A stretch of 64,000 nt of DNA, from the NCBI GenBank assembly GCA_963661535.1, contig CAVLCC010000003.1, positions 469 through 64,468 on the forward strand. Reading direction: 5' to 3'. Positions 1-64,000 of the stretch are shown in pieces. The DNA comes from Senegalimassilia sp. Its GTDB lineage: Bacteria > Actinomycetota > Coriobacteriia > Coriobacteriales > CADBOM01. The stretch's first letter is position 1. Each line of letters begins with the position of its first letter. Under the pieces are notes generated by a model, which saw only the letters and a list, made by a program, of their open reading frames with translations, searched no databases and had not been told where the DNA came from. The position numbers and the translations under genes were made by a program.

Positions 1-383
1 AAGAACTTGTGGAGCATGCACTTTTGGATACAAACAGCCAAGATCTAAGTACTACAGATGATGATTGCGACTCCAAATTAGCAGCTCAAAATTCTTATGA
101 TAAATCCCAGGCGCAGCAAGGTGAAGCACATACACATTCTCAAGGTAAGTCAACTAATACTCCACTCAATACTGATCCTAATACTAGATATGCTTTTTGC
201 GTTATATCTCAAGACAGCGTGAAAATTGAGGACCTAGATGTTGTTGATCCAAATATTGCGATGCAAATTTTGAGCAACCTTATATATAACCAATGTAAGC
301 AAGAAGATTTGCCTTATGAGTTTCATCGTATTCAAAATGAATTGTTAGATTATATTAGCGAACACGCAAAGCCAAGAAACTAA
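1..383 (+). CDS. hypothetical protein, probably the 3' part of a gene starting upstream of the window
   Basis: The frame is open from the window edge, with no stop between nt 3 and the GTG at 9. Stop TAA at 381-383. The N-part is low-complexity and I recognise no family motif. Confidence 0.4.
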   Translation, partial: ELVEHALLDTNSQDLSTTDDDCDSKLAAQNSYDKSQAQQGEAHTHSQGKSTNTPLNTDPNTRYAFCVISQDSVKIEDLDVVDPNIAMQILSNLIYNQCKQEDLPYEFHRIQNELLDYISEHAKPRN

Positions 384-536
384 CTTACAAGATGTGTAAA
401 ATTTTTTAGTATTTTTGGTTTAGCGTACTAAACATGCTGCCTGTGGTATATCATTAGTTTAATCGTCGCTTGAGTTTTATATAGTTCGAGCACATGCTAC
501 TTCTTAAAAAAACTATGAATGATTTGGAGGCAGGCT

Positions 537-2591
537 ATGTCAGATTTTAGCACCGACAAAGTTCGTAACGTGGTTTTGGTTGGTCAAGATGGAGCAGGAA
601 AGACGTCTCTAGTTGAGGCTATGCTGCATTTTTGTGGACGAACCAATCGACTAGGCACCACATCTGATGGAAAATCAAGCATGGATTATGACCAGGAAGA
701 AATCAAACGAAAGTTCACCATCTCAACAAGCTTGGGAAGCATGATTTATCGCAATACTAAAATTAATGTTTTGGATACATCAGGCTCGCCAGACTTTATT
801 GGAGACACAATTGCTTCTCTTTATGCTTGTGAAGCTGCAGTTTTTGTGATAGATGCAGTAGCTGGAGTGCAAGTTATGATGGCTAAGCTGTGGGAAAATG
901 CAATCTTGGCATCTTTGGCTCGCTCTATATATATCAATCATATAGACCGCGAAAATTCTGACTTTGATTCGATTATCTCGGCGCTAAAAGATAAGTTTGG
1001 CAAGCGCGTGGGACCTGTTGCAATTCCTATGGGAGTTGCTGAAGATTTTTGCGGGGTTATTGACCTTGTGCGCATGGAGGCTCGCCTGATGGAGGGCGAC
1101 AAAGAGACGATTTGTGAAATTCCGCAAGAGTATGCAGATGATGCACAAATGTATCGCGAGCAGCTTTTGGAGTCGATTGCCGAAGCCGATGACGAACTTA
1201 TGATGAAATATTTAGAGGAAGGTACTCTCGAGCAGTCAGATATAGAGGTTCTACTAACAAATGCCATCGAGATGGGTTTGTTTATGCCGATATATGTGGG
1301 TTCTACTCTCACTAAATATGGAGTTGGCGAGCTGCTTGATGATATTGTGGAATTCTTCCCTGCACCTAGCAAGCATGGTTCTATCCCCACTGAGCAAGGC
1401 GACTCAATTAAAATCGGACTAGGTGAGCAGCCCTCGGGATATATATTTAAGACTTTGTTGGATCCGTATGTGGGTCGGTTATCGTTTCTTAAGATGGCGA
1501 CTGGGAGCATTAGACCTGGCGAGGAACTTATTAACTTTAGGACAGGCAAAAAAGAAAAAATTTCTCATATATATACTATGGTTGGAAATAAGACCGAAGA
1601 TATGCAGAGCGCATGCCCTGGAGACGTTGTTGTTGTCCCCAAACTTGCAGATGTAAAGACCAATGACACACTGTCTAGCCAAGGCAATATGAAATATTAC
1701 GATATTCCTTTTCCCAATCCACAGTATCCTGTTGCAATTGCTACGACCAACAAAAATGATGAAGATAAGATGGGGACGTTTTTCTCACAGATGGCTGAGG
1801 TTGACCCATGCGTTAAGTTAGTTCGCAATGAGGAAACACATCAAACGCTTTTGTATACGCTTGGCGAGGGTGCCGTTGATGTTTTGGTTTCTAGACTAAA
1901 AGACAGAAGCAAGATTGAGATCGAAATGCTGCCTGTGCGCATTCCTTATCGTGAGTCGATTCGCAAGGTTGCAAAGGCTCAAGGGCGTCATAAAAAACAA
2001 ACGGGCGGTGCTGGGCAATTTGGAGATTGTTGGCTTAGACTTGAGCCAAATCCAAATGGTGGATATGAGTTTATTGACGAGATTGTGGGAGGCAAGATTC
2101 CAAAAGGATTTATTCCTGCAGTTGATAAGGGTGTTCAAGCCGCTATGAGCGAGGGATTTTTGGCGGGGTACCCCATGGTTGATCTTAAATGCGCCGTGTA
2201 TGATGGCTCGTATCACTCGGTTGACTCCAACGAAATGGCATTTAGACAAGCTGCGCGTATTGGTTTTAGAGAAGCGTGCAAGCAAGCTAATCCTTATATT
2301 TTAGAGCCGATGGCAAATGTAGAAGTTACTGCTGATGGCGCTTATGATGGTGCAATTATGAGTGATTTTTCGATGAGGCGCGGAAGAATTTTGGGTATGG
2401 ACCATGACAACTTGGGCAATACTATTATTCATGCGCGTGTTCCTTATGCTGAGGTAATTGAGTATGTGAAAGACTTGCGCTCTCTAACTAGGGGCAATGG
2501 CTCATTTGTTATTGAGCTGGAAGGATATGAAGAAGCTCCGCATGACGTGGCTAAAAAGCTAGTTGAGGAGTATGAGGCGAGTCGCTCTTAG
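537..2591 (+). CDS. elongation factor G family GTPase (EF-G paralogue)
   Basis: G1 motif GQDGAGKTS, a DTSG G3-like motif, and a C-terminus resembling EF-G domains IV/V. GGAGG at 526-530 lies 6 nt before the ATG at 537, so I prefer 537 to the track start at 519. Confidence 0.85.
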   Translation: MSDFSTDKVRNVVLVGQDGAGKTSLVEAMLHFCGRTNRLGTTSDGKSSMDYDQEEIKRKFTISTSLGSMIYRNTKINVLDTSGSPDFIGDTIASLYACEAAVFVIDAVAGVQVMMAKLWENAILASLARSIYINHIDRENSDFDSIISALKDKFGKRVGPVAIPMGVAEDFCGVIDLVRMEARLMEGDKETICEIPQEYADDAQMYREQLLESIAEADDELMMKYLEEGTLEQSDIEVLLTNAIEMGLFMPIYVGSTLTKYGVGELLDDIVEFFPAPSKHGSIPTEQGDSIKIGLGEQPSGYIFKTLLDPYVGRLSFLKMATGSIRPGEELINFRTGKKEKISHIYTMVGNKTEDMQSACPGDVVVVPKLADVKTNDTLSSQGNMKYYDIPFPNPQYPVAIATTNKNDEDKMGTFFSQMAEVDPCVKLVRNEETHQTLLYTLGEGAVDVLVSRLKDRSKIEIEMLPVRIPYRESIRKVAKAQGRHKKQTGGAGQFGDCWLRLEPNPNGGYEFIDEIVGGKIPKGFIPAVDKGVQAAMSEGFLAGYPMVDLKCAVYDGSYHSVDSNEMAFRQAARIGFREACKQANPYILEPMANVEVTADGAYDGAIMSDFSMRRGRILGMDHDNLGNTIIHARVPYAEVIEYVKDLRSLTRGNGSFVIELEGYEEAPHDVAKKLVEEYEASRS

Positions 2592-2670
2592 GTTGTCTGT
2601 ATGGATAAACGTAGGCTTGCAGGAGCTTGCAATATGAACTTCTGTATATCCCAACGAAAACACAAGCAAA

Positions 2671-2709
2671 AAGCGCAGATGGTTGTTATCATTTGCGCTT
2701 CTGTTTTTT
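2671..2709. terminator. hairpin with T-runs on both sides, between convergent genes (bidirectional intrinsic terminator)
   Basis: aagcgcagatg (2671-2681) pairs with catttgcgctt (2690-2700): 11 bp including one G.T. It is followed by ctgtttttt on the plus strand and by tttttgctt on the minus strand. Confidence 0.55.
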
Positions 2710-2714
2710 ATGCT

Positions 2715-4322
2715 TTAGGATTTAGCGTCTGCATTCACTGTATCCGTCGTACCCGCAGGCTTACTATTTTGGGAACCATGCACCTGCTTGCCTGAAGAAT
2801 TCGTATTCTCATTTATTTCGTAAGACATCGCCAGATACAATCTTTCTTGATAGTTGTCTAGATTAATGCCTGTTATTTCTTCAATTCTGTCCATTCTCTT
2901 TAAGAAAGAACTTCTGGCTATAAACAACTCTTTTGCAGTGGCCGCAGCATTATATTGCATCTCAATAAATGTTTTTAGAGTGTGGTTTAGCTGTGTTCCG
3001 TTTGCATCGTCGTATTCCAAAAGCTGGAGAATAGCTGTATGACAAATTTGTTTTGGAGAAAATCCATCGCGACCATGCTCCAACAAATGCTGATATGCAT
3101 AGTTATCAAACAAGTAGTACCAATACATCGTGTCTATGCGAGAGCCAATTTTTAGAGCAATTTCGGTTTGACGATACGCACTTTGCAGCATAAAGAGGTC
3201 GCTAAACTCTCGGCTTATTCCTGCTCTCAACATTCCATCGCGAATAAAATATGCAAAGCCATATCTAAGCTTTCCATGTGTTGCCCTTTCAAATACAGTA
3301 AGGTTTATAAGACACAAAAAGCTGTTGCCATACCTAATACAACACGAGCCTGGCCAAAGACTTTCAATGCGTGCGGCAAGAGCTTCTGAAGCATCGAGTC
3401 CCATGTCAGCATAGGCAGATACAAATTGGATGAGGCTATATTTGTCGTCTGTGCTAAATTGATTGCTATTTAACAAGTTAGTAAGCATCTCGCGATCTAC
3501 GCTTCTACCCTCTAAAACCATAGAAATTGCTGCTTTAAGACTAGTGTGCGAGTTCTCAGATCTCCAAAATGTTCCAAATCTCTCATAAAGTTTTTCAACA
3601 TAACCCGATAGCAATTCCAAAAGCTGCGTTCTGTATCTGTTTGTGGCTTCGTCTCTTGACCATGGGAGACCCATTGTGCCAACAAGCTCACCATCATCAT
3701 AAATATTTTTGTACATCATATTTTCGATGCATACATAGTGATAAACATCGCGAACTCCGTGCACACTTGCATCTTCTGTCATGGTTGCAAGCTGACCTAT
3801 TGCTTCAAGCGACATATAATTGTCGTCGCGCACGTATTTGTCTTCAAAACCGTTTTCGTATGCCAAACGCCTCGAATAACTCACATAGCGATAGTTGGTA
3901 TCTCTAATCATGAACGGAACATCAACCAAACTATCACAGCTATGCAAAATGGCTTCGTAGCTAAAGAAACGGTTTACAGCATCGTCTAAATCGTCATAGA
4001 GCTTTTGGAACATCTCAAAAATTTCAAACACATTATTAAACACATCACCAATTTCTTTGTTCTCAGGAATAACGATATATTCAAAAGCAATATTACTTAA
4101 TTCATCATGGCTATAGCCAACCATCAATCCAATTGAATCTAGTGGCAAGGATACACTTCGTAGTCCTTTGGAGTGTTCTATTACTACAAGATGTTTTTGC
4201 ATCTTAGATTTTTTGTCTGGAAAGATTGGTCTATCAACTTCGATATTGATGTTTGCACTGCAAAATGCCGATGGATATGTCTTTCTTATCCAATAAAATA
4301 GCAAATCACCATTAACTTTCAT
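2715..4322 (-). CDS. PucR/CdaR-family transcriptional regulator
   Basis: 535-aa ORF with a C-terminal PucR-type HTH (AKELFIARSSFLKRMDRIEEITGINL). Divergent from the MFS/URO-D operon. Confidence 0.7.
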   Translation of the reverse strand: MKVNGDLLFYWIRKTYPSAFCSANINIEVDRPIFPDKKSKMQKHLVVIEHSKGLRSVSLPLDSIGLMVGYSHDELSNIAFEYIVIPENKEIGDVFNNVFEIFEMFQKLYDDLDDAVNRFFSYEAILHSCDSLVDVPFMIRDTNYRYVSYSRRLAYENGFEDKYVRDDNYMSLEAIGQLATMTEDASVHGVRDVYHYVCIENMMYKNIYDDGELVGTMGLPWSRDEATNRYRTQLLELLSGYVEKLYERFGTFWRSENSHTSLKAAISMVLEGRSVDREMLTNLLNSNQFSTDDKYSLIQFVSAYADMGLDASEALAARIESLWPGSCCIRYGNSFLCLINLTVFERATHGKLRYGFAYFIRDGMLRAGISREFSDLFMLQSAYRQTEIALKIGSRIDTMYWYYLFDNYAYQHLLEHGRDGFSPKQICHTAILQLLEYDDANGTQLNHTLKTFIEMQYNAAATAKELFIARSSFLKRMDRIEEITGINLDNYQERLYLAMSYEINENTNSSGKQVHGSQNSKPAGTTDTVNADAKS

Positions 4323-4657
4323 TGCTGGATCTCCAATTCTTTGCGGGCTACAAATTATATCCTTTGATGCTTATAAGTTTATAACAATCGTAGTATTTAC
4401 GCCATACTTATGCTCATTTTATAACTGTAATGTCCTTAATTTTTAATGCGCTAAAAGATTGGACAATGTGTTTGCAGTCTAAGCCGGCTAGAAGATTACA
4501 AGCACATAGAAGTAAAAGGCAGCCAAAAGGTATTTGAGACCAAAGAGGTAGTCTAGCGCTTCACAAAACCGCATGATGTTTGAAAAAAATCACGCTCACA
4601 TAAAAAAGTTCAAGTATACGGCGCATTTTTTTAAAAACCAAAAAGGAGGGTTTAAAG

Positions 4658-5881
4658 ATGGACGATAAAGCTGAACGCAAACGCGGAATAATGATGGTAT
4701 GCATTTGCTTTGCAGTCATGTTTGTGGGTGGATACTCACAATTTCAAATTTCACCGCTAGCATCTCAAATTATGGATTGGCTGCAAATTACAAAGGAACA
4801 ATACTCTTTGCTCTTTACATTTTGTATGTTTCCCGCGCTAGTTTTGAGCATCATATGCGGAATGTTGATAGATAAATTTGGTGCCAAAAAGCTCATTGCT
4901 GTGGCTCTTGTTATATCTACCGTAGGCATCGTTGGAAGAATTTTTGCTTCTAGCTACCCTATCATGTTGGCATGTATGCTTGTGCTGGGTTTGCCTTGTG
5001 TAATGCTTACTGCAACGTGTGCAAAAATTATGTCAAGCTACTTTAGTGGCGCCAAGTTAGGAAGCATGGTTGGCATTACTTCATCAGGTCTTGTGCTTGG
5101 TAACTTTTTGGCAATGTCTACAACTGCATGGTTTCCAAGTGTGCAGATGGCATTCATATTTTCTGGAGTTTTGTCTGCAGTTGTTATGGTTTGTTGGATT
5201 GTTTTTGTTAAGCCAGACTCAACCTCAGCAGTTAACTCAGATAATTCTGGAGAAGCCAAAGCCGCACCTAAGCAGCAAGTTTCTATGGCAACAAGCCTAA
5301 AGGTATGCCTCAAAAATCCATATATTTGGATTGGTGGTCTCACATTGATGATGCTCATGGCTGGTCAAGTAATGATTACGTCATTTCTGCCACAAGCACT
5401 TGCAGCAGAAAAAGGCATGACAACTCAAATGTCTGGCATCATCACTTCGACATATATTTTAGGTTCTTTTGCAGGATACGCATTTGGTCCTGCAATCTTT
5501 GGAAAATTTAAATCTAAGCGTGTGTTTTTAACATGCTGCGCCATCATTGTTTCGCTAGGCATTGCATTTGCGTGGAAGCTAGATATGGTTGGTCTAATTG
5601 CTGCCGTGCTATTTGTAACTGGAGCATGCTTGAGACTCATCATGCCACTTATTTTTGCAATGCCAGTTAGCCTTAAAGGAATAGGTCCAGAATACGCTGG
5701 TACCGCTGGAGGTTTGCAAGCAACTATCCAAACTCTGGGTGCAACAGTTGTTCCAAGTTTTATATTAACTCCACTATTTGGAAGCAACTTTACAGTGCTA
5801 TTTATTGCAGCAGGCGTGCTTTGCGCAATCACAATCTTTACACTTAATATTTTGCCAATTACTAAAAAAGAGAGGGACTAA
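4658..5881 (+). CDS. MFS transporter
   Basis: 407 aa, about 12 hydrophobic segments with a central hydrophilic loop. RBS aaaaggaggg upstream of the ATG. Confidence 0.8.
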   Translation: MDDKAERKRGIMMVCICFAVMFVGGYSQFQISPLASQIMDWLQITKEQYSLLFTFCMFPALVLSIICGMLIDKFGAKKLIAVALVISTVGIVGRIFASSYPIMLACMLVLGLPCVMLTATCAKIMSSYFSGAKLGSMVGITSSGLVLGNFLAMSTTAWFPSVQMAFIFSGVLSAVVMVCWIVFVKPDSTSAVNSDNSGEAKAAPKQQVSMATSLKVCLKNPYIWIGGLTLMMLMAGQVMITSFLPQALAAEKGMTTQMSGIITSTYILGSFAGYAFGPAIFGKFKSKRVFLTCCAIIVSLGIAFAWKLDMVGLIAAVLFVTGACLRLIMPLIFAMPVSLKGIGPEYAGTAGGLQATIQTLGATVVPSFILTPLFGSNFTVLFIAAGVLCAITIFTLNILPITKKERD

Positions 5882-5883
5882 AA

Positions 5884-7041
5884 ATGAGAGAGCAATACAA
5901 CAGAGAAAAAGAACATGAGGTTATTGGAACTTATCCACCAATTAGAGGACTTGAGACCACATTTGCCAAAGGCGGCGGAATGCCAGAGACTCCAAAACTC
6001 TACAGACCAATTCCTCGATATGAGAACTTCCATATGCTCTACGAAGGAAAAACCCCTTATTGGATGGTGAACACAGGCTGGCTATTTTGCGATATGAATA
6101 ACTTCCGTCCGCGTCAACATCCTGATAATAGAGCAAACCACCAGTGCATTGATGGCGGAGATTTTGTTGACTACGAAGCACAAGGTAATGTTTGCAAGGG
6201 CTGGTTTGGTCTGCCGCTAGAGTGGGAAGCAGACTCGATGGGTGCAACTGTGCGTCCTGGAAATCCAATGATTGAAGACATGAACGACTGGCACGAGTTA
6301 AATATGCCCAATCTCGATGAAATGAACTTTGAAGAGATGGCAGAAATGAACAAGGAGTACTTGGGCACTGACAAAGCTAACCAACTGGGTATACAGCTTG
6401 GTCTATGGGAGCGCATGATGTGTCTAATGGATGTTGAGAACGCCGCTGTGGCCCTACTCGACGAAGATCAAGAGACTGCAGTACACGAATTTCTGGACGC
6501 TTTGTCGGATATATACATCGACTATATTGGTAGAGTCTCTAAGATCTGTCGTTTAGATGCTGTATTTTTCCACGACGACTGGGGAACTCAGAACAACCCA
6601 TTCTTCTCACTAGATGTATGTCGCAAGTTCTTTGTGCCTGCGATGAAGAAGATTGTTAGCTACTGCCATGATAATGGAATTGTGTTTGAGCACCACTGCT
6701 GCGGCAATGCTGAACCACTAATTCCGGCTATGGTAGAGTGTGGTACCGACTTTTGGTATCCACAACCTGCTATTAACAATCTCGACAGAATGATTGAGAC
6801 CTACTGGGATGAGCACATTACATTTGCTGTAACTATTCCTGTAATTCCTAAAGGTTCTACCGAGGAGCAAGTTCGTGAGCAAGCGCGTGAGTTTGTGGAT
6901 AAATATAAGGATAAGAGAGTGTCTTTCTGCCGCAATAACTCGCTGCTTAACAATCCTGATCACGACCCCTCGATGTATCCTGTATTTGAAGATGCAGTAT
7001 ATGAATTTAGCCGCATAGCTTATCAAGATGTTGATGATTAG
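5884..7041 (+). CDS. uroporphyrinogen decarboxylase (URO-D) family protein, MtaA/CmuA-like fold; substrate unknown
   Basis: 385 aa starting 2 nt after the MFS stop. C-terminal half has family-typical blocks: FFHDDWGTQ, HHCCGN, ECGTDFW. Assignment is from memory of the family pattern. Confidence 0.55.
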   Translation: MREQYNREKEHEVIGTYPPIRGLETTFAKGGGMPETPKLYRPIPRYENFHMLYEGKTPYWMVNTGWLFCDMNNFRPRQHPDNRANHQCIDGGDFVDYEAQGNVCKGWFGLPLEWEADSMGATVRPGNPMIEDMNDWHELNMPNLDEMNFEEMAEMNKEYLGTDKANQLGIQLGLWERMMCLMDVENAAVALLDEDQETAVHEFLDALSDIYIDYIGRVSKICRLDAVFFHDDWGTQNNPFFSLDVCRKFFVPAMKKIVSYCHDNGIVFEHHCCGNAEPLIPAMVECGTDFWYPQPAINNLDRMIETYWDEHITFAVTIPVIPKGSTEEQVREQAREFVDKYKDKRVSFCRNNSLLNNPDHDPSMYPVFEDAVYEFSRIAYQDVDD

Positions 7042-7116
7042 GGTTTGCTGGGGATAGGTTTTTCTTAAGGTTTGCTTGTTTTTTATAGTTTTTTAGTTTT
7101 GCGCTTGTATATGAGA

Positions 7117-7159
7117 GCCGCTGTTCGTGTTTTTATCACGAGCAGCGGCTTGTGTTTTT
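7117..7159 (+). terminator. intrinsic terminator after the URO-D-family gene
   Basis: gccgctgttcgtg (7117-7129) pairs with cacgagcagcggc (7137-7149), then ttgtgttttt. Confidence 0.65.
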
Positions 7160-7218
7160 GGATTATGTCTGATGCTTGTATCTTATGCTTGCGCCTTGGT
7201 TGTAGCTAAAGAGTTAAT

Positions 7219-8205
7219 CTATGCAGCAGCATCTTCTCTGCGTGCCATAGCTTGTTCGTAATCTTTAGTTCCAACAAATACCTCATGCTTATAAGGATTG
7301 ACGCCAAGTTTTTTGGCACGATATATCACATAAATGATTGCAGCAATATTTGCAACTAGAGCCAAGATAGAAACTACTAGGTTAACATCAGGATTGTTTA
7401 CAGAATTAACTGCAAAGATCGAGTTGTTTGCAAACATTGGTACTACCTGGCAGAACATGCACCACAGCGCCAAGGTATTTGCGCGGTTTTGAATCCATCC
7501 ACCTTTGTTCCACAAAAATGCAGCAACGGTTGGAGCCAAAAGTAGAGCAAATCCGCAATACCAAGAGTGTGTTGGCAAGCAGTTGTATGTATAGCAGAAG
7601 TTCCAAATGTCATAACTAATGATGAACACCCATGTCATGTCTGGCCAAAGCATGTCGTGTTTTTTCTTGGAGGTATAAATTCCCCACCAGCCAGTCATTA
7701 CAAAGATATTTATGATGCCTGCAATTCCATTAAAGACATTGTGCCAACCACCATTTAGAGTAACTCCCTCTGTGGATACCCAAGTTGTGCCAAATGCACG
7801 GACTGCACTTTCAAAGTCGCTAACCACAGCAATCAAGATGTTTATAGCAACAATCACAAATGGGAAGCACTTAAACCACTCTGCCTTACCAAGCTTGCCC
7901 CAGTGATATTTTAAAATCATAAAACCAATGCACCCTGCCGTTGCAGCATAGAGCTTTGCATAGTGAAACCAACTGTTCATCTCTACATATGTTGGGTTGG
8001 TTAAAGCCCAACTTGCTCCCATTGCTGCACCAACATAAATAGAAATAAAGTAAATTGTTAGTGCTCCTGGAATCACCAAAAAACATACTATACCTCCAGC
8101 CTTTGAACGGCGAGCAACCTCGTTAAAACCAATTAGTGCCAAAAATACTACAGCCCAACCAATCCATTGATATGCGGCTGTGCTTCCATATACATCAAAA
8201 AGCAT
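7219..8205 (-). CDS. polytopic integral membrane protein, function unknown
   Basis: 328 aa, Trp/aromatic-rich, at least 8 hydrophobic segments. Strong RBS (GGAGG) upstream. Sits downstream of the TetR gene on the same strand. Confidence 0.7.
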   Translation of the reverse strand: MLFDVYGSTAAYQWIGWAVVFLALIGFNEVARRSKAGGIVCFLVIPGALTIYFISIYVGAAMGASWALTNPTYVEMNSWFHYAKLYAATAGCIGFMILKYHWGKLGKAEWFKCFPFVIVAINILIAVVSDFESAVRAFGTTWVSTEGVTLNGGWHNVFNGIAGIINIFVMTGWWGIYTSKKKHDMLWPDMTWVFIISYDIWNFCYTYNCLPTHSWYCGFALLLAPTVAAFLWNKGGWIQNRANTLALWCMFCQVVPMFANNSIFAVNSVNNPDVNLVVSILALVANIAAIIYVIYRAKKLGVNPYKHEVFVGTKDYEQAMARREDAAA

Positions 8206-8284
8206 AGTGCCCTCCTAACGTTTGATTAAATAAAAAGTTACGTTATTTTTAGATACACGTCGTGTTGTGTTGTGCTTATTGAGC

Positions 8285-8908
8285 TTACTGTGCTTGACCC
8301 CCTTTCTTGTTCGTTGATTTTGCCTTAAGCTTTGTCTTATTTTGATTTCCTCTATCCATATGAAGAGTTTGAGCTATGAGGTCTTTTAGGATTTCGTCGT
8401 CTGCATTTGGATGCTGTCGCATATAGCCAATTATCCCCAGTGCTAACACATAAAATGTTTCGTATATGTGTTCGATGCGAACCTCATGAAAGCGCTCATA
8501 ATCTAGAACTGTAGAATTTGTTATGCACTTAGCCGTTGCATCTGCAGCACGATTTATAAACTGCAAATATAAAGATGCATTTTCTTTCGTTGCCAGTGCA
8601 CGTCTAAATGGTTTGCGTGCTTTTTCGTCAAATAGCTCGCGGCGCAAAAGAGCAACCATAGAACTAAGTGAGCCCTCTATATCCCCTTGTTTTCTTGAGG
8701 AATTCCATTCTTCTATGGCTTCCACGAACTCGCTAACGTAGTCGTCTAAGACTGCAGAAACCAACTCATCTTTGCTTGGAAAGTAGTGATAGAACAAAGT
8801 GCGAGTTACACCCATTCGCTCAGTGATAACGCTCACAGAAGTTTTAGATAAGCCACGTTCTTCTATAAGTTCACGTGCACAAGAGATTATCTGTTCCCTA
8901 CGACCCAT
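8285..8908 (-). CDS. TetR/AcrR-family transcriptional regulator
   Basis: N-terminal TetR HTH (ERGLSKTSVSVITERMGVTRTLFYHYFPSKDEL). Confidence 0.85.
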   Translation of the reverse strand: MGRREQIISCARELIEERGLSKTSVSVITERMGVTRTLFYHYFPSKDELVSAVLDDYVSEFVEAIEEWNSSRKQGDIEGSLSSMVALLRRELFDEKARKPFRRALATKENASLYLQFINRAADATAKCITNSTVLDYERFHEVRIEHIYETFYVLALGIIGYMRQHPNADDEILKDLIAQTLHMDRGNQNKTKLKAKSTNKKGGQAQ

Positions 8909-9197
8909 CTTACATCGCCCCTTTTTGTATTTGTTTGCGATATAGAATTATGTATAGCGTATAGCGTTTGTGTTCCTGCGCGTTTTGCTTTGTCAGCTGT
9001 TTTGTTTTTTTAAAAAGTGTGTATTTTTTGTGTTGATTGGAATATAACCCAAACGTTGTCAGTGTGTCAATTTAACAGATTTGTCATAGTGTCAATTTTT
9101 TATAATCTTCTTATATGCTGTATGCAATTTGTTTATCATATAATTAGATGCAAGTTACTTTAAAATTGCAATCATTTGGATAGGAGAAGAAAAAATT

Positions 9198-9641
9198 ATG
9201 AAATACGATGAGTTAAAAGATGCAATTAAACAAGCCATGAAAAACAAGGAAAAGAACAAGCTTTCGATTTTGCGACAGGTTCATGGAGAAATAAAAAACA
9301 TCGAGGTAAATGAACGTCGCGATATTGAAGAAGCAGATGTAGATGCAATGCTCAAACGCGTTATAAAGCAAACTCGAGAGACACTAGAGGCTTCGATTAA
9401 AGCTGGTAACAATCAAGAACGCACAGATATGCTTACCGAACAAGTTAGTGTTTTGGAGAGTTGTTTGCCCAAGCAAGTATCGGGAGATGAACTTTTAGCT
9501 CTTATCGATAAAGTTCTTGCAGAAACTGGAGCTACAACTAAAAAAGACATGGGCAAAGTAATGGGTGAACTCACCAAAGCTACAAATGGAAATTTTGACA
9601 AACCAGCCGCTGCAAAAGAACTTGGAGCAAGACTTAGTTAA
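9198..9641 (+). CDS. GatB/YqeY domain-containing protein
   Basis: 147 aa with a typical YqeY N-terminus (LKDAIKQAMKNKEKNKLSILRQV) and C-terminus (KKDMGKVMGEL). RBS aggagaag. Confidence 0.8.
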   Translation: MKYDELKDAIKQAMKNKEKNKLSILRQVHGEIKNIEVNERRDIEEADVDAMLKRVIKQTRETLEASIKAGNNQERTDMLTEQVSVLESCLPKQVSGDELLALIDKVLAETGATTKKDMGKVMGELTKATNGNFDKPAAAKELGARLS

Positions 9642-9695
9642 AACGTTTAGATCAGATAGAGCAGGGCTTTAAAACTAGCTCGAACAAGAAAACGC

Positions 9696-9738
9696 AATTA
9701 GCTCAAGGTTGAAACTAAACCTTGAGCTAATTTTTTTA
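9696..9738 (+). terminator. intrinsic terminator after the yqeY-like gene
   Basis: aattagctcaagg (9696-9708) pairs with ccttgagctaatt (9720-9732), followed by a T-run. Confidence 0.75.
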
Positions 9739-9792
9739 GAGCAAAAATTGGATACACTCCACCGCAGTATGGAGCGCAGCTTTTTGCTCGAT

Positions 9793-10185
9793 TTAGAACT
9801 TAACTACTCTAGGTTCTTCTCCAAAAGAGCAAAAAGTTGCTGTTGCATCTTCAAAATATAAAACTTCAGTATTTCTATCATCAGCTGAATACATCTGTTG
9901 CAAACTGGGATAAGCATCTAACATACTTTGTTTTGCTTCGACTCTATCATCTTCAACAAGCTTGCCACAGACACGCAGCCATTTGCCATCCTTAAATGCG
10001 CAAATCTCTGCCTTAGGATTTGCATGAAGCTGCTTTGAAACATCCTTAACTTTGCCAGTTTGAATATAGAGATTGCCCTCAAAAACATGTGCCGTTCCAA
10101 AAGGTCGAACACGAGGCTGATCGCCATCTACAGTAGCAAGATAATAAACTTGTGCATCTTTTAAAAACTTTAAAACTTCGTCCAT
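9793..10185 (-). CDS. pyridoxamine 5'-phosphate oxidase family (flavin-binding split-barrel) protein
   Basis: Pattern YYLATVDGDQPRVRPFG...LYIQTGKVKDVSKQL. I prefer the ATG at 10185 (MDEV, preceded by agaaagg) to the track start at 10209. Confidence 0.7.
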   Translation of the reverse strand: MDEVLKFLKDAQVYYLATVDGDQPRVRPFGTAHVFEGNLYIQTGKVKDVSKQLHANPKAEICAFKDGKWLRVCGKLVEDDRVEAKQSMLDAYPSLQQMYSADDRNTEVLYFEDATATFCSFGEEPRVVKF

Positions 10186-10336
10186 GTTATTTGCCTTTCT
10201 ATTCATCAAATAAAGCCACCTCTATATAATAACAACAAATTAAACAGAGACTAAAATTTGCACCTTTGCATGCATAAAAACGTGTAAGAACTCATAAAGA
10301 GCGCACAAAGAATTCACGAATTATATAAACTTTTCG

Positions 10337-10363
10337 ATAATCATGTTTGAAGTATATGTCACA
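10337..10363 (+). pseudogene. orphan fragment identical to the dinJ-stop/parE-start junction
   Basis: 27 bp (ataatcatgtttgaagtatatgtcaca) identical to 11427-11453, with weaker similarity for ~10 bp on each side. Reads MFEVYVTQKSLLNF... then stops. Confidence 0.6.
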
Positions 10364-10437
10364 CAAAAATCTTTATTAAACTTTAGCTTTGTATTACAAT
10401 TATTTCTATAAGCAAAATAAAAAAGGAGAAGGAAATC

Positions 10438-10719
10438 ATGCCGACATTAACAACAACCGTTGAAGAAGCGAGGGCAAATTTTTCTAAAATAGCAAATGGA
10501 GTTATTGAGACTAATCAGCCAGTGACTGTGCTGCGCAACTCAAAGCCTTGGGTCGTAATTTCACCTGCAGATACTTCACTTGAAGCAGAGATGCCCGTAA
10601 TTGACTGGAACAAAATTGATGTTATAAAGATCGACAAAGAACTAGGACATGCAATTTTGCCTACTTCAGCTGATTATGCTGGCGATGAGGGACTCTATGA
10701 TGACTACATCAGAATTTAA
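10438..10719 (+). CDS. type II antitoxin, Phd/YefM family
   Basis: 93 aa with the N-terminal pattern TVEEARANFSKIANGVIETNQPVTVLRNSKPWVVISP. RBS aaaggagaagg. Overlaps the next gene by 23 nt. Confidence 0.8.
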   Translation: MPTLTTTVEEARANFSKIANGVIETNQPVTVLRNSKPWVVISPADTSLEAEMPVIDWNKIDVIKIDKELGHAILPTSADYAGDEGLYDDYIRI

Positions 10720-11035
10720 AGTTGGACAAATCTGGATTGCCTATGTTTATTTTATCGATTACCCGCAAATTGGAAAAGTTCGTCCTGTTGTTATCGTGAA
10801 TGCAGAAGAAATATTGAGTGTTTCTGTTTGCAGAGTGACCTCACGTGTACTTGCAGATCCTAGTGATATTTTTATTAAAGAATGGCAAAGCTGTGGATTG
10901 GTTAAGCCTTCATATATTCGTCCGGATATTGTATTTGAAATCCCTCGAACAGATATTCTTTCAGACAATCCAATTGGCGAAATAGACAAAAGTACTCTTG
11001 CACAAGTTCTAGAAACTATTAAAACAACGATGTAG
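10697..11035 (+). CDS. type II toxin, MazF/PemK-like endoribonuclease fold
   Basis: GQIWIAYVYF...GKVRPVVIV...VCRVTSR...GLVKPSYIRPDIVFEI matches the PemK pattern. I start at ATG 10697 (MMTTSEF), in frame with the track ORF that begins at 10649. Confidence 0.7.
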   Translation: MMTTSEFKVGQIWIAYVYFIDYPQIGKVRPVVIVNAEEILSVSVCRVTSRVLADPSDIFIKEWQSCGLVKPSYIRPDIVFEIPRTDILSDNPIGEIDKSTLAQVLETIKTTM

Positions 11036-11069
11036 AAATTAAATAATCTATAAGTGAAATAACTAATAG

Positions 11070-11098
11070 TTGACATGTAATGACATTGTCTTTACAAT
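11070..11098 (+). promoter_or_regulatory. sigma-70-type promoter of dinJ-parE with embedded tgacat repeats (likely operator)
   Basis: TTGACA (11070-11075), 17-nt spacer, TACAAT (11093-11098). The spacer carries tgacat-gtaa-tgacat and gacattgtc. Confidence 0.5.
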
Positions 11099-11121
11099 CA
11101 CATTATTTGGAGGTGTTTAAA

Positions 11122-11430
11122 ATGGAAAAAACAGCAACATTAAATTTAAGAATAAATCCTTCACTAAAACAAGATGCAGAAAATATTCTATCAAAACTAG
11201 GAATACCCATGTCTACTGCAGTTAATATGTTTTTAAATCAAGTTGTGCTTACGGAAGGAATTCCTTTTCCTGTAAAATTGACAAACACACTTGACAACAT
11301 TGACATAACAAAAATGGATAGCGAACAATTGCACGATAACATAAAACAAGGTTACGATGACTATAAAGCAGGACGTGTGCAAGATGCAGAAAGTGCATTT
11401 GCTTCGTTTCGCAACAACCATTATCAATAA
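11122..11430 (+). CDS. type II antitoxin, RelB/DinJ family
   Basis: MEKTATLNLRINPSLKQDAENILSKLGIPMSTAVNMFLNQV is the DinJ ribbon-helix-helix pattern. GGAGG lies upstream of ATG 11122 (track start 11080). Confidence 0.85.
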   Translation: MEKTATLNLRINPSLKQDAENILSKLGIPMSTAVNMFLNQVVLTEGIPFPVKLTNTLDNIDITKMDSEQLHDNIKQGYDDYKAGRVQDAESAFASFRNNHYQ

Positions 11431-11432
11431 TC

Positions 11433-11741
11433 ATGTTTGAAGTATATGTCACAAATAAAGCTTTAGGAGACTTAGACTCTATTTATAATTACATTGCGAA
11501 TGTCAAGGAGTCTCCTAAAGACGCAATAAATCAATGTAATCGAATTACAGATGCTATCCTTACACTTAAAGAATTTCCAAATAGATTTGTAAAGTTTACA
11601 ACAGAGCCGGAACATTCAATGGGAATTCATAAAATGATAGTAGATAACTACCTAATATGTTATGTAATTAACTCAAAAACAGTTACAGTTACTAATGTGC
11701 TATACGGCGCATCAGATATCCACAACAGTATAAAATATTAA
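11433..11741 (+). CDS. type II toxin, RelE/ParE family
   Basis: 102 aa starting 2 nt after the dinJ stop. ParE-like pattern (ALGDLDSIYNYI...FPNRF...YLICYVI...VTVTNVLYGASD). Confidence 0.8.
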   Translation: MFEVYVTNKALGDLDSIYNYIANVKESPKDAINQCNRITDAILTLKEFPNRFVKFTTEPEHSMGIHKMIVDNYLICYVINSKTVTVTNVLYGASDIHNSIKY

Positions 11742-11763
11742 TGAAAATGACTTATATAGGATT

Positions 11764-11862
11764 GACAAAGAACTAGGACATGCAATTTTGCCTACTTCAG
11801 CTGATTATGCTGGCGATGAGGGACTCTATGATGACTACGTCAGAAATTGAAGTAGGGCAAAT
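11764..11862 (+). pseudogene. duplicated fragment: phd 3' end plus the first 15 codons of mazF
   Basis: 99 bp matching 10633-10731. The first ~77 bp are identical, then it diverges. Reads ...GLYDDYVRN* and MMTTSEIEVGQIYIN*. Confidence 0.75.
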
Positions 11863-12134
11863 TTATATTAACTAATCTGCAACGCCTCAACATACACAAT
11901 ATGCCCATATGCAGCACTTAGATTTTAACTATGTAGATTTTGTGCTAAACTTTGTAATGAATGTGTGAACTGTGTATTTATGATTATCAGCATACTTTTT
12001 TGTTTTTGCAGATTAAATGCAACAGACCACAATCAAAAATGCGCAAGCACAAAATTTAGGCTTCGCACAAACTAAGAAAATGCAACTTACGGGCGTCAAT
12101 ATATAATTTGACGCATCGATAGATTGGAGAAAAA

Positions 12135-12626
12135 ATGGATACAATGTCGATGCTTCGCTCGGCGTCTACGGTAATGGTCTTTTTTATTGTTGCAATTTGG
12201 ATTCTTACTATTGTTTGGGTTATTAAAGACTCCTCTGCAAGAGGAGTAAGCCCTGCCAAGTGGGGAGCAATCGCGCTTATTCCGTTTCTGGGAGCTATCA
12301 TATATTCGGCTCTTCGTCCACCAATGCTTTTAACAGACAAACAAGAGCAAGAGATTGACTTTATGCTAAGACAACGCGAGCTAATGAAATATGGCGAGTG
12401 CGGAAGATGCTCTTATCCAGTTGAAGATGACTATATTATGTGTCCTAACTGCGGCGCTCAGTTAAAAAATATGTGCCCTAACTGCGGAAAGCCATTAAAA
12501 CCAGAATGGAATGCTTGTCCTTGGTGCTGCACGCGAACACCTCGTGCAGCAAAGAGCAGCAAAGGTCGTCCAACAGGAAGACGCAGTAAGCCACAGCGTC
12601 AGCAACAAAAGCCAGCGGCGCATTAG
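12135..12626 (+). CDS. membrane protein with PLD-nuclease N-terminal (PLDc_N) domain and double zinc ribbon
   Basis: Two TM helices with WVIKDSSARG...PFLGAIIY, then CGRC...CPNCG...CPNCG...CPWC. Basic tail. Confidence 0.7.
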   Translation: MDTMSMLRSASTVMVFFIVAIWILTIVWVIKDSSARGVSPAKWGAIALIPFLGAIIYSALRPPMLLTDKQEQEIDFMLRQRELMKYGECGRCSYPVEDDYIMCPNCGAQLKNMCPNCGKPLKPEWNACPWCCTRTPRAAKSSKGRPTGRRSKPQRQQQKPAAH

Positions 12627-12796
12627 TGAGCTAGGCGCATTAAGCACACTGGTCACACCAACACACTAGCACGAAAGCAAACAAGCACATCAGAAAAACT
12701 AACAGCACATCACACAAACATCTAGTTTATAAAAAACTAACGACACAGAATTTGAGACTTGAACTAAACTTAGACTAGAGTTTATAAACAAAATTC

Positions 12797-12833
12797 GGGT
12801 CGTTCTTGATTAACAAGGGCGACCCTTTAATTT
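12797..12833 (+). terminator. strong hairpin plus U-run in the thrS leader (possible attenuator)
   Basis: gggtcgttcttg (12797-12808) pairs with caagggcgaccc (12814-12825): 12 bp with two G.U. Then tttaattt, ending ~10 nt before the thrS SD (aaaggag). Confidence 0.45.
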
Positions 12834-12855
12834 GCCAAAGGAGTTGTTTTAAAAA

Positions 12856-14766
12856 ATGGGAAATATTAAAGTAGAGCTTCCAGACGGTTCTCAAAAAGAA
12901 CTAAACGAAGGTGCAACTATTGCAGATGTTGCAAAAAGCATAGGAGCAGGGCTTGCAAAAGCTGCTATAGCTGGCAAAATAAACGGCGAGCCGGTAGATC
13001 TTAACAGAGAGGTATCAGATGGGGAAAAGGTCGAGATAATCACCTCTAAATCTCCAGAAGCTCTGGGAATTTTGCGACACTCTACGGCGCACATTATGGC
13101 AGAAGCTGTGCAAGTGCTTTTTCCTGGCGTACAAATTGCATACGGTCCTCAAACCGAGACAGGCTTTTACTACGACTTTTGGCTAGAAGATAAAACAATC
13201 TCCATAAGCGACTTTGAAGCTATCGAGGCACAGATGGCAAAAATCATTGCGGCAGACGAGCCCTTTGTTCGCGAAGTTGTAACACGCGAGGAAGCCAAGA
13301 AGGTTTTTGCTGACCAAAAGTTCAAAGCTGAACACATCGATGATCTCTCAGACAACGAGCCTATCACAATTTATCGCCATGGTAACTTTGTGGATTTATG
13401 TCATGGTCCACATATTCCTAGCGCAGGTGTTATTGGTGCGTTCAAGCTTTCAAAAATTGCAGGTGCTTACTGGAGAGCAGACGCCAACAACGAGCAGCTT
13501 CAGCGTCTATATGGCACAGCATTTTTTAAGAAAAAAGACCTAGAGGAATACCTCCACAATCTAGAAGAAGCTGAGAAACGCGACCACAGAAAAATAGGTC
13601 GCGAAATGGACTTGTTTATGATGCGCGACGAAGCACCAGGCTTTCCATTTTTCTTGCCCAACGGCACAATTTTAAAGAACATGCTTCTAGATTATTGGCG
13701 CGAAATTCACCATAAGGCTGGCTATGTTGAGATATCTACGCCACTTATTATGAGCAAGCATCTTTGGGAGACGTCGGGTCACTGGGATCACTATAAAGAC
13801 AACATGTATTCAACGGTGATTGATGATGAAGACTACTGCGTGAAGCCAATGAACTGTCCTGGAGGCGTGCTTGTCTACGCGTCGCAGCCACACAGTTATC
13901 GCGAACTCCCAATTAGGGCTGGCGAAATAGGTCTAGTACACCGTCACGAAATGCGAGGGGCGCTCCACGGTCTTTTTCGCGTGCGCTGCTTTAATCAAGA
14001 TGATGCGCACTTGTTTGTGCGTCCAGACCAACTAACCGATGAGATCGTAGGCGTAGTTGAACTCATCGACTCTGTCTATCAAAAGTTTGGATTTAAGTAT
14101 CATGTTGAGTTGTCTACACGTCCTGAAGATTCGATGGGCTCAGATGAAGACTGGGAAGCTGCTGAGGCAGGGCTTAAAGCAGCGCTCGACAAACTTGGTA
14201 TGAACTATGCGCTCCATGAGGGTGACGGTGCTTTCTATGGACCTAAGATTGATTTTCACCTAGAAGACTCACTTGGACGCACTTGGCAATGTGGCACTGT
14301 GCAGCTCGACTTCCAAATGCCACAAAACTTTAAGCTCGAGTATACAGACGCAGACGGAAGCAAAAAGCGTCCTATTATGCTCCACCGTGTGTGCTATGGC
14401 TCGATTGAGCGTTTTATAGGCATTTTGATTGAGCATTATGCTGGAAAGTTTCCTGTATGGCTAGCTCCCCTGCAAGTAAAAGTGCTTCCTGTTTCTGAGA
14501 AAAGCTTTGACTATGCGCGCAAAGTTACTGCCGCACTAGACGACGCAGGCGTAAGAGTTGTGTGCGACGAGCGTTCCGAAAAAGTTGGCTACAAAATTAG
14601 AGAAGCAAGAAGCTTTGACCGTGTTCCATATATGCTAATTATTGGCGAAAAGGAAGCCGAGGCTGGCAATATATCAGTTCGCGACAGAACTAACGAGACC
14701 GTGCAAATGGGTCTTGACGAGTTTATAGAAAAGGTCACGACTCAAATTAGAACTCGCGAACAGTAA
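12856..14766 (+). CDS. thrS: threonine--tRNA ligase
   Basis: 636 aa with an N-terminal TGS-like domain, an HST/AHIMA editing-domain motif, the class II core (FHRHE-like HRHEMRGALHGLFRVR) and an anticodon-binding C-terminus. Confidence 0.95.
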   Translation: MGNIKVELPDGSQKELNEGATIADVAKSIGAGLAKAAIAGKINGEPVDLNREVSDGEKVEIITSKSPEALGILRHSTAHIMAEAVQVLFPGVQIAYGPQTETGFYYDFWLEDKTISISDFEAIEAQMAKIIAADEPFVREVVTREEAKKVFADQKFKAEHIDDLSDNEPITIYRHGNFVDLCHGPHIPSAGVIGAFKLSKIAGAYWRADANNEQLQRLYGTAFFKKKDLEEYLHNLEEAEKRDHRKIGREMDLFMMRDEAPGFPFFLPNGTILKNMLLDYWREIHHKAGYVEISTPLIMSKHLWETSGHWDHYKDNMYSTVIDDEDYCVKPMNCPGGVLVYASQPHSYRELPIRAGEIGLVHRHEMRGALHGLFRVRCFNQDDAHLFVRPDQLTDEIVGVVELIDSVYQKFGFKYHVELSTRPEDSMGSDEDWEAAEAGLKAALDKLGMNYALHEGDGAFYGPKIDFHLEDSLGRTWQCGTVQLDFQMPQNFKLEYTDADGSKKRPIMLHRVCYGSIERFIGILIEHYAGKFPVWLAPLQVKVLPVSEKSFDYARKVTAALDDAGVRVVCDERSEKVGYKIREARSFDRVPYMLIIGEKEAEAGNISVRDRTNETVQMGLDEFIEKVTTQIRTREQ

Positions 14767-14830
14767 GGCTTTAGTGGGCTGGTTTACGCATATTTGCGGA
14801 CTTCTATGGCTTTTTGGTTCTTTGCGGTTC

Positions 14831-16612
14831 TTACACAAGAGGCAGGCGAACAGTAAAAGTTGTTCCATCAAATATGTTGCTGTCAACTTCTATTGTTCCG
14901 CCAAAGCCTTCAACAATATTTTTTGCGATAGAAAGTCCTAGACCATACCCTTCGGTTTTGCCTGTGCGAGCTTTGTCTGAGCGATAGAACTTCTCAAAAA
15001 TATGTGGCAAATCGTGTGGAGAAATTGGCTCTCCCCCGTTATTAACGGTGAGGATGCCGTAGGATTTTTCGCGATACAAGCAAACCTTTACATAATTAGC
15101 GCGAGTTGTGAATACGGCGGGAGCAACAAGTCCATTGGGACTTGCAATAAGTGCTCCGGTTTCTTCAGGCGATGGCCGAGAAGCTTTGTCTATATTATAG
15201 TCGCCCACCCCATTCTCAGCAGAATTTGCTCCCTCACTAGCCGCATCAAAATCACCTAGCGAAGGTTTTGCTGCGTCCAAGCCAGCAACGCAAAAGCCAC
15301 CAGAGGATTCCTCCCCCAAACCAGCATTTTCTTTATCTCCAGCACTTGCTGCATACTTGCAAGCGTTATCGAGCAAAACGCGGATCACACGTTCGAGCTT
15401 ATCGGAGTCGGCTCTTACCATAAGACCCTCCTCGATTTGCTCCTCCATTTCAACACCCTTATCAAAAGCCACTGCCTCAAATTGCAGAATATCCATTTCT
15501 ACAATTGAAGAGAAGTCGAGTACCTCAAGCTGCAAATTTGCCCTAAACGTCTGAATATTATCAGGTTCTGTTTGTGCCAACACAAGCAAGTCTTTAACAA
15601 GCCCTTGCATACGCTCTGCCTCTTCGCTCGTGCTCTCAATCCATCGACGCTGCTCCTCCACAGTAGCATCGCTATGCGACAGCACAATATCGTTATTAGC
15701 CAAAATAACAGTAAGGGGAGTTTTTAGCTCATGAGATGCATCTGCAATAAAACGCTGCTGACCGTCCCAAGCTTGGCGCACAGGCTTTAGCGTAAAGCGA
15801 GACAGCCACAAACAAACCAAGAACAAAACACCGAGCGTGCCTGCCCCCACCAAAAGGGAGAAGATTATTCGACCAAATGTATCAGCATGCAGCGTTGTTG
15901 AATCTGCAAATGCAATGCGAACCTCGTTTTTGTATTCACTCACACTATAGAACAGTCCAGCGCTAGTTAGCTCGCCTGAGTTTTGGCCTATCTGTCCAAT
16001 TTCTTCAAGTGCCTGTGTTACCAAATTCGCACTCATATAAGCATTTTTGCTTGCCGCCTTTATGGTTCCATCTGCAGCAATTGACACGCAATATACAGGG
16101 ATTGAAGTATCTGAAGTAGATATATCTTTGCTTATGCCGCTTCCTATAGAAAGTCCTAAGTCTGAGCTGCCAGAATAACTTTTTTCTTCACTTTGAGGTG
16201 TAGTATTTGCATCTAAGTTTTCTGTATTGTCGTTTGTGGAAGGGTCGGATCCATTTGTGTCGACGCTGGAGCCACTACCAGAGCTACTGCTAGAGCTACC
16301 ACTTGAACCGCTGCTAGAGCCGCTACCGCCAGACGACTGCGACCCCTCCGACTGCGACGAACCACTCTTAGAAGACTTTGTGCTCGACGAACTCGAATTT
16401 GAACTTGAACTAATATCGTCATCTAATCCGCCAATTCTTGGAACATTCAAGCCAGAAGGACCTGCAATTAGAGCAGAGTTTAGCGCACTCATCGTGGAGC
16501 GATATTGACTGTTATAACTCGCAACATTAAAAATCAAAAGAACAGTAACCAACACCACAGCCAAAAGCGCCATGGTGGTGCCAACAAAAGTCCACTTAAG
16601 TTTTCTAAACAA
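14831..16612 (-). CDS. sensor histidine kinase
   Basis: Two TM segments flank a Ser-rich extracytoplasmic region. H-box FIADASHELKTPLT. N box LLDNACKY and G boxes GYGLGLSI, with a long insert between them. Confidence 0.85.
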   Translation of the reverse strand: MFRKLKWTFVGTTMALLAVVLVTVLLIFNVASYNSQYRSTMSALNSALIAGPSGLNVPRIGGLDDDISSSSNSSSSSTKSSKSGSSQSEGSQSSGGSGSSSGSSGSSSSSSGSGSSVDTNGSDPSTNDNTENLDANTTPQSEEKSYSGSSDLGLSIGSGISKDISTSDTSIPVYCVSIAADGTIKAASKNAYMSANLVTQALEEIGQIGQNSGELTSAGLFYSVSEYKNEVRIAFADSTTLHADTFGRIIFSLLVGAGTLGVLFLVCLWLSRFTLKPVRQAWDGQQRFIADASHELKTPLTVILANNDIVLSHSDATVEEQRRWIESTSEEAERMQGLVKDLLVLAQTEPDNIQTFRANLQLEVLDFSSIVEMDILQFEAVAFDKGVEMEEQIEEGLMVRADSDKLERVIRVLLDNACKYAASAGDKENAGLGEESSGGFCVAGLDAAKPSLGDFDAASEGANSAENGVGDYNIDKASRPSPEETGALIASPNGLVAPAVFTTRANYVKVCLYREKSYGILTVNNGGEPISPHDLPHIFEKFYRSDKARTGKTEGYGLGLSIAKNIVEGFGGTIEVDSNIFDGTTFTVRLPLV

Positions 16613-16707
16613 GTTAATGAGTCATCAGCCCTCTCGCGCAAAACTAGCCGAGTCAAAAACCAAAAATCCTATCAGGGCTAGCAATGCAAACCAGATATCA
16701 CAAAATA

Positions 16708-17385
16708 CTACTCGGTTTTAACTTGCATGCGATATCCAATCATGCGAAGAGTAACAATCTCAACCTTAGACTTCAAAAACTTCAGCTTTTTGCGCATAAA
16801 TGAAATATAAGCCTCTACGCTATTGTCTGCAACGTCTGCCTCAGTTCCCCAGACTTTTAGCAACATCTGCTCTTTAGAGATTGTTTGTTTGGGGTTGAGC
16901 ATAAAAAGTCTTGCAACTTCAAACTCTTTGTAGCTCAAATGCACCGACTTTTCTCCGCAACTCAAATTGCAAGTGTTTAAGTCAAGCGTGAGGTCTTCAA
17001 AAGTTGCTTCGTCAAGCACAACCTCTCCCTTACGACGTGTAAGTGCCCTTATATTAGCCAAAAGTTCCTCGGGAGAAAAAGGTTTTGTAAGATATGCATC
17101 ACCGCCGCGGTCTAAACCCGTAACTTTATCGGCAACCTGAGACATTGCAGTCAGAAAAATAACCGGTGTAGAAATGTTTGCTTGTCGGATTTCTTTTACA
17201 GCTTCAAATCCGTCTTTGCGCGGCAGCATCACGTCTAGCACAATCATGTCGTACATGTCAGAAACCGCATAATCTACAGCCGATTGCCCGTCATAAACTG
17301 CATCTACATGATATCCAGCGTCGGTTAAAATTTGCTGCAATGCCGCAGAAAGTCTCTTCTCGTCTTCTACAACCAGCACGTTCAT
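16708..17385 (-). CDS. OmpR/PhoB-family response regulator
   Basis: Receiver domain (VLVVEDE...DVMLP...KPF) plus a winged-helix output domain (LSYKEFEVARLFM...GYRM). Confidence 0.9.
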   Translation of the reverse strand: MNVLVVEDEKRLSAALQQILTDAGYHVDAVYDGQSAVDYAVSDMYDMIVLDVMLPRKDGFEAVKEIRQANISTPVIFLTAMSQVADKVTGLDRGGDAYLTKPFSPEELLANIRALTRRKGEVVLDEATFEDLTLDLNTCNLSCGEKSVHLSYKEFEVARLFMLNPKQTISKEQMLLKVWGTEADVADNSVEAYISFMRKKLKFLKSKVEIVTLRMIGYRMQVKTE

Positions 17386-17556
17386 CGTTGCTCGACTCCT
17401 TCCATATAATTATGTCGAGTTATTGAATTATGACACACCAAGACTCAAATTTAGTAATCTACTAAGCGTTGTTGATTTGTCTGAAGTATTTGATTTGTCT
17501 AAAATTCTAAAAAATGAAACTGAAAGAAATGTGAAAAGAGTGCATAAACAATAAAC

Positions 17557-17901
17557 CTAGCCCTTTATCACTGTTGGAATGCCTGCGACTAAGCGCACAA
17601 CTTTGCTTGCACGCTTAGCAAGCTTAACACATAGGCGACCTGTTTGTTCACGTGCATCGCGACCCGCTCGAGTAGCAGGAATTACTCCACTGCCAACTTC
17701 GTCGCAAATAACAACTTCTTTTCTAGCTAGGTCTTCTAGCAAGTTCTCAGCACTCATTGGGTCTTTGGCAACTATGTCTTGCAAGTTATAAACCACTGCC
17801 CTGTCGCCAATTTTTCCATCATCAATTTGTGAGTCGGAATAACCCAGCGACTTCACATAATCAAGCTTTCCGGAACCTGAGCCGCCAATCACTAAAATCA
17901 T
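17557..17901 (-). CDS. truncated CobU-family paralogue (mini-CobU)
   Basis: 114 aa. P-loop GGSGSGK at the N-terminus. The C-terminus (VVICDEVGSGVIP...RLVAGIPTVIKG) aligns with the full-length CobU at 18841-19386, but the central ~60 aa are absent. Its start overlaps the cobS stop (ATGA). Confidence 0.6.
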   Translation of the reverse strand: MILVIGGSGSGKLDYVKSLGYSDSQIDDGKIGDRAVVYNLQDIVAKDPMSAENLLEDLARKEVVICDEVGSGVIPATRAGRDAREQTGRLCVKLAKRASKVVRLVAGIPTVIKG

Positions 17902-18683
17902 AATCCTATAGCCTCCACAAGAGCCACAACAGCAATAAGAGCAATCTCTAAAATTTGAAGATAAAATCCCGAAAGATCCCCGCTCATTCCACCAAATTGA
18001 CGCTTTGACATAACATATAAATATAAAGAGATTATAAGCGTTACTCCAACAAAAAGCGTTGCGGCAAACCAGCCCAAAAATACATACGCATATGCTATAG
18101 CTGCTGCCAACAAAATAAACAAAATGATTAAAGCACCCTTTTTATTTGCAGACCCCCTAAAAGTGCTAAGCAGCCCTTCGGTGGAACTTCCTGGATATAA
18201 AATGCTAACAATGCCGCTCATAATGCGAACCCATACTGGAATAAGGCAAACCAACATGGTTGTGTATATCCAATCATAACCTGTGTATTTTAGCTGTGCG
18301 GCAATTGCAAAATAACAAATTAGATATGCGCTTATTCCAATTCCTGCAAATGCGCCGATGTTTGAGTCTTTTAGAATTGCACGCTTTTTTTCTTGAGAAG
18401 CGTGGCTCGAGAGCGCATCTACTGTGTCAGCAAACCCATCAATGTGGATACCCCCTGTTATAACAAGCGGAATTATCATAGTAACTAGTGCCATTATCAA
18501 GCGATCAATTTGCAAGAGAGACGCTAGAAAAAACCAAACGCCAAGCAGCAGGGCAATCACAACTCCAATTAGCGGAAAAGCCGCTAGTGTATAGCGCATA
18601 CTTCGTTCACTCCAGTCTATATAAGGCATCTTTATTGTAGAAAACATCGAAAATGCCCTAATTATTGACCTTATTAGCGTCAT
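17898..18683 (-). CDS. cobS: adenosylcobinamide-GDP ribazoletransferase (cobalamin synthase)
   Basis: 261-aa polytopic membrane protein with the CobS motif GGIHIDGFADTVDAL. Confidence 0.85.
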   Translation of the reverse strand: MTLIRSIIRAFSMFSTIKMPYIDWSERSMRYTLAAFPLIGVVIALLLGVWFFLASLLQIDRLIMALVTMIIPLVITGGIHIDGFADTVDALSSHASQEKKRAILKDSNIGAFAGIGISAYLICYFAIAAQLKYTGYDWIYTTMLVCLIPVWVRIMSGIVSILYPGSSTEGLLSTFRGSANKKGALIILFILLAAAIAYAYVFLGWFAATLFVGVTLIISLYLYVMSKRQFGGMSGDLSGFYLQILEIALIAVVALVEAIGL

Positions 18684-18840
18684 ATTTTTTCTCCTACACT
18701 TTAAGTTAAATCAAATAGTTATGTGTTGCTGTATGTGCATGCTCACGCCGCGCTATTTTAGCAATACGTTGCACGCTCCCAACGATGGGGGTTTGTTTGC
18801 TTTCAGCAATAAGCTTTACGCGCACTCCCAGCCATCGCTA

Positions 18841-19386
18841 TTACGCGCTCTCAGCATCGTTCATAGGCGAAAGCTCACCTTTTATTACTATAGGGATTCC
18901 ACACACCAGCTCATAGACAGCATCGGCTTTTGCCGCAAGTTCTCGGTTAATATATCCAAGCGCATCAACATATTTGGGAGTAAGGTCATCATAATCATGA
19001 AACTCAGAGCCAACATCGTTGGTCACAACAATCAGATTTTTGCACTTGCCTGCTAAATCAGTTACTCCGTTGACAATCTTTTGCCTTGGATCACATACGT
19101 TGCCTTGTTCATCAAACATCTCATTGCTTGTGAGGTTGCAGATACATTCTAGCAACACTGTGGCTTCATCTGGAACTTGCACCTCGGCAATATTTGTTTG
19201 AGCCTCAATTGTGGTAAAGCCTTTTTTTGCACGCATTTTTCTGTGTCTATCAATTTTGGCTAAACTCTCTTCTCCGTATGGTTGCATAGTGGCAATGTAA
19301 ATTCGCGGGCTATGGTATTGACACACCAAAGATTCTGCATACGTGCTCTTTCCACAAGCAGAGCCCCCTGTGAGCAAATAAAACAT
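18841..19386 (-). CDS. cobU: bifunctional adenosylcobinamide kinase / adenosylcobinamide-phosphate guanylyltransferase
   Basis: 181 aa. P-loop TGGSACGKS, a His-containing loop (KIDRHRKMR), and VVTNDVGSE...GIPIVIKG. Confidence 0.85.
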   Translation of the reverse strand: MFYLLTGGSACGKSTYAESLVCQYHSPRIYIATMQPYGEESLAKIDRHRKMRAKKGFTTIEAQTNIAEVQVPDEATVLLECICNLTSNEMFDEQGNVCDPRQKIVNGVTDLAGKCKNLIVVTNDVGSEFHDYDDLTPKYVDALGYINRELAAKADAVYELVCGIPIVIKGELSPMNDAESA

Positions 19387-19403
19387 TGCGATCCTTTCTA
19401 AGT

Positions 19404-19495
19404 CTTAGTGCGTTAGTATGTTAGTGCATTAGTGCAAAAGCGCATCAATGCGTTAGCGCGCAAGTACGGCTAATGCGACTAACACGCAAATACGT
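19404..19495. repeat. degenerate 8-bp periodic array (consensus rTTAGTGC, ~11-12 units) between cobT and cobU
   Basis: cttagtgc gttagtat gttagtgc attagtgc aaaagcgc atcaatgc gttagcgc gcaagtac ... read directly from the sequence. Confidence 0.6.
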
Positions 19496-19521
19496 TGCGG
19501 GCTTATAAGCCCAGCAAGCGT

Positions 19522-20781
19522 TTATCCCAGCGGAACATATGCATCTATTTTAATATCGTCAAACGACACCATTTCTGAATATACCGCCAATCCCATATCT
19601 AAAAGAGGCATTGCGCAAACTGCGCCTGTTCCCTCCCCCAAATGCATTCCAGCACAAATTAGGGGTTGTAAGTCTATCTCTTTTAGAATTGCTGGTGCCG
19701 CTGGCTCACTCGAAACATGACTTGCAAACATAGCGACCCGAGATAACGCACATATTCTATAAGCAACTAGGGCTGCACATGCCGAGATAAGTCCATCGAT
19801 TAAAATTGGCACTCTATAAATTGCTCCACCCAAAAATACGCCCACAAGACCGGCTATATCAAATCCGCCAAGTTTTGAAAGACAATCCAGCGGATCTTTA
19901 GTGTTTGGATGGTTGACCTCAATCCCCTTTTTGATTGCAGCAATTTTGCGCGTTAGACCGTCATCAGAAAGTCCGGCACCGCGTCCTGTGACCTCCTCCA
20001 CACTAACACCTAACAAAAGCGATGCCAACGCACTTGATGTTGTTGTGTTGCCAATGCCCATCTCACCTGTGGCTATAAGTTTATATCCCTGAGATGCCAT
20101 GTCTTTAACGATATCTATTCCTGTAGAAATAGCTTGCCACATTTGGTCGTTTGTCATTGCGGGCTCTTTTGTGAAGTTTGCAGTTTGAGAGGCAATTTGT
20201 CTATCTAGGGTGCCCTGTGCCTCAAACATCATTCCCATATTTACTGCGAGCGTGTCTGCATGTGCTAGATTTGCCATTCTGCACACCGATGTGTCGTGAT
20301 GAACGATGTTGCCCGCTACTATGGCTGTTACGTCCTGACCAGTTTGTGTGACGCCCTCCTCAACAACTCCGTTATCGGCACACATAACAACCACTGCGCG
20401 TTTGTTTAGAACCACGTCAGGCGTGCCAATGAGTCCAGCTATTCGAGTAATGTCTGTCTCTAGTGCGCCAAGACTCTCTAGTGGCTTTGCAATTGCGTCC
20501 CAATTTTTTTTGCACTTGTTTGCAGCATCATTATTAAAAGCTGCAATTTTTGCGGCAATTAGGTTTATTTTATGCTCGTTGGTGTTGTTTGAACGAAGCT
20601 CTTTGCACAATTCAGAAGGATCGTTGTTAGTTATATTAACGGTGCCTTTTGAGTTGTTTTCGCTGTCGCAGTTTGCAGGCGTAGTTACCTCGCTGCTAGC
20701 ATTTTGATTAGTTTGCTGACCTTGGTTTTTGTTTTCACTTGCGCATGCGCAACCATCAGATAAATTATTATCGTTGTTCAT
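19522..20781 (-). CDS. cobT: nicotinate-nucleotide--dimethylbenzimidazole phosphoribosyltransferase with a low-complexity N-terminal extension
   Basis: CobT blocks AKPLESLGALE, GEMGIGNTT and HLGEGTGA. About 65 aa of N/Q/S-rich extension precede the conserved core. Confidence 0.9.
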   Translation of the reverse strand: MNNDNNLSDGCACASENKNQGQQTNQNASSEVTTPANCDSENNSKGTVNITNNDPSELCKELRSNNTNEHKINLIAAKIAAFNNDAANKCKKNWDAIAKPLESLGALETDITRIAGLIGTPDVVLNKRAVVVMCADNGVVEEGVTQTGQDVTAIVAGNIVHHDTSVCRMANLAHADTLAVNMGMMFEAQGTLDRQIASQTANFTKEPAMTNDQMWQAISTGIDIVKDMASQGYKLIATGEMGIGNTTTSSALASLLLGVSVEEVTGRGAGLSDDGLTRKIAAIKKGIEVNHPNTKDPLDCLSKLGGFDIAGLVGVFLGGAIYRVPILIDGLISACAALVAYRICALSRVAMFASHVSSEPAAPAILKEIDLQPLICAGMHLGEGTGAVCAMPLLDMGLAVYSEMVSFDDIKIDAYVPLG

Positions 20782-20924
20782 AAATATTCTCTTTTCTATA
20801 TTTGTTTTTTGTTATTTGCCCGCATATTTAAAGGGCAAGTTTAAGCATTTTAAACACAAAGCTAGACACACCAAAACAATGGCAAACCATAAAATTTTAT
20901 GTTCATAAAGCTTTGAAATAAATG

Positions 20925-20968
20925 AAAAATTTTAGACGGGGCAAGAGCTTTTATATCTCTTACCCCGT
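20925..20968 (-). terminator. intrinsic terminator in the cobT leader, ~145 nt upstream of the cobT ATG
   Basis: On the minus strand ACGGGGUAAGAG pairs with CUCUUGCCCCGU (12 bp, one G.U; 20968->20936), followed by CUAAAAUUUUU. Confidence 0.7.
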
Positions 20969-21438
20969 TTTATTGATTGCGCATTACCCCGGGGGTGACA
21001 AGGGGTGGGTAGGAGGTGCGCAACCTTCTTTTGGGTCTTGTGGGAGACCCTTTGCGTTTGAATACATCGGAGTTGTCTCCGAATACTTTGGGTTATTGCT
21101 TAAAAACTTGGTCATGGGGTTTAGGATGACCATTTATAAGGCTTATGTATGTAACAGATTTTTATAATCTGCAGGTAACGGCTAACACCTAGCAAATAAT
21201 TAAGTTGAGGAGTGCTTACGCATGCTCGGTTTGCTCAATAAGATAGATAAGGTCAACGAAAGGAGTCGGATATCTCTGTTCGATATAAAGTGTTTTTTAC
21301 TACGGCAAAATAGAAAAACAACTGAGCATTTGGTATTAGTTACCGGTACCTTGAAATTTATTAAGGCAGAGACTGTGGATCCGCCTACATGGGCAATAAA
21401 AAAGGCACATCTGATATCTAAACCAGCTGTACCCGAAT

Positions 21439-21504
21439 TTATGCTCCCATGTCCGACAATGGCAATTTGTCGGCTTCAATGGCGCAATAACTCGTTACAA
21501 CCAT
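21439..21504 (-). CDS. 21-codon ORF immediately behind the riboswitch (leader peptide or remnant of a lost gene)
   Basis: AGGAGA (21516->21511), 6 nt, then AUG at 21504. Reads MVVTSYCAIEADKLPLSDMGA*. No similarity that I can judge. Confidence 0.2.
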   Translation of the reverse strand: MVVTSYCAIEADKLPLSDMGA

Positions 21505-21513
21505 TAAAACTCT

Positions 21514-21688
21514 CCTGAGCAGGTCTTCTGACTTACGAATTTGCAAGCTTTTTTCTTGCGCGAAACTTCCTCCTTCCCAGACAAAGTCCAGTGGTTATAC
21601 GGAAGTTCCTCTCCGTTCACAGCGGCGGTACCGTTTGGGACTCTCACCCAATTCTCTCTTAGCCATTTAAATAAAAATGGAACTCAGG
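21514..21688 (-). promoter_or_regulatory. cobalamin (B12) riboswitch aptamer
   Basis: The minus strand carries the core blocks in canonical order: AGAGAGAAUUGGGUGAGAGUCC, CCGCCGCUGUGA, ACCACUGG...UGGGAAGG, and the B12 box AAGUCAGAAGACCUGC (21533->21519). P1 is CCUGAG (21688->21683) paired with CUCAGG (21519->21514). Confidence 0.85.
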
Positions 21689-21921
21689 CGTATTCGATTT
21701 TCAAGGAACCGATGTTTCTTACGCTTTGTCTAGATTAAACCTAAATTTGAATTTGGTCAATATGTTTTTTAAAAATTCTTTGTGTAGTTCGTACAGTGCG
21801 CCTGCGCACGTCATTGCATTACAAATTAACCTTACAAATTTAGTGCATTTATTATGCTGTGATGTATCTAAATTTGTTTTAAGTCACTTATGATAAAAGC
21901 AAATAGCTAGATCATACATGC

Positions 21922-21958
21922 AAAAATCCCTCGCCCGTGGTGGATGAGCGAGGGATTT
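21922..21958 (-). terminator. intrinsic terminator of the giant surface-protein gene
   Basis: aaatccctcgc (21924-21934) pairs with gcgagggattt (21948-21958). On the minus strand the hairpin is followed by UUUUUG. Confidence 0.75.
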
Positions 21959-22016
21959 ATTATGAGCGTTCTTATAAAAGAACTATTGGGCTACTTTGCT
22001 TTTGCTTGCATGTAAA

Positions 22017-25000
22017 TTAGAAAGCGAAGCAAGGAACAACACCTAGCGTGTATGAACCGTCATCCCATGAAGGTTCACCACTAGTAGTTACGAATCCACA
22101 CATTGATGCTTTTACAATGTCTTCGTCATATTGATATTGAGAGAATGTGCGTAAATACCATTGTGGACAATTAGAAGGACTCACAACACTTCCATTACGA
22201 GTTAAATCAATTCCACTTATTGCTGGATTTACTCCACCGAATCCAGAATTAGTAACCTTGTTTGCAAACCATTCGTATTGTGAACCTTCTTTTGCAAACC
22301 CTTGCCCATAAGTTTCATCTATAATTATGCCATCTTCTCCATAGATTTCGCTATAGGACATTAGCCAGATAGAATCTTTTACAGTTGAATTTAGAACCCA
22401 TTCGCCAGCCTTTCCAGACATAGTTCTTTTAGTAATTGTTTTTGCAGCATCTGCTAAATCTCCTAGACCACCAGCAACATAGTCTGGAATTACAGATGTT
22501 CGCATATTAGAACTTCCCCAACCACCATCTGATACTACACCTGATAGATTGATTGATTTTTTAGTAGGCAAGGAGTGCGTTGCCATAAATGTTACAACAG
22601 AGCCATCCCAGTCATGCTCACCAACCTGAATAATGCGGAACTCTACATATTTATTTTCGTCTTCAGTTGTGTCATCACCTTTCCAAGCTGTGTATAGATG
22701 ATACGAGTCGCTATCTGAATAGGACTGATAAATACTTGCAATAGTATCTCTGCCTTGTCCAAGTGAATTTGTGTCAAGCTGATAATGTAGAACTTTCATA
22801 TCCTCGTCTATTAGACTCTGGGTCCTTACAACACCCTCTGTAGGGCTTGTGTAACTTGCATTAGCTTCTGGCGCATCGCTTGAAGTAGTTGACTTCATAG
22901 CAGGTGCAATCCAATAGCTACCAACATCTGTATTAAGCCACTGTGCATAAAGATCTACTGTACCATTATCTTGTACACCTGCAACTAGTGAATCTGTAGT
23001 TTCAATACTTGCTTTATCACTATAAGATGTACCCATTCCATCAGCTTGTGTATTCCAACCTGTCATGGTATATACAGTAGTACCTTCAGTCTTTGCAAAT
23101 TTGTTTGCTTCAAGTGTTACTGTAGCAAGAGCTGATGTCACATCCTGTGTATATGTATACTCTCCACCAGATGATGTTCCACCTGAAGTAGCAGAGTTGC
23201 CATGATAAACAATCGTGTACGACTTATCTTTTACTGCGACTTCAACGGTTATTTCCTTTGTGTTGTAATTGTCATAATAATAAGGAATAAAAGTTGCTTT
23301 TTTCTCAACTGTAGTTACATTAGTTCCTAAAGATTCAGTTTTGTCATTCCAAACAAGCCAACCACGTTTGTCTGTAGTTAATGTTACATCAGCAAGTGTA
23401 TTACCAACATAGCCTGTAGCAGTTACATTGCTAGGCAAATCACCATCGGAATAGTCAGCTTTAGCAATTGTCCACTTTACTGTCTTGGTGCCGGTATAAT
23501 TGCCTTTACCAGTAACAGTTAATTCGTAATCACCAGCATATTTTCCACTTGATGTTCCATCTACAGTGTAATCTGTTTCAGAAGTTAGCGAATCTGTGAT
23601 GCCTGTTACAGTTACACTCTTAACTCCATTTGTTTGCTCGACAGCTTTATAGTCTTCCTCTTTATAAACTAAATCAGTTGCATTTAATTCAACTGTAGTA
23701 TCAGTACCACTTATATCTTTTGGATCAATTTGGAAAGTTAGAGTTGCATCACCTGTGTAATTGCCTATGCATACTACTCGGACAATTCCAATACCAGCTT
23801 TTACATTATTTGTATAACTGACAATGTAGTCTTTATCCTTGGTCATACCCTCCGGAAAACCTGTAACCCCAGGTTCTTTCTCTTCTCCATTGTAGGTATA
23901 GTTATCTTCTGCTTGCGCTTCTAGTGAAAGATCTGTTAGGTCAGCTTCTTGTGCTGTGATTGTCCAATCTTCAGATTTAGAGCCTTTGTAGTTGCCTTTA
24001 CCTTCAATTGTGTAGGTATAAGTTCCTTTATCTGACTGTTCAGTTACATTGCTAGGTACAGTAAAGTCATCATCTTTGACTAGGGCTTTACCTGCACCCT
24101 CAACTTGAATATCCGAGTCTGTCACTGTAGCTGTAGGCAAGTGTTTGTCGCCATCGTAAACATATGAAGAGTTATTAAGAGTTAGATTTACTCCACTGAT
24201 ATCTTTTGGAAGTATGTTCCAATTAGCAGTAACACTATCAGTGTAGTTACCAGTGCCTGTAACAGTTAGTGTGTAGCTATCCGTATCACCCTCAACACTA
24301 GAATCTTTAACTTTTACATTTGTTTGCTTGTTGCCAGTTACTGTGTAATCAGTTGTAGCATCCAAAATCTTGTTGTCTAAGATTACCTTGTTAACTTTTT
24401 GTGTTTGCTCGCTGCCGTCATAGACTAGCTCAGTTGGGTCAAGTTCAACTGTTGCCTGTTCGATTGATAGAGGATCAATTACCCACTGTATATCAGAAAT
24501 TGTTCCTGTGTAGTTACCTACGCCAATAATTTTGAATTTATAGGTTCCAGCATTTGTGCCAGTAGTGTCGCCACTTAGCTCGTAGTCGCCTGCTTCTAGT
24601 GTCTTTGAACCATCAGCAGTTCTAACATTTGTAACTCCAACTGTTTGTTTTTGTTCATTGTAGGTATAAGTTTCTGAATCTAGCTCGTACTTTCCACCTT
24701 CAATTGATAGAGGGCAAATCTTCCAGTTAGCAGTTGTTGTTCCTGTGTAGTTGCCAGTGCCCTCAATTGTGTAGGTGTAGGTATCAACATCTGTGCCCTT
24801 ATCACCTGATACAACTGTATAGTCAGCATCTTCAACAAGAGCTTTATTTCCAAGAGTTACTGTGGCATCTACTTCTTGTTCACTTCCAGAGTAAGTAGTT
24901 ATGTAGCCATTTTCAGTATCCTCGATTACTACTACAGCATCCTCAATGCTTGCAGGTGCAATTGTAAACTCTAGAACTTTTGTTCCTGTGTAGTTACCTT

Positions 25001-28000
25001 TGCCTTCGATTGTTGCTGTTGCAGTTCCTGCATTAGTATTGTTTGCATATGTAACTGTGTAGTCATCTTCTGGGGTGTAATCATCTAGATTTTTAACAGT
25101 AGGCTCTTTCTCATCACCATCATAGGTATAGCTATCTGGATCAAGAGCTACATTTGCAAAGTCAAGTTCTGCTGGAGCAATTGACCAATCAGCTGTTACT
25201 GAACCTGTGTAGTTACCATTGCCAGTAACTGTTAGCTCGTAGTCATCTGCTTCTGTATCAGTGTTACCAGCTACTATATATTCGTCATCAGCTGTTAGAA
25301 CTTTATTATCAAGAATTACCTTGTTAACTTTTTGTGTTTTCTCGTCGCCGTCATAGACTAGCTCAGTTGAATCTAGAATGAGTTCAGCATCTTTAATGCT
25401 TGCAGGTGCAATTTCAAACTCTAAATCAGTAGAACCAGTGTAGTTACCATCGAATGTAACTGTAGCTTTTGCTTTACTTGTTTCAGTTGTTGCGTTTGTA
25501 TTGTTATCGTATACAACTGTGTAATCTACACCTTGTGTATAAGTATCTGGACCTGTAACTTTTGGCTCTTTAGCCTCACCATCATAGGTATAGTTTGTTG
25601 TCTCAAGGCTAAAACCTGTAAAATCAGTTACCTCTAGAGGGTTAATTGTCCAGTCAACAGTTACTGTTCCTGTGTAGTTACCAGTGCCCTCAACTACAAG
25701 GCTATAGTCATCTGCATCTGTTCCAGTGTTTCCAGATACTTTGTAGTCTGTAGAAGCAAGGTCTTTAGTGTCCAAAGTTACCTTTGTAACGTTCTTAGTT
25801 TGCTCGGTATCTTTAATATAAGTTAACTCTTTTGCATCAAGTGTAACTACTGCATCCTCAATGCTTGCAGGTGCAATTGTGAACTCTAGAACCTTTGTTC
25901 CTGTGTAGTTACCTTGGCCCTCGATTGTTGCAGTTGCAGTTCCTGCATTAGTATTGTTTGCATATGTAACTGTGTAGTCATCTTCTGGGGTGTAATCATC
26001 TAGATTTTTAACAGTAGGCTCTTTCTCATCACCATCATAGGTATAGCTATCTGGATCAAGAGCTACATTTGCAAAGTCAAGTTCTGCTGGAGCAATTGAC
26101 CAATCAGCTGTTACTGAACCTGTGTAGTTACCATTGCCAGTAACTGTTAGCTCGTAGTCATCTGCTTCTGTATCAGTGTTACCAGCTACTATATATTCGT
26201 CATCAGCTGTTAGAACTTTATTATCAAGAATTACCTTGTTAACTTTTTGTGTTTTCTCGTCGCCGTCATAGACTAGCTCAGTTGAATCTAGAATGAGTTC
26301 AGCATCTTTAATGCTTGCAGGTGCAATTTCAAACTCTAAATCAGTAGAACCAGTGTAGTTACCATCGAATGTAACTGTAGCTTTTGCTTTACTTGTTTCA
26401 GTTGTTGCGTTTGTATTGTTATCGTATACAACTGTGTAATCTACACCTTGTGTATAAGTATCTGGACCTGTAACTTTTGGCTCTTTAGCCTCACCATCAT
26501 AGGTATAGTTTGTTGTCTCAAGGCTAAAACCTGTAAAATCAGTTACCTCTAGAGGGTTAATTGTCCAGTCAACAGTTACTGTTCCTGTGTAGTTACCAGT
26601 GCCCTCAACTACAAGGCTATAGTCATCTGCATCTGTTCCAGTGTTTCCAGATACTTTGTAGTCTGTAGAAGCAAGGTCTTTAGTGTCCAAAGTTACCTTT
26701 GTAACGTTCTTAGTTTGCTCGGTATCTTTAATATAAGTTAACTCTTTTGCATCAAGTGTAACTACTGCATCCTCAATGCTTGCAGGTGCAATTGTGAACT
26801 CTATAGCTTTTGTTCCAGTGTAATTTCCCTTGCAAGTAATGGTTGCTGTTGCAGTGCCCGCATTGGTATTGTTAGCATAAGCAATATCATATTCAATACC
26901 CTCTGGCATATTCTTTACTTTAGGCTCTTTGGCCTCACCATCGTAAATATATCCTTTTGCTGGAATATCTAGCACAACATCATCTAGAACAGCATCTGCA
27001 GATTTGATGCTCCAATCAGCAGAAGCAGTTTCTTTATAGTTTCCAGCTCCCTCAATAGTGAACTTGTAATCACCAACATTGGTTTTGCTATCAGATGTTA
27101 CTGTATAGTCTTCGCCCTCAACTAGTACCTTATTGTTGAGCAGAACCTTTGCAGCATTTGGAGCCTGTGCAGTTGTGTCGTATGTGAACTCAGCAGAGTC
27201 TAGATAAATCTCAGCATCTGCAAGACTTGCAGCAGTAATCACAAAAGAAACTTCTTTTGTGACCTTTGGATCATAGTTGCCCATGCCAGCAATAATAACT
27301 TCTGCATTACCTGCATTGATATTATCAACATAATCAATTGTGTAGTCTTTATTTATTACTAGACCCTCAGGCAATCCCTTTACCTTAGGTTCAATTGCCT
27401 CGCCAGTATAAGTAGCAGAAGCAGGATCAATTGTTACATTTGAATAATCAATTACAGCAGCTTTGATTGTCCAAGTCTCAAAAACAGTGCCTGTGTAGTT
27501 GCCTTTGCCAGCAATCAGTAACTCGTAATCCCCAGCATTAACTGCTGAATCTCTAGAAACTACATAATCTGTATCTGCCTCAAGTGCAAACCCACCAAAA
27601 ACGATGCTCTTAATATTTTGAGTCTTGCTGTCCCCATTATATGTAAGAACTGTGTCATCGAGCGTTACTGTTGCTTGAGAGATGTCTGCAGGTTTAATCT
27701 TGAATGTGTAGATCTTAGAACCAGTGCGTGTTCCAATTCCTTCCACTGTTAGGATAGCTGTTCCTGCATCGGTATTGTTTTCGTAAGTAACTTTGTAGTC
27801 TGTATTTTCTTCTAGACCCTCAATAGCTACAGAAGTAGTTTGTGCTTTGCCATTGTAGGTTTTATCTGTTGTATCTACGGTTGCTTTTGAAAAGTCAATC
27901 TCGTTTACAACAAAGCTAACCACGCCATCTTTTGTGGTCTGTGTACTACGAATGCTTCCGTTGGAATCTGTAGCAGTGACCTCTAGATTGTCTACTGCTT

Positions 28001-29315
28001 TTCCTGTTACGCTATCTGTGATAGTAACTTTTACGCTTTTTCCGTGAGCTGCCTCAGGAAGCGCAATATCATATGTGCCATCCGAGTTGGCTTTGACCTG
28101 CGCATTTGGCAAAACCTCACCATTGTCTGCGTATGTTATAGCAATATCTGTGCATACTTTGCTTGTATTTGCTACAAAAGCTTTGCCATCTTTGCCTGTG
28201 GTTGCACTAGTGGGTGCAAGTGTTTGCTCTTGGAGCAATTGATAAATATCTTTTTGTACAGCTGCGCTTCCGCCTAAAACGTTTGCAGCTTTAATTGTGA
28301 GTTTGTTTTGGCTAAGTGTTTGGAGAACTGATGCATAACTGCTCTCTTGATTGCCAATTAGCATAGCCACACTATTGCGATGACCACAAAGTGCTCCACC
28401 AGATAGAGCATCTGGGAAGTTCTCGCCTGAAGCAATTGCAAGACCCTCGTAGCTCATTCCTTGTTCTATACACCAAGAAACAATCTTTGCTGAAGTATCA
28501 TATCTAGTTTCTCCCGATAGACGAGTAACTTTATCCTCGCCAATCATAGTTTTTAGATAGCTCTCTGTTGTGGCAGAAACAACTCCTTCTCCACCTGCAA
28601 TAATTGCTTGGTCAAATTTGCCATCTCTTATGAGCTTAGAAGTTTCTTCTGTAAGTGAGCCTGAAGCATCTGCCAAAAAGATTGGTGCACCATTGGCATA
28701 AGCATAAGGGCTCATGGACAGTGCATCTGCAAATCCGGTGCCTGAAGCAATGATTGCAGTTTTGGTCTCGGATTTATCCCATGCACCAACTTTGTTGCCC
28801 TGCTCATATATTAGCTCGGATGTCTCAAATCTGTTATCGCCAGATATACGCTCTACAGAATTAACGCCCGAGATATCTCCTATTTGAGACATCGCTGTCT
28901 GAGATACTCCAGCTTCTCCACCAACAACAATCACGTTTGATGCTTTTAGCCTTGTGATTTCTGTAGCCGTTTGTAGGTCTAGAGAATCTGTGCTGGTTAG
29001 AAGTATTGGACATTGATAATATCCAGCTAGAGCTGTAGCAGATAGTGCATCTGGAAAGTTGCCTGCACTCGCTACAATTACAGTGTCTGAACTTTCAAAC
29101 CCAGCGTTAGAGATTGCAGACATCGTATCTATACGGCTACTGCCAGATAACCTGCTCCAATCCACTAACTGAACTTGTCCATCAGGAACCTCAATTAGTT
29201 CTGATGAATCCTGCGCTAGTGCATGCATTGGTGCGACTGCTAAAAGTGTAAGCAGCGTCGCAGCGAATGCAACTAGCAGAAATTTGGGTTTAGTTCGTGA
29301 ATAAGATTTATTCAT
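22017..29315 (-). CDS. giant cell-surface protein (2,432 aa): signal peptide, 3x CWB2 cell-wall-binding repeats, ~16-18 MBG-like ~100-aa modules, one Listeria-Bacteroides repeat, C-terminal DUF6273-like domain
   Basis: Start chosen at ATG 29315 (MNKSYSRTKPKFLLVAFAATLL...ALAQD, RBS aaagga). CWB2 motifs (RLSGSSRIDT...NFPDALSA...PILLT) at about 28227-29159. The repeating module reads Y.YDG....P.V.....DY.V.Y.NN.NAGTA......GNYTG. The C-terminus has WYLRT...GVVPCFAF. I see no LPXTG. Confidence 0.9.
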   Translation of the reverse strand: MNKSYSRTKPKFLLVAFAATLLTLLAVAPMHALAQDSSELIEVPDGQVQLVDWSRLSGSSRIDTMSAISNAGFESSDTVIVASAGNFPDALSATALAGYYQCPILLTSTDSLDLQTATEITRLKASNVIVVGGEAGVSQTAMSQIGDISGVNSVERISGDNRFETSELIYEQGNKVGAWDKSETKTAIIASGTGFADALSMSPYAYANGAPIFLADASGSLTEETSKLIRDGKFDQAIIAGGEGVVSATTESYLKTMIGEDKVTRLSGETRYDTSAKIVSWCIEQGMSYEGLAIASGENFPDALSGGALCGHRNSVAMLIGNQESSYASVLQTLSQNKLTIKAANVLGGSAAVQKDIYQLLQEQTLAPTSATTGKDGKAFVANTSKVCTDIAITYADNGEVLPNAQVKANSDGTYDIALPEAAHGKSVKVTITDSVTGKAVDNLEVTATDSNGSIRSTQTTKDGVVSFVVNEIDFSKATVDTTDKTYNGKAQTTSVAIEGLEENTDYKVTYENNTDAGTAILTVEGIGTRTGSKIYTFKIKPADISQATVTLDDTVLTYNGDSKTQNIKSIVFGGFALEADTDYVVSRDSAVNAGDYELLIAGKGNYTGTVFETWTIKAAVIDYSNVTIDPASATYTGEAIEPKVKGLPEGLVINKDYTIDYVDNINAGNAEVIIAGMGNYDPKVTKEVSFVITAASLADAEIYLDSAEFTYDTTAQAPNAAKVLLNNKVLVEGEDYTVTSDSKTNVGDYKFTIEGAGNYKETASADWSIKSADAVLDDVVLDIPAKGYIYDGEAKEPKVKNMPEGIEYDIAYANNTNAGTATATITCKGNYTGTKAIEFTIAPASIEDAVVTLDAKELTYIKDTEQTKNVTKVTLDTKDLASTDYKVSGNTGTDADDYSLVVEGTGNYTGTVTVDWTINPLEVTDFTGFSLETTNYTYDGEAKEPKVTGPDTYTQGVDYTVVYDNNTNATTETSKAKATVTFDGNYTGSTDLEFEIAPASIKDAELILDSTELVYDGDEKTQKVNKVILDNKVLTADDEYIVAGNTDTEADDYELTVTGNGNYTGSVTADWSIAPAELDFANVALDPDSYTYDGDEKEPTVKNLDDYTPEDDYTVTYANNTNAGTATATIEGQGNYTGTKVLEFTIAPASIEDAVVTLDAKELTYIKDTEQTKNVTKVTLDTKDLASTDYKVSGNTGTDADDYSLVVEGTGNYTGTVTVDWTINPLEVTDFTGFSLETTNYTYDGEAKEPKVTGPDTYTQGVDYTVVYDNNTNATTETSKAKATVTFDGNYTGSTDLEFEIAPASIKDAELILDSTELVYDGDEKTQKVNKVILDNKVLTADDEYIVAGNTDTEADDYELTVTGNGNYTGSVTADWSIAPAELDFANVALDPDSYTYDGDEKEPTVKNLDDYTPEDDYTVTYANNTNAGTATATIEGKGNYTGTKVLEFTIAPASIEDAVVVIEDTENGYITTYSGSEQEVDATVTLGNKALVEDADYTVVSGDKGTDVDTYTYTIEGTGNYTGTTTANWKICPLSIEGGKYELDSETYTYNEQKQTVGVTNVRTADGSKTLEAGDYELSGDTTGTNAGTYKFKIIGVGNYTGTISDIQWVIDPLSIEQATVELDPTELVYDGSEQTQKVNKVILDNKILDATTDYTVTGNKQTNVKVKDSSVEGDTDSYTLTVTGTGNYTDSVTANWNILPKDISGVNLTLNNSSYVYDGDKHLPTATVTDSDIQVEGAGKALVKDDDFTVPSNVTEQSDKGTYTYTIEGKGNYKGSKSEDWTITAQEADLTDLSLEAQAEDNYTYNGEEKEPGVTGFPEGMTKDKDYIVSYTNNVKAGIGIVRVVCIGNYTGDATLTFQIDPKDISGTDTTVELNATDLVYKEEDYKAVEQTNGVKSVTVTGITDSLTSETDYTVDGTSSGKYAGDYELTVTGKGNYTGTKTVKWTIAKADYSDGDLPSNVTATGYVGNTLADVTLTTDKRGWLVWNDKTESLGTNVTTVEKKATFIPYYYDNYNTKEITVEVAVKDKSYTIVYHGNSATSGGTSSGGEYTYTQDVTSALATVTLEANKFAKTEGTTVYTMTGWNTQADGMGTSYSDKASIETTDSLVAGVQDNGTVDLYAQWLNTDVGSYWIAPAMKSTTSSDAPEANASYTSPTEGVVRTQSLIDEDMKVLHYQLDTNSLGQGRDTIASIYQSYSDSDSYHLYTAWKGDDTTEDENKYVEFRIIQVGEHDWDGSVVTFMATHSLPTKKSINLSGVVSDGGWGSSNMRTSVIPDYVAGGLGDLADAAKTITKRTMSGKAGEWVLNSTVKDSIWLMSYSEIYGEDGIIIDETYGQGFAKEGSQYEWFANKVTNSGFGGVNPAISGIDLTRNGSVVSPSNCPQWYLRTFSQYQYDEDIVKASMCGFVTTSGEPSWDDGSYTLGVVPCFAF
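24937..26766. repeat. two near-identical tandem copies of a 915-bp (305-codon, 3-module) unit inside the surface-protein gene
   Basis: The landmark gcatcctcaatgcttgcaggtgcaattgt recurs at 24937, 25852 and 26767 (period 915). The two copies read identically except for a few bases near the unit start (EGKGNY versus EGQGNY). Confidence 0.9.
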
Positions 29316-29517
29316 AAAACCCATCCTTTCTTGCCAAATGCTTATGTTTGGCACCTTACTAATTTGTTGTGCGTTGTATGCTTGTTTGTTCTTTTGGTAT
29401 GCATACAAGCGCATGCGCACAAACCTCCGACTAGAGTCTTGAAAACCTCCAAATTTGAATGTTTTCAATACTCCACCCCATAGCATAACACACTTTAGAT
29501 GATTACACAATGATACG

Positions 29518-29525
29518 CCCCCCCC
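29518..29525. repeat. C8/G8 homopolymer ~200 bp upstream of the surface-protein start
   Basis: gccccccccgc. It is the only G/C run of this length that I found in the window. Confidence 0.8.
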
Positions 29526-29758
29526 GCAAATTTATAGTGTCGGTTAGCGGTCGGAAATGTTTTATTATTGGAAAATTTTTGTTGATTAGAACTTTTTATT
29601 GTTTGAAAGTCGCATGTGGATTTGCTTGGGGTGTACCGCCTCCTCTTGTTGATTTATGTGATAAAAGCTAGTGCTATTTTGCATAAAAGCTAATAACATT
29701 TTTTAAAGAAGCTGTTTGGATATATGCATGTTATGTAGAAAAGTCAGTCGTAAACGTA

Positions 29759-30811
29759 TCAAATTACGCTAATTTCTTGCAGCTGTTCTACAGCTTCAAT
29801 CAAATATCCATAAGCAATTGGATCTGCAATACGCAGATAAGAAAAACGTTTTACTTTTTCAATCCCTAAAATCCTTCCAGAATATTCTTCTGCATCATCT
29901 ATTTTTTTAACAGTTTGTTGATCTGTCAGTATAGAAGTAGCCAGATACAACACCTTACTCGCATATATACCAGCAACCTCACCGCCGAATTTCCCTCCAA
30001 GAATATGATTTCTAATTCTTAAAATTCCATCTTTGTAAAAAGGATAATCTCCCTGCGGATTTCCTCTGCTAACGATACAAAAAGCGCCTCTGATTGTATC
30101 CATCAACACATCATCTGGAATAAGCACAAGTCCTCGATAATTCATTTCTGAGCTAACAATGCGCTTATAGGATGTTTTAACTTCCGCAAAATCTGTCATT
30201 GCATCAAAAAGCGACCCGCAATCAAAGAGCTGTTTGATGATTTCCAATTCTTTGTTTACGCCAAATGGAACCCCTGTTGTATGCGGCGCAAAAGCTGTAA
30301 GCTTATCTCCAAGAATACTATTTACATTTGGAATTTTAACTTGAAGATTTTCTCCCTCTGTTAACAGGAGCTCATTATTAATTGCCTTTTCTACAATACT
30401 TGAATACTGAACCTCTTCAAAAAGCACGTCTAATAATATTGTCAGATCACGACTACTGATTGGTGATTTGTACTTGAATTTAAAGTGTCGCTTTTGAATA
30501 TTATTTTTGCCAACACGAACGTGTTCTTCAACACTGATAAACGGAAATACCTCTCCAGCTTTACGAATATACGTATCAATGTCTGTGGTAGGTTCAACAA
30601 TAATGTCAATATCCGTGCTAAGTCTTCTCGGATGATCTAACAGCAGCATAAGCGCAGTCCCTCCCTTGAAGCAAAATGGAAGTTCAACTCTTCTAATTGC
30701 TTCTAAAAGACCGAACGCATAAATAACACGCTCTAGCAATGCTGGATCGTTCCCTGTTCTTTTTTGAAGATCACGTATGTATTCCTCTGTATACATTTGT
30801 CTTGAAAGCAT
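29759..30811 (-). CDS. abiEii: nucleotidyltransferase AbiEii/AbiGii toxin family protein (type IV TA / abortive infection)
   Basis: 350 aa with the family motif FKGGTALMLLL...RLSTDIDIIV. RBS aagggga. Starts 11 nt after the upstream partner gene. Confidence 0.8.
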   Translation of the reverse strand: MLSRQMYTEEYIRDLQKRTGNDPALLERVIYAFGLLEAIRRVELPFCFKGGTALMLLLDHPRRLSTDIDIIVEPTTDIDTYIRKAGEVFPFISVEEHVRVGKNNIQKRHFKFKYKSPISSRDLTILLDVLFEEVQYSSIVEKAINNELLLTEGENLQVKIPNVNSILGDKLTAFAPHTTGVPFGVNKELEIIKQLFDCGSLFDAMTDFAEVKTSYKRIVSSEMNYRGLVLIPDDVLMDTIRGAFCIVSRGNPQGDYPFYKDGILRIRNHILGGKFGGEVAGIYASKVLYLATSILTDQQTVKKIDDAEEYSGRILGIEKVKRFSYLRIADPIAYGYLIEAVEQLQEISVI

Positions 30812-30822
30812 ATTTAATCCCC

Positions 30823-31536
30823 TTAACTTTCTTGCATATATTTTTTGACTTGTGTCGTCTTCCCCCTCCGACCTGCATATCGATTTAACCTGCGACTGTC
30901 CACTTGATAGCTATTCATAACATCTCTAAAGATAGATGAAAGCTCTGATAGACTAAATGTAGCAGCAATGCTTTTTTCGGCGATAATATCGACAAGAAGT
31001 TTTTCAACTGTTATTTCGTGTGGTAAATCTACAGAGAGGGGTGCCTGGCTAATTAAATCTAATACTACAATACAGTTTTTTATCCAATAACGATTGAACT
31101 CTTCTTTGCTAGGCTTATATAGCACACCTCCATTGTACTCTTCTTGTAGGATATCAAAAACATAAGAGCTTAAATCTTTCTCTACTTGAACATATATGGT
31201 GTTCTGAGCAATCTGGTGATTAAGAAACTCATTTAGAAGCACACTTTCAAATGTTACAAAATCTAGTTTAGGCAAACGCTTTTTAAGGAGGTTCATTACC
31301 TCGCGTGCATGCTTGGAATATATTGGTTTATAAGCAGGGAGAGTCTTGATTTTTTTGATGGAGTACTCGTTGTAGCCTGTCTTATAGATTCTCTCTTTTT
31401 GCTGCATATTGTATAGTGTCCATCGAAACGCGCTATCTGTTAGATCAGGCTTTACTTGAAAGAATGCTTGAAAAAGATCATTTCTATGGTATTTGTTTTT
31501 ATCTGAAAGTTTTAATAAAGCTTGGTCTGTCCACAT
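30823..31536 (-). CDS. abiEi: AbiEi-like antitoxin / winged-helix transcriptional regulator partner of AbiEii
   Basis: The position immediately upstream of abiEii, the size (~237 aa) and an N-terminal wHTH-like region support the call. AGGAG (31550->31546) directly abuts the track ATG at 31545, so the ATG at 31536 (9-nt spacing) is more likely. Confidence 0.6.
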   Translation of the reverse strand: MWTDQALLKLSDKNKYHRNDLFQAFFQVKPDLTDSAFRWTLYNMQQKERIYKTGYNEYSIKKIKTLPAYKPIYSKHAREVMNLLKKRLPKLDFVTFESVLLNEFLNHQIAQNTIYVQVEKDLSSYVFDILQEEYNGGVLYKPSKEEFNRYWIKNCIVVLDLISQAPLSVDLPHEITVEKLLVDIIAEKSIAATFSLSELSSIFRDVMNSYQVDSRRLNRYAGRRGKTTQVKKYMQES

Positions 31537-31560
31537 TCGATTCATCTCCTATAGCGTTGC

Positions 31561-31583
31561 GTCAATTTTGTGTAAATATTGAC
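31561..31583. promoter_or_regulatory. 23-bp inverted repeat, proximal putative AbiEi operator
   Basis: gtcaattttgtgtaaatattgac (arms gtcaat/attgac), lying between the putative promoter and the abiEi RBS. Confidence 0.55.
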
Positions 31584-31628
31584 GGTGTGCTTATGATAGC
31601 AGTTTTCTATACTTGTGGCAAGCGTTAT

Positions 31629-31651
31629 GTCAATTTTGTTTTAATATTGAC
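31629..31651. promoter_or_regulatory. 23-bp inverted repeat, distal putative AbiEi operator overlapping a -35-like TTGACA
   Basis: gtcaattttgttttaatattgac, 68 bp from the first copy. The outer flanks agcgttgcgtcaat / attgacgcaacgct are also mutually complementary. Confidence 0.55.
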
Positions 31652-31831
31652 GCAACGCTAGGGAGCATCAATTGCAAATTTTATTTGTTGTGGGATAAAT
31701 AAAAATATGTCATAACGTTTAACTGGCTACATATGAAAATATGCTGTGATTGTTGGAAGATAACAGGGGTATTACTCAATCAAAATATGTGTGCCACTAT
31801 CTACATAATGTATGGCTTACGCCACAAAAAC

Positions 31832-32863
31832 TCAGTACGATGACTTTTGATTGATCTCGCTATAAATTGAAAGATAAGAGGCAAGTCTGCGCTCAGACAA
31901 TGCACCTGATGTAACCGCCTTGCTTACAGCGCACTCAGGTTCTTTTGTGTGGCTACAATCTCTAAACTTGCACTGCGAAGACAACTCCACAATATCTGGA
32001 AACGCCATCTCAACGCCCATAAGTGAACCTGTTAGCAAAAATGAACGCAAGCCGGGTGAATCGATTAAAAGACCCCCGTTTGGCAATGCAACCATTGTGC
32101 GTGCAATGGTTGTGTGCCTGCCTCTGTTGTCTTTGCTACGAACTTCTCCTGTGCGTGCAATGCTATCTCCTAATATTGCATTTATGAGACTCGACTTGCC
32201 AACGCCAGACTTGCCCAAAAGCACAGCAAGCTTGCCTTTTGGAATTTGTGAGACAAGATTGCCAATCCCCTCACCTGTTGTAGCCGACTCAAAAATAACT
32301 GGAACCTCGCAAGCACTTTTAGCAACAATACTCAGAATGGCTGCTTTGCGGCTATTATCAATATCGTCTGCCTTGCTAAGCACAATAACTGGCACCGCCC
32401 CGCTTTGATATGACATCACGAGTTGTCGTTCTAGATGATCGAGCTCATCCATTGCCTGCGCTGCTGGAACCACAATAAAAACAATATCAATATTTGCGGC
32501 CAGCACCTGTTTTTGATCGTGACGCTTTTTGCTAGGTCTTTCTAACTTATTTTTTCTGGGCAAGATGGCAGATATAACTGCATTTTGGTGATCGGCAGGA
32601 AAGTTTGCAACAACCCAATCGCCTATTGCTGCAAGGCTGTTTTTGCCTTTAATGAGCTTTGTAGAATGTTCAGCTCTATAGAGCCCATCTTCAACACAAA
32701 CAAGCGGCAGACTTCTGTCGAGCTGAACCACTCTACCCAGTGTATGTTTGCAGTTTGTGGCAGGTAGCTTTTTGACCTCGTGCAAGTATTCGTCTTTAAT
32801 TTGGGGAGTCAAACAAAAAGAATCAAAATTTGGAATATAGCTTGATATTTGCATATCTGTCAT
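31832..32863 (-). CDS. rsgA: ribosome small-subunit-dependent GTPase A
   Basis: Circularly permuted GTPase: SKAD, GKSGVGKSSLINAI, RGRHTT, and the C-terminal zinc knuckle CKFRDCSHTKEPECAV. Confidence 0.9.
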   Translation of the reverse strand: MTDMQISSYIPNFDSFCLTPQIKDEYLHEVKKLPATNCKHTLGRVVQLDRSLPLVCVEDGLYRAEHSTKLIKGKNSLAAIGDWVVANFPADHQNAVISAILPRKNKLERPSKKRHDQKQVLAANIDIVFIVVPAAQAMDELDHLERQLVMSYQSGAVPVIVLSKADDIDNSRKAAILSIVAKSACEVPVIFESATTGEGIGNLVSQIPKGKLAVLLGKSGVGKSSLINAILGDSIARTGEVRSKDNRGRHTTIARTMVALPNGGLLIDSPGLRSFLLTGSLMGVEMAFPDIVELSSQCKFRDCSHTKEPECAVSKAVTSGALSERRLASYLSIYSEINQKSSY

Positions 32864-32879
32864 AAGTCTACCTTAGAGT

Positions 32880-33563
32880 CTACCTCAGACGTTCCGAGAG
32901 TCTCCAATAAATAATTCCTAGCAAAACGCCTAAGCCAGCAATTCCTAGGGCAATGTATAGTTTAAGTGTGTCTATCTCATGAACTGTAGCTGAACCCCCT
33001 GTAATTATTTCAACAGAATTGGCGTGGATATCTATGTCGCCTACATGCTCTTCGCAATCTACATGGAAGGTTCCAATAACAGCTATTATGTCGCCAATTT
33101 CGCCATATCTTCCAAAATGCTGGATTTGGTTAGCGTCGTGCTCGTTCATATACACGCTTATAGCCGAGCCATCTTGGGATACCGTAACCCACTGATGTGT
33201 ATCGTCAGCGATGGTTGCCTCCCCTACGACCTCTCCATTTATGGTAACAATTTTGTTGTCCATGCCCTCATCTACGTTGAGGAGGTCTGCTATTGCGTCG
33301 CGTCCCTCTTGGTCGTAGTTATATTGACGGTTGCCTGCTTGTGTTGAGCTAACGCCTTCTATACCAAGAGTATCTGCTTTGTTTTGCGTGGTTTCTACAC
33401 TATCGTCTGCATAACATGCCCCACTGGGTATGGCGAATAGTGCCGAAGCGATAGCTAGCACAAAAACAGCAATGCATACTGCAACTGCACGACCGCAAGC
33501 GCGAGCGCGGGGGTGAGCGCCAAGGCGGTTTAAACGAGTTATGTCCACTGGCTTTTTTTTCAC
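32880..33563 (-). CDS. hypothetical membrane-anchored protein (N- and C-terminal TM helices, central beta-rich domain)
   Basis: 227 aa. The GTG start overlaps the trkH stop (GTGA). No family motif recognised. Confidence 0.55.
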   Translation of the reverse strand: MKKKPVDITRLNRLGAHPRARACGRAVAVCIAVFVLAIASALFAIPSGACYADDSVETTQNKADTLGIEGVSSTQAGNRQYNYDQEGRDAIADLLNVDEGMDNKIVTINGEVVGEATIADDTHQWVTVSQDGSAISVYMNEHDANQIQHFGRYGEIGDIIAVIGTFHVDCEEHVGDIDIHANSVEIITGGSATVHEIDTLKLYIALGIAGLGVLLGIIYWRLSERLR

Positions 33564-35083
33564 TGTTTTGAGCTCCTACCCACGGGTCGAAGTGAAGCCA
33601 CAAGTGCTGCTATTGTTGCCAAAACAGACAAAAATTCTAGACGACCAAGCCACATTTGTATAAAGTAGGTGATCTTTAGTGCTAATGGAGCGGTATATGA
33701 CGCTATGCCCATCGTTAACCCGTTATTTGAAGTTGCAGATATAGATTCAAATAGAGCTTGATCTCCACGATATCCACATGCAACTCCCACAAACATGCCT
33801 ACAATAAACGAAGCAATATATAAGACTAAAATTACCGCAGCCACACGCACAGCACTTTGTTCAAGCGTTTTTTTGCCAAGATTTTCGTAGGTTGTTACCA
33901 TCTTGGTAGAATCTGGGGAGAGCACCTGCTTAATCTGCATAACCAAATCTTTTGCAAGCACGCCTAACCTAATGACCTTCATACCACCTGCCATCGACTC
34001 CGACATTCCCCCTACAGCCATAGCGCAAGCAAGCATCATAAAAGCACCCATAGAAACAAGGTTTCCAAGTTGTGCAGATGTAAGAGCAGAAAAACCACAA
34101 CTCGTAGAAGCCGAAACTAATGTAAAGACCCCCTTTCGCAAAAGAGTGTCTAGATCTATAAAATGGTTTCCCACGAGAAGCATAGTTATAAATCCAGCCA
34201 AAATAGCCAAGGTCCACACAGCATAAACCCTTAGCTCGTAGTTTTTAAAGAAGTCTAACAAGCGTCCCTTAAATGCTCTAATAAAGAGCGCCAAACTAAT
34301 TGAGCCAATGAGCATAACCACTATAAGCAATATCTCAAAAACCCAACTGTGATAATAAGTCACCCCTACGGAATTAACTGTAAATCCGCCGGTAACATAA
34401 GCTGCAATCATAGTTCCAATTCCATGAAACATTGCCATTTTTGGTGAAAAGCCTTTTATGACCAAGATGATTGCAGCAATTATTCCTCCAATTAAAACAA
34501 CAGCAATAGAAAACCCGCCAATAAATCTAACTGTCTGCTTAATTTCTGGCATTACATGGTCGTGGCGACCCTCTGCATAATATAGAGATGCCCTGCTGCC
34601 ACTGCGCACAAATGCACCTATAGAAAGTGCGACCACAACAATTCCCTGGCCGCCTATAAACATGAGAATAAATCTCCACATAATATCTGATAGGGACATA
34701 TGTTCTATGTCTACACACATCGAAAATCCTGTTGTTGTAAAGCTAGACATTCCTTCAAAAACGCTGTCGAAATATGTTGCATAATGTCCAGAAAGATAAA
34801 GCGGTATTGCAGCGAAGAGCGAACATACGAGCCATGCGATTGAGGTGATAACCACTGCTTGGCGACGCTTGAGGTTTGCAATGTTAATTTTTAGCATACA
34901 CATCAAAAAGCCCGCCGAAAATGAGGCACCAATTCCGATAATGTAGTTAACTGCAATTACAGTATTGTTTTGTGCCAAAGCAATTCCTAGAGGGATTAAC
35001 ATGGCAACACCGGTAAAGACTACAAGATAACCCAGATAATGAAATATTATTCGGAAGTCTTCTGCTTTTAATCTAGGCCACAT
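33560..35083 (-). CDS. trkH: TrkH/KtrB-family potassium uptake membrane protein
   Basis: 507-aa polytopic protein with repeated pore-loop signatures (TTTGFS, GGQG, TGGFT, NNGLT). Confidence 0.85.
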   Translation of the reverse strand: MWPRLKAEDFRIIFHYLGYLVVFTGVAMLIPLGIALAQNNTVIAVNYIIGIGASFSAGFLMCMLKINIANLKRRQAVVITSIAWLVCSLFAAIPLYLSGHYATYFDSVFEGMSSFTTTGFSMCVDIEHMSLSDIMWRFILMFIGGQGIVVVALSIGAFVRSGSRASLYYAEGRHDHVMPEIKQTVRFIGGFSIAVVLIGGIIAAIILVIKGFSPKMAMFHGIGTMIAAYVTGGFTVNSVGVTYYHSWVFEILLIVVMLIGSISLALFIRAFKGRLLDFFKNYELRVYAVWTLAILAGFITMLLVGNHFIDLDTLLRKGVFTLVSASTSCGFSALTSAQLGNLVSMGAFMMLACAMAVGGMSESMAGGMKVIRLGVLAKDLVMQIKQVLSPDSTKMVTTYENLGKKTLEQSAVRVAAVILVLYIASFIVGMFVGVACGYRGDQALFESISATSNNGLTMGIASYTAPLALKITYFIQMWLGRLEFLSVLATIAALVASLRPVGRSSKQ

Positions 35084-35087
35084 ATCT

Positions 35088-35225
35088 CTATCCCAAAAAT
35101 GCCTTTAGCGCATATGTTAAGCCATACATAATTCCCAAAAAGCCCATCAAGGATGCCATAACGGTAAAAATTCCCCTTGCAAAATCTCTTGCTTTATTAC
35201 GCCCTGTATTATTTCTAACTTCCAT
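35088..35225 (-). CDS. possible 45-aa single-TM small protein just upstream of trkH
   Basis: MEVRNNTGRNKARDFARGIFTVMASLMGFLGIMYGLTYALKAFLG*. Its stop lies 4 nt before the trkH ATG. The RBS is weak and the ORF is below the track threshold. Confidence 0.25.
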   Translation of the reverse strand: MEVRNNTGRNKARDFARGIFTVMASLMGFLGIMYGLTYALKAFLG

Positions 35226-35308
35226 TTTGTATGTCCTATTTTTAAGGTCTTCCTGTTAGTTTTGCAAGTTTTTGGCTTTGCTCTTTAGAAGTCCTCAAAC
35301 ATCTCCCC

Positions 35309-36127
35309 TTATAAAATTGCTGCCCTAATTATTTTTTCTAGTCTTGCTGGCACATCGTCTTTTAAAGTATTTATATCGTCAATAGAAATTTCTTGATCTA
35401 AAATCCCTGCTGCCATGTTTGTAACAAGCGATACTCCAAGAGTCTCAATTTTGCATGACGAAGCAGCTATTACCTCGGGCACAGTTGACATACCAACAAG
35501 GTCTGCTCCCATAGTTCTAAAAGCTCGAATTTCTGCCGGAGTCTCAAAAGATGGACCTGCAACGCCTATATAGACTCCTTCTTTTAGCTCCTTTGCTTCT
35601 TGTTTTGCGGCTGACTTTACTTTGTCGCGCATTTTTGGGGAGTAGGCAAATGTCATATCGGGGTGAGGTGTGCCTAGTTTTGCATCTATGCTTATATCGA
35701 GCGGATTTTTTGCCATAAGATTAATATGGTCAGAGATGAGCACAAACTCCTCTAGAGAATATTGTGGATTTATGGCACCTGCAGCATTGGTGATTATCAG
35801 CTTTTCAACACCTAGAAGCTTCATTATAAAAATTGGGAAAGCAACCTCGCTTGCCGTGTAACCCTCGTATGTATGGATTCTTCCTTGCATACAAATTGTG
35901 GGCTGACCTGCAAAAGTTCCAATTACAAATTTGCCTGGGTGCGCTGGATTGGTGGAAGATCTCATATGAGGAACATCTTTGTAGGAAACAACGCTGTCAA
36001 CCTGCATACTATTAACTGCATCAGAAAGACCTGAGCCTAAGATAATCCCCAACTTGGGCAAAACCTTGCATGTCTGTTTGATATAATCAGTTGCTTCTTG
36101 AACCTCTGTATAATTAACCGTTGCCAT
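35309..36127 (-). CDS. purine nucleoside phosphorylase (PunA/PNP type)
   Basis: 272 aa with blocks GIILGSGL, HTYEGY, ITNAAGAINP, GPSFETPAEIR and VGMSTVPEV. Confidence 0.9.
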   Translation of the reverse strand: MATVNYTEVQEATDYIKQTCKVLPKLGIILGSGLSDAVNSMQVDSVVSYKDVPHMRSSTNPAHPGKFVIGTFAGQPTICMQGRIHTYEGYTASEVAFPIFIMKLLGVEKLIITNAAGAINPQYSLEEFVLISDHINLMAKNPLDISIDAKLGTPHPDMTFAYSPKMRDKVKSAAKQEAKELKEGVYIGVAGPSFETPAEIRAFRTMGADLVGMSTVPEVIAASSCKIETLGVSLVTNMAAGILDQEISIDDINTLKDDVPARLEKIIRAAIL

Positions 36128-36253
36128 TTATATCTCTCCAAAAACGATATCTCTCCAAAAAATTTTTAAACTTTATAATTCACTTACAAATTTATAAACT
36201 TTAATAATCGCTGCAAGTTAAACTTTTTGAAATTTAACTAATCAATACTAGCA

Positions 36254-39200
36254 CTAAGCAAAGGTTTTTGAGCTTATCAACGCGCTTGATATTGTTTTCT
36301 CGATTATTGGTAAATCTTCTTTGTTATATTCAAACTTTATGGTCTGAGGTTGTCCATCTTGATCAACATGTTCTACTCGCACAAATGCAAGCTCCACATA
36401 GTTTGCCCACGACGTAAGCAAAGCATATGCGTAACACATAGATTGCAGTGCATGCTTTTGGTAGAGCTCCTCCTCTGTTTGGTCTTGAGTTCCACCAGTT
36501 TTGTAGTCAATAACTAGTGCATCCGCGCTGCTTGGGTTAGAACAAAGCAGATCGATTTGACCATTTATAAAATGCGGAGTTTGTGGCTCATGACCTTGCT
36601 GCTGTGTGTGTTTGCAACTAAATTCCATACAAAATGGAACCTCTGCTTGCAAATTTTGATACGTTGCAGCTCGTGCAGCTATTTTGCTATTGCACCAATT
36701 TTCGAGTGCCTTCATATATCTTGAATATTGACGCTTTGAAATGTCAAACTTTGCCAAAATTGCATTGATTCTTGTTTGACTAGGAATCACAATGTTGCCG
36801 TTAGGGCTAGATGCGAAATCTACACTATCCGCACCATCGGTGCAATCGTTGCCATCGTTGTTATCTGTACAACTACCGCCCAACATTTCAGACAAAACCA
36901 TAAACTCTGCCGTTGCATGAAAAGCAGTACCCAGCTCAGTTGAACTATCTTCATCGGATAACAGCAACTCTCCCATGTAGTCGTATTTATCATCAATGTT
37001 ATGCGCAAAAACAGGCATAGCAGTATCTGCAATTGAACTATACGAAAACATGCCAGCCGCCTGGGCAAACCTGCGTTGTTCAACAATCATATCGTCTCTT
37101 GTTGCTGTGGGAGGAATACTAGTTGGCGCAGCTGCCTCAGAAGCACTTGCAATTTGCAGAGTCTCGTCACTACATAAAATTTGGCCTGTTTCTGTATCTG
37201 TTGACAAGTTAAGTGCCAAATATTGACCCTGCATAGAGTCGCCATATGCAAAAGAACCACAATCTTGCGGATATCCAAGATTCTCGTCTCCCAAGCTGCC
37301 AAAAAATGCTGTGCAAATATCTTCTGATAGCGAATCTGGAGAGACCTTGGAAGAACTTCTATATGGAGTGCAAACAATTATTGCTTCAGATGCTCTGGTA
37401 AGCGCGACATAAAATCTTCGCTTTTCTTCACCAAGTTCTTCGCGCGCATAAAAGTTGCGAATGCACTTCTCAAATTGTGCACGGCTGTCTAGTCTCTCTG
37501 CATCATCTATATTAGCTGCCTCTCCGCTTTTTTCATATTCGTCTGCTGCTTTTTTGAGATTGCCAAAATCCGAAATACTTGAGCCTGGTTTTAAGACAGC
37601 AAACGTATTTGCACGATATGCTTTGCAACTAAACGAAGAAGGCATTGAGCCTCGCTCAAACTCTGCAACAGCAACAACAGGAAATTCGAGACCCTTAGAC
37701 GCATGTATAGTCATAATTCTTACGGCTTGCAATTCGCCTGACATCAAAACTCCAGGGCCCTCTTTGCCACCGTTTTGAACCATACTTGCAAAAACAAATG
37801 TCATAGCATTTATTCCATAACAATATTCGTCTTCATAGTTAGAAATATAATCAATTGCCTTTAGCAAATTTGCACATGCCGCACTGCCTTGAGACCCAAG
37901 TGCACGCAGCCTATCCATATATCCAGAGTCTGAGAGCATCTGCGAAACAATACTGCTAATGCTTTGTTCTCCAAGACGGCAAAGCGCATCTTCAACTAGG
38001 CTGCGCAGCAACTGAAGTTCTGGAAGAGAATTATCATCTATGCTTGCCAATCCCTTGTCTAGGTGTTTCTTTTTGCCATCGCTAGAGCAAGTAATGTCTA
38101 TAAGTGTGTTGTCGGCAGTAGCAACCAGCCCATAGCCTAACATCTGGTATAGACACATTGTATCGTGCGGGTTTGCTAGAGCTCCCAAAATTGCAGCAAC
38201 TAGAGCACATTCTTGGCTTGACCAAAATCCTGAACCGCCCGCAATCACAACCTCAAAACCTTGCGCTCTTAGGGCATCGGCATATATATCAACATGTGTC
38301 ATGCCTCCTAAAAGCAAAACCATGTCTCCTGGGTTGCAACCGTTCTCGCGGAACTTTGAGAACTCTCGCGCTATTGCCGCAGCTTGATACACACGTTTTG
38401 TATGCGCATCCACCCCATCTGAGGAGCCTCGAGTCTTACCTTTTCCTCTTGCTGCAATTATTTGTGCTCTAGGCATTTGATAGTCTTTGTCTTTTGAGTG
38501 TGGTCTTCCCTCGTGCAAATACAAAAATCTGTTTCCAAAAACTCTAGGCTGCTCAAATATTCGATTAGCAAACTCCAATACACACCCGTTGGACCTAAAG
38601 TTAGTTTCTAGTTTTACTGGCTGAGTTCTGGCGTCCTCTATAAATTTGTCATAAACATTTACATCAGCACCCCTAAAGCCATATATAGATTGTTGTGCAT
38701 CTCCAACTGTGCAAAGCTGCGCACTTTCGTGCGTTATTAGCGAAATGATGTCAATTTGTAATTGTGAGGTATCTTGAAACTCGTCAACCATCAAAAGTCT
38801 AAACTGGTTTTTATATTCTTCTGCAATATCTGGGTAGTTCTTTAACAGTCTATAAGTTAAAACCATTAGATCATCGTTGTCTAGATAACCCTTTTGAAAC
38901 TTCATCGAATCATATATTTTATTTATGCCTTTTGCCAAATCTATTGCTTCTTGGAGCAAAGAATACGACTTATAGGAGCGAATTTCGTAACATGCTTGTT
39001 TCCAGGCCTCGATGTCTTCTAAAAAACTCTCAACAATATCTGGATAATCTTTTGCTTGCATTTTGCCAAGCTTTGCCGTCTCGCAGTTCAAAACTCTTGC
39101 AACATCTGCAAACTTATTGTTCTTATCTATAACAATGCGTTCAAGCTCACTTAGCAACTGACGTCTAGCCAAAAGACCATCTTTAAATTTCACAGTTTCA

Positions 39201-39841
39201 CAATCGCATGACTCATAGCGCAAAACTGCCTCTGAAAGTCTTCTATAAAGATTTTGAGCAACCTTAAGCGGCTGCATGGGTTTGGGTCCAATATTGATGG
39301 AATCAAACCCCAAAGAAGACGACTTAGCCGCAGAAATAAGACCTTCGACAATGTCTCGAACACTCGTTTCAAATTTGAGATTTGAACTTATTTTGTAGTC
39401 GGATAAAAACTCTACGGTGTCTCTGTCTGTTTGTGACAAAACCACTTCTATAGCTTCGTCCATTATCTTTTGACCATCGAGTTCATCTATGATTTTAAAT
39501 CCAGGGTCAACATTTGCCTCCAACGCATGGGATTTGAGTATCCTAGAACACATACCGTGTATTGTAGAAATCCAAGCTCCATCTACCAAAAGAGCTTGGT
39601 CGTGCAAACCCATTGATCTAAGAGTTGACCTAACTCTAGCCTTAATTTCACCAGCTGCTTTATTGGTAAATGTAATGGCTAGAACCTGATTGATATCACT
39701 TAACTGATCATTTTTAAGCATCCAACATATTTTTTGTGTGAGCGTAAATGTCTTGCCAGTTCCAGCAGCAGCAGAAACCACAAGTTTGCTATCTGTTGAT
39801 TCTATGCACTTGCGTTGAGCATCGGTATAATTTGCAGACAT
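36254..39841 (-). CDS. addA: ATP-dependent helicase/nuclease subunit A (UvrD-type helicase plus C-terminal PD-(D/E)XK nuclease)
   Basis: Walker A AAAGTGKT, Walker B/motif II MVDEFQDT, and a C-terminal nuclease block (GQIDLL...VIDYKTG). Confidence 0.85.
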   Translation of the reverse strand: MSANYTDAQRKCIESTDSKLVVSAAAGTGKTFTLTQKICWMLKNDQLSDINQVLAITFTNKAAGEIKARVRSTLRSMGLHDQALLVDGAWISTIHGMCSRILKSHALEANVDPGFKIIDELDGQKIMDEAIEVVLSQTDRDTVEFLSDYKISSNLKFETSVRDIVEGLISAAKSSSLGFDSINIGPKPMQPLKVAQNLYRRLSEAVLRYESCDCETVKFKDGLLARRQLLSELERIVIDKNNKFADVARVLNCETAKLGKMQAKDYPDIVESFLEDIEAWKQACYEIRSYKSYSLLQEAIDLAKGINKIYDSMKFQKGYLDNDDLMVLTYRLLKNYPDIAEEYKNQFRLLMVDEFQDTSQLQIDIISLITHESAQLCTVGDAQQSIYGFRGADVNVYDKFIEDARTQPVKLETNFRSNGCVLEFANRIFEQPRVFGNRFLYLHEGRPHSKDKDYQMPRAQIIAARGKGKTRGSSDGVDAHTKRVYQAAAIAREFSKFRENGCNPGDMVLLLGGMTHVDIYADALRAQGFEVVIAGGSGFWSSQECALVAAILGALANPHDTMCLYQMLGYGLVATADNTLIDITCSSDGKKKHLDKGLASIDDNSLPELQLLRSLVEDALCRLGEQSISSIVSQMLSDSGYMDRLRALGSQGSAACANLLKAIDYISNYEDEYCYGINAMTFVFASMVQNGGKEGPGVLMSGELQAVRIMTIHASKGLEFPVVAVAEFERGSMPSSFSCKAYRANTFAVLKPGSSISDFGNLKKAADEYEKSGEAANIDDAERLDSRAQFEKCIRNFYAREELGEEKRRFYVALTRASEAIIVCTPYRSSSKVSPDSLSEDICTAFFGSLGDENLGYPQDCGSFAYGDSMQGQYLALNLSTDTETGQILCSDETLQIASASEAAAPTSIPPTATRDDMIVEQRRFAQAAGMFSYSSIADTAMPVFAHNIDDKYDYMGELLLSDEDSSTELGTAFHATAEFMVLSEMLGGSCTDNNDGNDCTDGADSVDFASSPNGNIVIPSQTRINAILAKFDISKRQYSRYMKALENWCNSKIAARAATYQNLQAEVPFCMEFSCKHTQQQGHEPQTPHFINGQIDLLCSNPSSADALVIDYKTGGTQDQTEEELYQKHALQSMCYAYALLTSWANYVELAFVRVEHVDQDGQPQTIKFEYNKEDLPIIEKTISSALISSKTFA

Positions 39842-42800
39842 TTAAGCTCTCCTCTCTTTGCATCCAATTGCCATGCAATTTTTGCAGGTGTGTTTGCTTT
39901 TTGGAGCTGGGATAATTATGCCTTTTGAAATGTTATCTATAGCATCTTTAACTGCAAGCTCGGTATTCTCGATAAGCTCTAGGAAGCCGGCGCTTGACAA
40001 TCCATGAACTTCTTTATTTAAAAACATATATTCAGATCCGAGAACTTCCAAGTTGTTAATTGCACACAAAGATTTTGATTTTGAATAAGACCTATAAACC
40101 AGTCCAACAACATCTAGATCAAACACTTTTTTAGCTGCAGCAGCATAAAGCAACGTTTGCATTTTCTCAGGAATTTTTTTATTGGGATTAGCGTCGGCAT
40201 TTTCATCTTCTGAGGTTTGCTCCGCGTTAAAACGATAAGTTTCACCGATTGAGCCTTTATAGTCAATTATCACGGCTCTTCCATCTTTATCTATATCAAT
40301 TCTGTCGATTACCCCCGAAAACTTATGCCCTGCATATTCAAATATTTGGTCTTTGCCAAATTTCTTTTCAAACATAGACGGAACATATGGTTTCAAAAAC
40401 TCTTTGTCATCTTCTAGCAAAGTGCATATTTGCCTTTTATATCTGTCTAGGTCGAGCTTTTCTTTCTCAGACAAATTGCAAAATGGACTCTGCGGATTTT
40501 CTCTTATTTCTTGCTCGATATATTTCATAGTGCAGGCGTTAACCAAATTAACTATTTGTTCTGGTGTGGTCTCATCAATTCGCGATGGACCGCCTCGGCT
40601 AGCACAAATCTCAGAATAAACACCGTTTAGTACTCCATGAAACAAATTACCCTTAGCCAAAGCATCAATTTCGCAACCCAAACTTTGTGGACTAATTATT
40701 TTCTCCACAAACCACTTATAAGGGCATTGCATATATGACTCTACAAATGTAGCAGAAAGTGTTCTGGGAGCGTCGCTTGTGCCAAGAGCAGCCAAGGCAA
40801 TCTTTTTGCGATCTAGTTCACTTATCTCAGATGCTGACTGCGGATCTATTGGAACACTAAAGTTAGGGCTGCCATCCATAATTTTGGTTGGCTTACTCCC
40901 CTCATATGCAGGCTTAGAAATAAGCTCACAAATGAGGTGTTCATCTTTGATTGTGACTATATTTTGTTCTTTGACGCTATCGGTAATTGATTTTGGAAGA
41001 ACCGTTAATTTATCTAGAGCATCAAAATCATTTAGGTCTTCTCTATATGTGTCTGTTAATTCTTCAAATAACACACTTGGACGCACTTCGTTTCCATCTT
41101 TATCTGCCAAGGCTCGCTGAAATACAATCTTTTTTTGTGCTCCCCTTAGCGCCGAGTAGAAATTAAATCTCATTTTTGCAAGGTAGTTTTGTTGCACGGA
41201 GATACCAACTTTTTCTAAAAGCTGTATTCCTAAATCTTTGTCTTTTGATACTGGAAACGAGGTTGCGCTAAAGTCTGCAAATATAATTGCATCTCTCGGT
41301 TTATCTCCAGCGGCAGCCAAACGTCCAAACTCAACACATTTTGTTTCGCTCGAACCTTGCGCAACTACTTGGTATTTTATATTTGAATCTAGCAATTGGA
41401 GCATGCTTATGCACAAATCCAAAGGCAAATCTAACATTCGTCCAAACTCTATGGCACCAACAATTGATAATGCAGCAGCTTGTGATTGTGCCATCAAAGC
41501 ACTTTGATGTTGTGAGTTTGGACTAGAATCGTGCTTGCCGCTGGTTTCGGAAGCTTTAAGTGCGTCTAACATAGCATCTAGAATTTGCCCGCAATCATCT
41601 TGCTTAATTGCTTTAACAATTTTTGCTGATGTTTTTGACTCTTTTGCAATATCACTTAAAACTTTATCTTTAGTTATTCCCTTGGTGTTCAGCCAAATGG
41701 CACCCAGCAAATATGCTCTTTGTTTTGAAATTCCAGAGAATTTGCTAAGAGTAAAATCACACATCATGTTAACTGTGTTGTTCATTAGACCAACAAAAGC
41801 CTTACCAATTTGTGTTTGTGCTACACTACAACGCGTATTTCCATAAGACGAAATGCCCATGCGACGCAGCTTATCTTGAATGTCGAGCGTTGTGGTCAAG
41901 GTGTCGTTTATTACATAAATTTGTTCGGGTTCTATTCCGTCTTGTACAAGACGAGATATCTGCTGTGCTATGAGTTGCGGTTGCACCTTGACCCCAGTAG
42001 AGAATGCAAATCTAACATCGCCTACGGGTTTTGCTACCTCGTTGCCAACAAATATATTTTTGGTGATGGCTTTTATTTCAGGTGATGTGCCTGGCGTGTT
42101 ATCTGTGTCATCCGTGCCGTCCGTGTTATCTGTGGCAATTGTGCCGTCCTTGTTATCTGTGGCACTTGTGCCGTCCGTGTTATCTGTGGCACTTGTGCCT
42201 CCTGTGCCCACCTCATGGCTTGCTATAGAACTCATAAAATTATTAAGAGCTAACTTGCCATCCAAAAATTGTCCAATGAGCTCATCTATTTGTTCAAAAG
42301 CAGGATTATTGAGTCCTCGCTCAAAGAAGATATTGCAGTTGCGTCTTTCTAGAAAAGCAATTTGACAACCTGTTAATTCGCTAAATCCAACTGCAACTTC
42401 CGTGGGTTGTTCAGGGAGTGTGCAGGCCAAATTGCGCAGAGCTTCGCCCTCTTCTATAAAGCCATGCTCATCTAGCAAAGTTCTGTATCTTTTAAGCACT
42501 GCCCAAATGCGTCCCTCAGGTGTTGACAAGTTCTCGGGTTCTGCCAACTTAGCGTCCATGCTTGGGAGACCAAAACCTTTTCTTACAACATCTGCAAGCA
42601 TCTTAATAGTTCCAATAGTTGGATTAAATCTCTCTTCATCTGGCGCGCTTGGCATATTTTGTATGGTTGCAACCAGTGCCATTATCTGAATTCCAGAATT
42701 AGAAATTAGCCTACCATCTCCAAATAAGTTCCATCTGTCTCTTATATATTCATACATGGTGCAAATCTTCATGTTAAAAGCAAGATCTTGATAAGTTGTT

Positions 42801-43018
42801 GCAAATAAATTTCTCCAATAATCAACATCTGCACCCTTTGGCACTAACATAACCCTCGACTGCCCAAAAGGAACATCAGCCATGTGTTTAGCTACCATTT
42901 GCTGCATATGATTTGGATTTGTTGATATATGTATTGATGCTGGCATATTTAAAAACCTCTCGTAATTTCTCTCATGTTTTATAAATTTGCACTCAAGATT
43001 ATCAAAGGGGGCGGACAT
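39842..43018 (-). CDS. addB: helicase-nuclease subunit B (AddB/RexB-like) with C-terminal nuclease and Fe-S cysteines; no Walker A seen
   Basis: Abuts addA with zero gap. The C-terminus carries GVIDRIDI...IIDYKGS plus QCPYKWF...CKNCMAIGC (four Cys). The N-terminal start codon is uncertain (MPASIHIS is an alternative). Confidence 0.75.
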   Translation of the reverse strand: MSAPFDNLECKFIKHERNYERFLNMPASIHISTNPNHMQQMVAKHMADVPFGQSRVMLVPKGADVDYWRNLFATTYQDLAFNMKICTMYEYIRDRWNLFGDGRLISNSGIQIMALVATIQNMPSAPDEERFNPTIGTIKMLADVVRKGFGLPSMDAKLAEPENLSTPEGRIWAVLKRYRTLLDEHGFIEEGEALRNLACTLPEQPTEVAVGFSELTGCQIAFLERRNCNIFFERGLNNPAFEQIDELIGQFLDGKLALNNFMSSIASHEVGTGGTSATDNTDGTSATDNKDGTIATDNTDGTDDTDNTPGTSPEIKAITKNIFVGNEVAKPVGDVRFAFSTGVKVQPQLIAQQISRLVQDGIEPEQIYVINDTLTTTLDIQDKLRRMGISSYGNTRCSVAQTQIGKAFVGLMNNTVNMMCDFTLSKFSGISKQRAYLLGAIWLNTKGITKDKVLSDIAKESKTSAKIVKAIKQDDCGQILDAMLDALKASETSGKHDSSPNSQHQSALMAQSQAAALSIVGAIEFGRMLDLPLDLCISMLQLLDSNIKYQVVAQGSSETKCVEFGRLAAAGDKPRDAIIFADFSATSFPVSKDKDLGIQLLEKVGISVQQNYLAKMRFNFYSALRGAQKKIVFQRALADKDGNEVRPSVLFEELTDTYREDLNDFDALDKLTVLPKSITDSVKEQNIVTIKDEHLICELISKPAYEGSKPTKIMDGSPNFSVPIDPQSASEISELDRKKIALAALGTSDAPRTLSATFVESYMQCPYKWFVEKIISPQSLGCEIDALAKGNLFHGVLNGVYSEICASRGGPSRIDETTPEQIVNLVNACTMKYIEQEIRENPQSPFCNLSEKEKLDLDRYKRQICTLLEDDKEFLKPYVPSMFEKKFGKDQIFEYAGHKFSGVIDRIDIDKDGRAVIIDYKGSIGETYRFNAEQTSEDENADANPNKKIPEKMQTLLYAAAAKKVFDLDVVGLVYRSYSKSKSLCAINNLEVLGSEYMFLNKEVHGLSSAGFLELIENTELAVKDAIDNISKGIIIPAPKSKHTCKNCMAIGCKERRA
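42087..42194. repeat. 4 x 27-bp in-frame tandem repeat inside addB (T/D/N-rich 9-aa units)
   Basis: Units gtgcc(g/t)..cgtgttatctgtg.ca... at 42087, 42114, 42141 and 42168. They encode TSATDNTDG-like repeats. Confidence 0.8.
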
Positions 43019-43046
43019 TAATTATTTATTAACGAAAAATCTAGGG

Positions 43047-43166
43047 AAACCGCTGTTACTCTACGCCCACAAAGAAAGCCGCTGTTACTCCACGCCCACA
43101 AAGAAAGCCGCCGTTATTCTGTAACCACAAGAGAAGCCGCCGTTATTCCACCTTCTCTGCCAAGAA
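43047..43166. repeat. ~30-bp tandem repeat (4 decaying copies) straddling the stop codon of the ATP-grasp gene
   Basis: Units begin at 43047, 43077, 43106 and 43136 (a/gccgc(t/c)gtta(c/t)tc...cacaa(a/g)agaa). The stop codon (43114-43116) lies in unit 3. Unit 4 encodes the last 10 codons, GITAASLVVT. Confidence 0.8.
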
Positions 43167-44568
43167 TAATTGAGCCTGGTCCTTTGCGCGTAAATATTCC
43201 AGAAAACTTTCCACCCATGAGATAAAGCCCAGTTAGATTGTTATATTTCTTAGGCTCCTCAACATAGTCTTTCTCATCTCCATATAATGCAATCGACGGA
43301 GTTTGGTATAGCTCGCAATTTTCTTGCACCAAAAAATGCTGGTTTTGCTTGCGAGTTTTTGTTAGAAACTCATCAATAAGTTTTTCCCAAAGCTCTCGGC
43401 TTCTAAAGCACGAAACATAATCGCGACCAACAACTACGCCTCGACTGCAATATCCATCAGTTGGTTTGATAACCCATTTGCCTGGATTGGACTTAACATC
43501 ATTTAGATCAACTTCGTCTGAATCTAAAAATGCAGTAAAAGGAATGCATTCAAAAACCAGCTCTTTTTCTTCTTTTGTTAGGAGATCTAGAGTTTCGGGT
43601 GCTCGCATAACTCTAAAAACTTGCTTATCATGAACAATATTTGTGGAAAAGCCACCTATCAAAACCACTTTTTGTTCCAAGATGGCGTTAACGTAGCTTT
43701 GAGACTCCTCCCAATGTGCCTGCAAATCTGAAGCCACGCTCCTGCGCCATATCACATCTATGTTGCAGTTACTCTCACCCCATGCAGCGTTTTTTCCAAA
43801 TAAATGTTTTCCATCGTATGTGAGCTCGCGAACATCAAATACCGAAAAATTGTACCCCCGATTTTGGAAGAGCTGCCCATATATCTTAAATTCCTCAAAT
43901 GCTGCATTTTCTAAGAAATCAACTATTGCAATATTTGGCTTTTCTACGCTTTCATTATGCCTTGAATATATTTTCAAAAACTCATCGACCCAGCCATCAA
44001 ACAGTTCTTGGTCAAAGTTTGAGATGTTGTGTTGCCCGCTAAACTTCTTGTAAGGTTCGCTATGACATATCGCATTTAGGGCTTCGCGGTTTTCGTTCAT
44101 ACCCGAGGTGCCATCGGTGTTAAATTCGCAAAACTTTAGGGTGTTGGTTTCTTCGTTATGAAAGCAGTCTAAGCGAGCTATAGGCAAGGATTCTGTGTAG
44201 CCAGTGTCTGCACACATAAGTGGCACAAGTCTCTCATCAAAGTAAAAAAGCTCGCGATAGTTTGGATTGTTTTGATACTCACGAATTATCTTTGACAAAA
44301 TGCCATATAACATCTCAACTTTAGTCTTTAAAAATTCGTAAGTTGCTGAGCTATAGAGGCGAGGAATATAGTCTATATATACGGGTTGTCCGTCCCATAC
44401 AGCACTTGAACCCAATATATAGTACCAGCTTTCACGTCTGTTTTCTTCGTCATTTTTGTCTTGGTCTATAAATTTTATGTATTCTTGAGTAAGTTCGTTG
44501 CTGCTAGCATTCATATTGTCTGTCATTTTCATCACACTTCTTGGTTTTGTTGGCTGAAAAATACACAT
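43114..44568 (-). CDS. glutathionylspermidine-synthase-like ATP-grasp ligase (GspS/YgiC family)
   Basis: The block ARLDCFHNEETNTLKFCEFNTDGTSGM resembles the family signature (R.D...g..k..E.N.D.P). About 470-484 aa. The start is uncertain: 44568, 44532 or 44526. Confidence 0.55.
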   Translation of the reverse strand: MCIFQPTKPRSVMKMTDNMNASSNELTQEYIKFIDQDKNDEENRRESWYYILGSSAVWDGQPVYIDYIPRLYSSATYEFLKTKVEMLYGILSKIIREYQNNPNYRELFYFDERLVPLMCADTGYTESLPIARLDCFHNEETNTLKFCEFNTDGTSGMNENREALNAICHSEPYKKFSGQHNISNFDQELFDGWVDEFLKIYSRHNESVEKPNIAIVDFLENAAFEEFKIYGQLFQNRGYNFSVFDVRELTYDGKHLFGKNAAWGESNCNIDVIWRRSVASDLQAHWEESQSYVNAILEQKVVLIGGFSTNIVHDKQVFRVMRAPETLDLLTKEEKELVFECIPFTAFLDSDEVDLNDVKSNPGKWVIKPTDGYCSRGVVVGRDYVSCFRSRELWEKLIDEFLTKTRKQNQHFLVQENCELYQTPSIALYGDEKDYVEEPKKYNNLTGLYLMGGKFSGIFTRKGPGSIILGREGGITAASLVVTE

Positions 44569-44611
44569 ATAGTTTTAAGTTATCGCACATGCTATCTACA
44601 CACACTATGTT

Positions 44612-45400
44612 CTACGCGCTTCCTCGCATTTTTTGCACTTTTTTGCAAGCATTTATAAATGCTTGTCCTAGCTTAGCACTAAAAGGAGCATCTGGAACAA
44701 ATTCGGGGTGCCACTGAACTCCAACAAAAAAATCACACTCGGGATAATACAGACCCTCTATCAAACCATCCTCTGAGATAGCGCAAGCCTCCAAACTAGG
44801 TGCCAACCTGTCTATCGTTTGATGATGAATGCTGTTAACCCCTAGGCTTGTGGTTCCAAATATATTGTAAAGCTTTTTGTTTTGAATTAGCTCCACATTG
44901 TGAACTGCATGCATAGCTTTGTCGAGGTACCAGTGTTCTAAATGCTCATTAGGCATGTTGGGTATATATTGATGAAGTGTTCCGCCTAGAACAACATTTG
45001 CAATTTGAAACCCCCTGCATATTCCTAAGAACGGGAAATTTTGTTCGATGCAAAAGTACACAAGTTTTAGTTCAAATTGGTCGCGTTCAGGGTGAGGTTT
45101 GTCGGAATGAGATGACAAGGGTTGTCCATATAGAGCAGGGTCTATATCATCTCCACCTGGAATTAAGACTCCATCACACAAAGATAAAACATGGGCAGTA
45201 TCCTCAAAATTTTCTGAGTTTACGAGTAGAATCGCGCACCCTCCATGTTGTTCAACAAATTCAACGTAGTTTTTTCTTATCGAATAAGCTTTATCATCTT
45301 CTTGTTGAAAAGCGATTGCAATAACTGGTTTATGTTGAACTTCGCAGAGCATTTGCAGGTTATTTTTCTCTTGGTTTATGTTGGAGTTTTTAGCGTGCAC
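44612..45400 (-). CDS. gamma-glutamyl-gamma-aminobutyrate hydrolase family protein (peptidase C26, class I glutamine amidotransferase fold)
   Basis: Nucleophile elbow GICRGFQ, plus SIHHQ and VQWHPE. Start is either GTG 45400 or ATG 45352. Confidence 0.8.
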   Translation of the reverse strand: MHAKNSNINQEKNNLQMLCEVQHKPVIAIAFQQEDDKAYSIRKNYVEFVEQHGGCAILLVNSENFEDTAHVLSLCDGVLIPGGDDIDPALYGQPLSSHSDKPHPERDQFELKLVYFCIEQNFPFLGICRGFQIANVVLGGTLHQYIPNMPNEHLEHWYLDKAMHAVHNVELIQNKKLYNIFGTTSLGVNSIHHQTIDRLAPSLEACAISEDGLIEGLYYPECDFFVGVQWHPEFVPDAPFSAKLGQAFINACKKVQKMRGSA

Positions 45401-45455
45401 CTCAGTGCACTTCAGTGCATGTTAAACGTTTGCTTATATTTTTGTTTATGCCTCT

Positions 45456-46022
45456 TTAAGCTTCTTTAACCATAATATGATCGGTCATAACAAAACCCTC
45501 GCCAATTGGGTTATCCACATCTTCGATTGTATAAAATCCACGACCCAAATAAGCTCGAACTCCCATCTCATTATCTCTATTTACTGTGAGATACATTGCA
45601 GGCAAACCTTCGTCAACAATTAGTTTTGAATAGAAGTCTAAAACCTGGCTTGAATAATGTTTACCGCGCTCAGAAGCATAAAGATAGATTTTGCTTATAA
45701 AAAACCTCGTGGGGAACTTGGCATCTATAGCTGGACTATGACTAATGTGCTCATCATGGTCGGCATCGCCTGTAATCTCTTCTGTGGCCCCTCCGGTATA
45801 TCCAACTGCACGTCCTGTCTCATCGCGCAAAATCCAATATCTATATTTGTTATTTTGGATGTCGTTTGTTAGAGCTTTCTCACTCTGAAACATTTCTACC
45901 ATATAATTTGTTTGATCTTGTCCAATTATTGCTGGCCAATATTCGTTCCATATCTCGCTTGCCATTTTGCTAAGTTCTACAATTTGATTGTGAGTAATTA
46001 CAGGTTGAAAGCTCAAAGTCAT
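45456..46022 (-). CDS. GNAT-family N-acetyltransferase
   Basis: 188 aa with an acetyl-CoA pocket-like block (ERGKHYSSQVLDF) and a C-terminal GVRAYLGRGF. RBS aaagga. Confidence 0.7.
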   Translation of the reverse strand: MTLSFQPVITHNQIVELSKMASEIWNEYWPAIIGQDQTNYMVEMFQSEKALTNDIQNNKYRYWILRDETGRAVGYTGGATEEITGDADHDEHISHSPAIDAKFPTRFFISKIYLYASERGKHYSSQVLDFYSKLIVDEGLPAMYLTVNRDNEMGVRAYLGRGFYTIEDVDNPIGEGFVMTDHIMVKEA

Positions 46023-46393
46023 AGGTTTTCCTTTACAAGTTTGTGTATTTATTATGTAACAAGTTCAAAAGCGTATTTTTGAATCGCTTTTTTCATATAA
46101 AAGTTTAGCATTTATTTGCGGTATACGGAGTATATAGATATGATAGTTAGTTTATCGTGCTGATAGAATATAAACTCCGAGGTAGATGAGATAGAGGTTT
46201 TAACAGTTATAACGCAGAGGTTTTAGCGCGTTTTAAAGGCTTTTGAACAGGGTCATAGACTGGCTTGAACGATAGCGGATAATAGCGAGCAGTAGCAAAT
46301 ACTACCTATATGTTTGAATACATGCTAGAGACTTGAGGCTTGAGACTAACTGTTTTAACCCCCTCAAATCATAAATACACAGAAAGGCAAACA

Positions 46394-48979
46394 ATGCCAG
46401 AAAATAAAATTTTGGGACTAAGTGCACAAGAAGTTGAAAAGCGCATACAAGCAGGCGATATAAATGTAGACGCAGGAGTTAAAACTCGCTCTGTTAAACA
46501 AATTGTTAGAGAAAATATTTGCACGCTCTTTAATTTAATTAACGTGATTTTGGCATGCCTTGTTCTAACTACTGGTTCATTTAAAAACATGCTCTTTATG
46601 ATTGTAATTGTATGCAACACGATAATTGGAATTGTCCAAGAAGTGCGCTCAAAGCGCATAACAGATCGCCTGTCTATAATAGCTGGAAATAAGGTAGCTG
46701 TTATTCGCGATGGTATGCAAGAAGACCTGCCGCTAGATCAGCTAGTTCGAGATGATGTGATTGTGCTTAAACGCGGAAATCAAGTACCCGCAGACTGCGT
46801 TGTTCTTTCAGGCGAGTGTTATGTAAACGAAAGCCTCCTTACCGGTGAGAGCAACCTTATAAAAAAGCAAACAGACAGCATGCTTATGAGCGGCTCTTTT
46901 ATAAACTCAGGAACCGTATATGCACGCGTCGAACACGTTGGAGCCGAGAACTATGCAGCTAAAATTTCGTCTGAAGCAAAAGAGCACAAAGCAATTAACT
47001 CGCAAATTATGAACAGCTTAAATGGCATTATTAAATTTGTTAGCTGCATTATGCTTCCGCTAGGAGCGCTTCTTTTTGCAAGCGAATATTTTATGCTTGG
47101 CGTGGAGAAAAACAGCGCCATTTTATCTACCACCTCTGCACTAGTGGGAATGATTCCTGAGGGACTTATTTTGCTAACGTCAACAGTTTTGGCAGTTGCT
47201 GTTGTGCGTCTTGCAAGCAGCAAAGTGCTTGTTCAGCAACTCTACTGCATCGAAACCCTAGCACGTGTAGACACGCTTTGTTTGGATAAAACAGGGACAA
47301 TTACCACAGGCAATATGGAGGTTGCGTGGGTTAAGTCGTTTGTGGATGGAGGGGCTCTGGACGTGTCTTTGGATGCTTCCTTGGACGCATCACATGACGC
47401 ATCCTTGGAGACGGTGCCCAACGTGTCCAACGCGCCTGATGCGCCTGACGCAGAAGTTCATCTAGCACTTGCTTCTATAGCTGCATCTGACGATGACCCT
47501 AACGAAACCTCAAAGGCTATCTCTGAATATTATGAGGAGGGCTTGCCAATCCACCCGCTAAAGTGTGTTCGCAAAATTGCATTTAGTAGTGAGAAAAAGT
47601 GGTCGGGTGCTGTTTTTGAATATGGGGGTGAGCTGCTTGGACATAAGAAGCGTGGCAATAGTGGTAGCAACAACGATAACAATAGCGATAAGCACGAGAT
47701 TTGCGCATCTGTACAAGATAACACAGAAGCTACCTCCTCGCCAAGCACTCCATCAACAAATACATACGCATATGTGATGGGAGCCGCACAATTCATAATG
47801 GGAGATGTGTTTGGAAGTTCGAGTAAGCTTAAACAAACTGCGGACGAACTAGCAGCCGATGCTCGAGTGCTCATGGTAGCACGCGTAGATGGCTTTGATA
47901 AGGATGGAAATATCATAGGCGTGCCAACCCCCATTGGGTTTGTTGGTATTCAAGATCAAATTAGACAAACCGCCCATAAAACTATCGAATATTTTAAAGA
48001 ACAGGGCGTGAGGGTAATTGTTATTTCTGGAGACGATTCAAAAACAGTTAGTGGAATAGCTGCAAAAGTTGGGGTTGAAAATTCTCACAAATATATAGAT
48101 GCTACAACCCTCAACACTCAAGACGACATAGAAAAAGCTATCGGAACATATAGTGTTTTTGGACGCGTTAAGCCAGAGCAAAAGAAAGCCTTTGTGTTGG
48201 CACTACAAAAAGAGGGGCACACCGTGGCTATGACAGGTGACGGAGTCAACGACACCCTTGCACTAAAAGCCGCAGATTGCAGCGTTGCTATGGCTTCGGG
48301 CTCAGACGCTGCTAGAAATGTGGCACAGCTCGTTCTCGTTAACAACGACTTTGCAAGCATGCCAAAGGTAGTGGCAGAGGGGCGTCGTTCAATTAACAAC
48401 TTGCAGCGCTCAGCCTCCCTTTTCTTGGTTAAAACTTTGCTCTCAATTACTTGCGCACTGCTCTTTGTGTTGCTTCCTTGGCAGTATCCATTCCAACCAA
48501 TTCAAATGACACTCATAAGTGCATTTACAATTGGGATTCCATCATTTGTGTTGGCACTAGAGCCAAACCACGATCGCATTAAAGGCAAGTTTTTAGAAAA
48601 TGTAATCGTGCGGAGTATTCCTGGAGCAATCTGTGCTGTAGCTGCGATTATCGTGGCAAATGCGCTTGGATATTCGCTAGGATTTAGCAGCGAACAGGTG
48701 TCTACATTATGCGTGTTTTTAACATCTTGGCTAGGCATAAATCTAGTGGTAAGACTCTCCATTCCCTACACCCCAATTAGAGCCGCACTTCTTGTTGTGA
48801 TTATATGTGGACTTATTGGCGGATATATTTTGATGCCAAACTTGTTTGCGCTCACCCCGTATACACAAAATATGTGGATAGTTGTTATATCCATAGGAGT
48901 TGTATGCGCTATTTTGTTTCATTTGCTTTATTGGAAACTTGATGCTTGGCATAGTGCAAAGCAGGCAAAGCTTGTTTAG
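46394..48979 (+). CDS. cation-translocating P-type ATPase (E1-E2, HAD superfamily) with low-complexity inserts
   Basis: TGES, DKTGTIT, MTGDGVNDTLALKAAD, and 8-10 TM segments. I prefer ATG 46394 (MPENKILGLSAQEVEKRI, RBS agaaagg) to the track start at 46340. Confidence 0.9.
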   Translation: MPENKILGLSAQEVEKRIQAGDINVDAGVKTRSVKQIVRENICTLFNLINVILACLVLTTGSFKNMLFMIVIVCNTIIGIVQEVRSKRITDRLSIIAGNKVAVIRDGMQEDLPLDQLVRDDVIVLKRGNQVPADCVVLSGECYVNESLLTGESNLIKKQTDSMLMSGSFINSGTVYARVEHVGAENYAAKISSEAKEHKAINSQIMNSLNGIIKFVSCIMLPLGALLFASEYFMLGVEKNSAILSTTSALVGMIPEGLILLTSTVLAVAVVRLASSKVLVQQLYCIETLARVDTLCLDKTGTITTGNMEVAWVKSFVDGGALDVSLDASLDASHDASLETVPNVSNAPDAPDAEVHLALASIAASDDDPNETSKAISEYYEEGLPIHPLKCVRKIAFSSEKKWSGAVFEYGGELLGHKKRGNSGSNNDNNSDKHEICASVQDNTEATSSPSTPSTNTYAYVMGAAQFIMGDVFGSSSKLKQTADELAADARVLMVARVDGFDKDGNIIGVPTPIGFVGIQDQIRQTAHKTIEYFKEQGVRVIVISGDDSKTVSGIAAKVGVENSHKYIDATTLNTQDDIEKAIGTYSVFGRVKPEQKKAFVLALQKEGHTVAMTGDGVNDTLALKAADCSVAMASGSDAARNVAQLVLVNNDFASMPKVVAEGRRSINNLQRSASLFLVKTLLSITCALLFVLLPWQYPFQPIQMTLISAFTIGIPSFVLALEPNHDRIKGKFLENVIVRSIPGAICAVAAIIVANALGYSLGFSSEQVSTLCVFLTSWLGINLVVRLSIPYTPIRAALLVVIICGLIGGYILMPNLFALTPYTQNMWIVVISIGVVCAILFHLLYWKLDAWHSAKQAKLV

Positions 48980-49108
48980 GGGGTTTTGATTGTTTTTGGA
49001 TTTCGCCGCTATGACACTTGAGAATTTATTTTTGGTGATGAATAATTTTGAACAACGTAAAACAACATTGACTAGCAACAATACGCTTTGTTGTATGCCT
49101 TTCAACCT

Positions 49109-50116
49109 TTAGTTGCTTGACTTGCACTCGCAAGCAATTTTGTAAGCTTCTTCTCTAGAGATAGCAAATTCTTTTTGTATACGTTTGGCAATTTTGGAGC
49201 TGCTGATGTTTTCGGCCTCAATGAGGCAAGATGCATATTGACGTATTTGTTCGTCCAGATTGGTTTCATCAAGATTTGCCGATGGGTCGACCAGCTCCCC
49301 ATCGTGCGCCACATCGGAACATACGGCGAAGGCACCTCCCGAACAGCGACCTTTGGGCTGCTCTATAACCAGAACAATTTCTCCCTTAAGCTCGCTTAGG
49401 CGACTCTCCAAATCGCAAGCAAGCTCACCTGGCAAGCCCACCAAATATTCTTCGTGAATTTTAGTTAGCTCTCTTGCCATGCAAACACAACGATTAGGAA
49501 ACACCTCAGCAATTGCACGCAGGGCAGAAATTGTGCGGTGGTTTGACTCATAGAACACAAGCAAGCTATCCAAGTTAGCCAAGCTTTGCAAAAGCCTTTT
49601 GCGCTCGCCTGCTTTGCGTGGGAAAAATCCACCAAAGTAGAAACTTGTGCAAACAAAGCCACACCCTGCTACAGCAGTGGCTACAGCACTTGCGCCTGGC
49701 ATAACTGTCACAGGCAGTCCGGCTTTCCTAACTGCGCTAACCACACGCTGACCAGGATCAGAAATGCACGGCATTCCCGCATCAGAAACAAAGGCAACTT
49801 GCAAACCCGAAGCAACATCATCGACAATCTTAGGAATCATACGCTGCGTTGTATTTTCGTCACACCTTTGAACGTTGGCACTAATACCCAGCATCTCTAG
49901 GAGTTTGCGAGTAACTCTGGTGTCCTCGGCATAAATTATATCCGCGCTCTCAAGCGTGTCTACAACCCTGTGCGTTATGTCTAATCTATTGCCGATAGGG
50001 GTGGCGCAAATTGCCAGCACGCCCTTGCTCTTTCCTTTGCCCTTGCTGGGATTGGCACACGACCCATCAGACTTATTGGGGCTTGTATGAATGTTTTGAT
50101 TGTTATCGGTCGTCAT
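49109..50116 (-). CDS. rsmI: 16S rRNA (cytidine1402-2'-O)-methyltransferase with extended termini
   Basis: LAICATPIGNRLDITHRVVDTLESADIIYAEDTR and the tetrapyrrole-methylase fold pattern. Extra N-terminal (~35 aa) and C-terminal (~70 aa) segments. Confidence 0.85.
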   Translation of the reverse strand: MTTDNNQNIHTSPNKSDGSCANPSKGKGKSKGVLAICATPIGNRLDITHRVVDTLESADIIYAEDTRVTRKLLEMLGISANVQRCDENTTQRMIPKIVDDVASGLQVAFVSDAGMPCISDPGQRVVSAVRKAGLPVTVMPGASAVATAVAGCGFVCTSFYFGGFFPRKAGERKRLLQSLANLDSLLVFYESNHRTISALRAIAEVFPNRCVCMARELTKIHEEYLVGLPGELACDLESRLSELKGEIVLVIEQPKGRCSGGAFAVCSDVAHDGELVDPSANLDETNLDEQIRQYASCLIEAENISSSKIAKRIQKEFAISREEAYKIACECKSSN

Positions 50117-50167
50117 TATCGCTCAGCTCTTTGAAACTACAGCTCTTTATAATCACTCAAAGCCAAA

Positions 50168-51676
50168 CTAAATAACTTCGTCTGCGTCAACGAGTCTCTC
50201 CAAAATTGTGCCATATTGCACGCTGTCACTAGTTACGCGCTTGCCATCTGCAAGTCTAAAGCCGCCTAGACCATCCGACCCAGCAGATTCACAAGCATTA
50301 TTGCCGAGCTCCAGATACACGTCATCTGCAACGTAGTCTCCAAGCAAGTTTCGCATTTGTTCCTCTAACTCAATAATTGGAGTAACTGCAAAATCGCGCT
50401 CCAAAATTCTAGGGTGTGGAAGAATAAGGTGAGGATCTGTGCTTACAACCCCCTCGTAATCTAGAATATCTAGGTCGAGCGTGCGAGGTCCATTTTCGAT
50501 TGTACGAACGCGTCCAAACTGATTTTCTATATCAAAGAGTTTTTGCAGCAAAACATTTGGAGAAAGCGTGGTTTGAACCCAAACAACCGAATTTGCAAAC
50601 TGATCTTGCTCAGTATAATATGCTGGCTCTGTTTTATATATCGAGCTAGATGAAATAACCGTGGTATCTGGAATTTGATCGAGTGCCCTTGTGGCAGCTA
50701 TTATGCTGTCAACAGGTTCTCCCATATTAGCACCTAGCGCAACAAACACTCGTTTGCCATCTAACATGGTCGAAAATCCAGATGCAGGCTCTGTGGGTTC
50801 ACTTTGCGAATGGGCGGCATATGCCGTATTTGACGCAACTTTTAGAGCCTCAACAGTTTGAGCAACGTCGTGAACCCTAAAAATTCTAGCCCCTCCACAA
50901 TATGCCAAAACAGCAGCTGCTGCAGAAGACTCAACTCGCTTTGAAGCAACGTCTTGTCCTGTTACCTTGCCAAGAGTGCTCTTGCGTGAAAATGCAGCAA
51001 TAACCGGATACCCACAAGACGCAAGCTCATCCATGCCCTCAAGCAGTTGCAAATTATGTCTAGCATTTTTGCCAAAGCCAGGACCTGGGTCTATGCAAAT
51101 TCTGCTGCGCTCAACACCTGCAGACTCAAGCATTGCTCCAACGCCGCACAAGTAGTTTTTTATCTCAAAAGTGGCATTACTATACCTTGGATCATCTTGC
51201 ATATTTTTGGGAGTTCCCGCCATATGCATAGCAATTATGCCTGCGTTGCAACTCGCGGCAACTTGCACCATCTCAGGATTTGAAAATCCAGAAATATCGT
51301 TGATGATAGATGCGCCTGCCTCGATGCAACGTTTTGCCACTTCTGGATGATATGTATCGATAGAAACAATAACCCCTAGCGTTGCCAGTGTCTCAACAAC
51401 GGGCAAAACACGCGAGAGCTCCTCGTCAATGCTAACGGCGGCTGCTCCTGGACGTGTGGACTCTCCCCCCACATCTATAATGTCAGCACCTGCTTCAAGC
51501 ATTTCTTGAGCAAAACTGATGGCCTCTTCTGCACCATTATGCACACCGCCATCAGAAAAAGAGTCTGGAGTAACGTTGAGTATTCCCATAATGTAGGGTC
51601 TACAAAGAACAAGCCGCCTACTCCCAACTTTCCAAATAGGAGCCGACGGCAATTCAAATAAACTATGTTTGCACAT
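50168..51676 (-). CDS. folP: fused dihydropteroate synthase / 6-hydroxymethyl-dihydropterin pyrophosphokinase
   Basis: The N-terminal half has GILNVTPDSFSDGG, DVGGESTRPG and DPGPGFGK. The C-terminal half has VALGANMGEP, FGRVR...GPRTLDLDIL and LPHPR. No FolB-like segment seen. Confidence 0.9.
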   Translation of the reverse strand: MCKHSLFELPSAPIWKVGSRRLVLCRPYIMGILNVTPDSFSDGGVHNGAEEAISFAQEMLEAGADIIDVGGESTRPGAAAVSIDEELSRVLPVVETLATLGVIVSIDTYHPEVAKRCIEAGASIINDISGFSNPEMVQVAASCNAGIIAMHMAGTPKNMQDDPRYSNATFEIKNYLCGVGAMLESAGVERSRICIDPGPGFGKNARHNLQLLEGMDELASCGYPVIAAFSRKSTLGKVTGQDVASKRVESSAAAAVLAYCGGARIFRVHDVAQTVEALKVASNTAYAAHSQSEPTEPASGFSTMLDGKRVFVALGANMGEPVDSIIAATRALDQIPDTTVISSSSIYKTEPAYYTEQDQFANSVVWVQTTLSPNVLLQKLFDIENQFGRVRTIENGPRTLDLDILDYEGVVSTDPHLILPHPRILERDFAVTPIIELEEQMRNLLGDYVADDVYLELGNNACESAGSDGLGGFRLADGKRVTSDSVQYGTILERLVDADEVI

Positions 51677-51678
51677 TT

Positions 51679-52254
51679 TTAGACCAGCCTCTGACCATAA
51701 ATGTGTTGCATTGCTTCTGCACGTGTTGTTGAATTTGAAGCAAAATTCCCACGCACCGCACTTGTGGTTGTGGTTGTGCCTGGCTTTTTAACACCACGCA
51801 TCGACATGCACATGTGCTCGCACTCAATAATCACCATTACTCCTGATGCGTCTAGCTCGTTCATGAGAGTATCTGCAATTTGTGAGGTAAGTCTCTCTTG
51901 AACCTGTGGTCTTTTTGCGTAACAGTCAACCAAGCGAGCAATCTTAGAAAGACCGCAAACTTTTCCGCTATTTCCTGGAACATATGCAACAAATGCTTTT
52001 CCAAAAAATGGAACCAAGTGGTGCTCACAAACAGAATAAAGCGGAATATCTTTTACCAAAACCATCTCTTGGTGGTTCTCGCTAAACATAGTTTCAAAAT
52101 ATTGAGATGGATCCTCGTTCATACCCGCAAAAATCTCGTCATACATACGAGCAACTCGTGCGGGTGTTTTTAGAAGTCCTTCTCTGTCTGGATCCTCGCC
52201 AATTCCCTCGAGAATCATCCTAACTGCTTTTTCGATCTTTTCGTGGTCAACCAT
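51679..52254 (-). CDS. folE: GTP cyclohydrolase I
   Basis: [36 protein letters not shown]. Confidence 0.95.
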
Positions 52255-52273
52255 TGGTTAGCCCCTCTTCTAC

Positions 52274-54619
52274 TTAGTTGGAATTATTATTCTCATCTTT
52301 TGAGTTGTTCTTAAACTGCGAATCATCTATTGTGGGATAGTCATGAAATTCGGAGTCTTCAATTGTTGGATGATCTTTATCGCACGCATCTGCGCTTGTT
52401 GCGTCTTCTCTTGCATCTGCGCCAGCGCCTGCACCAACACCCTTATTAGCGTTAGCCATACTCTGATTTTCAAAAGCAGAATCATCTATTGGCTTGCCAT
52501 CTTGTGCTGGATCAAATGGCGAATACTCGCCCGACTCTTGCCTAATTCTTCTGGCAATTTCGTCGGCATTACTATTGCTCTTTTTCTCACGACCAGACAA
52601 ATGCAAGCCATGGAGTCCAAATCCACCCGAATGCTTTTTGCTGCTGTTAGCATCGTCTGAACCACCAACTCCACCTTCACCGCCATTACCATCTAAGCCC
52701 GATGAGTTTGAGCCCTCTTCAAGAATAACTTTTTCTTCTGCAAGACGCTTCTTCTCAGCTAGTTTATCTTCGTTGGCCAAATATTCGTCCCACTTATTAT
52801 CGAGCAAAGCAACTACTGCCTCACCCTCAACAGTCTCACGCTCTAGCAAAACATTAGCCATCAAATCGAGTTGAGCTCTGTTTTCTGTAAGAATTTTTGC
52901 AGCCACGTCATAAGCCTGACGCATTAGCTTGGAAACCTCAACGTCAATCTTGTTGGCTGTTTCGTCTGAGTAGTCTGGGGTTGAGCCATAATCTCTGCCC
53001 AAGAATACCTCGTGGTTAGCCTCACCATATACCTGATGTCCAAGCGCATCAGTCATGCCATAGCGAGTAACCATCTGCTTAGCCATCTTGGTTGCACGCT
53101 CTAAATCGTTGCTTGCACCAGTTGTAACATCGCCCATTGCAATCTCTTCTGCCACACGACCGCCCAAAAACATGGCCAAATCGTCTGTCATCTGATTTTT
53201 GGTATTTAAGAAACGGTCTTCTTCTGGAATAGAAAGCGTGTATCCAAGTGCTTGACCACGTGCAATAATCGAAATCTTATGAACAGGATCAGCATGCTTT
53301 AGCAAATGCCCCACCAAAGCGTGTCCAGATTCGTGATAAGCAATTGTCTTTTTCTCGGTATCTGTTATCACGCGACCCTTGCGCTCAGGACCGGCAATTA
53401 CTCTCTCAATTGCCTCAGTGACCTCGTCATTAGTAATTGTTTTGCGATTTCTGCGTGCTGCCAACAGCGCCGACTCATTCATAAGATTTGCAAGGTCTGC
53501 ACCCGTAAACCCAGATGTAAGTTGTGCCAAGCGAGCCATATCTATGTTTGAAGCTAAAGGCTTTCCTTTGGAGTGAACCTTCAAAATTTGCTCGCGGCCC
53601 TTAACGTCAGGTCTATCAACCACAACTTGTCTATCAAAACGACCAGGACGAAGCAAAGCCGGATCCAAAATATCAACCCTGTTTGTTGCAGCAATTAAAA
53701 TAACCGAATGATGATCCTCAAATCCATCCATCTCAACTAGCAACTGGTTTAGAGTTTGCTCGCGCTCGTCGTGACCTCCGCCAAGACCAGCACCACGCTG
53801 GCGACCAACAGCGTCAATCTCATCAATAAAGATAATCGAAGGAGCAGACGACTTTGCTTGTTCAAACAAATCGCGCACACGAGACGCTCCAACGCCCACA
53901 AACATCTCTACAAAGTCTGAACCCGATATAGAGAAAAATGGAACTCCAGCCTCGCCTGCTACTGCCTTTGCCAATAAAGTTTTGCCTGTGCCTGGAGGGC
54001 CAACCAAAATCACACCGTGCGGAATTTTGGCTCCCATTTTTTGATATTTATCGGGGCTAGCTAAAAAGTCTTTGATTTCTTGCAGCTCTTCTACTGCCTC
54101 GTCGATGCCTGCAACATCGCTAAACTTAACATTTGGTCTTTCTTCTAGAGCCTTTTTAGCTTTAGTTTTGCCAAACTGCATCTGCTTGCTGTTTGCGCCC
54201 TGCATTTGGCTCATAAAGAACCAGAAAACACCCACAATCAAAACCATTGGAATAAGCGTTGTAATAAGCGACATCCATATATTGTTAGAAGACACGTCCA
54301 CCGTGTAATTAATGCCAGGGTGTGCAGCCATTAACTCATTTAGAGACTCCTCGCCAACATAAGTTGATCTAAACGACTGTGGCTCTGCCGCATCTGTGGT
54401 TTCTGGGAGACGATATTTACCAGTTATAACCGCCGAGCTTGCGCTATATGTAACCTCGGTAGCTCGGTTTTCGTTTACTGCGGCAACAAATTCGCTCGTA
54501 GACAGCTCGTCTGTCTGTGGCTGGTTCATATTAAAAAACTGATACATCAACACAGCCATAAATGCCACAAGAAGCACTAAATAAACTATCCTAGTTTTGC
54601 TTGCCTTGTTTTTATCCAA
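52274..54619 (-). CDS. ftsH: ATP-dependent zinc metalloprotease FtsH with a ~170-aa low-complexity C-terminal tail
   Basis: Two TM segments, AAA+ Walker [14 protein letters not shown], the SRH region, and the zinc site HESGHAL. Confidence 0.95.
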
Positions 54620-54732
54620 TTCAATACTCCAAACTAAATTTGCAAATCAGGTGTGCTGTATAAATCTATATAAATCTGCATCAATCTATGCAATCAATAC
54701 AATCTATACAACACTTGTTAATTATAGAGAAA

Positions 54733-55278
54733 TTATGAATAAACTCTCTCATCCAAAATACCAATATATGGAAACTGCCTATACATCTGATCGTAATCGA
54801 GCCCATAGCCAACAACAAACGCGTTAGGACAAACGGTTCCTAGGTATTTTGGCTCAACAGCAGGTGTAATACCAATATCTTTGCGCATAAATACAGCGGC
54901 TTCAACAGAGTGGGGATTTCTGGCTAGCAAGTTTTTTTTGAGAAACTTCAATGTAAGCCCTGTATCATAAATATCCTCAACTACCAAGACATCTTTGCCT
55001 GCTAGATCTAATTCTGTGTCTTGAACAATTCTCACAATTCCCGATGTTTTTGCAGAAGAGCCATAGCTTGACACCTTCATAAAATCCATCTCAACATTAA
55101 CGTCTTTGATGCGGCGCACTAAATCGGTATAAAACATTAGCGCACCCTTCAAAACACACAAAACCACCAAGTTTTTTCCTTTATAATCACAACTAATGCG
55201 ATCGGCTAGTTCGCTAACAATCGATTGAATTTGCTCTTCTGAATAAAGAACTTCTTTGATATTTTGTTCAAGACCCAT
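54733..55278 (-). CDS. hpt: hypoxanthine phosphoribosyltransferase
   Basis: PRPP loop VLVVEDIYDTGLTL and C-terminal GYGLDY. Confidence 0.9.
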   Translation of the reverse strand: MGLEQNIKEVLYSEEQIQSIVSELADRISCDYKGKNLVVLCVLKGALMFYTDLVRRIKDVNVEMDFMKVSSYGSSAKTSGIVRIVQDTELDLAGKDVLVVEDIYDTGLTLKFLKKNLLARNPHSVEAAVFMRKDIGITPAVEPKYLGTVCPNAFVVGYGLDYDQMYRQFPYIGILDERVYS

Positions 55279-55550
55279 ATGATTTACTTCCCTGCTTAAA
55301 TAAATATACTCTGCGTTTGCTTAAAAAATTTGCTATGTAATTTGCTTTTTTGACTCTTTGTTCGCTTTTGTATAAATGGCACAAAATCAAAACAACTGCG
55401 CTTTATTATGCCTCAAATAACCGCTCTTGCACGATATATAACCCGCAACGGTGCGTCTATGTTAGACAAAACATCATAAAATATCCTAAAAAAATTTCTC
55501 AATGGTTACTAATTACTCACAGCTTAATTCTATGTACATGCGCTTCCGAT

Positions 55551-57536
55551 TTATTTGGAGCCTACATTTTTAGATTTTGCTTCTTCTACCAACTTGGCTT
55601 TTGGATCTGCTTTGCCAGCTTTCTTCCACGATGTGAGCATGGCCTTAACTAGTATTGCTCTGTCATCTTCGCTGAATCTAGAAGTTCCTCCAATGAACAT
55701 TAGATTATCTATAGAGTCTCCAAGCTCGTCCATAAAATCAAAGACCGCGACGGTTTCGTTAAGATCGTTGGGATTTGCCATAATTAAAAGCGCGTCTTGC
55801 TCAGCAGCATACTGACCAATAAAATATGCATCTACTGGCTCCCATACAGTGCTAACCAAAATCTTGTTTATTTGAGGAAGCCCCTCTTTTGCGTGCTGCT
55901 CTAGAATCCACCTGTCAATCTCTTTGTTGAGCTCACACTGATTGTCATTAGCAAAACGCGTAATGTTTAAGTTTGCCTTTTGAAGCTTTTCGACTATAGA
56001 ATCGTCTACCAAAATTCCTTGCTCCACAATGATGACATTTGAAAAATCTTGGCAGATTGTGCTGCAAATGCGCTCGTTTATTGCATTGTCTGTTGGGTCT
56101 AGGAAAAAAGTTGGCATATGCCTTGAGGCAATGCATGGGGATAGCGAGATGAGCCCGCAAACACTTTGGCTATAAGTCAAAATTGCTGTGTCGCTCCATG
56201 TGGCGCTAGGCTCGGTTAGCTCATCATTATTTGTGCTGCTTGCGCTATTTGCACTACCCGCGCTGTTTGTACCACTTGCACCACATATGCAACCCGCGCT
56301 TTTTTTAGCAAACTCATACACATTCAAAGACAACTGCGCCTGATTATCCGACGCAATTATGGTTGTCTTAATGCCGCCTTCTTCTAGAGCATCACTAACT
56401 TCTTTGGCAATCATGTTTCTCGAGTCTAGCAATATAACCTGTTCGACTTCGATTCTCTTTAAAAACTCTTTTGTAACACCTTGCAAACACTCGGTGCTTG
56501 TATTTAAAACTAGACCATCAACCACACCTGCCAGTGCATTTGCATTCATAGCAGCCACAAAATCATCACTTGGCGTAAGAATTGCAGTCTTTTGCTTTCT
56601 AAAGCACGCATCGGCAATTGCAACGCTTGTTGCATAGCGATCGTTTCCTGAAATCTCGCCATAATACATTTGCGGATCTTCAACCTCGAGCTGCATCATC
56701 TCAATAACACGATTTTCGGATTCTGCTGTGCCTCCGCGTCCACCAACCACACGATAAGCTCCGCACACTTCCTCGGCTTTGCCCATCATGCGAGTGTGAC
56801 CTTTTTCGATCCAAATTGCTTTGTTGCACAAACGCTCTATCTGATCATTGTTATGCGACACAATCAAAACCGTAACCCCGTGGTCTTTAATGATGTCGGT
56901 AATGCGTCGCTCACATTTTTGCTGAAACATAAAATCGCCGACCGACAAAACCTCGTCTACAATCAAGACCTCAGGAACAATTACGGTAGCAATTGCAAAA
57001 GCAATTCTTGCAATCATGCCCGAGGAATAGTTCTTTAGAGGCATGTCCATAAACTGCTCAATTTCAGCAAACTCAATAATATCGTCCATGTGTTGAGCAA
57101 TAAACTTTTTGGGATAACCCAAAAGTGCGCCGTTTAAAAACACGTTTTCGCGTGCTGTGAGATCCATGTCAAAGCCAGCACCAAGCTCAATTAGAGGAGC
57201 AATTCTTCCATTAACCTCAATGGTTCCTTCTGTGGGAGTCAACACGCCAGCAACAATCTTTAACATTGTTGACTTGCCAGATCCGTTCGTTCCCAAAATT
57301 CCAAAAACGTCGCCTTTTTTTACTTCAAACGAAACGTCGTTTAGCGCCCTGAACTCCTTAAACCTAAGTTCGTGTTTGGTAAAGGCAATAAAGTATTCTT
57401 TTAGCGAATTGAGCTTTTGGTTGGCAATGTTAAAGACCATCGACACATGGTCTACCTTTATCATGGTTTCTTTATCGTAGTCTAGCTTTTCGTTAAGATT
57501 GTTTCCAAGATAGGACGTATTTATCTTTGCAGACAT
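55551..57536 (-). CDS. TagH/Wzt-type polysaccharide/teichoic-acid ABC exporter ATPase fused to three CWB2-like repeats
   Basis: NBD: GTNGSGKST, YSSGMIARIAF, LIVDEVLSVGD, SH. The C-terminal ~350 aa (about 55617-56660) has three CWB2-like units; the first reads ISGNDRYATSVAIADACF...TAILTPSDDFVAAMNANALAG. I see no hydrophobic TM segment anywhere. Confidence 0.75.
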   Translation of the reverse strand: MSAKINTSYLGNNLNEKLDYDKETMIKVDHVSMVFNIANQKLNSLKEYFIAFTKHELRFKEFRALNDVSFEVKKGDVFGILGTNGSGKSTMLKIVAGVLTPTEGTIEVNGRIAPLIELGAGFDMDLTARENVFLNGALLGYPKKFIAQHMDDIIEFAEIEQFMDMPLKNYSSGMIARIAFAIATVIVPEVLIVDEVLSVGDFMFQQKCERRITDIIKDHGVTVLIVSHNNDQIERLCNKAIWIEKGHTRMMGKAEEVCGAYRVVGGRGGTAESENRVIEMMQLEVEDPQMYYGEISGNDRYATSVAIADACFRKQKTAILTPSDDFVAAMNANALAGVVDGLVLNTSTECLQGVTKEFLKRIEVEQVILLDSRNMIAKEVSDALEEGGIKTTIIASDNQAQLSLNVYEFAKKSAGCICGASGTNSAGSANSASSTNNDELTEPSATWSDTAILTYSQSVCGLISLSPCIASRHMPTFFLDPTDNAINERICSTICQDFSNVIIVEQGILVDDSIVEKLQKANLNITRFANDNQCELNKEIDRWILEQHAKEGLPQINKILVSTVWEPVDAYFIGQYAAEQDALLIMANPNDLNETVAVFDFMDELGDSIDNLMFIGGTSRFSEDDRAILVKAMLTSWKKAGKADPKAKLVEEAKSKNVGSK

Positions 57537-57703
57537 ATATTTATAGCTCCTATATGATTAAACTTTTAAAGATTAAATTTTATTTTCACATAGATTGCAT
57601 TATATCAATGGTTTGAGAAGTGGCTCATGTTTAAGTCTCTTAAGTGCAAGTTGTGTTGTTTTGACAACCTTAAATAGCCTTTTAATAAAGTTTTTGACAA
57701 AGC

Positions 57704-57740
57704 AAATGGTCAGCACGCGAGCTTGCATGCTGACCATTTT
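57704..57740 (-). terminator. hairpin downstream of the second giant gene (probable terminator)
   Basis: aaatggtcagca (57704-57715) pairs with tgctgaccattt (57729-57740), with T-rich sequence on both strands. A second hairpin lies at 57761-57788 (catacccacc/ggtgggtatg). Confidence 0.55.
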
Positions 57741-57864
57741 TCATAAGTTAAAGTGAGGCTCATACCCACCCGCATAGAGGTGGGTATGTTTGTTTACGTT
57801 ATGAAGGTCTCCCTTCTTATTCTACGTAATCATCTTGCGCTTTTATTCGCCTAGCGCTATCAAC

Positions 57865-60800
57865 TTACATTGCAAAGGCTGGACATACGGCAAGTCCTGC
57901 AGCAGAATCAGCAGATGTGCCCAAAGCTCCGTTATTATACATAATTGCATAGTTGAAAGTTTCAGGTCCGGGATCCTTAGTGGGTAAGCTCTGAGTACGG
58001 AGCCACAAACTACTCTCCTCAGCAGACGATCCATAGTAAGTTCCATTCATGTATGCATTTCCCCTTGTCTTGCCAAGACCACTTACCAATGGGTTTGCAA
58101 CGAGATCAGCTGTATTTGGCACCTTACCATTAAACCAGCTGTATTGGCTACCGTCGTCACCAAAGATTGCCCTACCCATATAATTTGTGTACGTAGTGCC
58201 AGTAATCTCACTGTAAGACACAGGCCACATTTTGCAGTCTGCACTGCCCGAATATACGTAGCTATAATCCACACCATACATGTACTTCTTGCTCACAGTC
58301 TGTATAGCTGACATAAAACTATCAGGTAATAAAGAATATATGTATAGGCACCGATCAGTGGTCTCAGTAGTTCCGCTATTAAAGCAGAACTGATACATTT
58401 GCGATTTGCCATAGCCGAGATAACCCGTAGAAGACATACCATACATTTGCATGCCGGTGGGTAGCGCATGTGTTGCCATAAAGGTCACAGCACTGCCATC
58501 ACTATCATGCTCCCCTACCTCAATAATACGGAACTCAACCCACTTGTCGGCGTCTGTTGTGGCATCCTTTCCACTCCAAGTGGTGTAGAGATGCACAGTA
58601 TCATCGTCGCCTGTGCCGGTGTCGCTGTTCATGTAGCCGGTCCATTTAGTTTCGACTGCAGTCTTGGTGGCACTATCAGAGCCATGCAATACCGACATAT
58701 CAGAAGCAATCTTAGCTTGCGGAACAAAGTAGTTATTCGACATAACCTCGCCGCTAGCTGTGCCTGCAGCTAGCGCAGTGAGCGTGTCGGTATCCAATCC
58801 ACCTTTGGCTAAGAAGTAGTCGTTTGTGCCGGCCTCAGTCCACTTGGCATATAGCGTGATGTCACCTGTTACTGTGGTGCTATCAAAGTCGTAAGCGTTA
58901 TCAGAAAGCGTTGTGCCGCCATCTGTAGAGGTATACCAGCCACCAAGAACCATGCCAGTGCCGCTATAAACGGGGTCTGTAGTTGGAGCTGTTGCATATC
59001 CACCATCTGTGACAGTGCTTGTTGTGGTTGTCAAGCCATCGGCGAACGTACCACCGTTAGCATTAAATGTTACTGTGTGTGATTGTGTTTGCTTGGTCAC
59101 TCCCATTGCGAAAGCGGGTACGATGTTAGCGGCAATGGAGTCGGGCACGTAATTGGACGGTTTGCCGTAGGTGCTATCCACACTTAGGAAGTGACAACTA
59201 TAATCCAAAGCCGGCGAGCGCAACCATGCATTTTGGCAGTTAGTAGCACCGCTTCTGACCTGATTGATGCTCCTTATTGCATTGTTTGTGCCAGTTGGGT
59301 TTGTTATATAAGTCTTAAACCACTCGTACTGGCTGCCCTCATTGCCAGCAAATAGATAGTTAGTTCCATCAGTGTACTTACCAGTGAGCTCGCTATAAGA
59401 CATAAGCCAGATGGAGTCTGTTACTGTGCCTGTCTCATCCCAGCCCGCGGCATTGCTGCCCGAGTAGGCCTTCTTGGTTACAGGCGTCAAAGCGTCAAGG
59501 AAGTCGCTGTCAAGACTGCTCTTTACGTAGCTAGACATGGTTGAAGTGTACAAAGTCGAGCCTGCCCAGCCACCATCAGTAGAATCGGCATACATCTGCT
59601 GTGCAGTAGGCAGTGAGTGTGTTGCCATGAAGGTCACAGCACTGCCATCACCATCATGCTCGCCAACCTGTACGATACGGCACTCAAGCCAGCTTTCGTA
59701 GGTAAGGGTGTCATCTCGGACGTCCGAGCCCTTCCATCTAGTGTAGAGGTGGATGCCTTCGTAGCTAAGACCAGCAGTGTCGCTCGTCATGTAGCCTTTC
59801 CACTTTTCTTCGACTGCAGTCTTCTCGGTGCTATCAGAACCAGACAACACTGCGATATCAGCATCAATCTGCGCCTGTGAGACAAACTTAAGCGTTTCCC
59901 TCATTTCGTCTGTAGCAGTGCCATCTGCAAGTTCACCTAAGAAGCCGGCATCCGTCGCTGATGCGGCTAAGAAGTAAGCGCTGGGTGCAGAAGCAGAAGC
60001 AGTCCACTTAGCATATAGCGTAATATTGTCTGTCACTGCAGTGTTCTCGAAGTCATAAGCGTCATCAGAAAGCGTTGTACCTTCATCTTCAGAGGTATAC
60101 CAACCATCAAAAGTGTGATCATCATAAGTCGGCGCAGTAGGAGCCGTGACATATCCATCCTTTACGACACTTTGTGTGAGTGTCGTCGCGCTATCAGAGA
60201 ATTTGCCACCATTAGCGTTGAAAGTTACCGTGTAGCTTTCCTTCACATCTATCTCTACGACGATGGTGACAGGCTTGTAGTTAGTATCAGTGGGAGTGTA
60301 TGTAGCGTTACGTTCTATGGTTGTTATTTCATCACCCACAGTAGCATCGGCCTCATACTCGCTGCTCCAAGCTAGGGTTCCGTCATCAAGAGTTGGTAGT
60401 GTTACGCTAGAGAGCTTAGCACCCGCGCCTGCCTCAAGCGTGTCTACTGTAGGTATCTTACTCTCTGGCAAATCTGCCTGCTCGATAGTCCACGTGCTAG
60501 TAAGCGTTCCGGTAAAGTTACCAGCGCCTGCTACTGTCACGCTATAGGTACCTGCATTTTTAGCGCTCATTGTACCACCGGAGAATGCAAGGTCTTTTCC
60601 TTGTGTGATGGTCTCGGTGCCATCAGCAAGCTTGGTGTCAAGTGTTACTGTGGCCGCACCAGTAGAAATCTCATCGCCAGTATATGTCGCGCCATCATTT
60701 GCAAATGCAATCGATGAATTCGAGATGTCATAAGGGTTAATGCTAAAGGGCAGTGCAATCGCCTCAGTGTTTGCATAGTTGCCCTTAAAGCTCACAATAG

Positions 60801-63800
60801 CCGTAGCCGTATTAGTGCCAGCATTAACGTTGTTGGCATAGGTCACTTCATAGTCTGTATCCTTAACAAAACCATTGGGCAGACCAGTGATACCAGGAGT
60901 CTTTTCTATTCCACTATAAACAAGACCTGTTAGATCATCGGGGTTAAGAACGATCTCTTCAATTTGCTCTTCACTAAGCGATATAGAGTTGATTGTCCAA
61001 TCTGCACTAGCAGAGCCTGTGTAGTTACCGCCTGTAGCTGTCACAGTTGCAGTATATGTGCCTGCATTTGTGCCAGTGAGTCCAGAAGTAGTATATGCCG
61101 TTGATGGAATGGTCTTGCCATCTTTTACAACAGAAGTCACACTTACGGTCTTCTCTGCGTTGTCATAGTCAAACTCGTCAAAATCAAGTGTAACGGTTGC
61201 GCCAGTGATGTCATAAGGTGCGATTTCAAAAGTAAGCTCAATAGGATCGTTACCTTCGTAGTTGCCCTTGAAGCTCACAGTAGCTTTTGCAGTGCCTGCG
61301 TCTATATTATTTGCGTAGGCTACCTCATAGTCTGTTGCAGTCATGTTTGCAGGCAAGCCTGTGACACTAGGTTTCTTCTGAGTACCATCATAGATTTGAT
61401 CTTGCGCATCAAGAGAGATAGCTGCACGCTCGGTTGTGCTAAGCGTTGCAGGCTTAATCTCCCAACCTGCAGTGGCGCTGCCTGTGTAGTTACCAGTGCC
61501 TGCTAGAGTTGCGGTGTAAGTGTTTGCATCTGTAGCGGATGTTCCAGAAGTGGTATATCCCGTTGTTGGGATAGTAGTGCCATCTTTTACAACAGAAGTC
61601 ACACTTACGGTCTTTAGTGTATTGTCATAGTCAAACTCGTCAGATGCAAGTGTAACTGTCGCGCCAGTGATGTCATAAGGTTCGATTTGGAAAGTAAGGT
61701 CAATTGGGTTGTTGCCAACATAGTTGCCTTTGAAAATCACAAGAGCTTTAGCAAGAGAAGTTTGAGTAGTAGCATTTATGTTATTTGCATAGATTACTTC
61801 GTAATCTGTTGTTGCCATATCTGTAGGCAAGCCTGTGACGCCAGGCTTCTTCTGCGTGCCGTCATAGATTTGATCTTGCGCGTCAAGAGCAATAGCTGCA
61901 CGCTCTTCGTCGCTAAGTGTTATAGGTTTGATCTTCCAATCTGCGCTGGCGGTTCCTGTGTAGTTGCCCTTGAAGTTCACAGTTGCAGTATAGTTACCTA
62001 TATTAGTAGCAGATGTTCCGATGGTGGTATAGTTGTCTGCTGGCACAACTGTAGTGCCATCTTCTAGTGTCACAGACACGCTTACGGTCTTTGATGTGTT
62101 GTCGTATGTGTATTCAGTAGGATCAACTGTAACTTTTGCGCCAGTTAAATCTTTAGGAGCAATAACAAAATCAAATGCTTTAGTTTGTCCATTTGAAGTC
62201 TTTACAATTGCAGTTGCAGTGCCTGCATCTGTATTGTGCAGATACTCAATGGTGTAGTCTATTCCCTTAGGCATACCTGTGACAGTTGGATTCTTAGCAT
62301 TGCCATCGTAGGTGTAGCCCTTATCATCTAGCGTGACACCGTCAAAGACTGCATCGTTAGAGACAATCTTCCAGTCTGTGCTAGCGCTGCCTTTGTAGTT
62401 ACCAATGCCTTCAACACTTAAGATATAGTCACCAGGAATGGTTTGTGCAGATACCACAACGGTGTAGTCGGTATTAGCAGTAAGTGTCTTATTTTCAAGA
62501 ACTACTGTAGATACCTCTGGTGTGTGAGCACTGCTATCGTAGTCATAAGAATCTTGTACAAGTGTTATCTTTGCGCTAGAAATATCAGCTTGCTCAATAG
62601 TAAATGTAAGCTCTTGTTTTGGTGTGCTTGCGTAGTTACCTTTAAAGCTCACAGCAGCAGTAGCTGTGTCTACGCCAGCATCGATGTTATTTGTGTATTC
62701 TACTTCGTAGTCTGTGCCTTCAACAAGACCATCAGGCATGCCTGTGACACTAGGTGTCTTTGGCGTGCCGTCATAGACTGCATCGTCAACATCAAGATTT
62801 TTAAGTTGCTCGTTTGTTAGGGTTGCAGACTTAATCTCCCAACCTGCAGTGGCGCTGCCTGTGTAGTTACCACCGGTAGCTGTCACAGTTGCGGTGTAAG
62901 TATCTGCTTCTGTGCCAGTTAATCCAGAAGTGGTATATCCCGTTGTTGGGATAGTAGTGCCATCTTTTACAACAGAAGTCACACTTACGGTCTTTGGTTT
63001 GCCGTCATATGTATACTCTGTAGGAGTAACAGTAACGGTTGCGCCAGTAATATTATAAGGTGCAATCTCAAAGTTTAGTGTCTTTGTAGATGTTGCGGCC
63101 CAGTTGCCTTTGAAAGTTATAGCTACAGCAGCCTTAGAGGTATCTGTAGTGGCATTTATGTTGTTGCTATAAGCAATATCATAATCAGTTCCTTTTATGA
63201 GCTTTTCTGGAATACCTTTTACCTCAGGTGTTTTTGCTGTGCTGTCATATATGTAAGAGTCAGCACCACCAAGCACGATAGCGTCAAGCTCTTCTGCGCT
63301 AAGTGAGGCGGGCTTAATCTTCCAGTCTGCGCTGGCTATGCCTGTGTAGTTGCCCTTAAAGCTAACAGTTGCAGTGTAGTCACCTACATTTGTAGCAGAG
63401 GTTCCAAAGGTGGTATAGCTATCTGCTGGGATAGTGTTGCCATCTTTTGTAACAGAAACACTTACAGTCTTTAGTGTGCTGTCGTAGATGTATTCTGTAG
63501 GATCAACTGTAACTTTTGCTCCAGTTAAATCCTTAGGTGCAATTACAAAATCAAATGCTTTAGTTTGTCCATCTGAAGTCTTTACAATTGCAGTTGCAGT
63601 GCCTGCATCTGTGTTATGTAGATACTCAATGGTGTAGTCTATTCCCTTAGGCATACCTGTGACAGTCGGATTCTTAGCGTTGCCGTCATAGGTGTAGCCC
63701 TTATCATCTAGTGTGACACCGTCAAAGACTGCATCGTTAGAGACAATCTTCCAATCTACGCTAGCGCTGCCTTTGTAGTTACCAGTTCCTTCTACACTTA

Positions 63801-64000
63801 AGATATAGTCACCAGGAATGGTTTGCTCAGATACTACATCAGTGTAGTCGGTAGTAGCAGTAAGTGTTTTTTCTCCTAGAACTACTTTAGATACTACAGG
63901 TTTATGAGTAGAACCATCATAGTCAAAGGAATCACTTTTAAGTGTTATCTTTGCGCTAGAAATATCAGCCTGATCAATAGTAAATGTAAGCTCTTTTTTA
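57865..64000 (-). CDS. second giant surface protein, 5'-truncated by the window (>=2,044 aa visible): MBG-like modules followed by 2 x [Listeria-Bacteroides repeat + DUF6273-like domain]
   Basis: The frame stays open from the track's M at 63654 to nt 64000; I translated ...VSEQTIPGDYILSVEGTGNYKGSASVDWKIVSNDAVFDGVTLDDKGYTYDGNAKNPTVTGMPKG. The ORF ends ...LAVCPAFAM*. Two YTVTFNANGG...GWYTS...ITLYAKW units. WLRSP/WLRTQ...PAFAM end blocks. Confidence 0.9.
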   Translation of the reverse strand, partial: KKELTFTIDQADISSAKITLKSDSFDYDGSTHKPVVSKVVLGEKTLTATTDYTDVVSEQTIPGDYILSVEGTGNYKGSASVDWKIVSNDAVFDGVTLDDKGYTYDGNAKNPTVTGMPKGIDYTIEYLHNTDAGTATAIVKTSDGQTKAFDFVIAPKDLTGAKVTVDPTEYIYDSTLKTVSVSVTKDGNTIPADSYTTFGTSATNVGDYTATVSFKGNYTGIASADWKIKPASLSAEELDAIVLGGADSYIYDSTAKTPEVKGIPEKLIKGTDYDIAYSNNINATTDTSKAAVAITFKGNWAATSTKTLNFEIAPYNITGATVTVTPTEYTYDGKPKTVSVTSVVKDGTTIPTTGYTTSGLTGTEADTYTATVTATGGNYTGSATAGWEIKSATLTNEQLKNLDVDDAVYDGTPKTPSVTGMPDGLVEGTDYEVEYTNNIDAGVDTATAAVSFKGNYASTPKQELTFTIEQADISSAKITLVQDSYDYDSSAHTPEVSTVVLENKTLTANTDYTVVVSAQTIPGDYILSVEGIGNYKGSASTDWKIVSNDAVFDGVTLDDKGYTYDGNAKNPTVTGMPKGIDYTIEYLHNTDAGTATAIVKTSNGQTKAFDFVIAPKDLTGAKVTVDPTEYTYDNTSKTVSVSVTLEDGTTVVPADNYTTIGTSATNIGNYTATVNFKGNYTGTASADWKIKPITLSDEERAAIALDAQDQIYDGTQKKPGVTGLPTDMATTDYEVIYANNINATTQTSLAKALVIFKGNYVGNNPIDLTFQIEPYDITGATVTLASDEFDYDNTLKTVSVTSVVKDGTTIPTTGYTTSGTSATDANTYTATLAGTGNYTGSATAGWEIKPATLSTTERAAISLDAQDQIYDGTQKKPSVTGLPANMTATDYEVAYANNIDAGTAKATVSFKGNYEGNDPIELTFEIAPYDITGATVTLDFDEFDYDNAEKTVSVTSVVKDGKTIPSTAYTTSGLTGTNAGTYTATVTATGGNYTGSASADWTINSISLSEEQIEEIVLNPDDLTGLVYSGIEKTPGITGLPNGFVKDTDYEVTYANNVNAGTNTATAIVSFKGNYANTEAIALPFSINPYDISNSSIAFANDGATYTGDEISTGAATVTLDTKLADGTETITQGKDLAFSGGTMSAKNAGTYSVTVAGAGNFTGTLTSTWTIEQADLPESKIPTVDTLEAGAGAKLSSVTLPTLDDGTLAWSSEYEADATVGDEITTIERNATYTPTDTNYKPVTIVVEIDVKESYTVTFNANGGKFSDSATTLTQSVVKDGYVTAPTAPTYDDHTFDGWYTSEDEGTTLSDDAYDFENTAVTDNITLYAKWTASASAPSAYFLAASATDAGFLGELADGTATDEMRETLKFVSQAQIDADIAVLSGSDSTEKTAVEEKWKGYMTSDTAGLSYEGIHLYTRWKGSDVRDDTLTYESWLECRIVQVGEHDGDGSAVTFMATHSLPTAQQMYADSTDGGWAGSTLYTSTMSSYVKSSLDSDFLDALTPVTKKAYSGSNAAGWDETGTVTDSIWLMSYSELTGKYTDGTNYLFAGNEGSQYEWFKTYITNPTGTNNAIRSINQVRSGATNCQNAWLRSPALDYSCHFLSVDSTYGKPSNYVPDSIAANIVPAFAMGVTKQTQSHTVTFNANGGTFADGLTTTTSTVTDGGYATAPTTDPVYSGTGMVLGGWYTSTDGGTTLSDNAYDFDSTTVTGDITLYAKWTEAGTNDYFLAKGGLDTDTLTALAAGTASGEVMSNNYFVPQAKIASDMSVLHGSDSATKTAVETKWTGYMNSDTGTGDDDTVHLYTTWSGKDATTDADKWVEFRIIEVGEHDSDGSAVTFMATHALPTGMQMYGMSSTGYLGYGKSQMYQFCFNSGTTETTDRCLYIYSLLPDSFMSAIQTVSKKYMYGVDYSYVYSGSADCKMWPVSYSEITGTTYTNYMGRAIFGDDGSQYSWFNGKVPNTADLVANPLVSGLGKTRGNAYMNGTYYGSSAEESSLWLRTQSLPTKDPGPETFNYAIMYNNGALGTSADSAAGLAVCPAFAM

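Follow-up and report, generated by a model that had tools for sequence, protein, structure and literature searches.

The window, by which we mean the whole 64-kb stretch of DNA analysed here, carries the nucleotide-loop genes cobT, cobU and cobS on its minus strand, followed by a 114-aa ORF that corresponds to a CobU fragment (Table 1). The Pfam matches of the four were DBI_PRT (1.7e-113), CobU (1.5e-35), CobS (2.7e-42) and the CobU C-terminal fragment (1.5e-11). The next gene upstream of cobT encodes 2497 aa and has its own terminator hairpin (~21955-21922). Between this gene and cobT the minus strand is free of ORFs that reach 60 aa, as the first-pass annotation of the window had reported. 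The interval holds a cobalamin riboswitch and two intrinsic terminators, and the ~0.6 kb of structured RNA found there probably represents a new regulatory RNA of uncultured Coriobacteriia with a link to B12 metabolism. That cobT can be preceded by a cobalamin riboswitch is known from other cases (PMC9600662); a full-text literature search found no description of the RNA before cobT.

Table 1. Features of the cobT leader region and the downstream operon, in the direction of transcription (window coordinates)
Feature	Position	Strand	Remarks
Promoter-like element TTGACC-17 nt-TAATCT	21732-21760	-	~30 nt ahead of the RF00174 match
Cobalamin (corrinoid) riboswitch aptamer, RF00174	21501-21702	-	P1 3' strand ends at ~21514; L5 region ACGGUACCGCC at 21634-21624
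Leader hairpin LH, UUUUAAUGGUUGUAAC...GUUAUUGCGCCAUUGAAG	21474-21509	-	near-invariant; AUG 21504 in its 5' strand; P13-like platform hairpin
Hairpin H1, CCGACAA/UUGUCGG	21453-21473	-	100% paired; compensatory changes in 3/6 pairs
Helix Pa, ACAUGGG (21452-21446)/CCCAUGU (21393-21387)	21387-21452	-	clamps T1 inside
Intrinsic terminator T1, stem GGGUACAGCUG/CAGAUGUGCC	stem 21434-21404, U6 21403-21398	-	~80 nt after the aptamer
Hairpin HP2, conserved loop AUCCACAGUC	21364-21386	-	91% paired; compensatory changes in 2/5 pairs
Central domain	21155-21355	-	hairpins C2 (21282-21257), C3 (21230-21187), C4 (21171-21155); RNAalifold, 6 closest loci
3' domain	20972-21136	-	D1, J1, D2, D2b, D3 and stem P-C
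Hairpin D1	21110-21131	-	loop AAACCCC
Junction J1, AAGCAAUAACCC	21101-21090	-	
Hairpin D2	21067-21082	-	
Hairpin D2b	21066-21053	-	
Hairpin D3	21033-21050	-	
Stem P-C	20975-21025	-	inner hairpin; encloses CACCUCCU
Conserved internal loop of P-C, CACCUCCUACCCACCCC	21018-21002	-	
Terminator T2, 12-bp stem ACGGGGUAAGAG/CUCUUGCCCCGU, tail CUAAAAUUUUU	20925-20968 (hairpin 20936-20968)	-	
AT-rich spacer	20782-20924	-	T2 to cobT start codon; 27% GC, unconserved
Downstream operon	17557-20781	-	cobT (19522-20781), cobU (18841-19386), cobS (17898-18683), CobU-fragment ORF (17557-17901)

The aptamer region matched the full-length RF00174 model (positions 1-189) with 101.1 bits and E = 3.9e-24 (gathering score 31.5), which was the sole gathering-level Rfam match in the 64-kb window. 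With L029 left out of the scan, 10 related loci yielded RF00174 matches of 89-109 bits. Eleven loci have identical P1 strands (GCCUGAG/CUCAGG(C)) and, with L029 and its single U-to-C change as the exception, an identical B12 box (AAGUCAGAAGACCUGC). The match bears out the riboswitch call of the first-pass annotation, and the details given with it are all present: the B12 box, the P1 3' strand CUCAGG followed by AGGAGAG, and the AUG at 21504 that starts a 21-codon ORF (21504-21439). We conclude from the match to the model that this region is a cobalamin riboswitch, and predict that it binds corrinoids and controls expression. The -35/-10 pair of the promoter-like element ahead of it is kept in comparison with L001, and a TTGAC(N)-16/18-TAnnnT match occurs ~57 nt upstream of the aptamer in six other loci.

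The leader hairpin LH consists of 14 pairs that are 98% paired over 11 loci, with zero compensatory changes because its sequence is invariant. Substitutions in the ORF after the aptamer are largely non-synonymous and its length ranges from 18 to 73 codons across loci; judged by these changes, its evolution is RNA-like and not peptide-like. The layout had earlier been read as classic sequestration of the Shine-Dalgarno (SD) sequence. The AUG does lie in a near-invariant hairpin past P1, but that picture was incomplete, as it overlooked terminator T1 ~80 nt downstream. T1 is common to all 11 loci, with compensatory changes in 6 of its 10 pairs. In the 10 loci that were parsed correctly, its free energy is -10 to -24 kcal/mol and six or seven of the next eight nucleotides are U; in L009, T1 is visible instead in the single-sequence fold. 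In L011, an independent scanner also scored T1 as terminator-like. Because a canonical terminator follows ~80 nt past the aptamer and the 21-codon ORF appears RNA-like, the riboswitch-controlled gate is most likely T1. T1 is thus the likely expression platform rather than simple SD sequestration alone, and its gating is possibly coupled to translation of the leader ORF. By analogy with other riboswitches, termination at T1 would depend on the ligand; a search for an antiterminator of T1 within the platform found none.

Beyond T1 the transcript continues into a series of conserved helices. Pa, which pairs across T1, is paired in 91% of cells, shows compensatory changes in four of six pairs and was recovered independently by single-sequence MFE folds in 10/10 main loci. 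The core UCCACAGU of the HP2 loop is invariant in the 10 main loci. The central domain that follows is closed by a long-range helix, UUCAAGGUACCGGU (21355-21342) with AGCCGUUACCUG (21183-21172), a modelled pairing that is consistent but unproven because both strands are invariant. In L025 and L026, nhmmer left ~200 nt of the profile unmatched, and the L017 form is much shorter; the central domain is therefore variable and at least partly dispensable.

For the 3' domain, CM R2 gave matches of 36-185 bits in 11 loci and no others in the 173 kb searched. The domain is paired in 94.9% of cells and 20 of its 35 pairs show compensatory changes, compared with 2-9 when the partners were slid and 8.3±1.9 in shuffles. 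Single-sequence folding returned its hairpins in 10/10 relatives with a 3' domain, D1 being missing in L026 only. The hairpins that had been listed from the window sequence (D1, D2, D3, P-C and T2) are all present at their positions in Table 1 and were recovered in relatives. The first-pass annotation had also described CACCUCCU as an anti-SD sequence. It is the invariant 5' side of the internal loop in the 10 loci with a full 3' domain, but no specific target for it was found. The loops of the spacer RNA read ACAA, CCCACA and AAACCCC, and no single-sequence fold placed the invariant C-rich motifs in a helix. In the miniature form at L017, it is the terminator hairpin that carries the C-rich motif, in its apical loop.

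The 3' domain is followed directly by T2, whose stem shows compensatory changes in six of nine pairs (counted on the MAFFT alignment) and which a scanner scored as terminator-like in L009 (14 bp + T5) and L006. The hairpin with U-run reported earlier at this position is accurate as to the hairpin; the U-run is interrupted in the window (CUAAAAUUUUU) and clean in most relatives. Sequence conservation collapses directly past T2. The cobT AUG (20781) is 143 nt beyond the T2 tail, and this spacer is 28-58% identical to that of relatives, the level of unrelated sequence, with lengths from ~80 to 590 nt among loci. A consensus search of 11 loci found no sigma-70-type promoter between T2 and cobT, a result to be read with the fact that promoters of Actinobacteria often lack a -35 element. 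Possible -10 boxes occur before cobT in L025 (TGATACAAT, ~45 nt upstream) and L001 (ATATATATA). The T2 5' strand is 83% purine in 10/10 loci compared with 62% for T1, and is able to pair with conserved C-rich elements. In nascent-RNA folds it paired with the AACCC region of J1 in at least four of 10 loci (the window, L006, L029 and L025), with contacts that were weaker or less clear in L015 and L009. As a candidate antiterminator pairing, the complementarity of the C-rich loop to the T2 5' strand was no better than that of shuffled strands and is accounted for by base composition alone.

We found the same layout of promoter, aptamer, T1, structured RNA, T2, unconserved spacer and cobT-cobU-cobS in 10 other loci. 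The carriers are the window, L001, L005, L006, L009/L010, L011, L015, L025, L026 and L029, together with the miniature form L017. Their genomes have 41-64.5% GC and their upstream neighbour genes vary; the order cobT-cobU-cobS is identical wherever the contig reaches far enough. The post-aptamer RNA of the window is 75, 72 and 67% identical to that of L006, L001 and L015, respectively, compared with 72, 70 and 64% for cobT and 28-52% for the flanking sequence; by this measure the RNA is as conserved as the cobT coding sequence, with flanks at random level. Eleven helices modelled over 10-11 loci were 95-96% paired, with compensatory changes in 35 of 76 base pairs. In the 5' domain, 95.8% of cells are paired and 15 of 41 pairs show compensatory changes, against 1-3 with slid partners. 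A 12th helix, T2, covaries in the MAFFT count, and further helices were seen in the six closest loci. The covariation holds on plain MAFFT alignments that were not fitted to the structure. The 605-nt RNA of the window folds at -177 kcal/mol, compared with -132.6±5.4 kcal/mol for shuffles (z = -8.2).

Each locus has one copy of the RNA, always directly upstream of cobT and on the same strand, and no second copies were found in the window or the other loci; a weak R1 match at window position 12787-12834 is a mere terminator-like hairpin. In relatives without the element (L012, L027 and L028), cobT is embedded in other operons. A scan of genome contigs with CobT found L001 as its sole carrier. 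Two DNA-pattern scans of viral contigs found no homologues, and a metagenome scan with GTATTCGGAGAYNNCTCCGRTG returned seven loci, none of which had wider similarity to the RNA profile (in one of the seven, L018, the match is inside a 636-aa ORF). Searching the window and seven related loci against Rfam 15, both at gathering thresholds and at E ≤ 10, we detected the riboswitch only; the spacer was without match, including 20925-21440 of the window, for which such a scan had been proposed. Within the cobalamin clan CL00101, the spacer RNA gave no match beyond the aptamer. Nor did Rfam or ARAGORN yield any match to T-boxes, self-cleaving ribozymes, group I/II introns, known large ncRNAs or tRNA-like elements.

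The first-pass annotation had proposed three readings of the region, one of which was a relic of a deleted gene. A decayed gene, one or more small protein-coding genes or a mobile-element remnant between riboswitch and cobT would be in keeping with the 47-98 aa ORFs on both strands of the window and with the retention of an ORF after the aptamer in all loci. However, no frame is open across loci: each frame has 2-18 stops, the longest ORFs differ by locus, and the small ORFs are without Pfam match. Conserved blocks of 15-40 nt show no third-position changes, while the stems vary by compensatory pairs. A single copy in a constant place, viral and metagenome scans without a match and the absence of a tRNA, intron or ribozyme family match also speak against this reading. 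The relic is ruled out by conservation at the level of cobT, the lack of a conserved reading frame and abundant compensatory changes, and we regard any coding or relic origin as extremely improbable and effectively refuted. The other two readings survive, and the sequence data fit both: a B12-gated non-coding RNA, and a second sensor with the last terminator as its platform.

Our best guess, to which we assign a probability of roughly 0.4, is a two-gate cis-acting leader of cobT-cobU-cobS in which B12 acts on T1 and the new domain on T2. The promoter, the corrinoid aptamer and the leader would form a single transcription unit with the operon. Its first gate would be T1, after the near-invariant hairpin that buries the AUG of the leader ORF. 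By standard riboswitch logic, binding of corrinoid would stop transcription at T1 and yield an RNA of ~320 nt, and a ribosome that stalls on the stop codon of the leader ORF, which lies 5 nt ahead of T1, may have a part in this. If corrinoid is absent, polymerase would go on to make the conserved RNA of ~480 nt, which consists in order of Pa clamping T1, HP2, the variable central domain and the 160-nt 3' domain. The four hairpins and the stem of the latter would display the invariant internal loop CACCUCCUACCC. T2, directly past the 3' domain, would be the second gate. We propose that the new domain acts as a second sensor (of a small molecule, a protein or an RNA) that decides on read-through of T2 into cobTUS, so that expression of the nucleotide-loop genes would require both a shortage of complete corrinoid and a second condition. 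More speculatively, the RNA after T1 may represent a new large sensor class and, by controlling T2, a two-input RNA logic gate for assembly of the corrinoid nucleotide loop. Its second input might be the lower-ligand base, alpha-ribazole, cobinamide or a protein, and it might communicate with the aptamer through invariant GGUACC motifs; we consider this extended proposal rather doubtful.

The recurrence of the same element order before cobT, with a conserved promoter ahead of the aptamer and none of sigma-70 type between T2 and cobT, supports the two-gate leader, as does the placement of cobT in other operons in the element-free relatives. Some 160 nt of covarying stems with conserved junctions and loops, followed by a terminator, is the usual layout of an aptamer with its platform, and the purine-rich 5' strand of T2 could pair with C-rich elements. 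However, no alternative pairing of T2 was demonstrated, given the shuffled-level complementarity of the C-rich loop, and no antiterminator was found for T1. T2 looks strong and ordinary in most loci, and the 80-590 nt that come after it are unconstrained, as would be expected for the end of an independent RNA gene. A promoter past T2 is conceivable in view of the boxes in L025 and L001 and of the frequent lack of -35 elements in Actinobacteria. The ~480-nt domain would also exceed any riboswitch aptamer known to us. Finally, the place of the C-rich motif in the terminator loop of L017 is easier to reconcile with an exposed binding site than with an antiterminator strand.

Several of these points suit a B12-gated trans-acting regulatory RNA, a reading that is uncertain in itself and that we consider nearly as likely as the cis leader. 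The product would be the ~0.8-kb transcript from promoter to T2, made only if corrinoid is scarce and T1 is read through, and cobTUS would have its own promoter or rely on leakage at T2. The RNA would act through the D1 loop AAACCCC, the junction AAUAACCC and the loop CACCUCCUACCC, which copies the anti-SD sequence of 16S rRNA, and the binding partner of these C-rich elements would be either a protein or the G-rich or SD regions of mRNAs. A canonical T2 with covarying stems at which conservation stops exactly, the unconstrained spacer, a size and complexity above the needs of known attenuators, and the possible -10 boxes before cobT are all consistent with this, and riboswitch-gated sRNAs exist (EutX, Rli55 and AspocR). 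So is the exposure of the invariant C-rich motifs, unpaired in all single-sequence folds and apical in the terminator of L017; in the actinobacterial 6C sRNA, C-rich loops serve as the seeds by which it binds mRNAs (PMC6486639). Against it, the 64-kb window offered no specific target. In a duplex search of 37 start regions of the window, a site at the end of trkH had an 11-nt match; the sole loop complement in the window (33570-33584, three mismatches) compares with 0.6 such sites expected by chance, and the trkH site was rejected as being at chance level. The ribosome-binding region of cobT is not complementary (-3.4 kcal/mol), no conserved promoter separates T2 from cobT, and a lone copy per locus, placed directly before cobT and in its orientation, is the hallmark of a cis element. 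Improbable, in our estimation, is a structured leader that senses nothing beyond the riboswitch, with T1 as the sole input and the folded RNA constitutively serving mRNA stabilisation, processing, pausing or blocking of RNA polymerase, or fail-safe termination. In a variant of this reading the aptamer would act again later, the GGUACC of L5 and that in the long-range helix strand being complementary. GGUACC-type motifs are indeed invariant in all loci in L5 (21634-21624), at the T1 base and at 21354-21343, Pa draws T1 into the final fold, and no second known aptamer was detected. However, ~160 nt of conserved junctions and loops across genomes of 41-64.5% GC is above the norm for a passive spacer or stabiliser, and the kissing variant is beyond the reach of covariation because L5 and all its candidate partners are invariant.

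Conserved half-kilobase bacterial RNAs with many covarying helices are rare, and each so far has opened new work. The present RNA offers a clear handle, as its synthesis is proposed to be gated by a B12 riboswitch and it sits before genes that attach the lower ligand to corrinoids. A second sensor, if true, would mean a new riboswitch-like class and would suggest that cobamide salvage by Coriobacteriia of gut and rumen responds to a signal not recognised so far. Action in trans would carry the principle of EutX/Rli55, by which a riboswitch determines if a regulatory RNA is made at all, into another phylum and pathway and to an effector RNA of far larger size. On either reading, an RNA of ~0.8 kb with defined helices and invariant loops is a concrete object for experiments.

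Among known systems, EutX of Enterococcus faecalis and Rli55 of Listeria monocytogenes share with the cobT leader a 5' cobalamin aptamer, a terminator that decides on a downstream non-coding effector, an end at an own terminator without an ORF, and a place inside a B12-related locus. In our loci, the terminator between aptamer and effector domain is T1, conserved and covarying in 11 loci, and the RNA has no conserved ORF and loses conservation after T2. In EutX and Rli55, the effector part sequesters EutV, a response regulator, by means of an ANTAR-binding dual hairpin. In contrast, the spacer of eight loci contains no ANTAR-like element or Rfam match at E ≤ 10. A dual hexaloop hairpin with an ANTAR response regulator was not found here, and the adjacent response regulator is of the DNA-binding OmpR type (Trans_reg_C, not ANTAR). 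The effector is also ~480 nt long with more than 12 helices, the genes are cobTUS and not eut, and the hosts are Coriobacteriia. Tandem leaders such as SAM + AdoCbl before Bacillus clausii metE likewise have two structured domains in series, each with a terminator, upstream of one operon and with two-input logic. T1 and T2 occur in series in all loci with cobTUS downstream on the same strand. In known tandem leaders both aptamers belong to characterised classes, whereas the second domain here matched no aptamer class in Rfam 15, its sensing is putative and no antiterminator was demonstrated.

The 6C sRNA (RF01066) of Actinobacteria and the RoxS/RsaE-type sRNAs of Firmicutes resemble the present RNA in having unpaired C-runs in hairpin or internal loops and a Gram-positive host. 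6C, however, is an RNA of ~60-90 nt that consists of two hairpins and has no riboswitch joined to it; no 6C match was found at E ≤ 10, and no targets were found for the cobT leader RNA. OLE, GOLLD, HEARO, ROOL and raiA have a similar size (~0.5-0.8 kb), many covarying helices, invariant loop and junction nucleotides and a narrow phylogenetic range, but none of them was matched by sequence or structure in Rfam 15. They are free-standing genes, in contrast to the RNA described here, which is fused to a riboswitch and always lies before cobT. A further likeness, architectural only, without sequence relationship and confined to one divergent locus, concerns the HMP-PP (thiS) riboswitch (PMC6478431): the C-rich element of L017 is inside the terminator hairpin, recalling a terminator-embedded aptamer.

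A conserved promoter, the cobalamin aptamer, an intrinsic terminator (T1), a structured RNA and a second terminator (T2) precede the nucleotide-loop operon cobT-cobU-cobS (cobTUS). The Rfam covariance models placed RF00174 at 21501-21702 (minus strand) with the full model (101.1 bits; threshold: 31.5), bearing out the cobalamin riboswitch recognized in the first-pass annotation; this was the sole gathering-level Rfam match in the whole 64-kb window. As described there, the P1 3' strand CUCAGG is followed by AGGAGAG and by the AUG at 21504, the start of a 21-codon ORF, and the ORF listing agreed that no minus-strand ORF of at least 60 aa lies between the aptamer and cobT. The aptamer and the cobT AUG are 720 nt apart. 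According to a corrinoid-riboswitch paper, riboswitches are known to target cobT in other bacteria (PMC9600662). We conclude that the riboswitch is ordinary and that what is new is the large structured RNA gated by it.

Table. Features of the cobT upstream region and the cob operon (window positions)
Feature	Position	Strand	Remarks
Promoter-like TTGACC-17-TAATCT	21760-21732	-	conservation starts here
Aptamer	21702 to ~21514	-	
Hairpin LH	21509-21474	-	near-invariant; contains AUG
Hairpin H1	21473-21453	-	
Helix Pa	21452-21446 pairing with 21393-21387	-	encloses T1
Terminator T1	21434-21398	-	GGGUACAGCUG...CAGAUGUGCC, then U6
Hairpin HP2	21386-21364	-	loop AUCCACAGUC
Central domain	21355-21343 with 21181-21173	-	closed by long-range helix UUCAAGGUACCGG + CCGUUACCU; three further hairpins inside
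D1	21131-21110	-	3' domain; loop AAACCCC
J1		-	3' domain; AAGCAAUAACCC
D2	21082-21067	-	3' domain; D2b lies between D2 and D3
D3	21050-21033	-	3' domain
Stem P-C	21025-20975	-	conserved 5' internal loop CACCUCCUACCC(A)CCC
Terminator T2	20968-20925	-	
cobT	19522-20781	-	DBI_PRT, E = 1.7e-113
cobU	18841-19386	-	3' of cobT
cobS	17898-18683	-	3' of cobU
CobU-fragment ORF, 114 aa	17557-17901	-	matches only C-terminal third of CobU (PF02283 positions 107-167)
OmpR-type response regulator + HisKA kinase	14831-17385	-	3' of cob operon

All hairpins listed in the first pass were where they had been placed. The strong terminator reported at the end of the region has its hairpin, but the U-run is interrupted in this genome (CUAAAAUUUUU). 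T1, a canonical intrinsic terminator ~80 nt past the aptamer, had been missed. It was present in 11/11 loci (-10 to -24 kcal/mol, 6-7 U in the next 8 nt; 10 loci parsed correctly by the hairpin scan), was visible in the single-sequence fold of locus L009 and forms part of the covarying helix Pa. An independent scanner found T1 terminator-like in L011 and T2 in L009 and L006; in the window, loops longer than 8 nt hide both from it, T1 having a 10-nt loop and one stem mismatch there. GGUACC-type palindromes occur on the minus strand at aptamer loop L5 (21624-21634), which departs from the RF00174 family consensus, at the T1 5' base (21429-21435) and in a strand of the long-range helix (21343-21354). 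The three are complementary to each other and may be kissing partners; no covariation is possible since they never vary among the 11 loci.

Related loci were found via CobT in GTDB species genomes, a large protein collection and contigs encoding the closest homologues. The Rfam scan detected the riboswitch upstream of cobT also in L001, L005, L006, L009/L010, L011, L015, L017, L025 and L026; it covered all carriers except L029, which was counted by nhmmer and both covariance models described below. With BLASTN and nhmmer, the window spacer matched the whole riboswitch-to-terminator region in L005, L006, L001, L015, L029, L009 and L011. In L025 and L026 both spacer ends matched by nhmmer, and ~200 nt of profile between them did not. 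L017 carries a miniature element of ~300 nt (L017:2541-2860) with the leader hairpin, T1, the UCCACA motif, UCAAGGUGCC and the GUAUUCGAAG hairpin; its terminator loop bears the C-rich motif GUACCCCACC. In L017, UCAAGGUG could pair with CACCUUUG, the 3' strand of the terminator. The more distant CobT loci L012, L027 and L028 had neither riboswitch nor spacer, and their cobT lies inside other operons. Upstream genes vary by locus (giant CWB2 protein, proS, metallophosphoesterase, glycyl-radical enzyme, URO-D), so the conserved unit is riboswitch, RNA and cobTUS. The hosts are uncultured Coriobacteriia, given the 80% identity of the window ThrRS to that of Ellagibacter isourolithinifaciens and a CobT homologue labelled Coriobacteriales. 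One related contig came from a rumen MAG series.

Table. Percent nucleotide identity of window segments to three relatives
Segment	L006	L001	L015
150 nt upstream of promoter	51	48	52.5
Aptamer	83	82.5	78
Post-aptamer RNA to T2 tail	75	72.5	67
T2-to-cobT spacer	28	48	33
cobT coding sequence	72	70	64

The spacer is thus conserved like cobT, and conservation ends directly past T2. The GC content of the host contigs spans 41% to 64.5%, yet the AU-rich blocks AAGCAAUAACCC, GUAUUCGGAG and AUUCAAACGCAA are kept. No reading frame is open across loci, and the small ORFs of the gap, on both strands, had no Pfam match. The 21-codon ORF remains an ORF (18-73 codons across loci) with mostly non-synonymous changes; the hairpin formed by its first 11 codons accounts for their conservation in nucleotide sequence. 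With such conservation and no shared frame, we rejected a coding function and the suggestion that the region is the relic of a deleted gene; these readings and a mobile element are, even jointly, highly improbable. Beyond T2, the 590-nt spacer of L029 (L029:1225-1811) is full of GC-rich tandem repeats (GCCCAYGAGGGTGCCTTG..., GACGGCTAGCGCC...), and that of L009 (L009:2885-3000) has a strong SD followed by a mini-ORF, AUG-AAA-UAA.

RNAalifold on plain MAFFT alignments, which were fitted to no structure, gave one common helix set with many compensatory changes. In the 3' domain (9 loci), 89% of cells were paired compared with 37-49% for slid partners, and 16 pairs had two-sided changes (4-7 slid); in the 5' domain (8 loci) the values were 93.5% (39-48% slid) and 10 pairs (2-4 slid). 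The observed covariation score was reached by 0/500 shuffles in either domain. The six closest sequences yielded covariance models of the 5' domain (R1) and 3' domain (R2), with which the distant ones were aligned; these alignments are biased towards the model structure. R1 (11 loci, 36-209 bits) had 95.8% of cells paired and 15/41 compensatory pairs (1-3 slid); R2 (11 loci, 36-185 bits) had 94.9% and 20/35 (2-9 slid). Alignment-free single-sequence MFE folds recovered H1, Pa, T1, HP2, D2, D3, P-C with its inner hairpin and T2 in 10/10 main loci, and D1 wherever present (it is missing from L026). The 605-nt window RNA folded at -177 kcal/mol compared with -132.6±5.4 for shuffles (z = -8.2). 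R2 had no further match in the 173 kb searched. R1 had a weak one (18.6 bits, T1 part of the model only) at window 12787-12834 (plus strand), a hairpin resembling a terminator that shortly precedes thrS (12856) and at which no Rfam family occurs.

Rfam 15 at E ≤ 10 returned only the riboswitch in the window region and seven related loci, which excludes a second cobalamin-clan aptamer, T-box, ANTAR, 6C, OLE, GOLLD, HEARO, ROOL, raiA, ribozymes and introns. ARAGORN detected no tRNA-like gene, and a full-text literature search found no description of this RNA. The feature is real, strongly conserved, absent from Rfam and most likely functional; we class it with riboswitch-gated ncRNAs or tandem leaders.

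Corrinoid binding would favour termination at T1. We looked for an RNA-only antiterminator for T1 and found none. One possibility extends the SD-sequestering layout of the first pass: when B12 is absent, a ribosome admitted at the AUG in LH, directly after P1, could block T1. The leader ORF ends 5 nt ahead of T1 in 7/11 loci, and its stop codon falls inside the T1 loop in two more; the idea is weak, since L015, L011 and L017 break this pattern.

Sequence data fit action of the ~480-nt domain in cis or in trans. Our leading reading, at a probability of roughly 0.4, is that it acts in cis upstream of cobT with T2 as a second gate. The element shares its strand with cobT and immediately precedes it in every case, no locus has a sigma-70-like promoter past T2, and the 3' domain (160 nt) with the terminator after it is built like an aptamer with its expression platform. 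Moreover, purines make up 83% of the T2 5' strand in all loci (62% for T1), and nascent-RNA folds show this strand pairing with the conserved AACCC region of J1 in at least 4/10 loci, with weaker contacts in two more. However, its complementarity to the C-rich loop was no better than that of shuffled strands, which leaves an antiterminator for T2 unproven. It is doubtful that the domain is a passive leader or one offering the same aptamer a second chance.

More tentatively, the domain may be a B12-gated regulatory RNA acting in trans. T2 is a good terminator, conservation stops there, and the T2-to-cobT spacer is unconstrained (80-590 nt). The invariant unpaired C-rich motifs, placed in the terminator hairpin loop in the miniature L017, resemble the seed loops of the actinobacterial 6C sRNA, described as C-rich (PMC6486639). 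Against this, no specific target was found: the invariant loop CUCCUACCCAC has a perfect 11-nt complement, GUGGGUAGGAG, at window 33570-33584 (minus strand), where trkH ends and the following ORF has its SD region, but a mismatch search put this at chance level (1 site, 0.6 expected).

Six other loci have a counterpart of the promoter-like sequence, TTGAC(N)-16/18-TAnnnT, in the corresponding position. A second such motif, TTGCCA-16/18-CATAAT/TAAATT (at most 10/12 matches), lies within H1/Pa (window 21436-21465, minus strand; L006:2046-2073; L001:3136-3163); only the closer loci keep it, and it is probably a side effect of conserved RNA motifs. The CobU-fragment ORF follows cobS in every locus whose contig reaches that far, and L012 has the equivalent domain as a fusion with a His_Phos_1 (CobC-like) phosphatase. 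Most RNA-carrying loci have the OmpR-type regulator/HisKA pair or at least its regulator; the pair is absent from L012 and L028, both without the RNA. A low-complexity N-terminal extension of CobT (~80 aa, rich in N, D, S, C and K; window 20542-20781, minus strand) is common only to the closest relatives L005, L006 and L001; other homologues have 352-358 aa. Upstream, a terminator hairpin (CCCUCGC...GCGAGGG + U5; 21922-21955, minus strand) closes the gene for a 2497-aa CWB2-domain protein and sets it apart from the riboswitch unit. Adjoining the giant surface-protein gene, an AbiEii nucleotidyltransferase toxin gene beside a DUF6577 gene (window 29759-31545, minus strand) resembles a type IV toxin-antitoxin or abortive-infection module.
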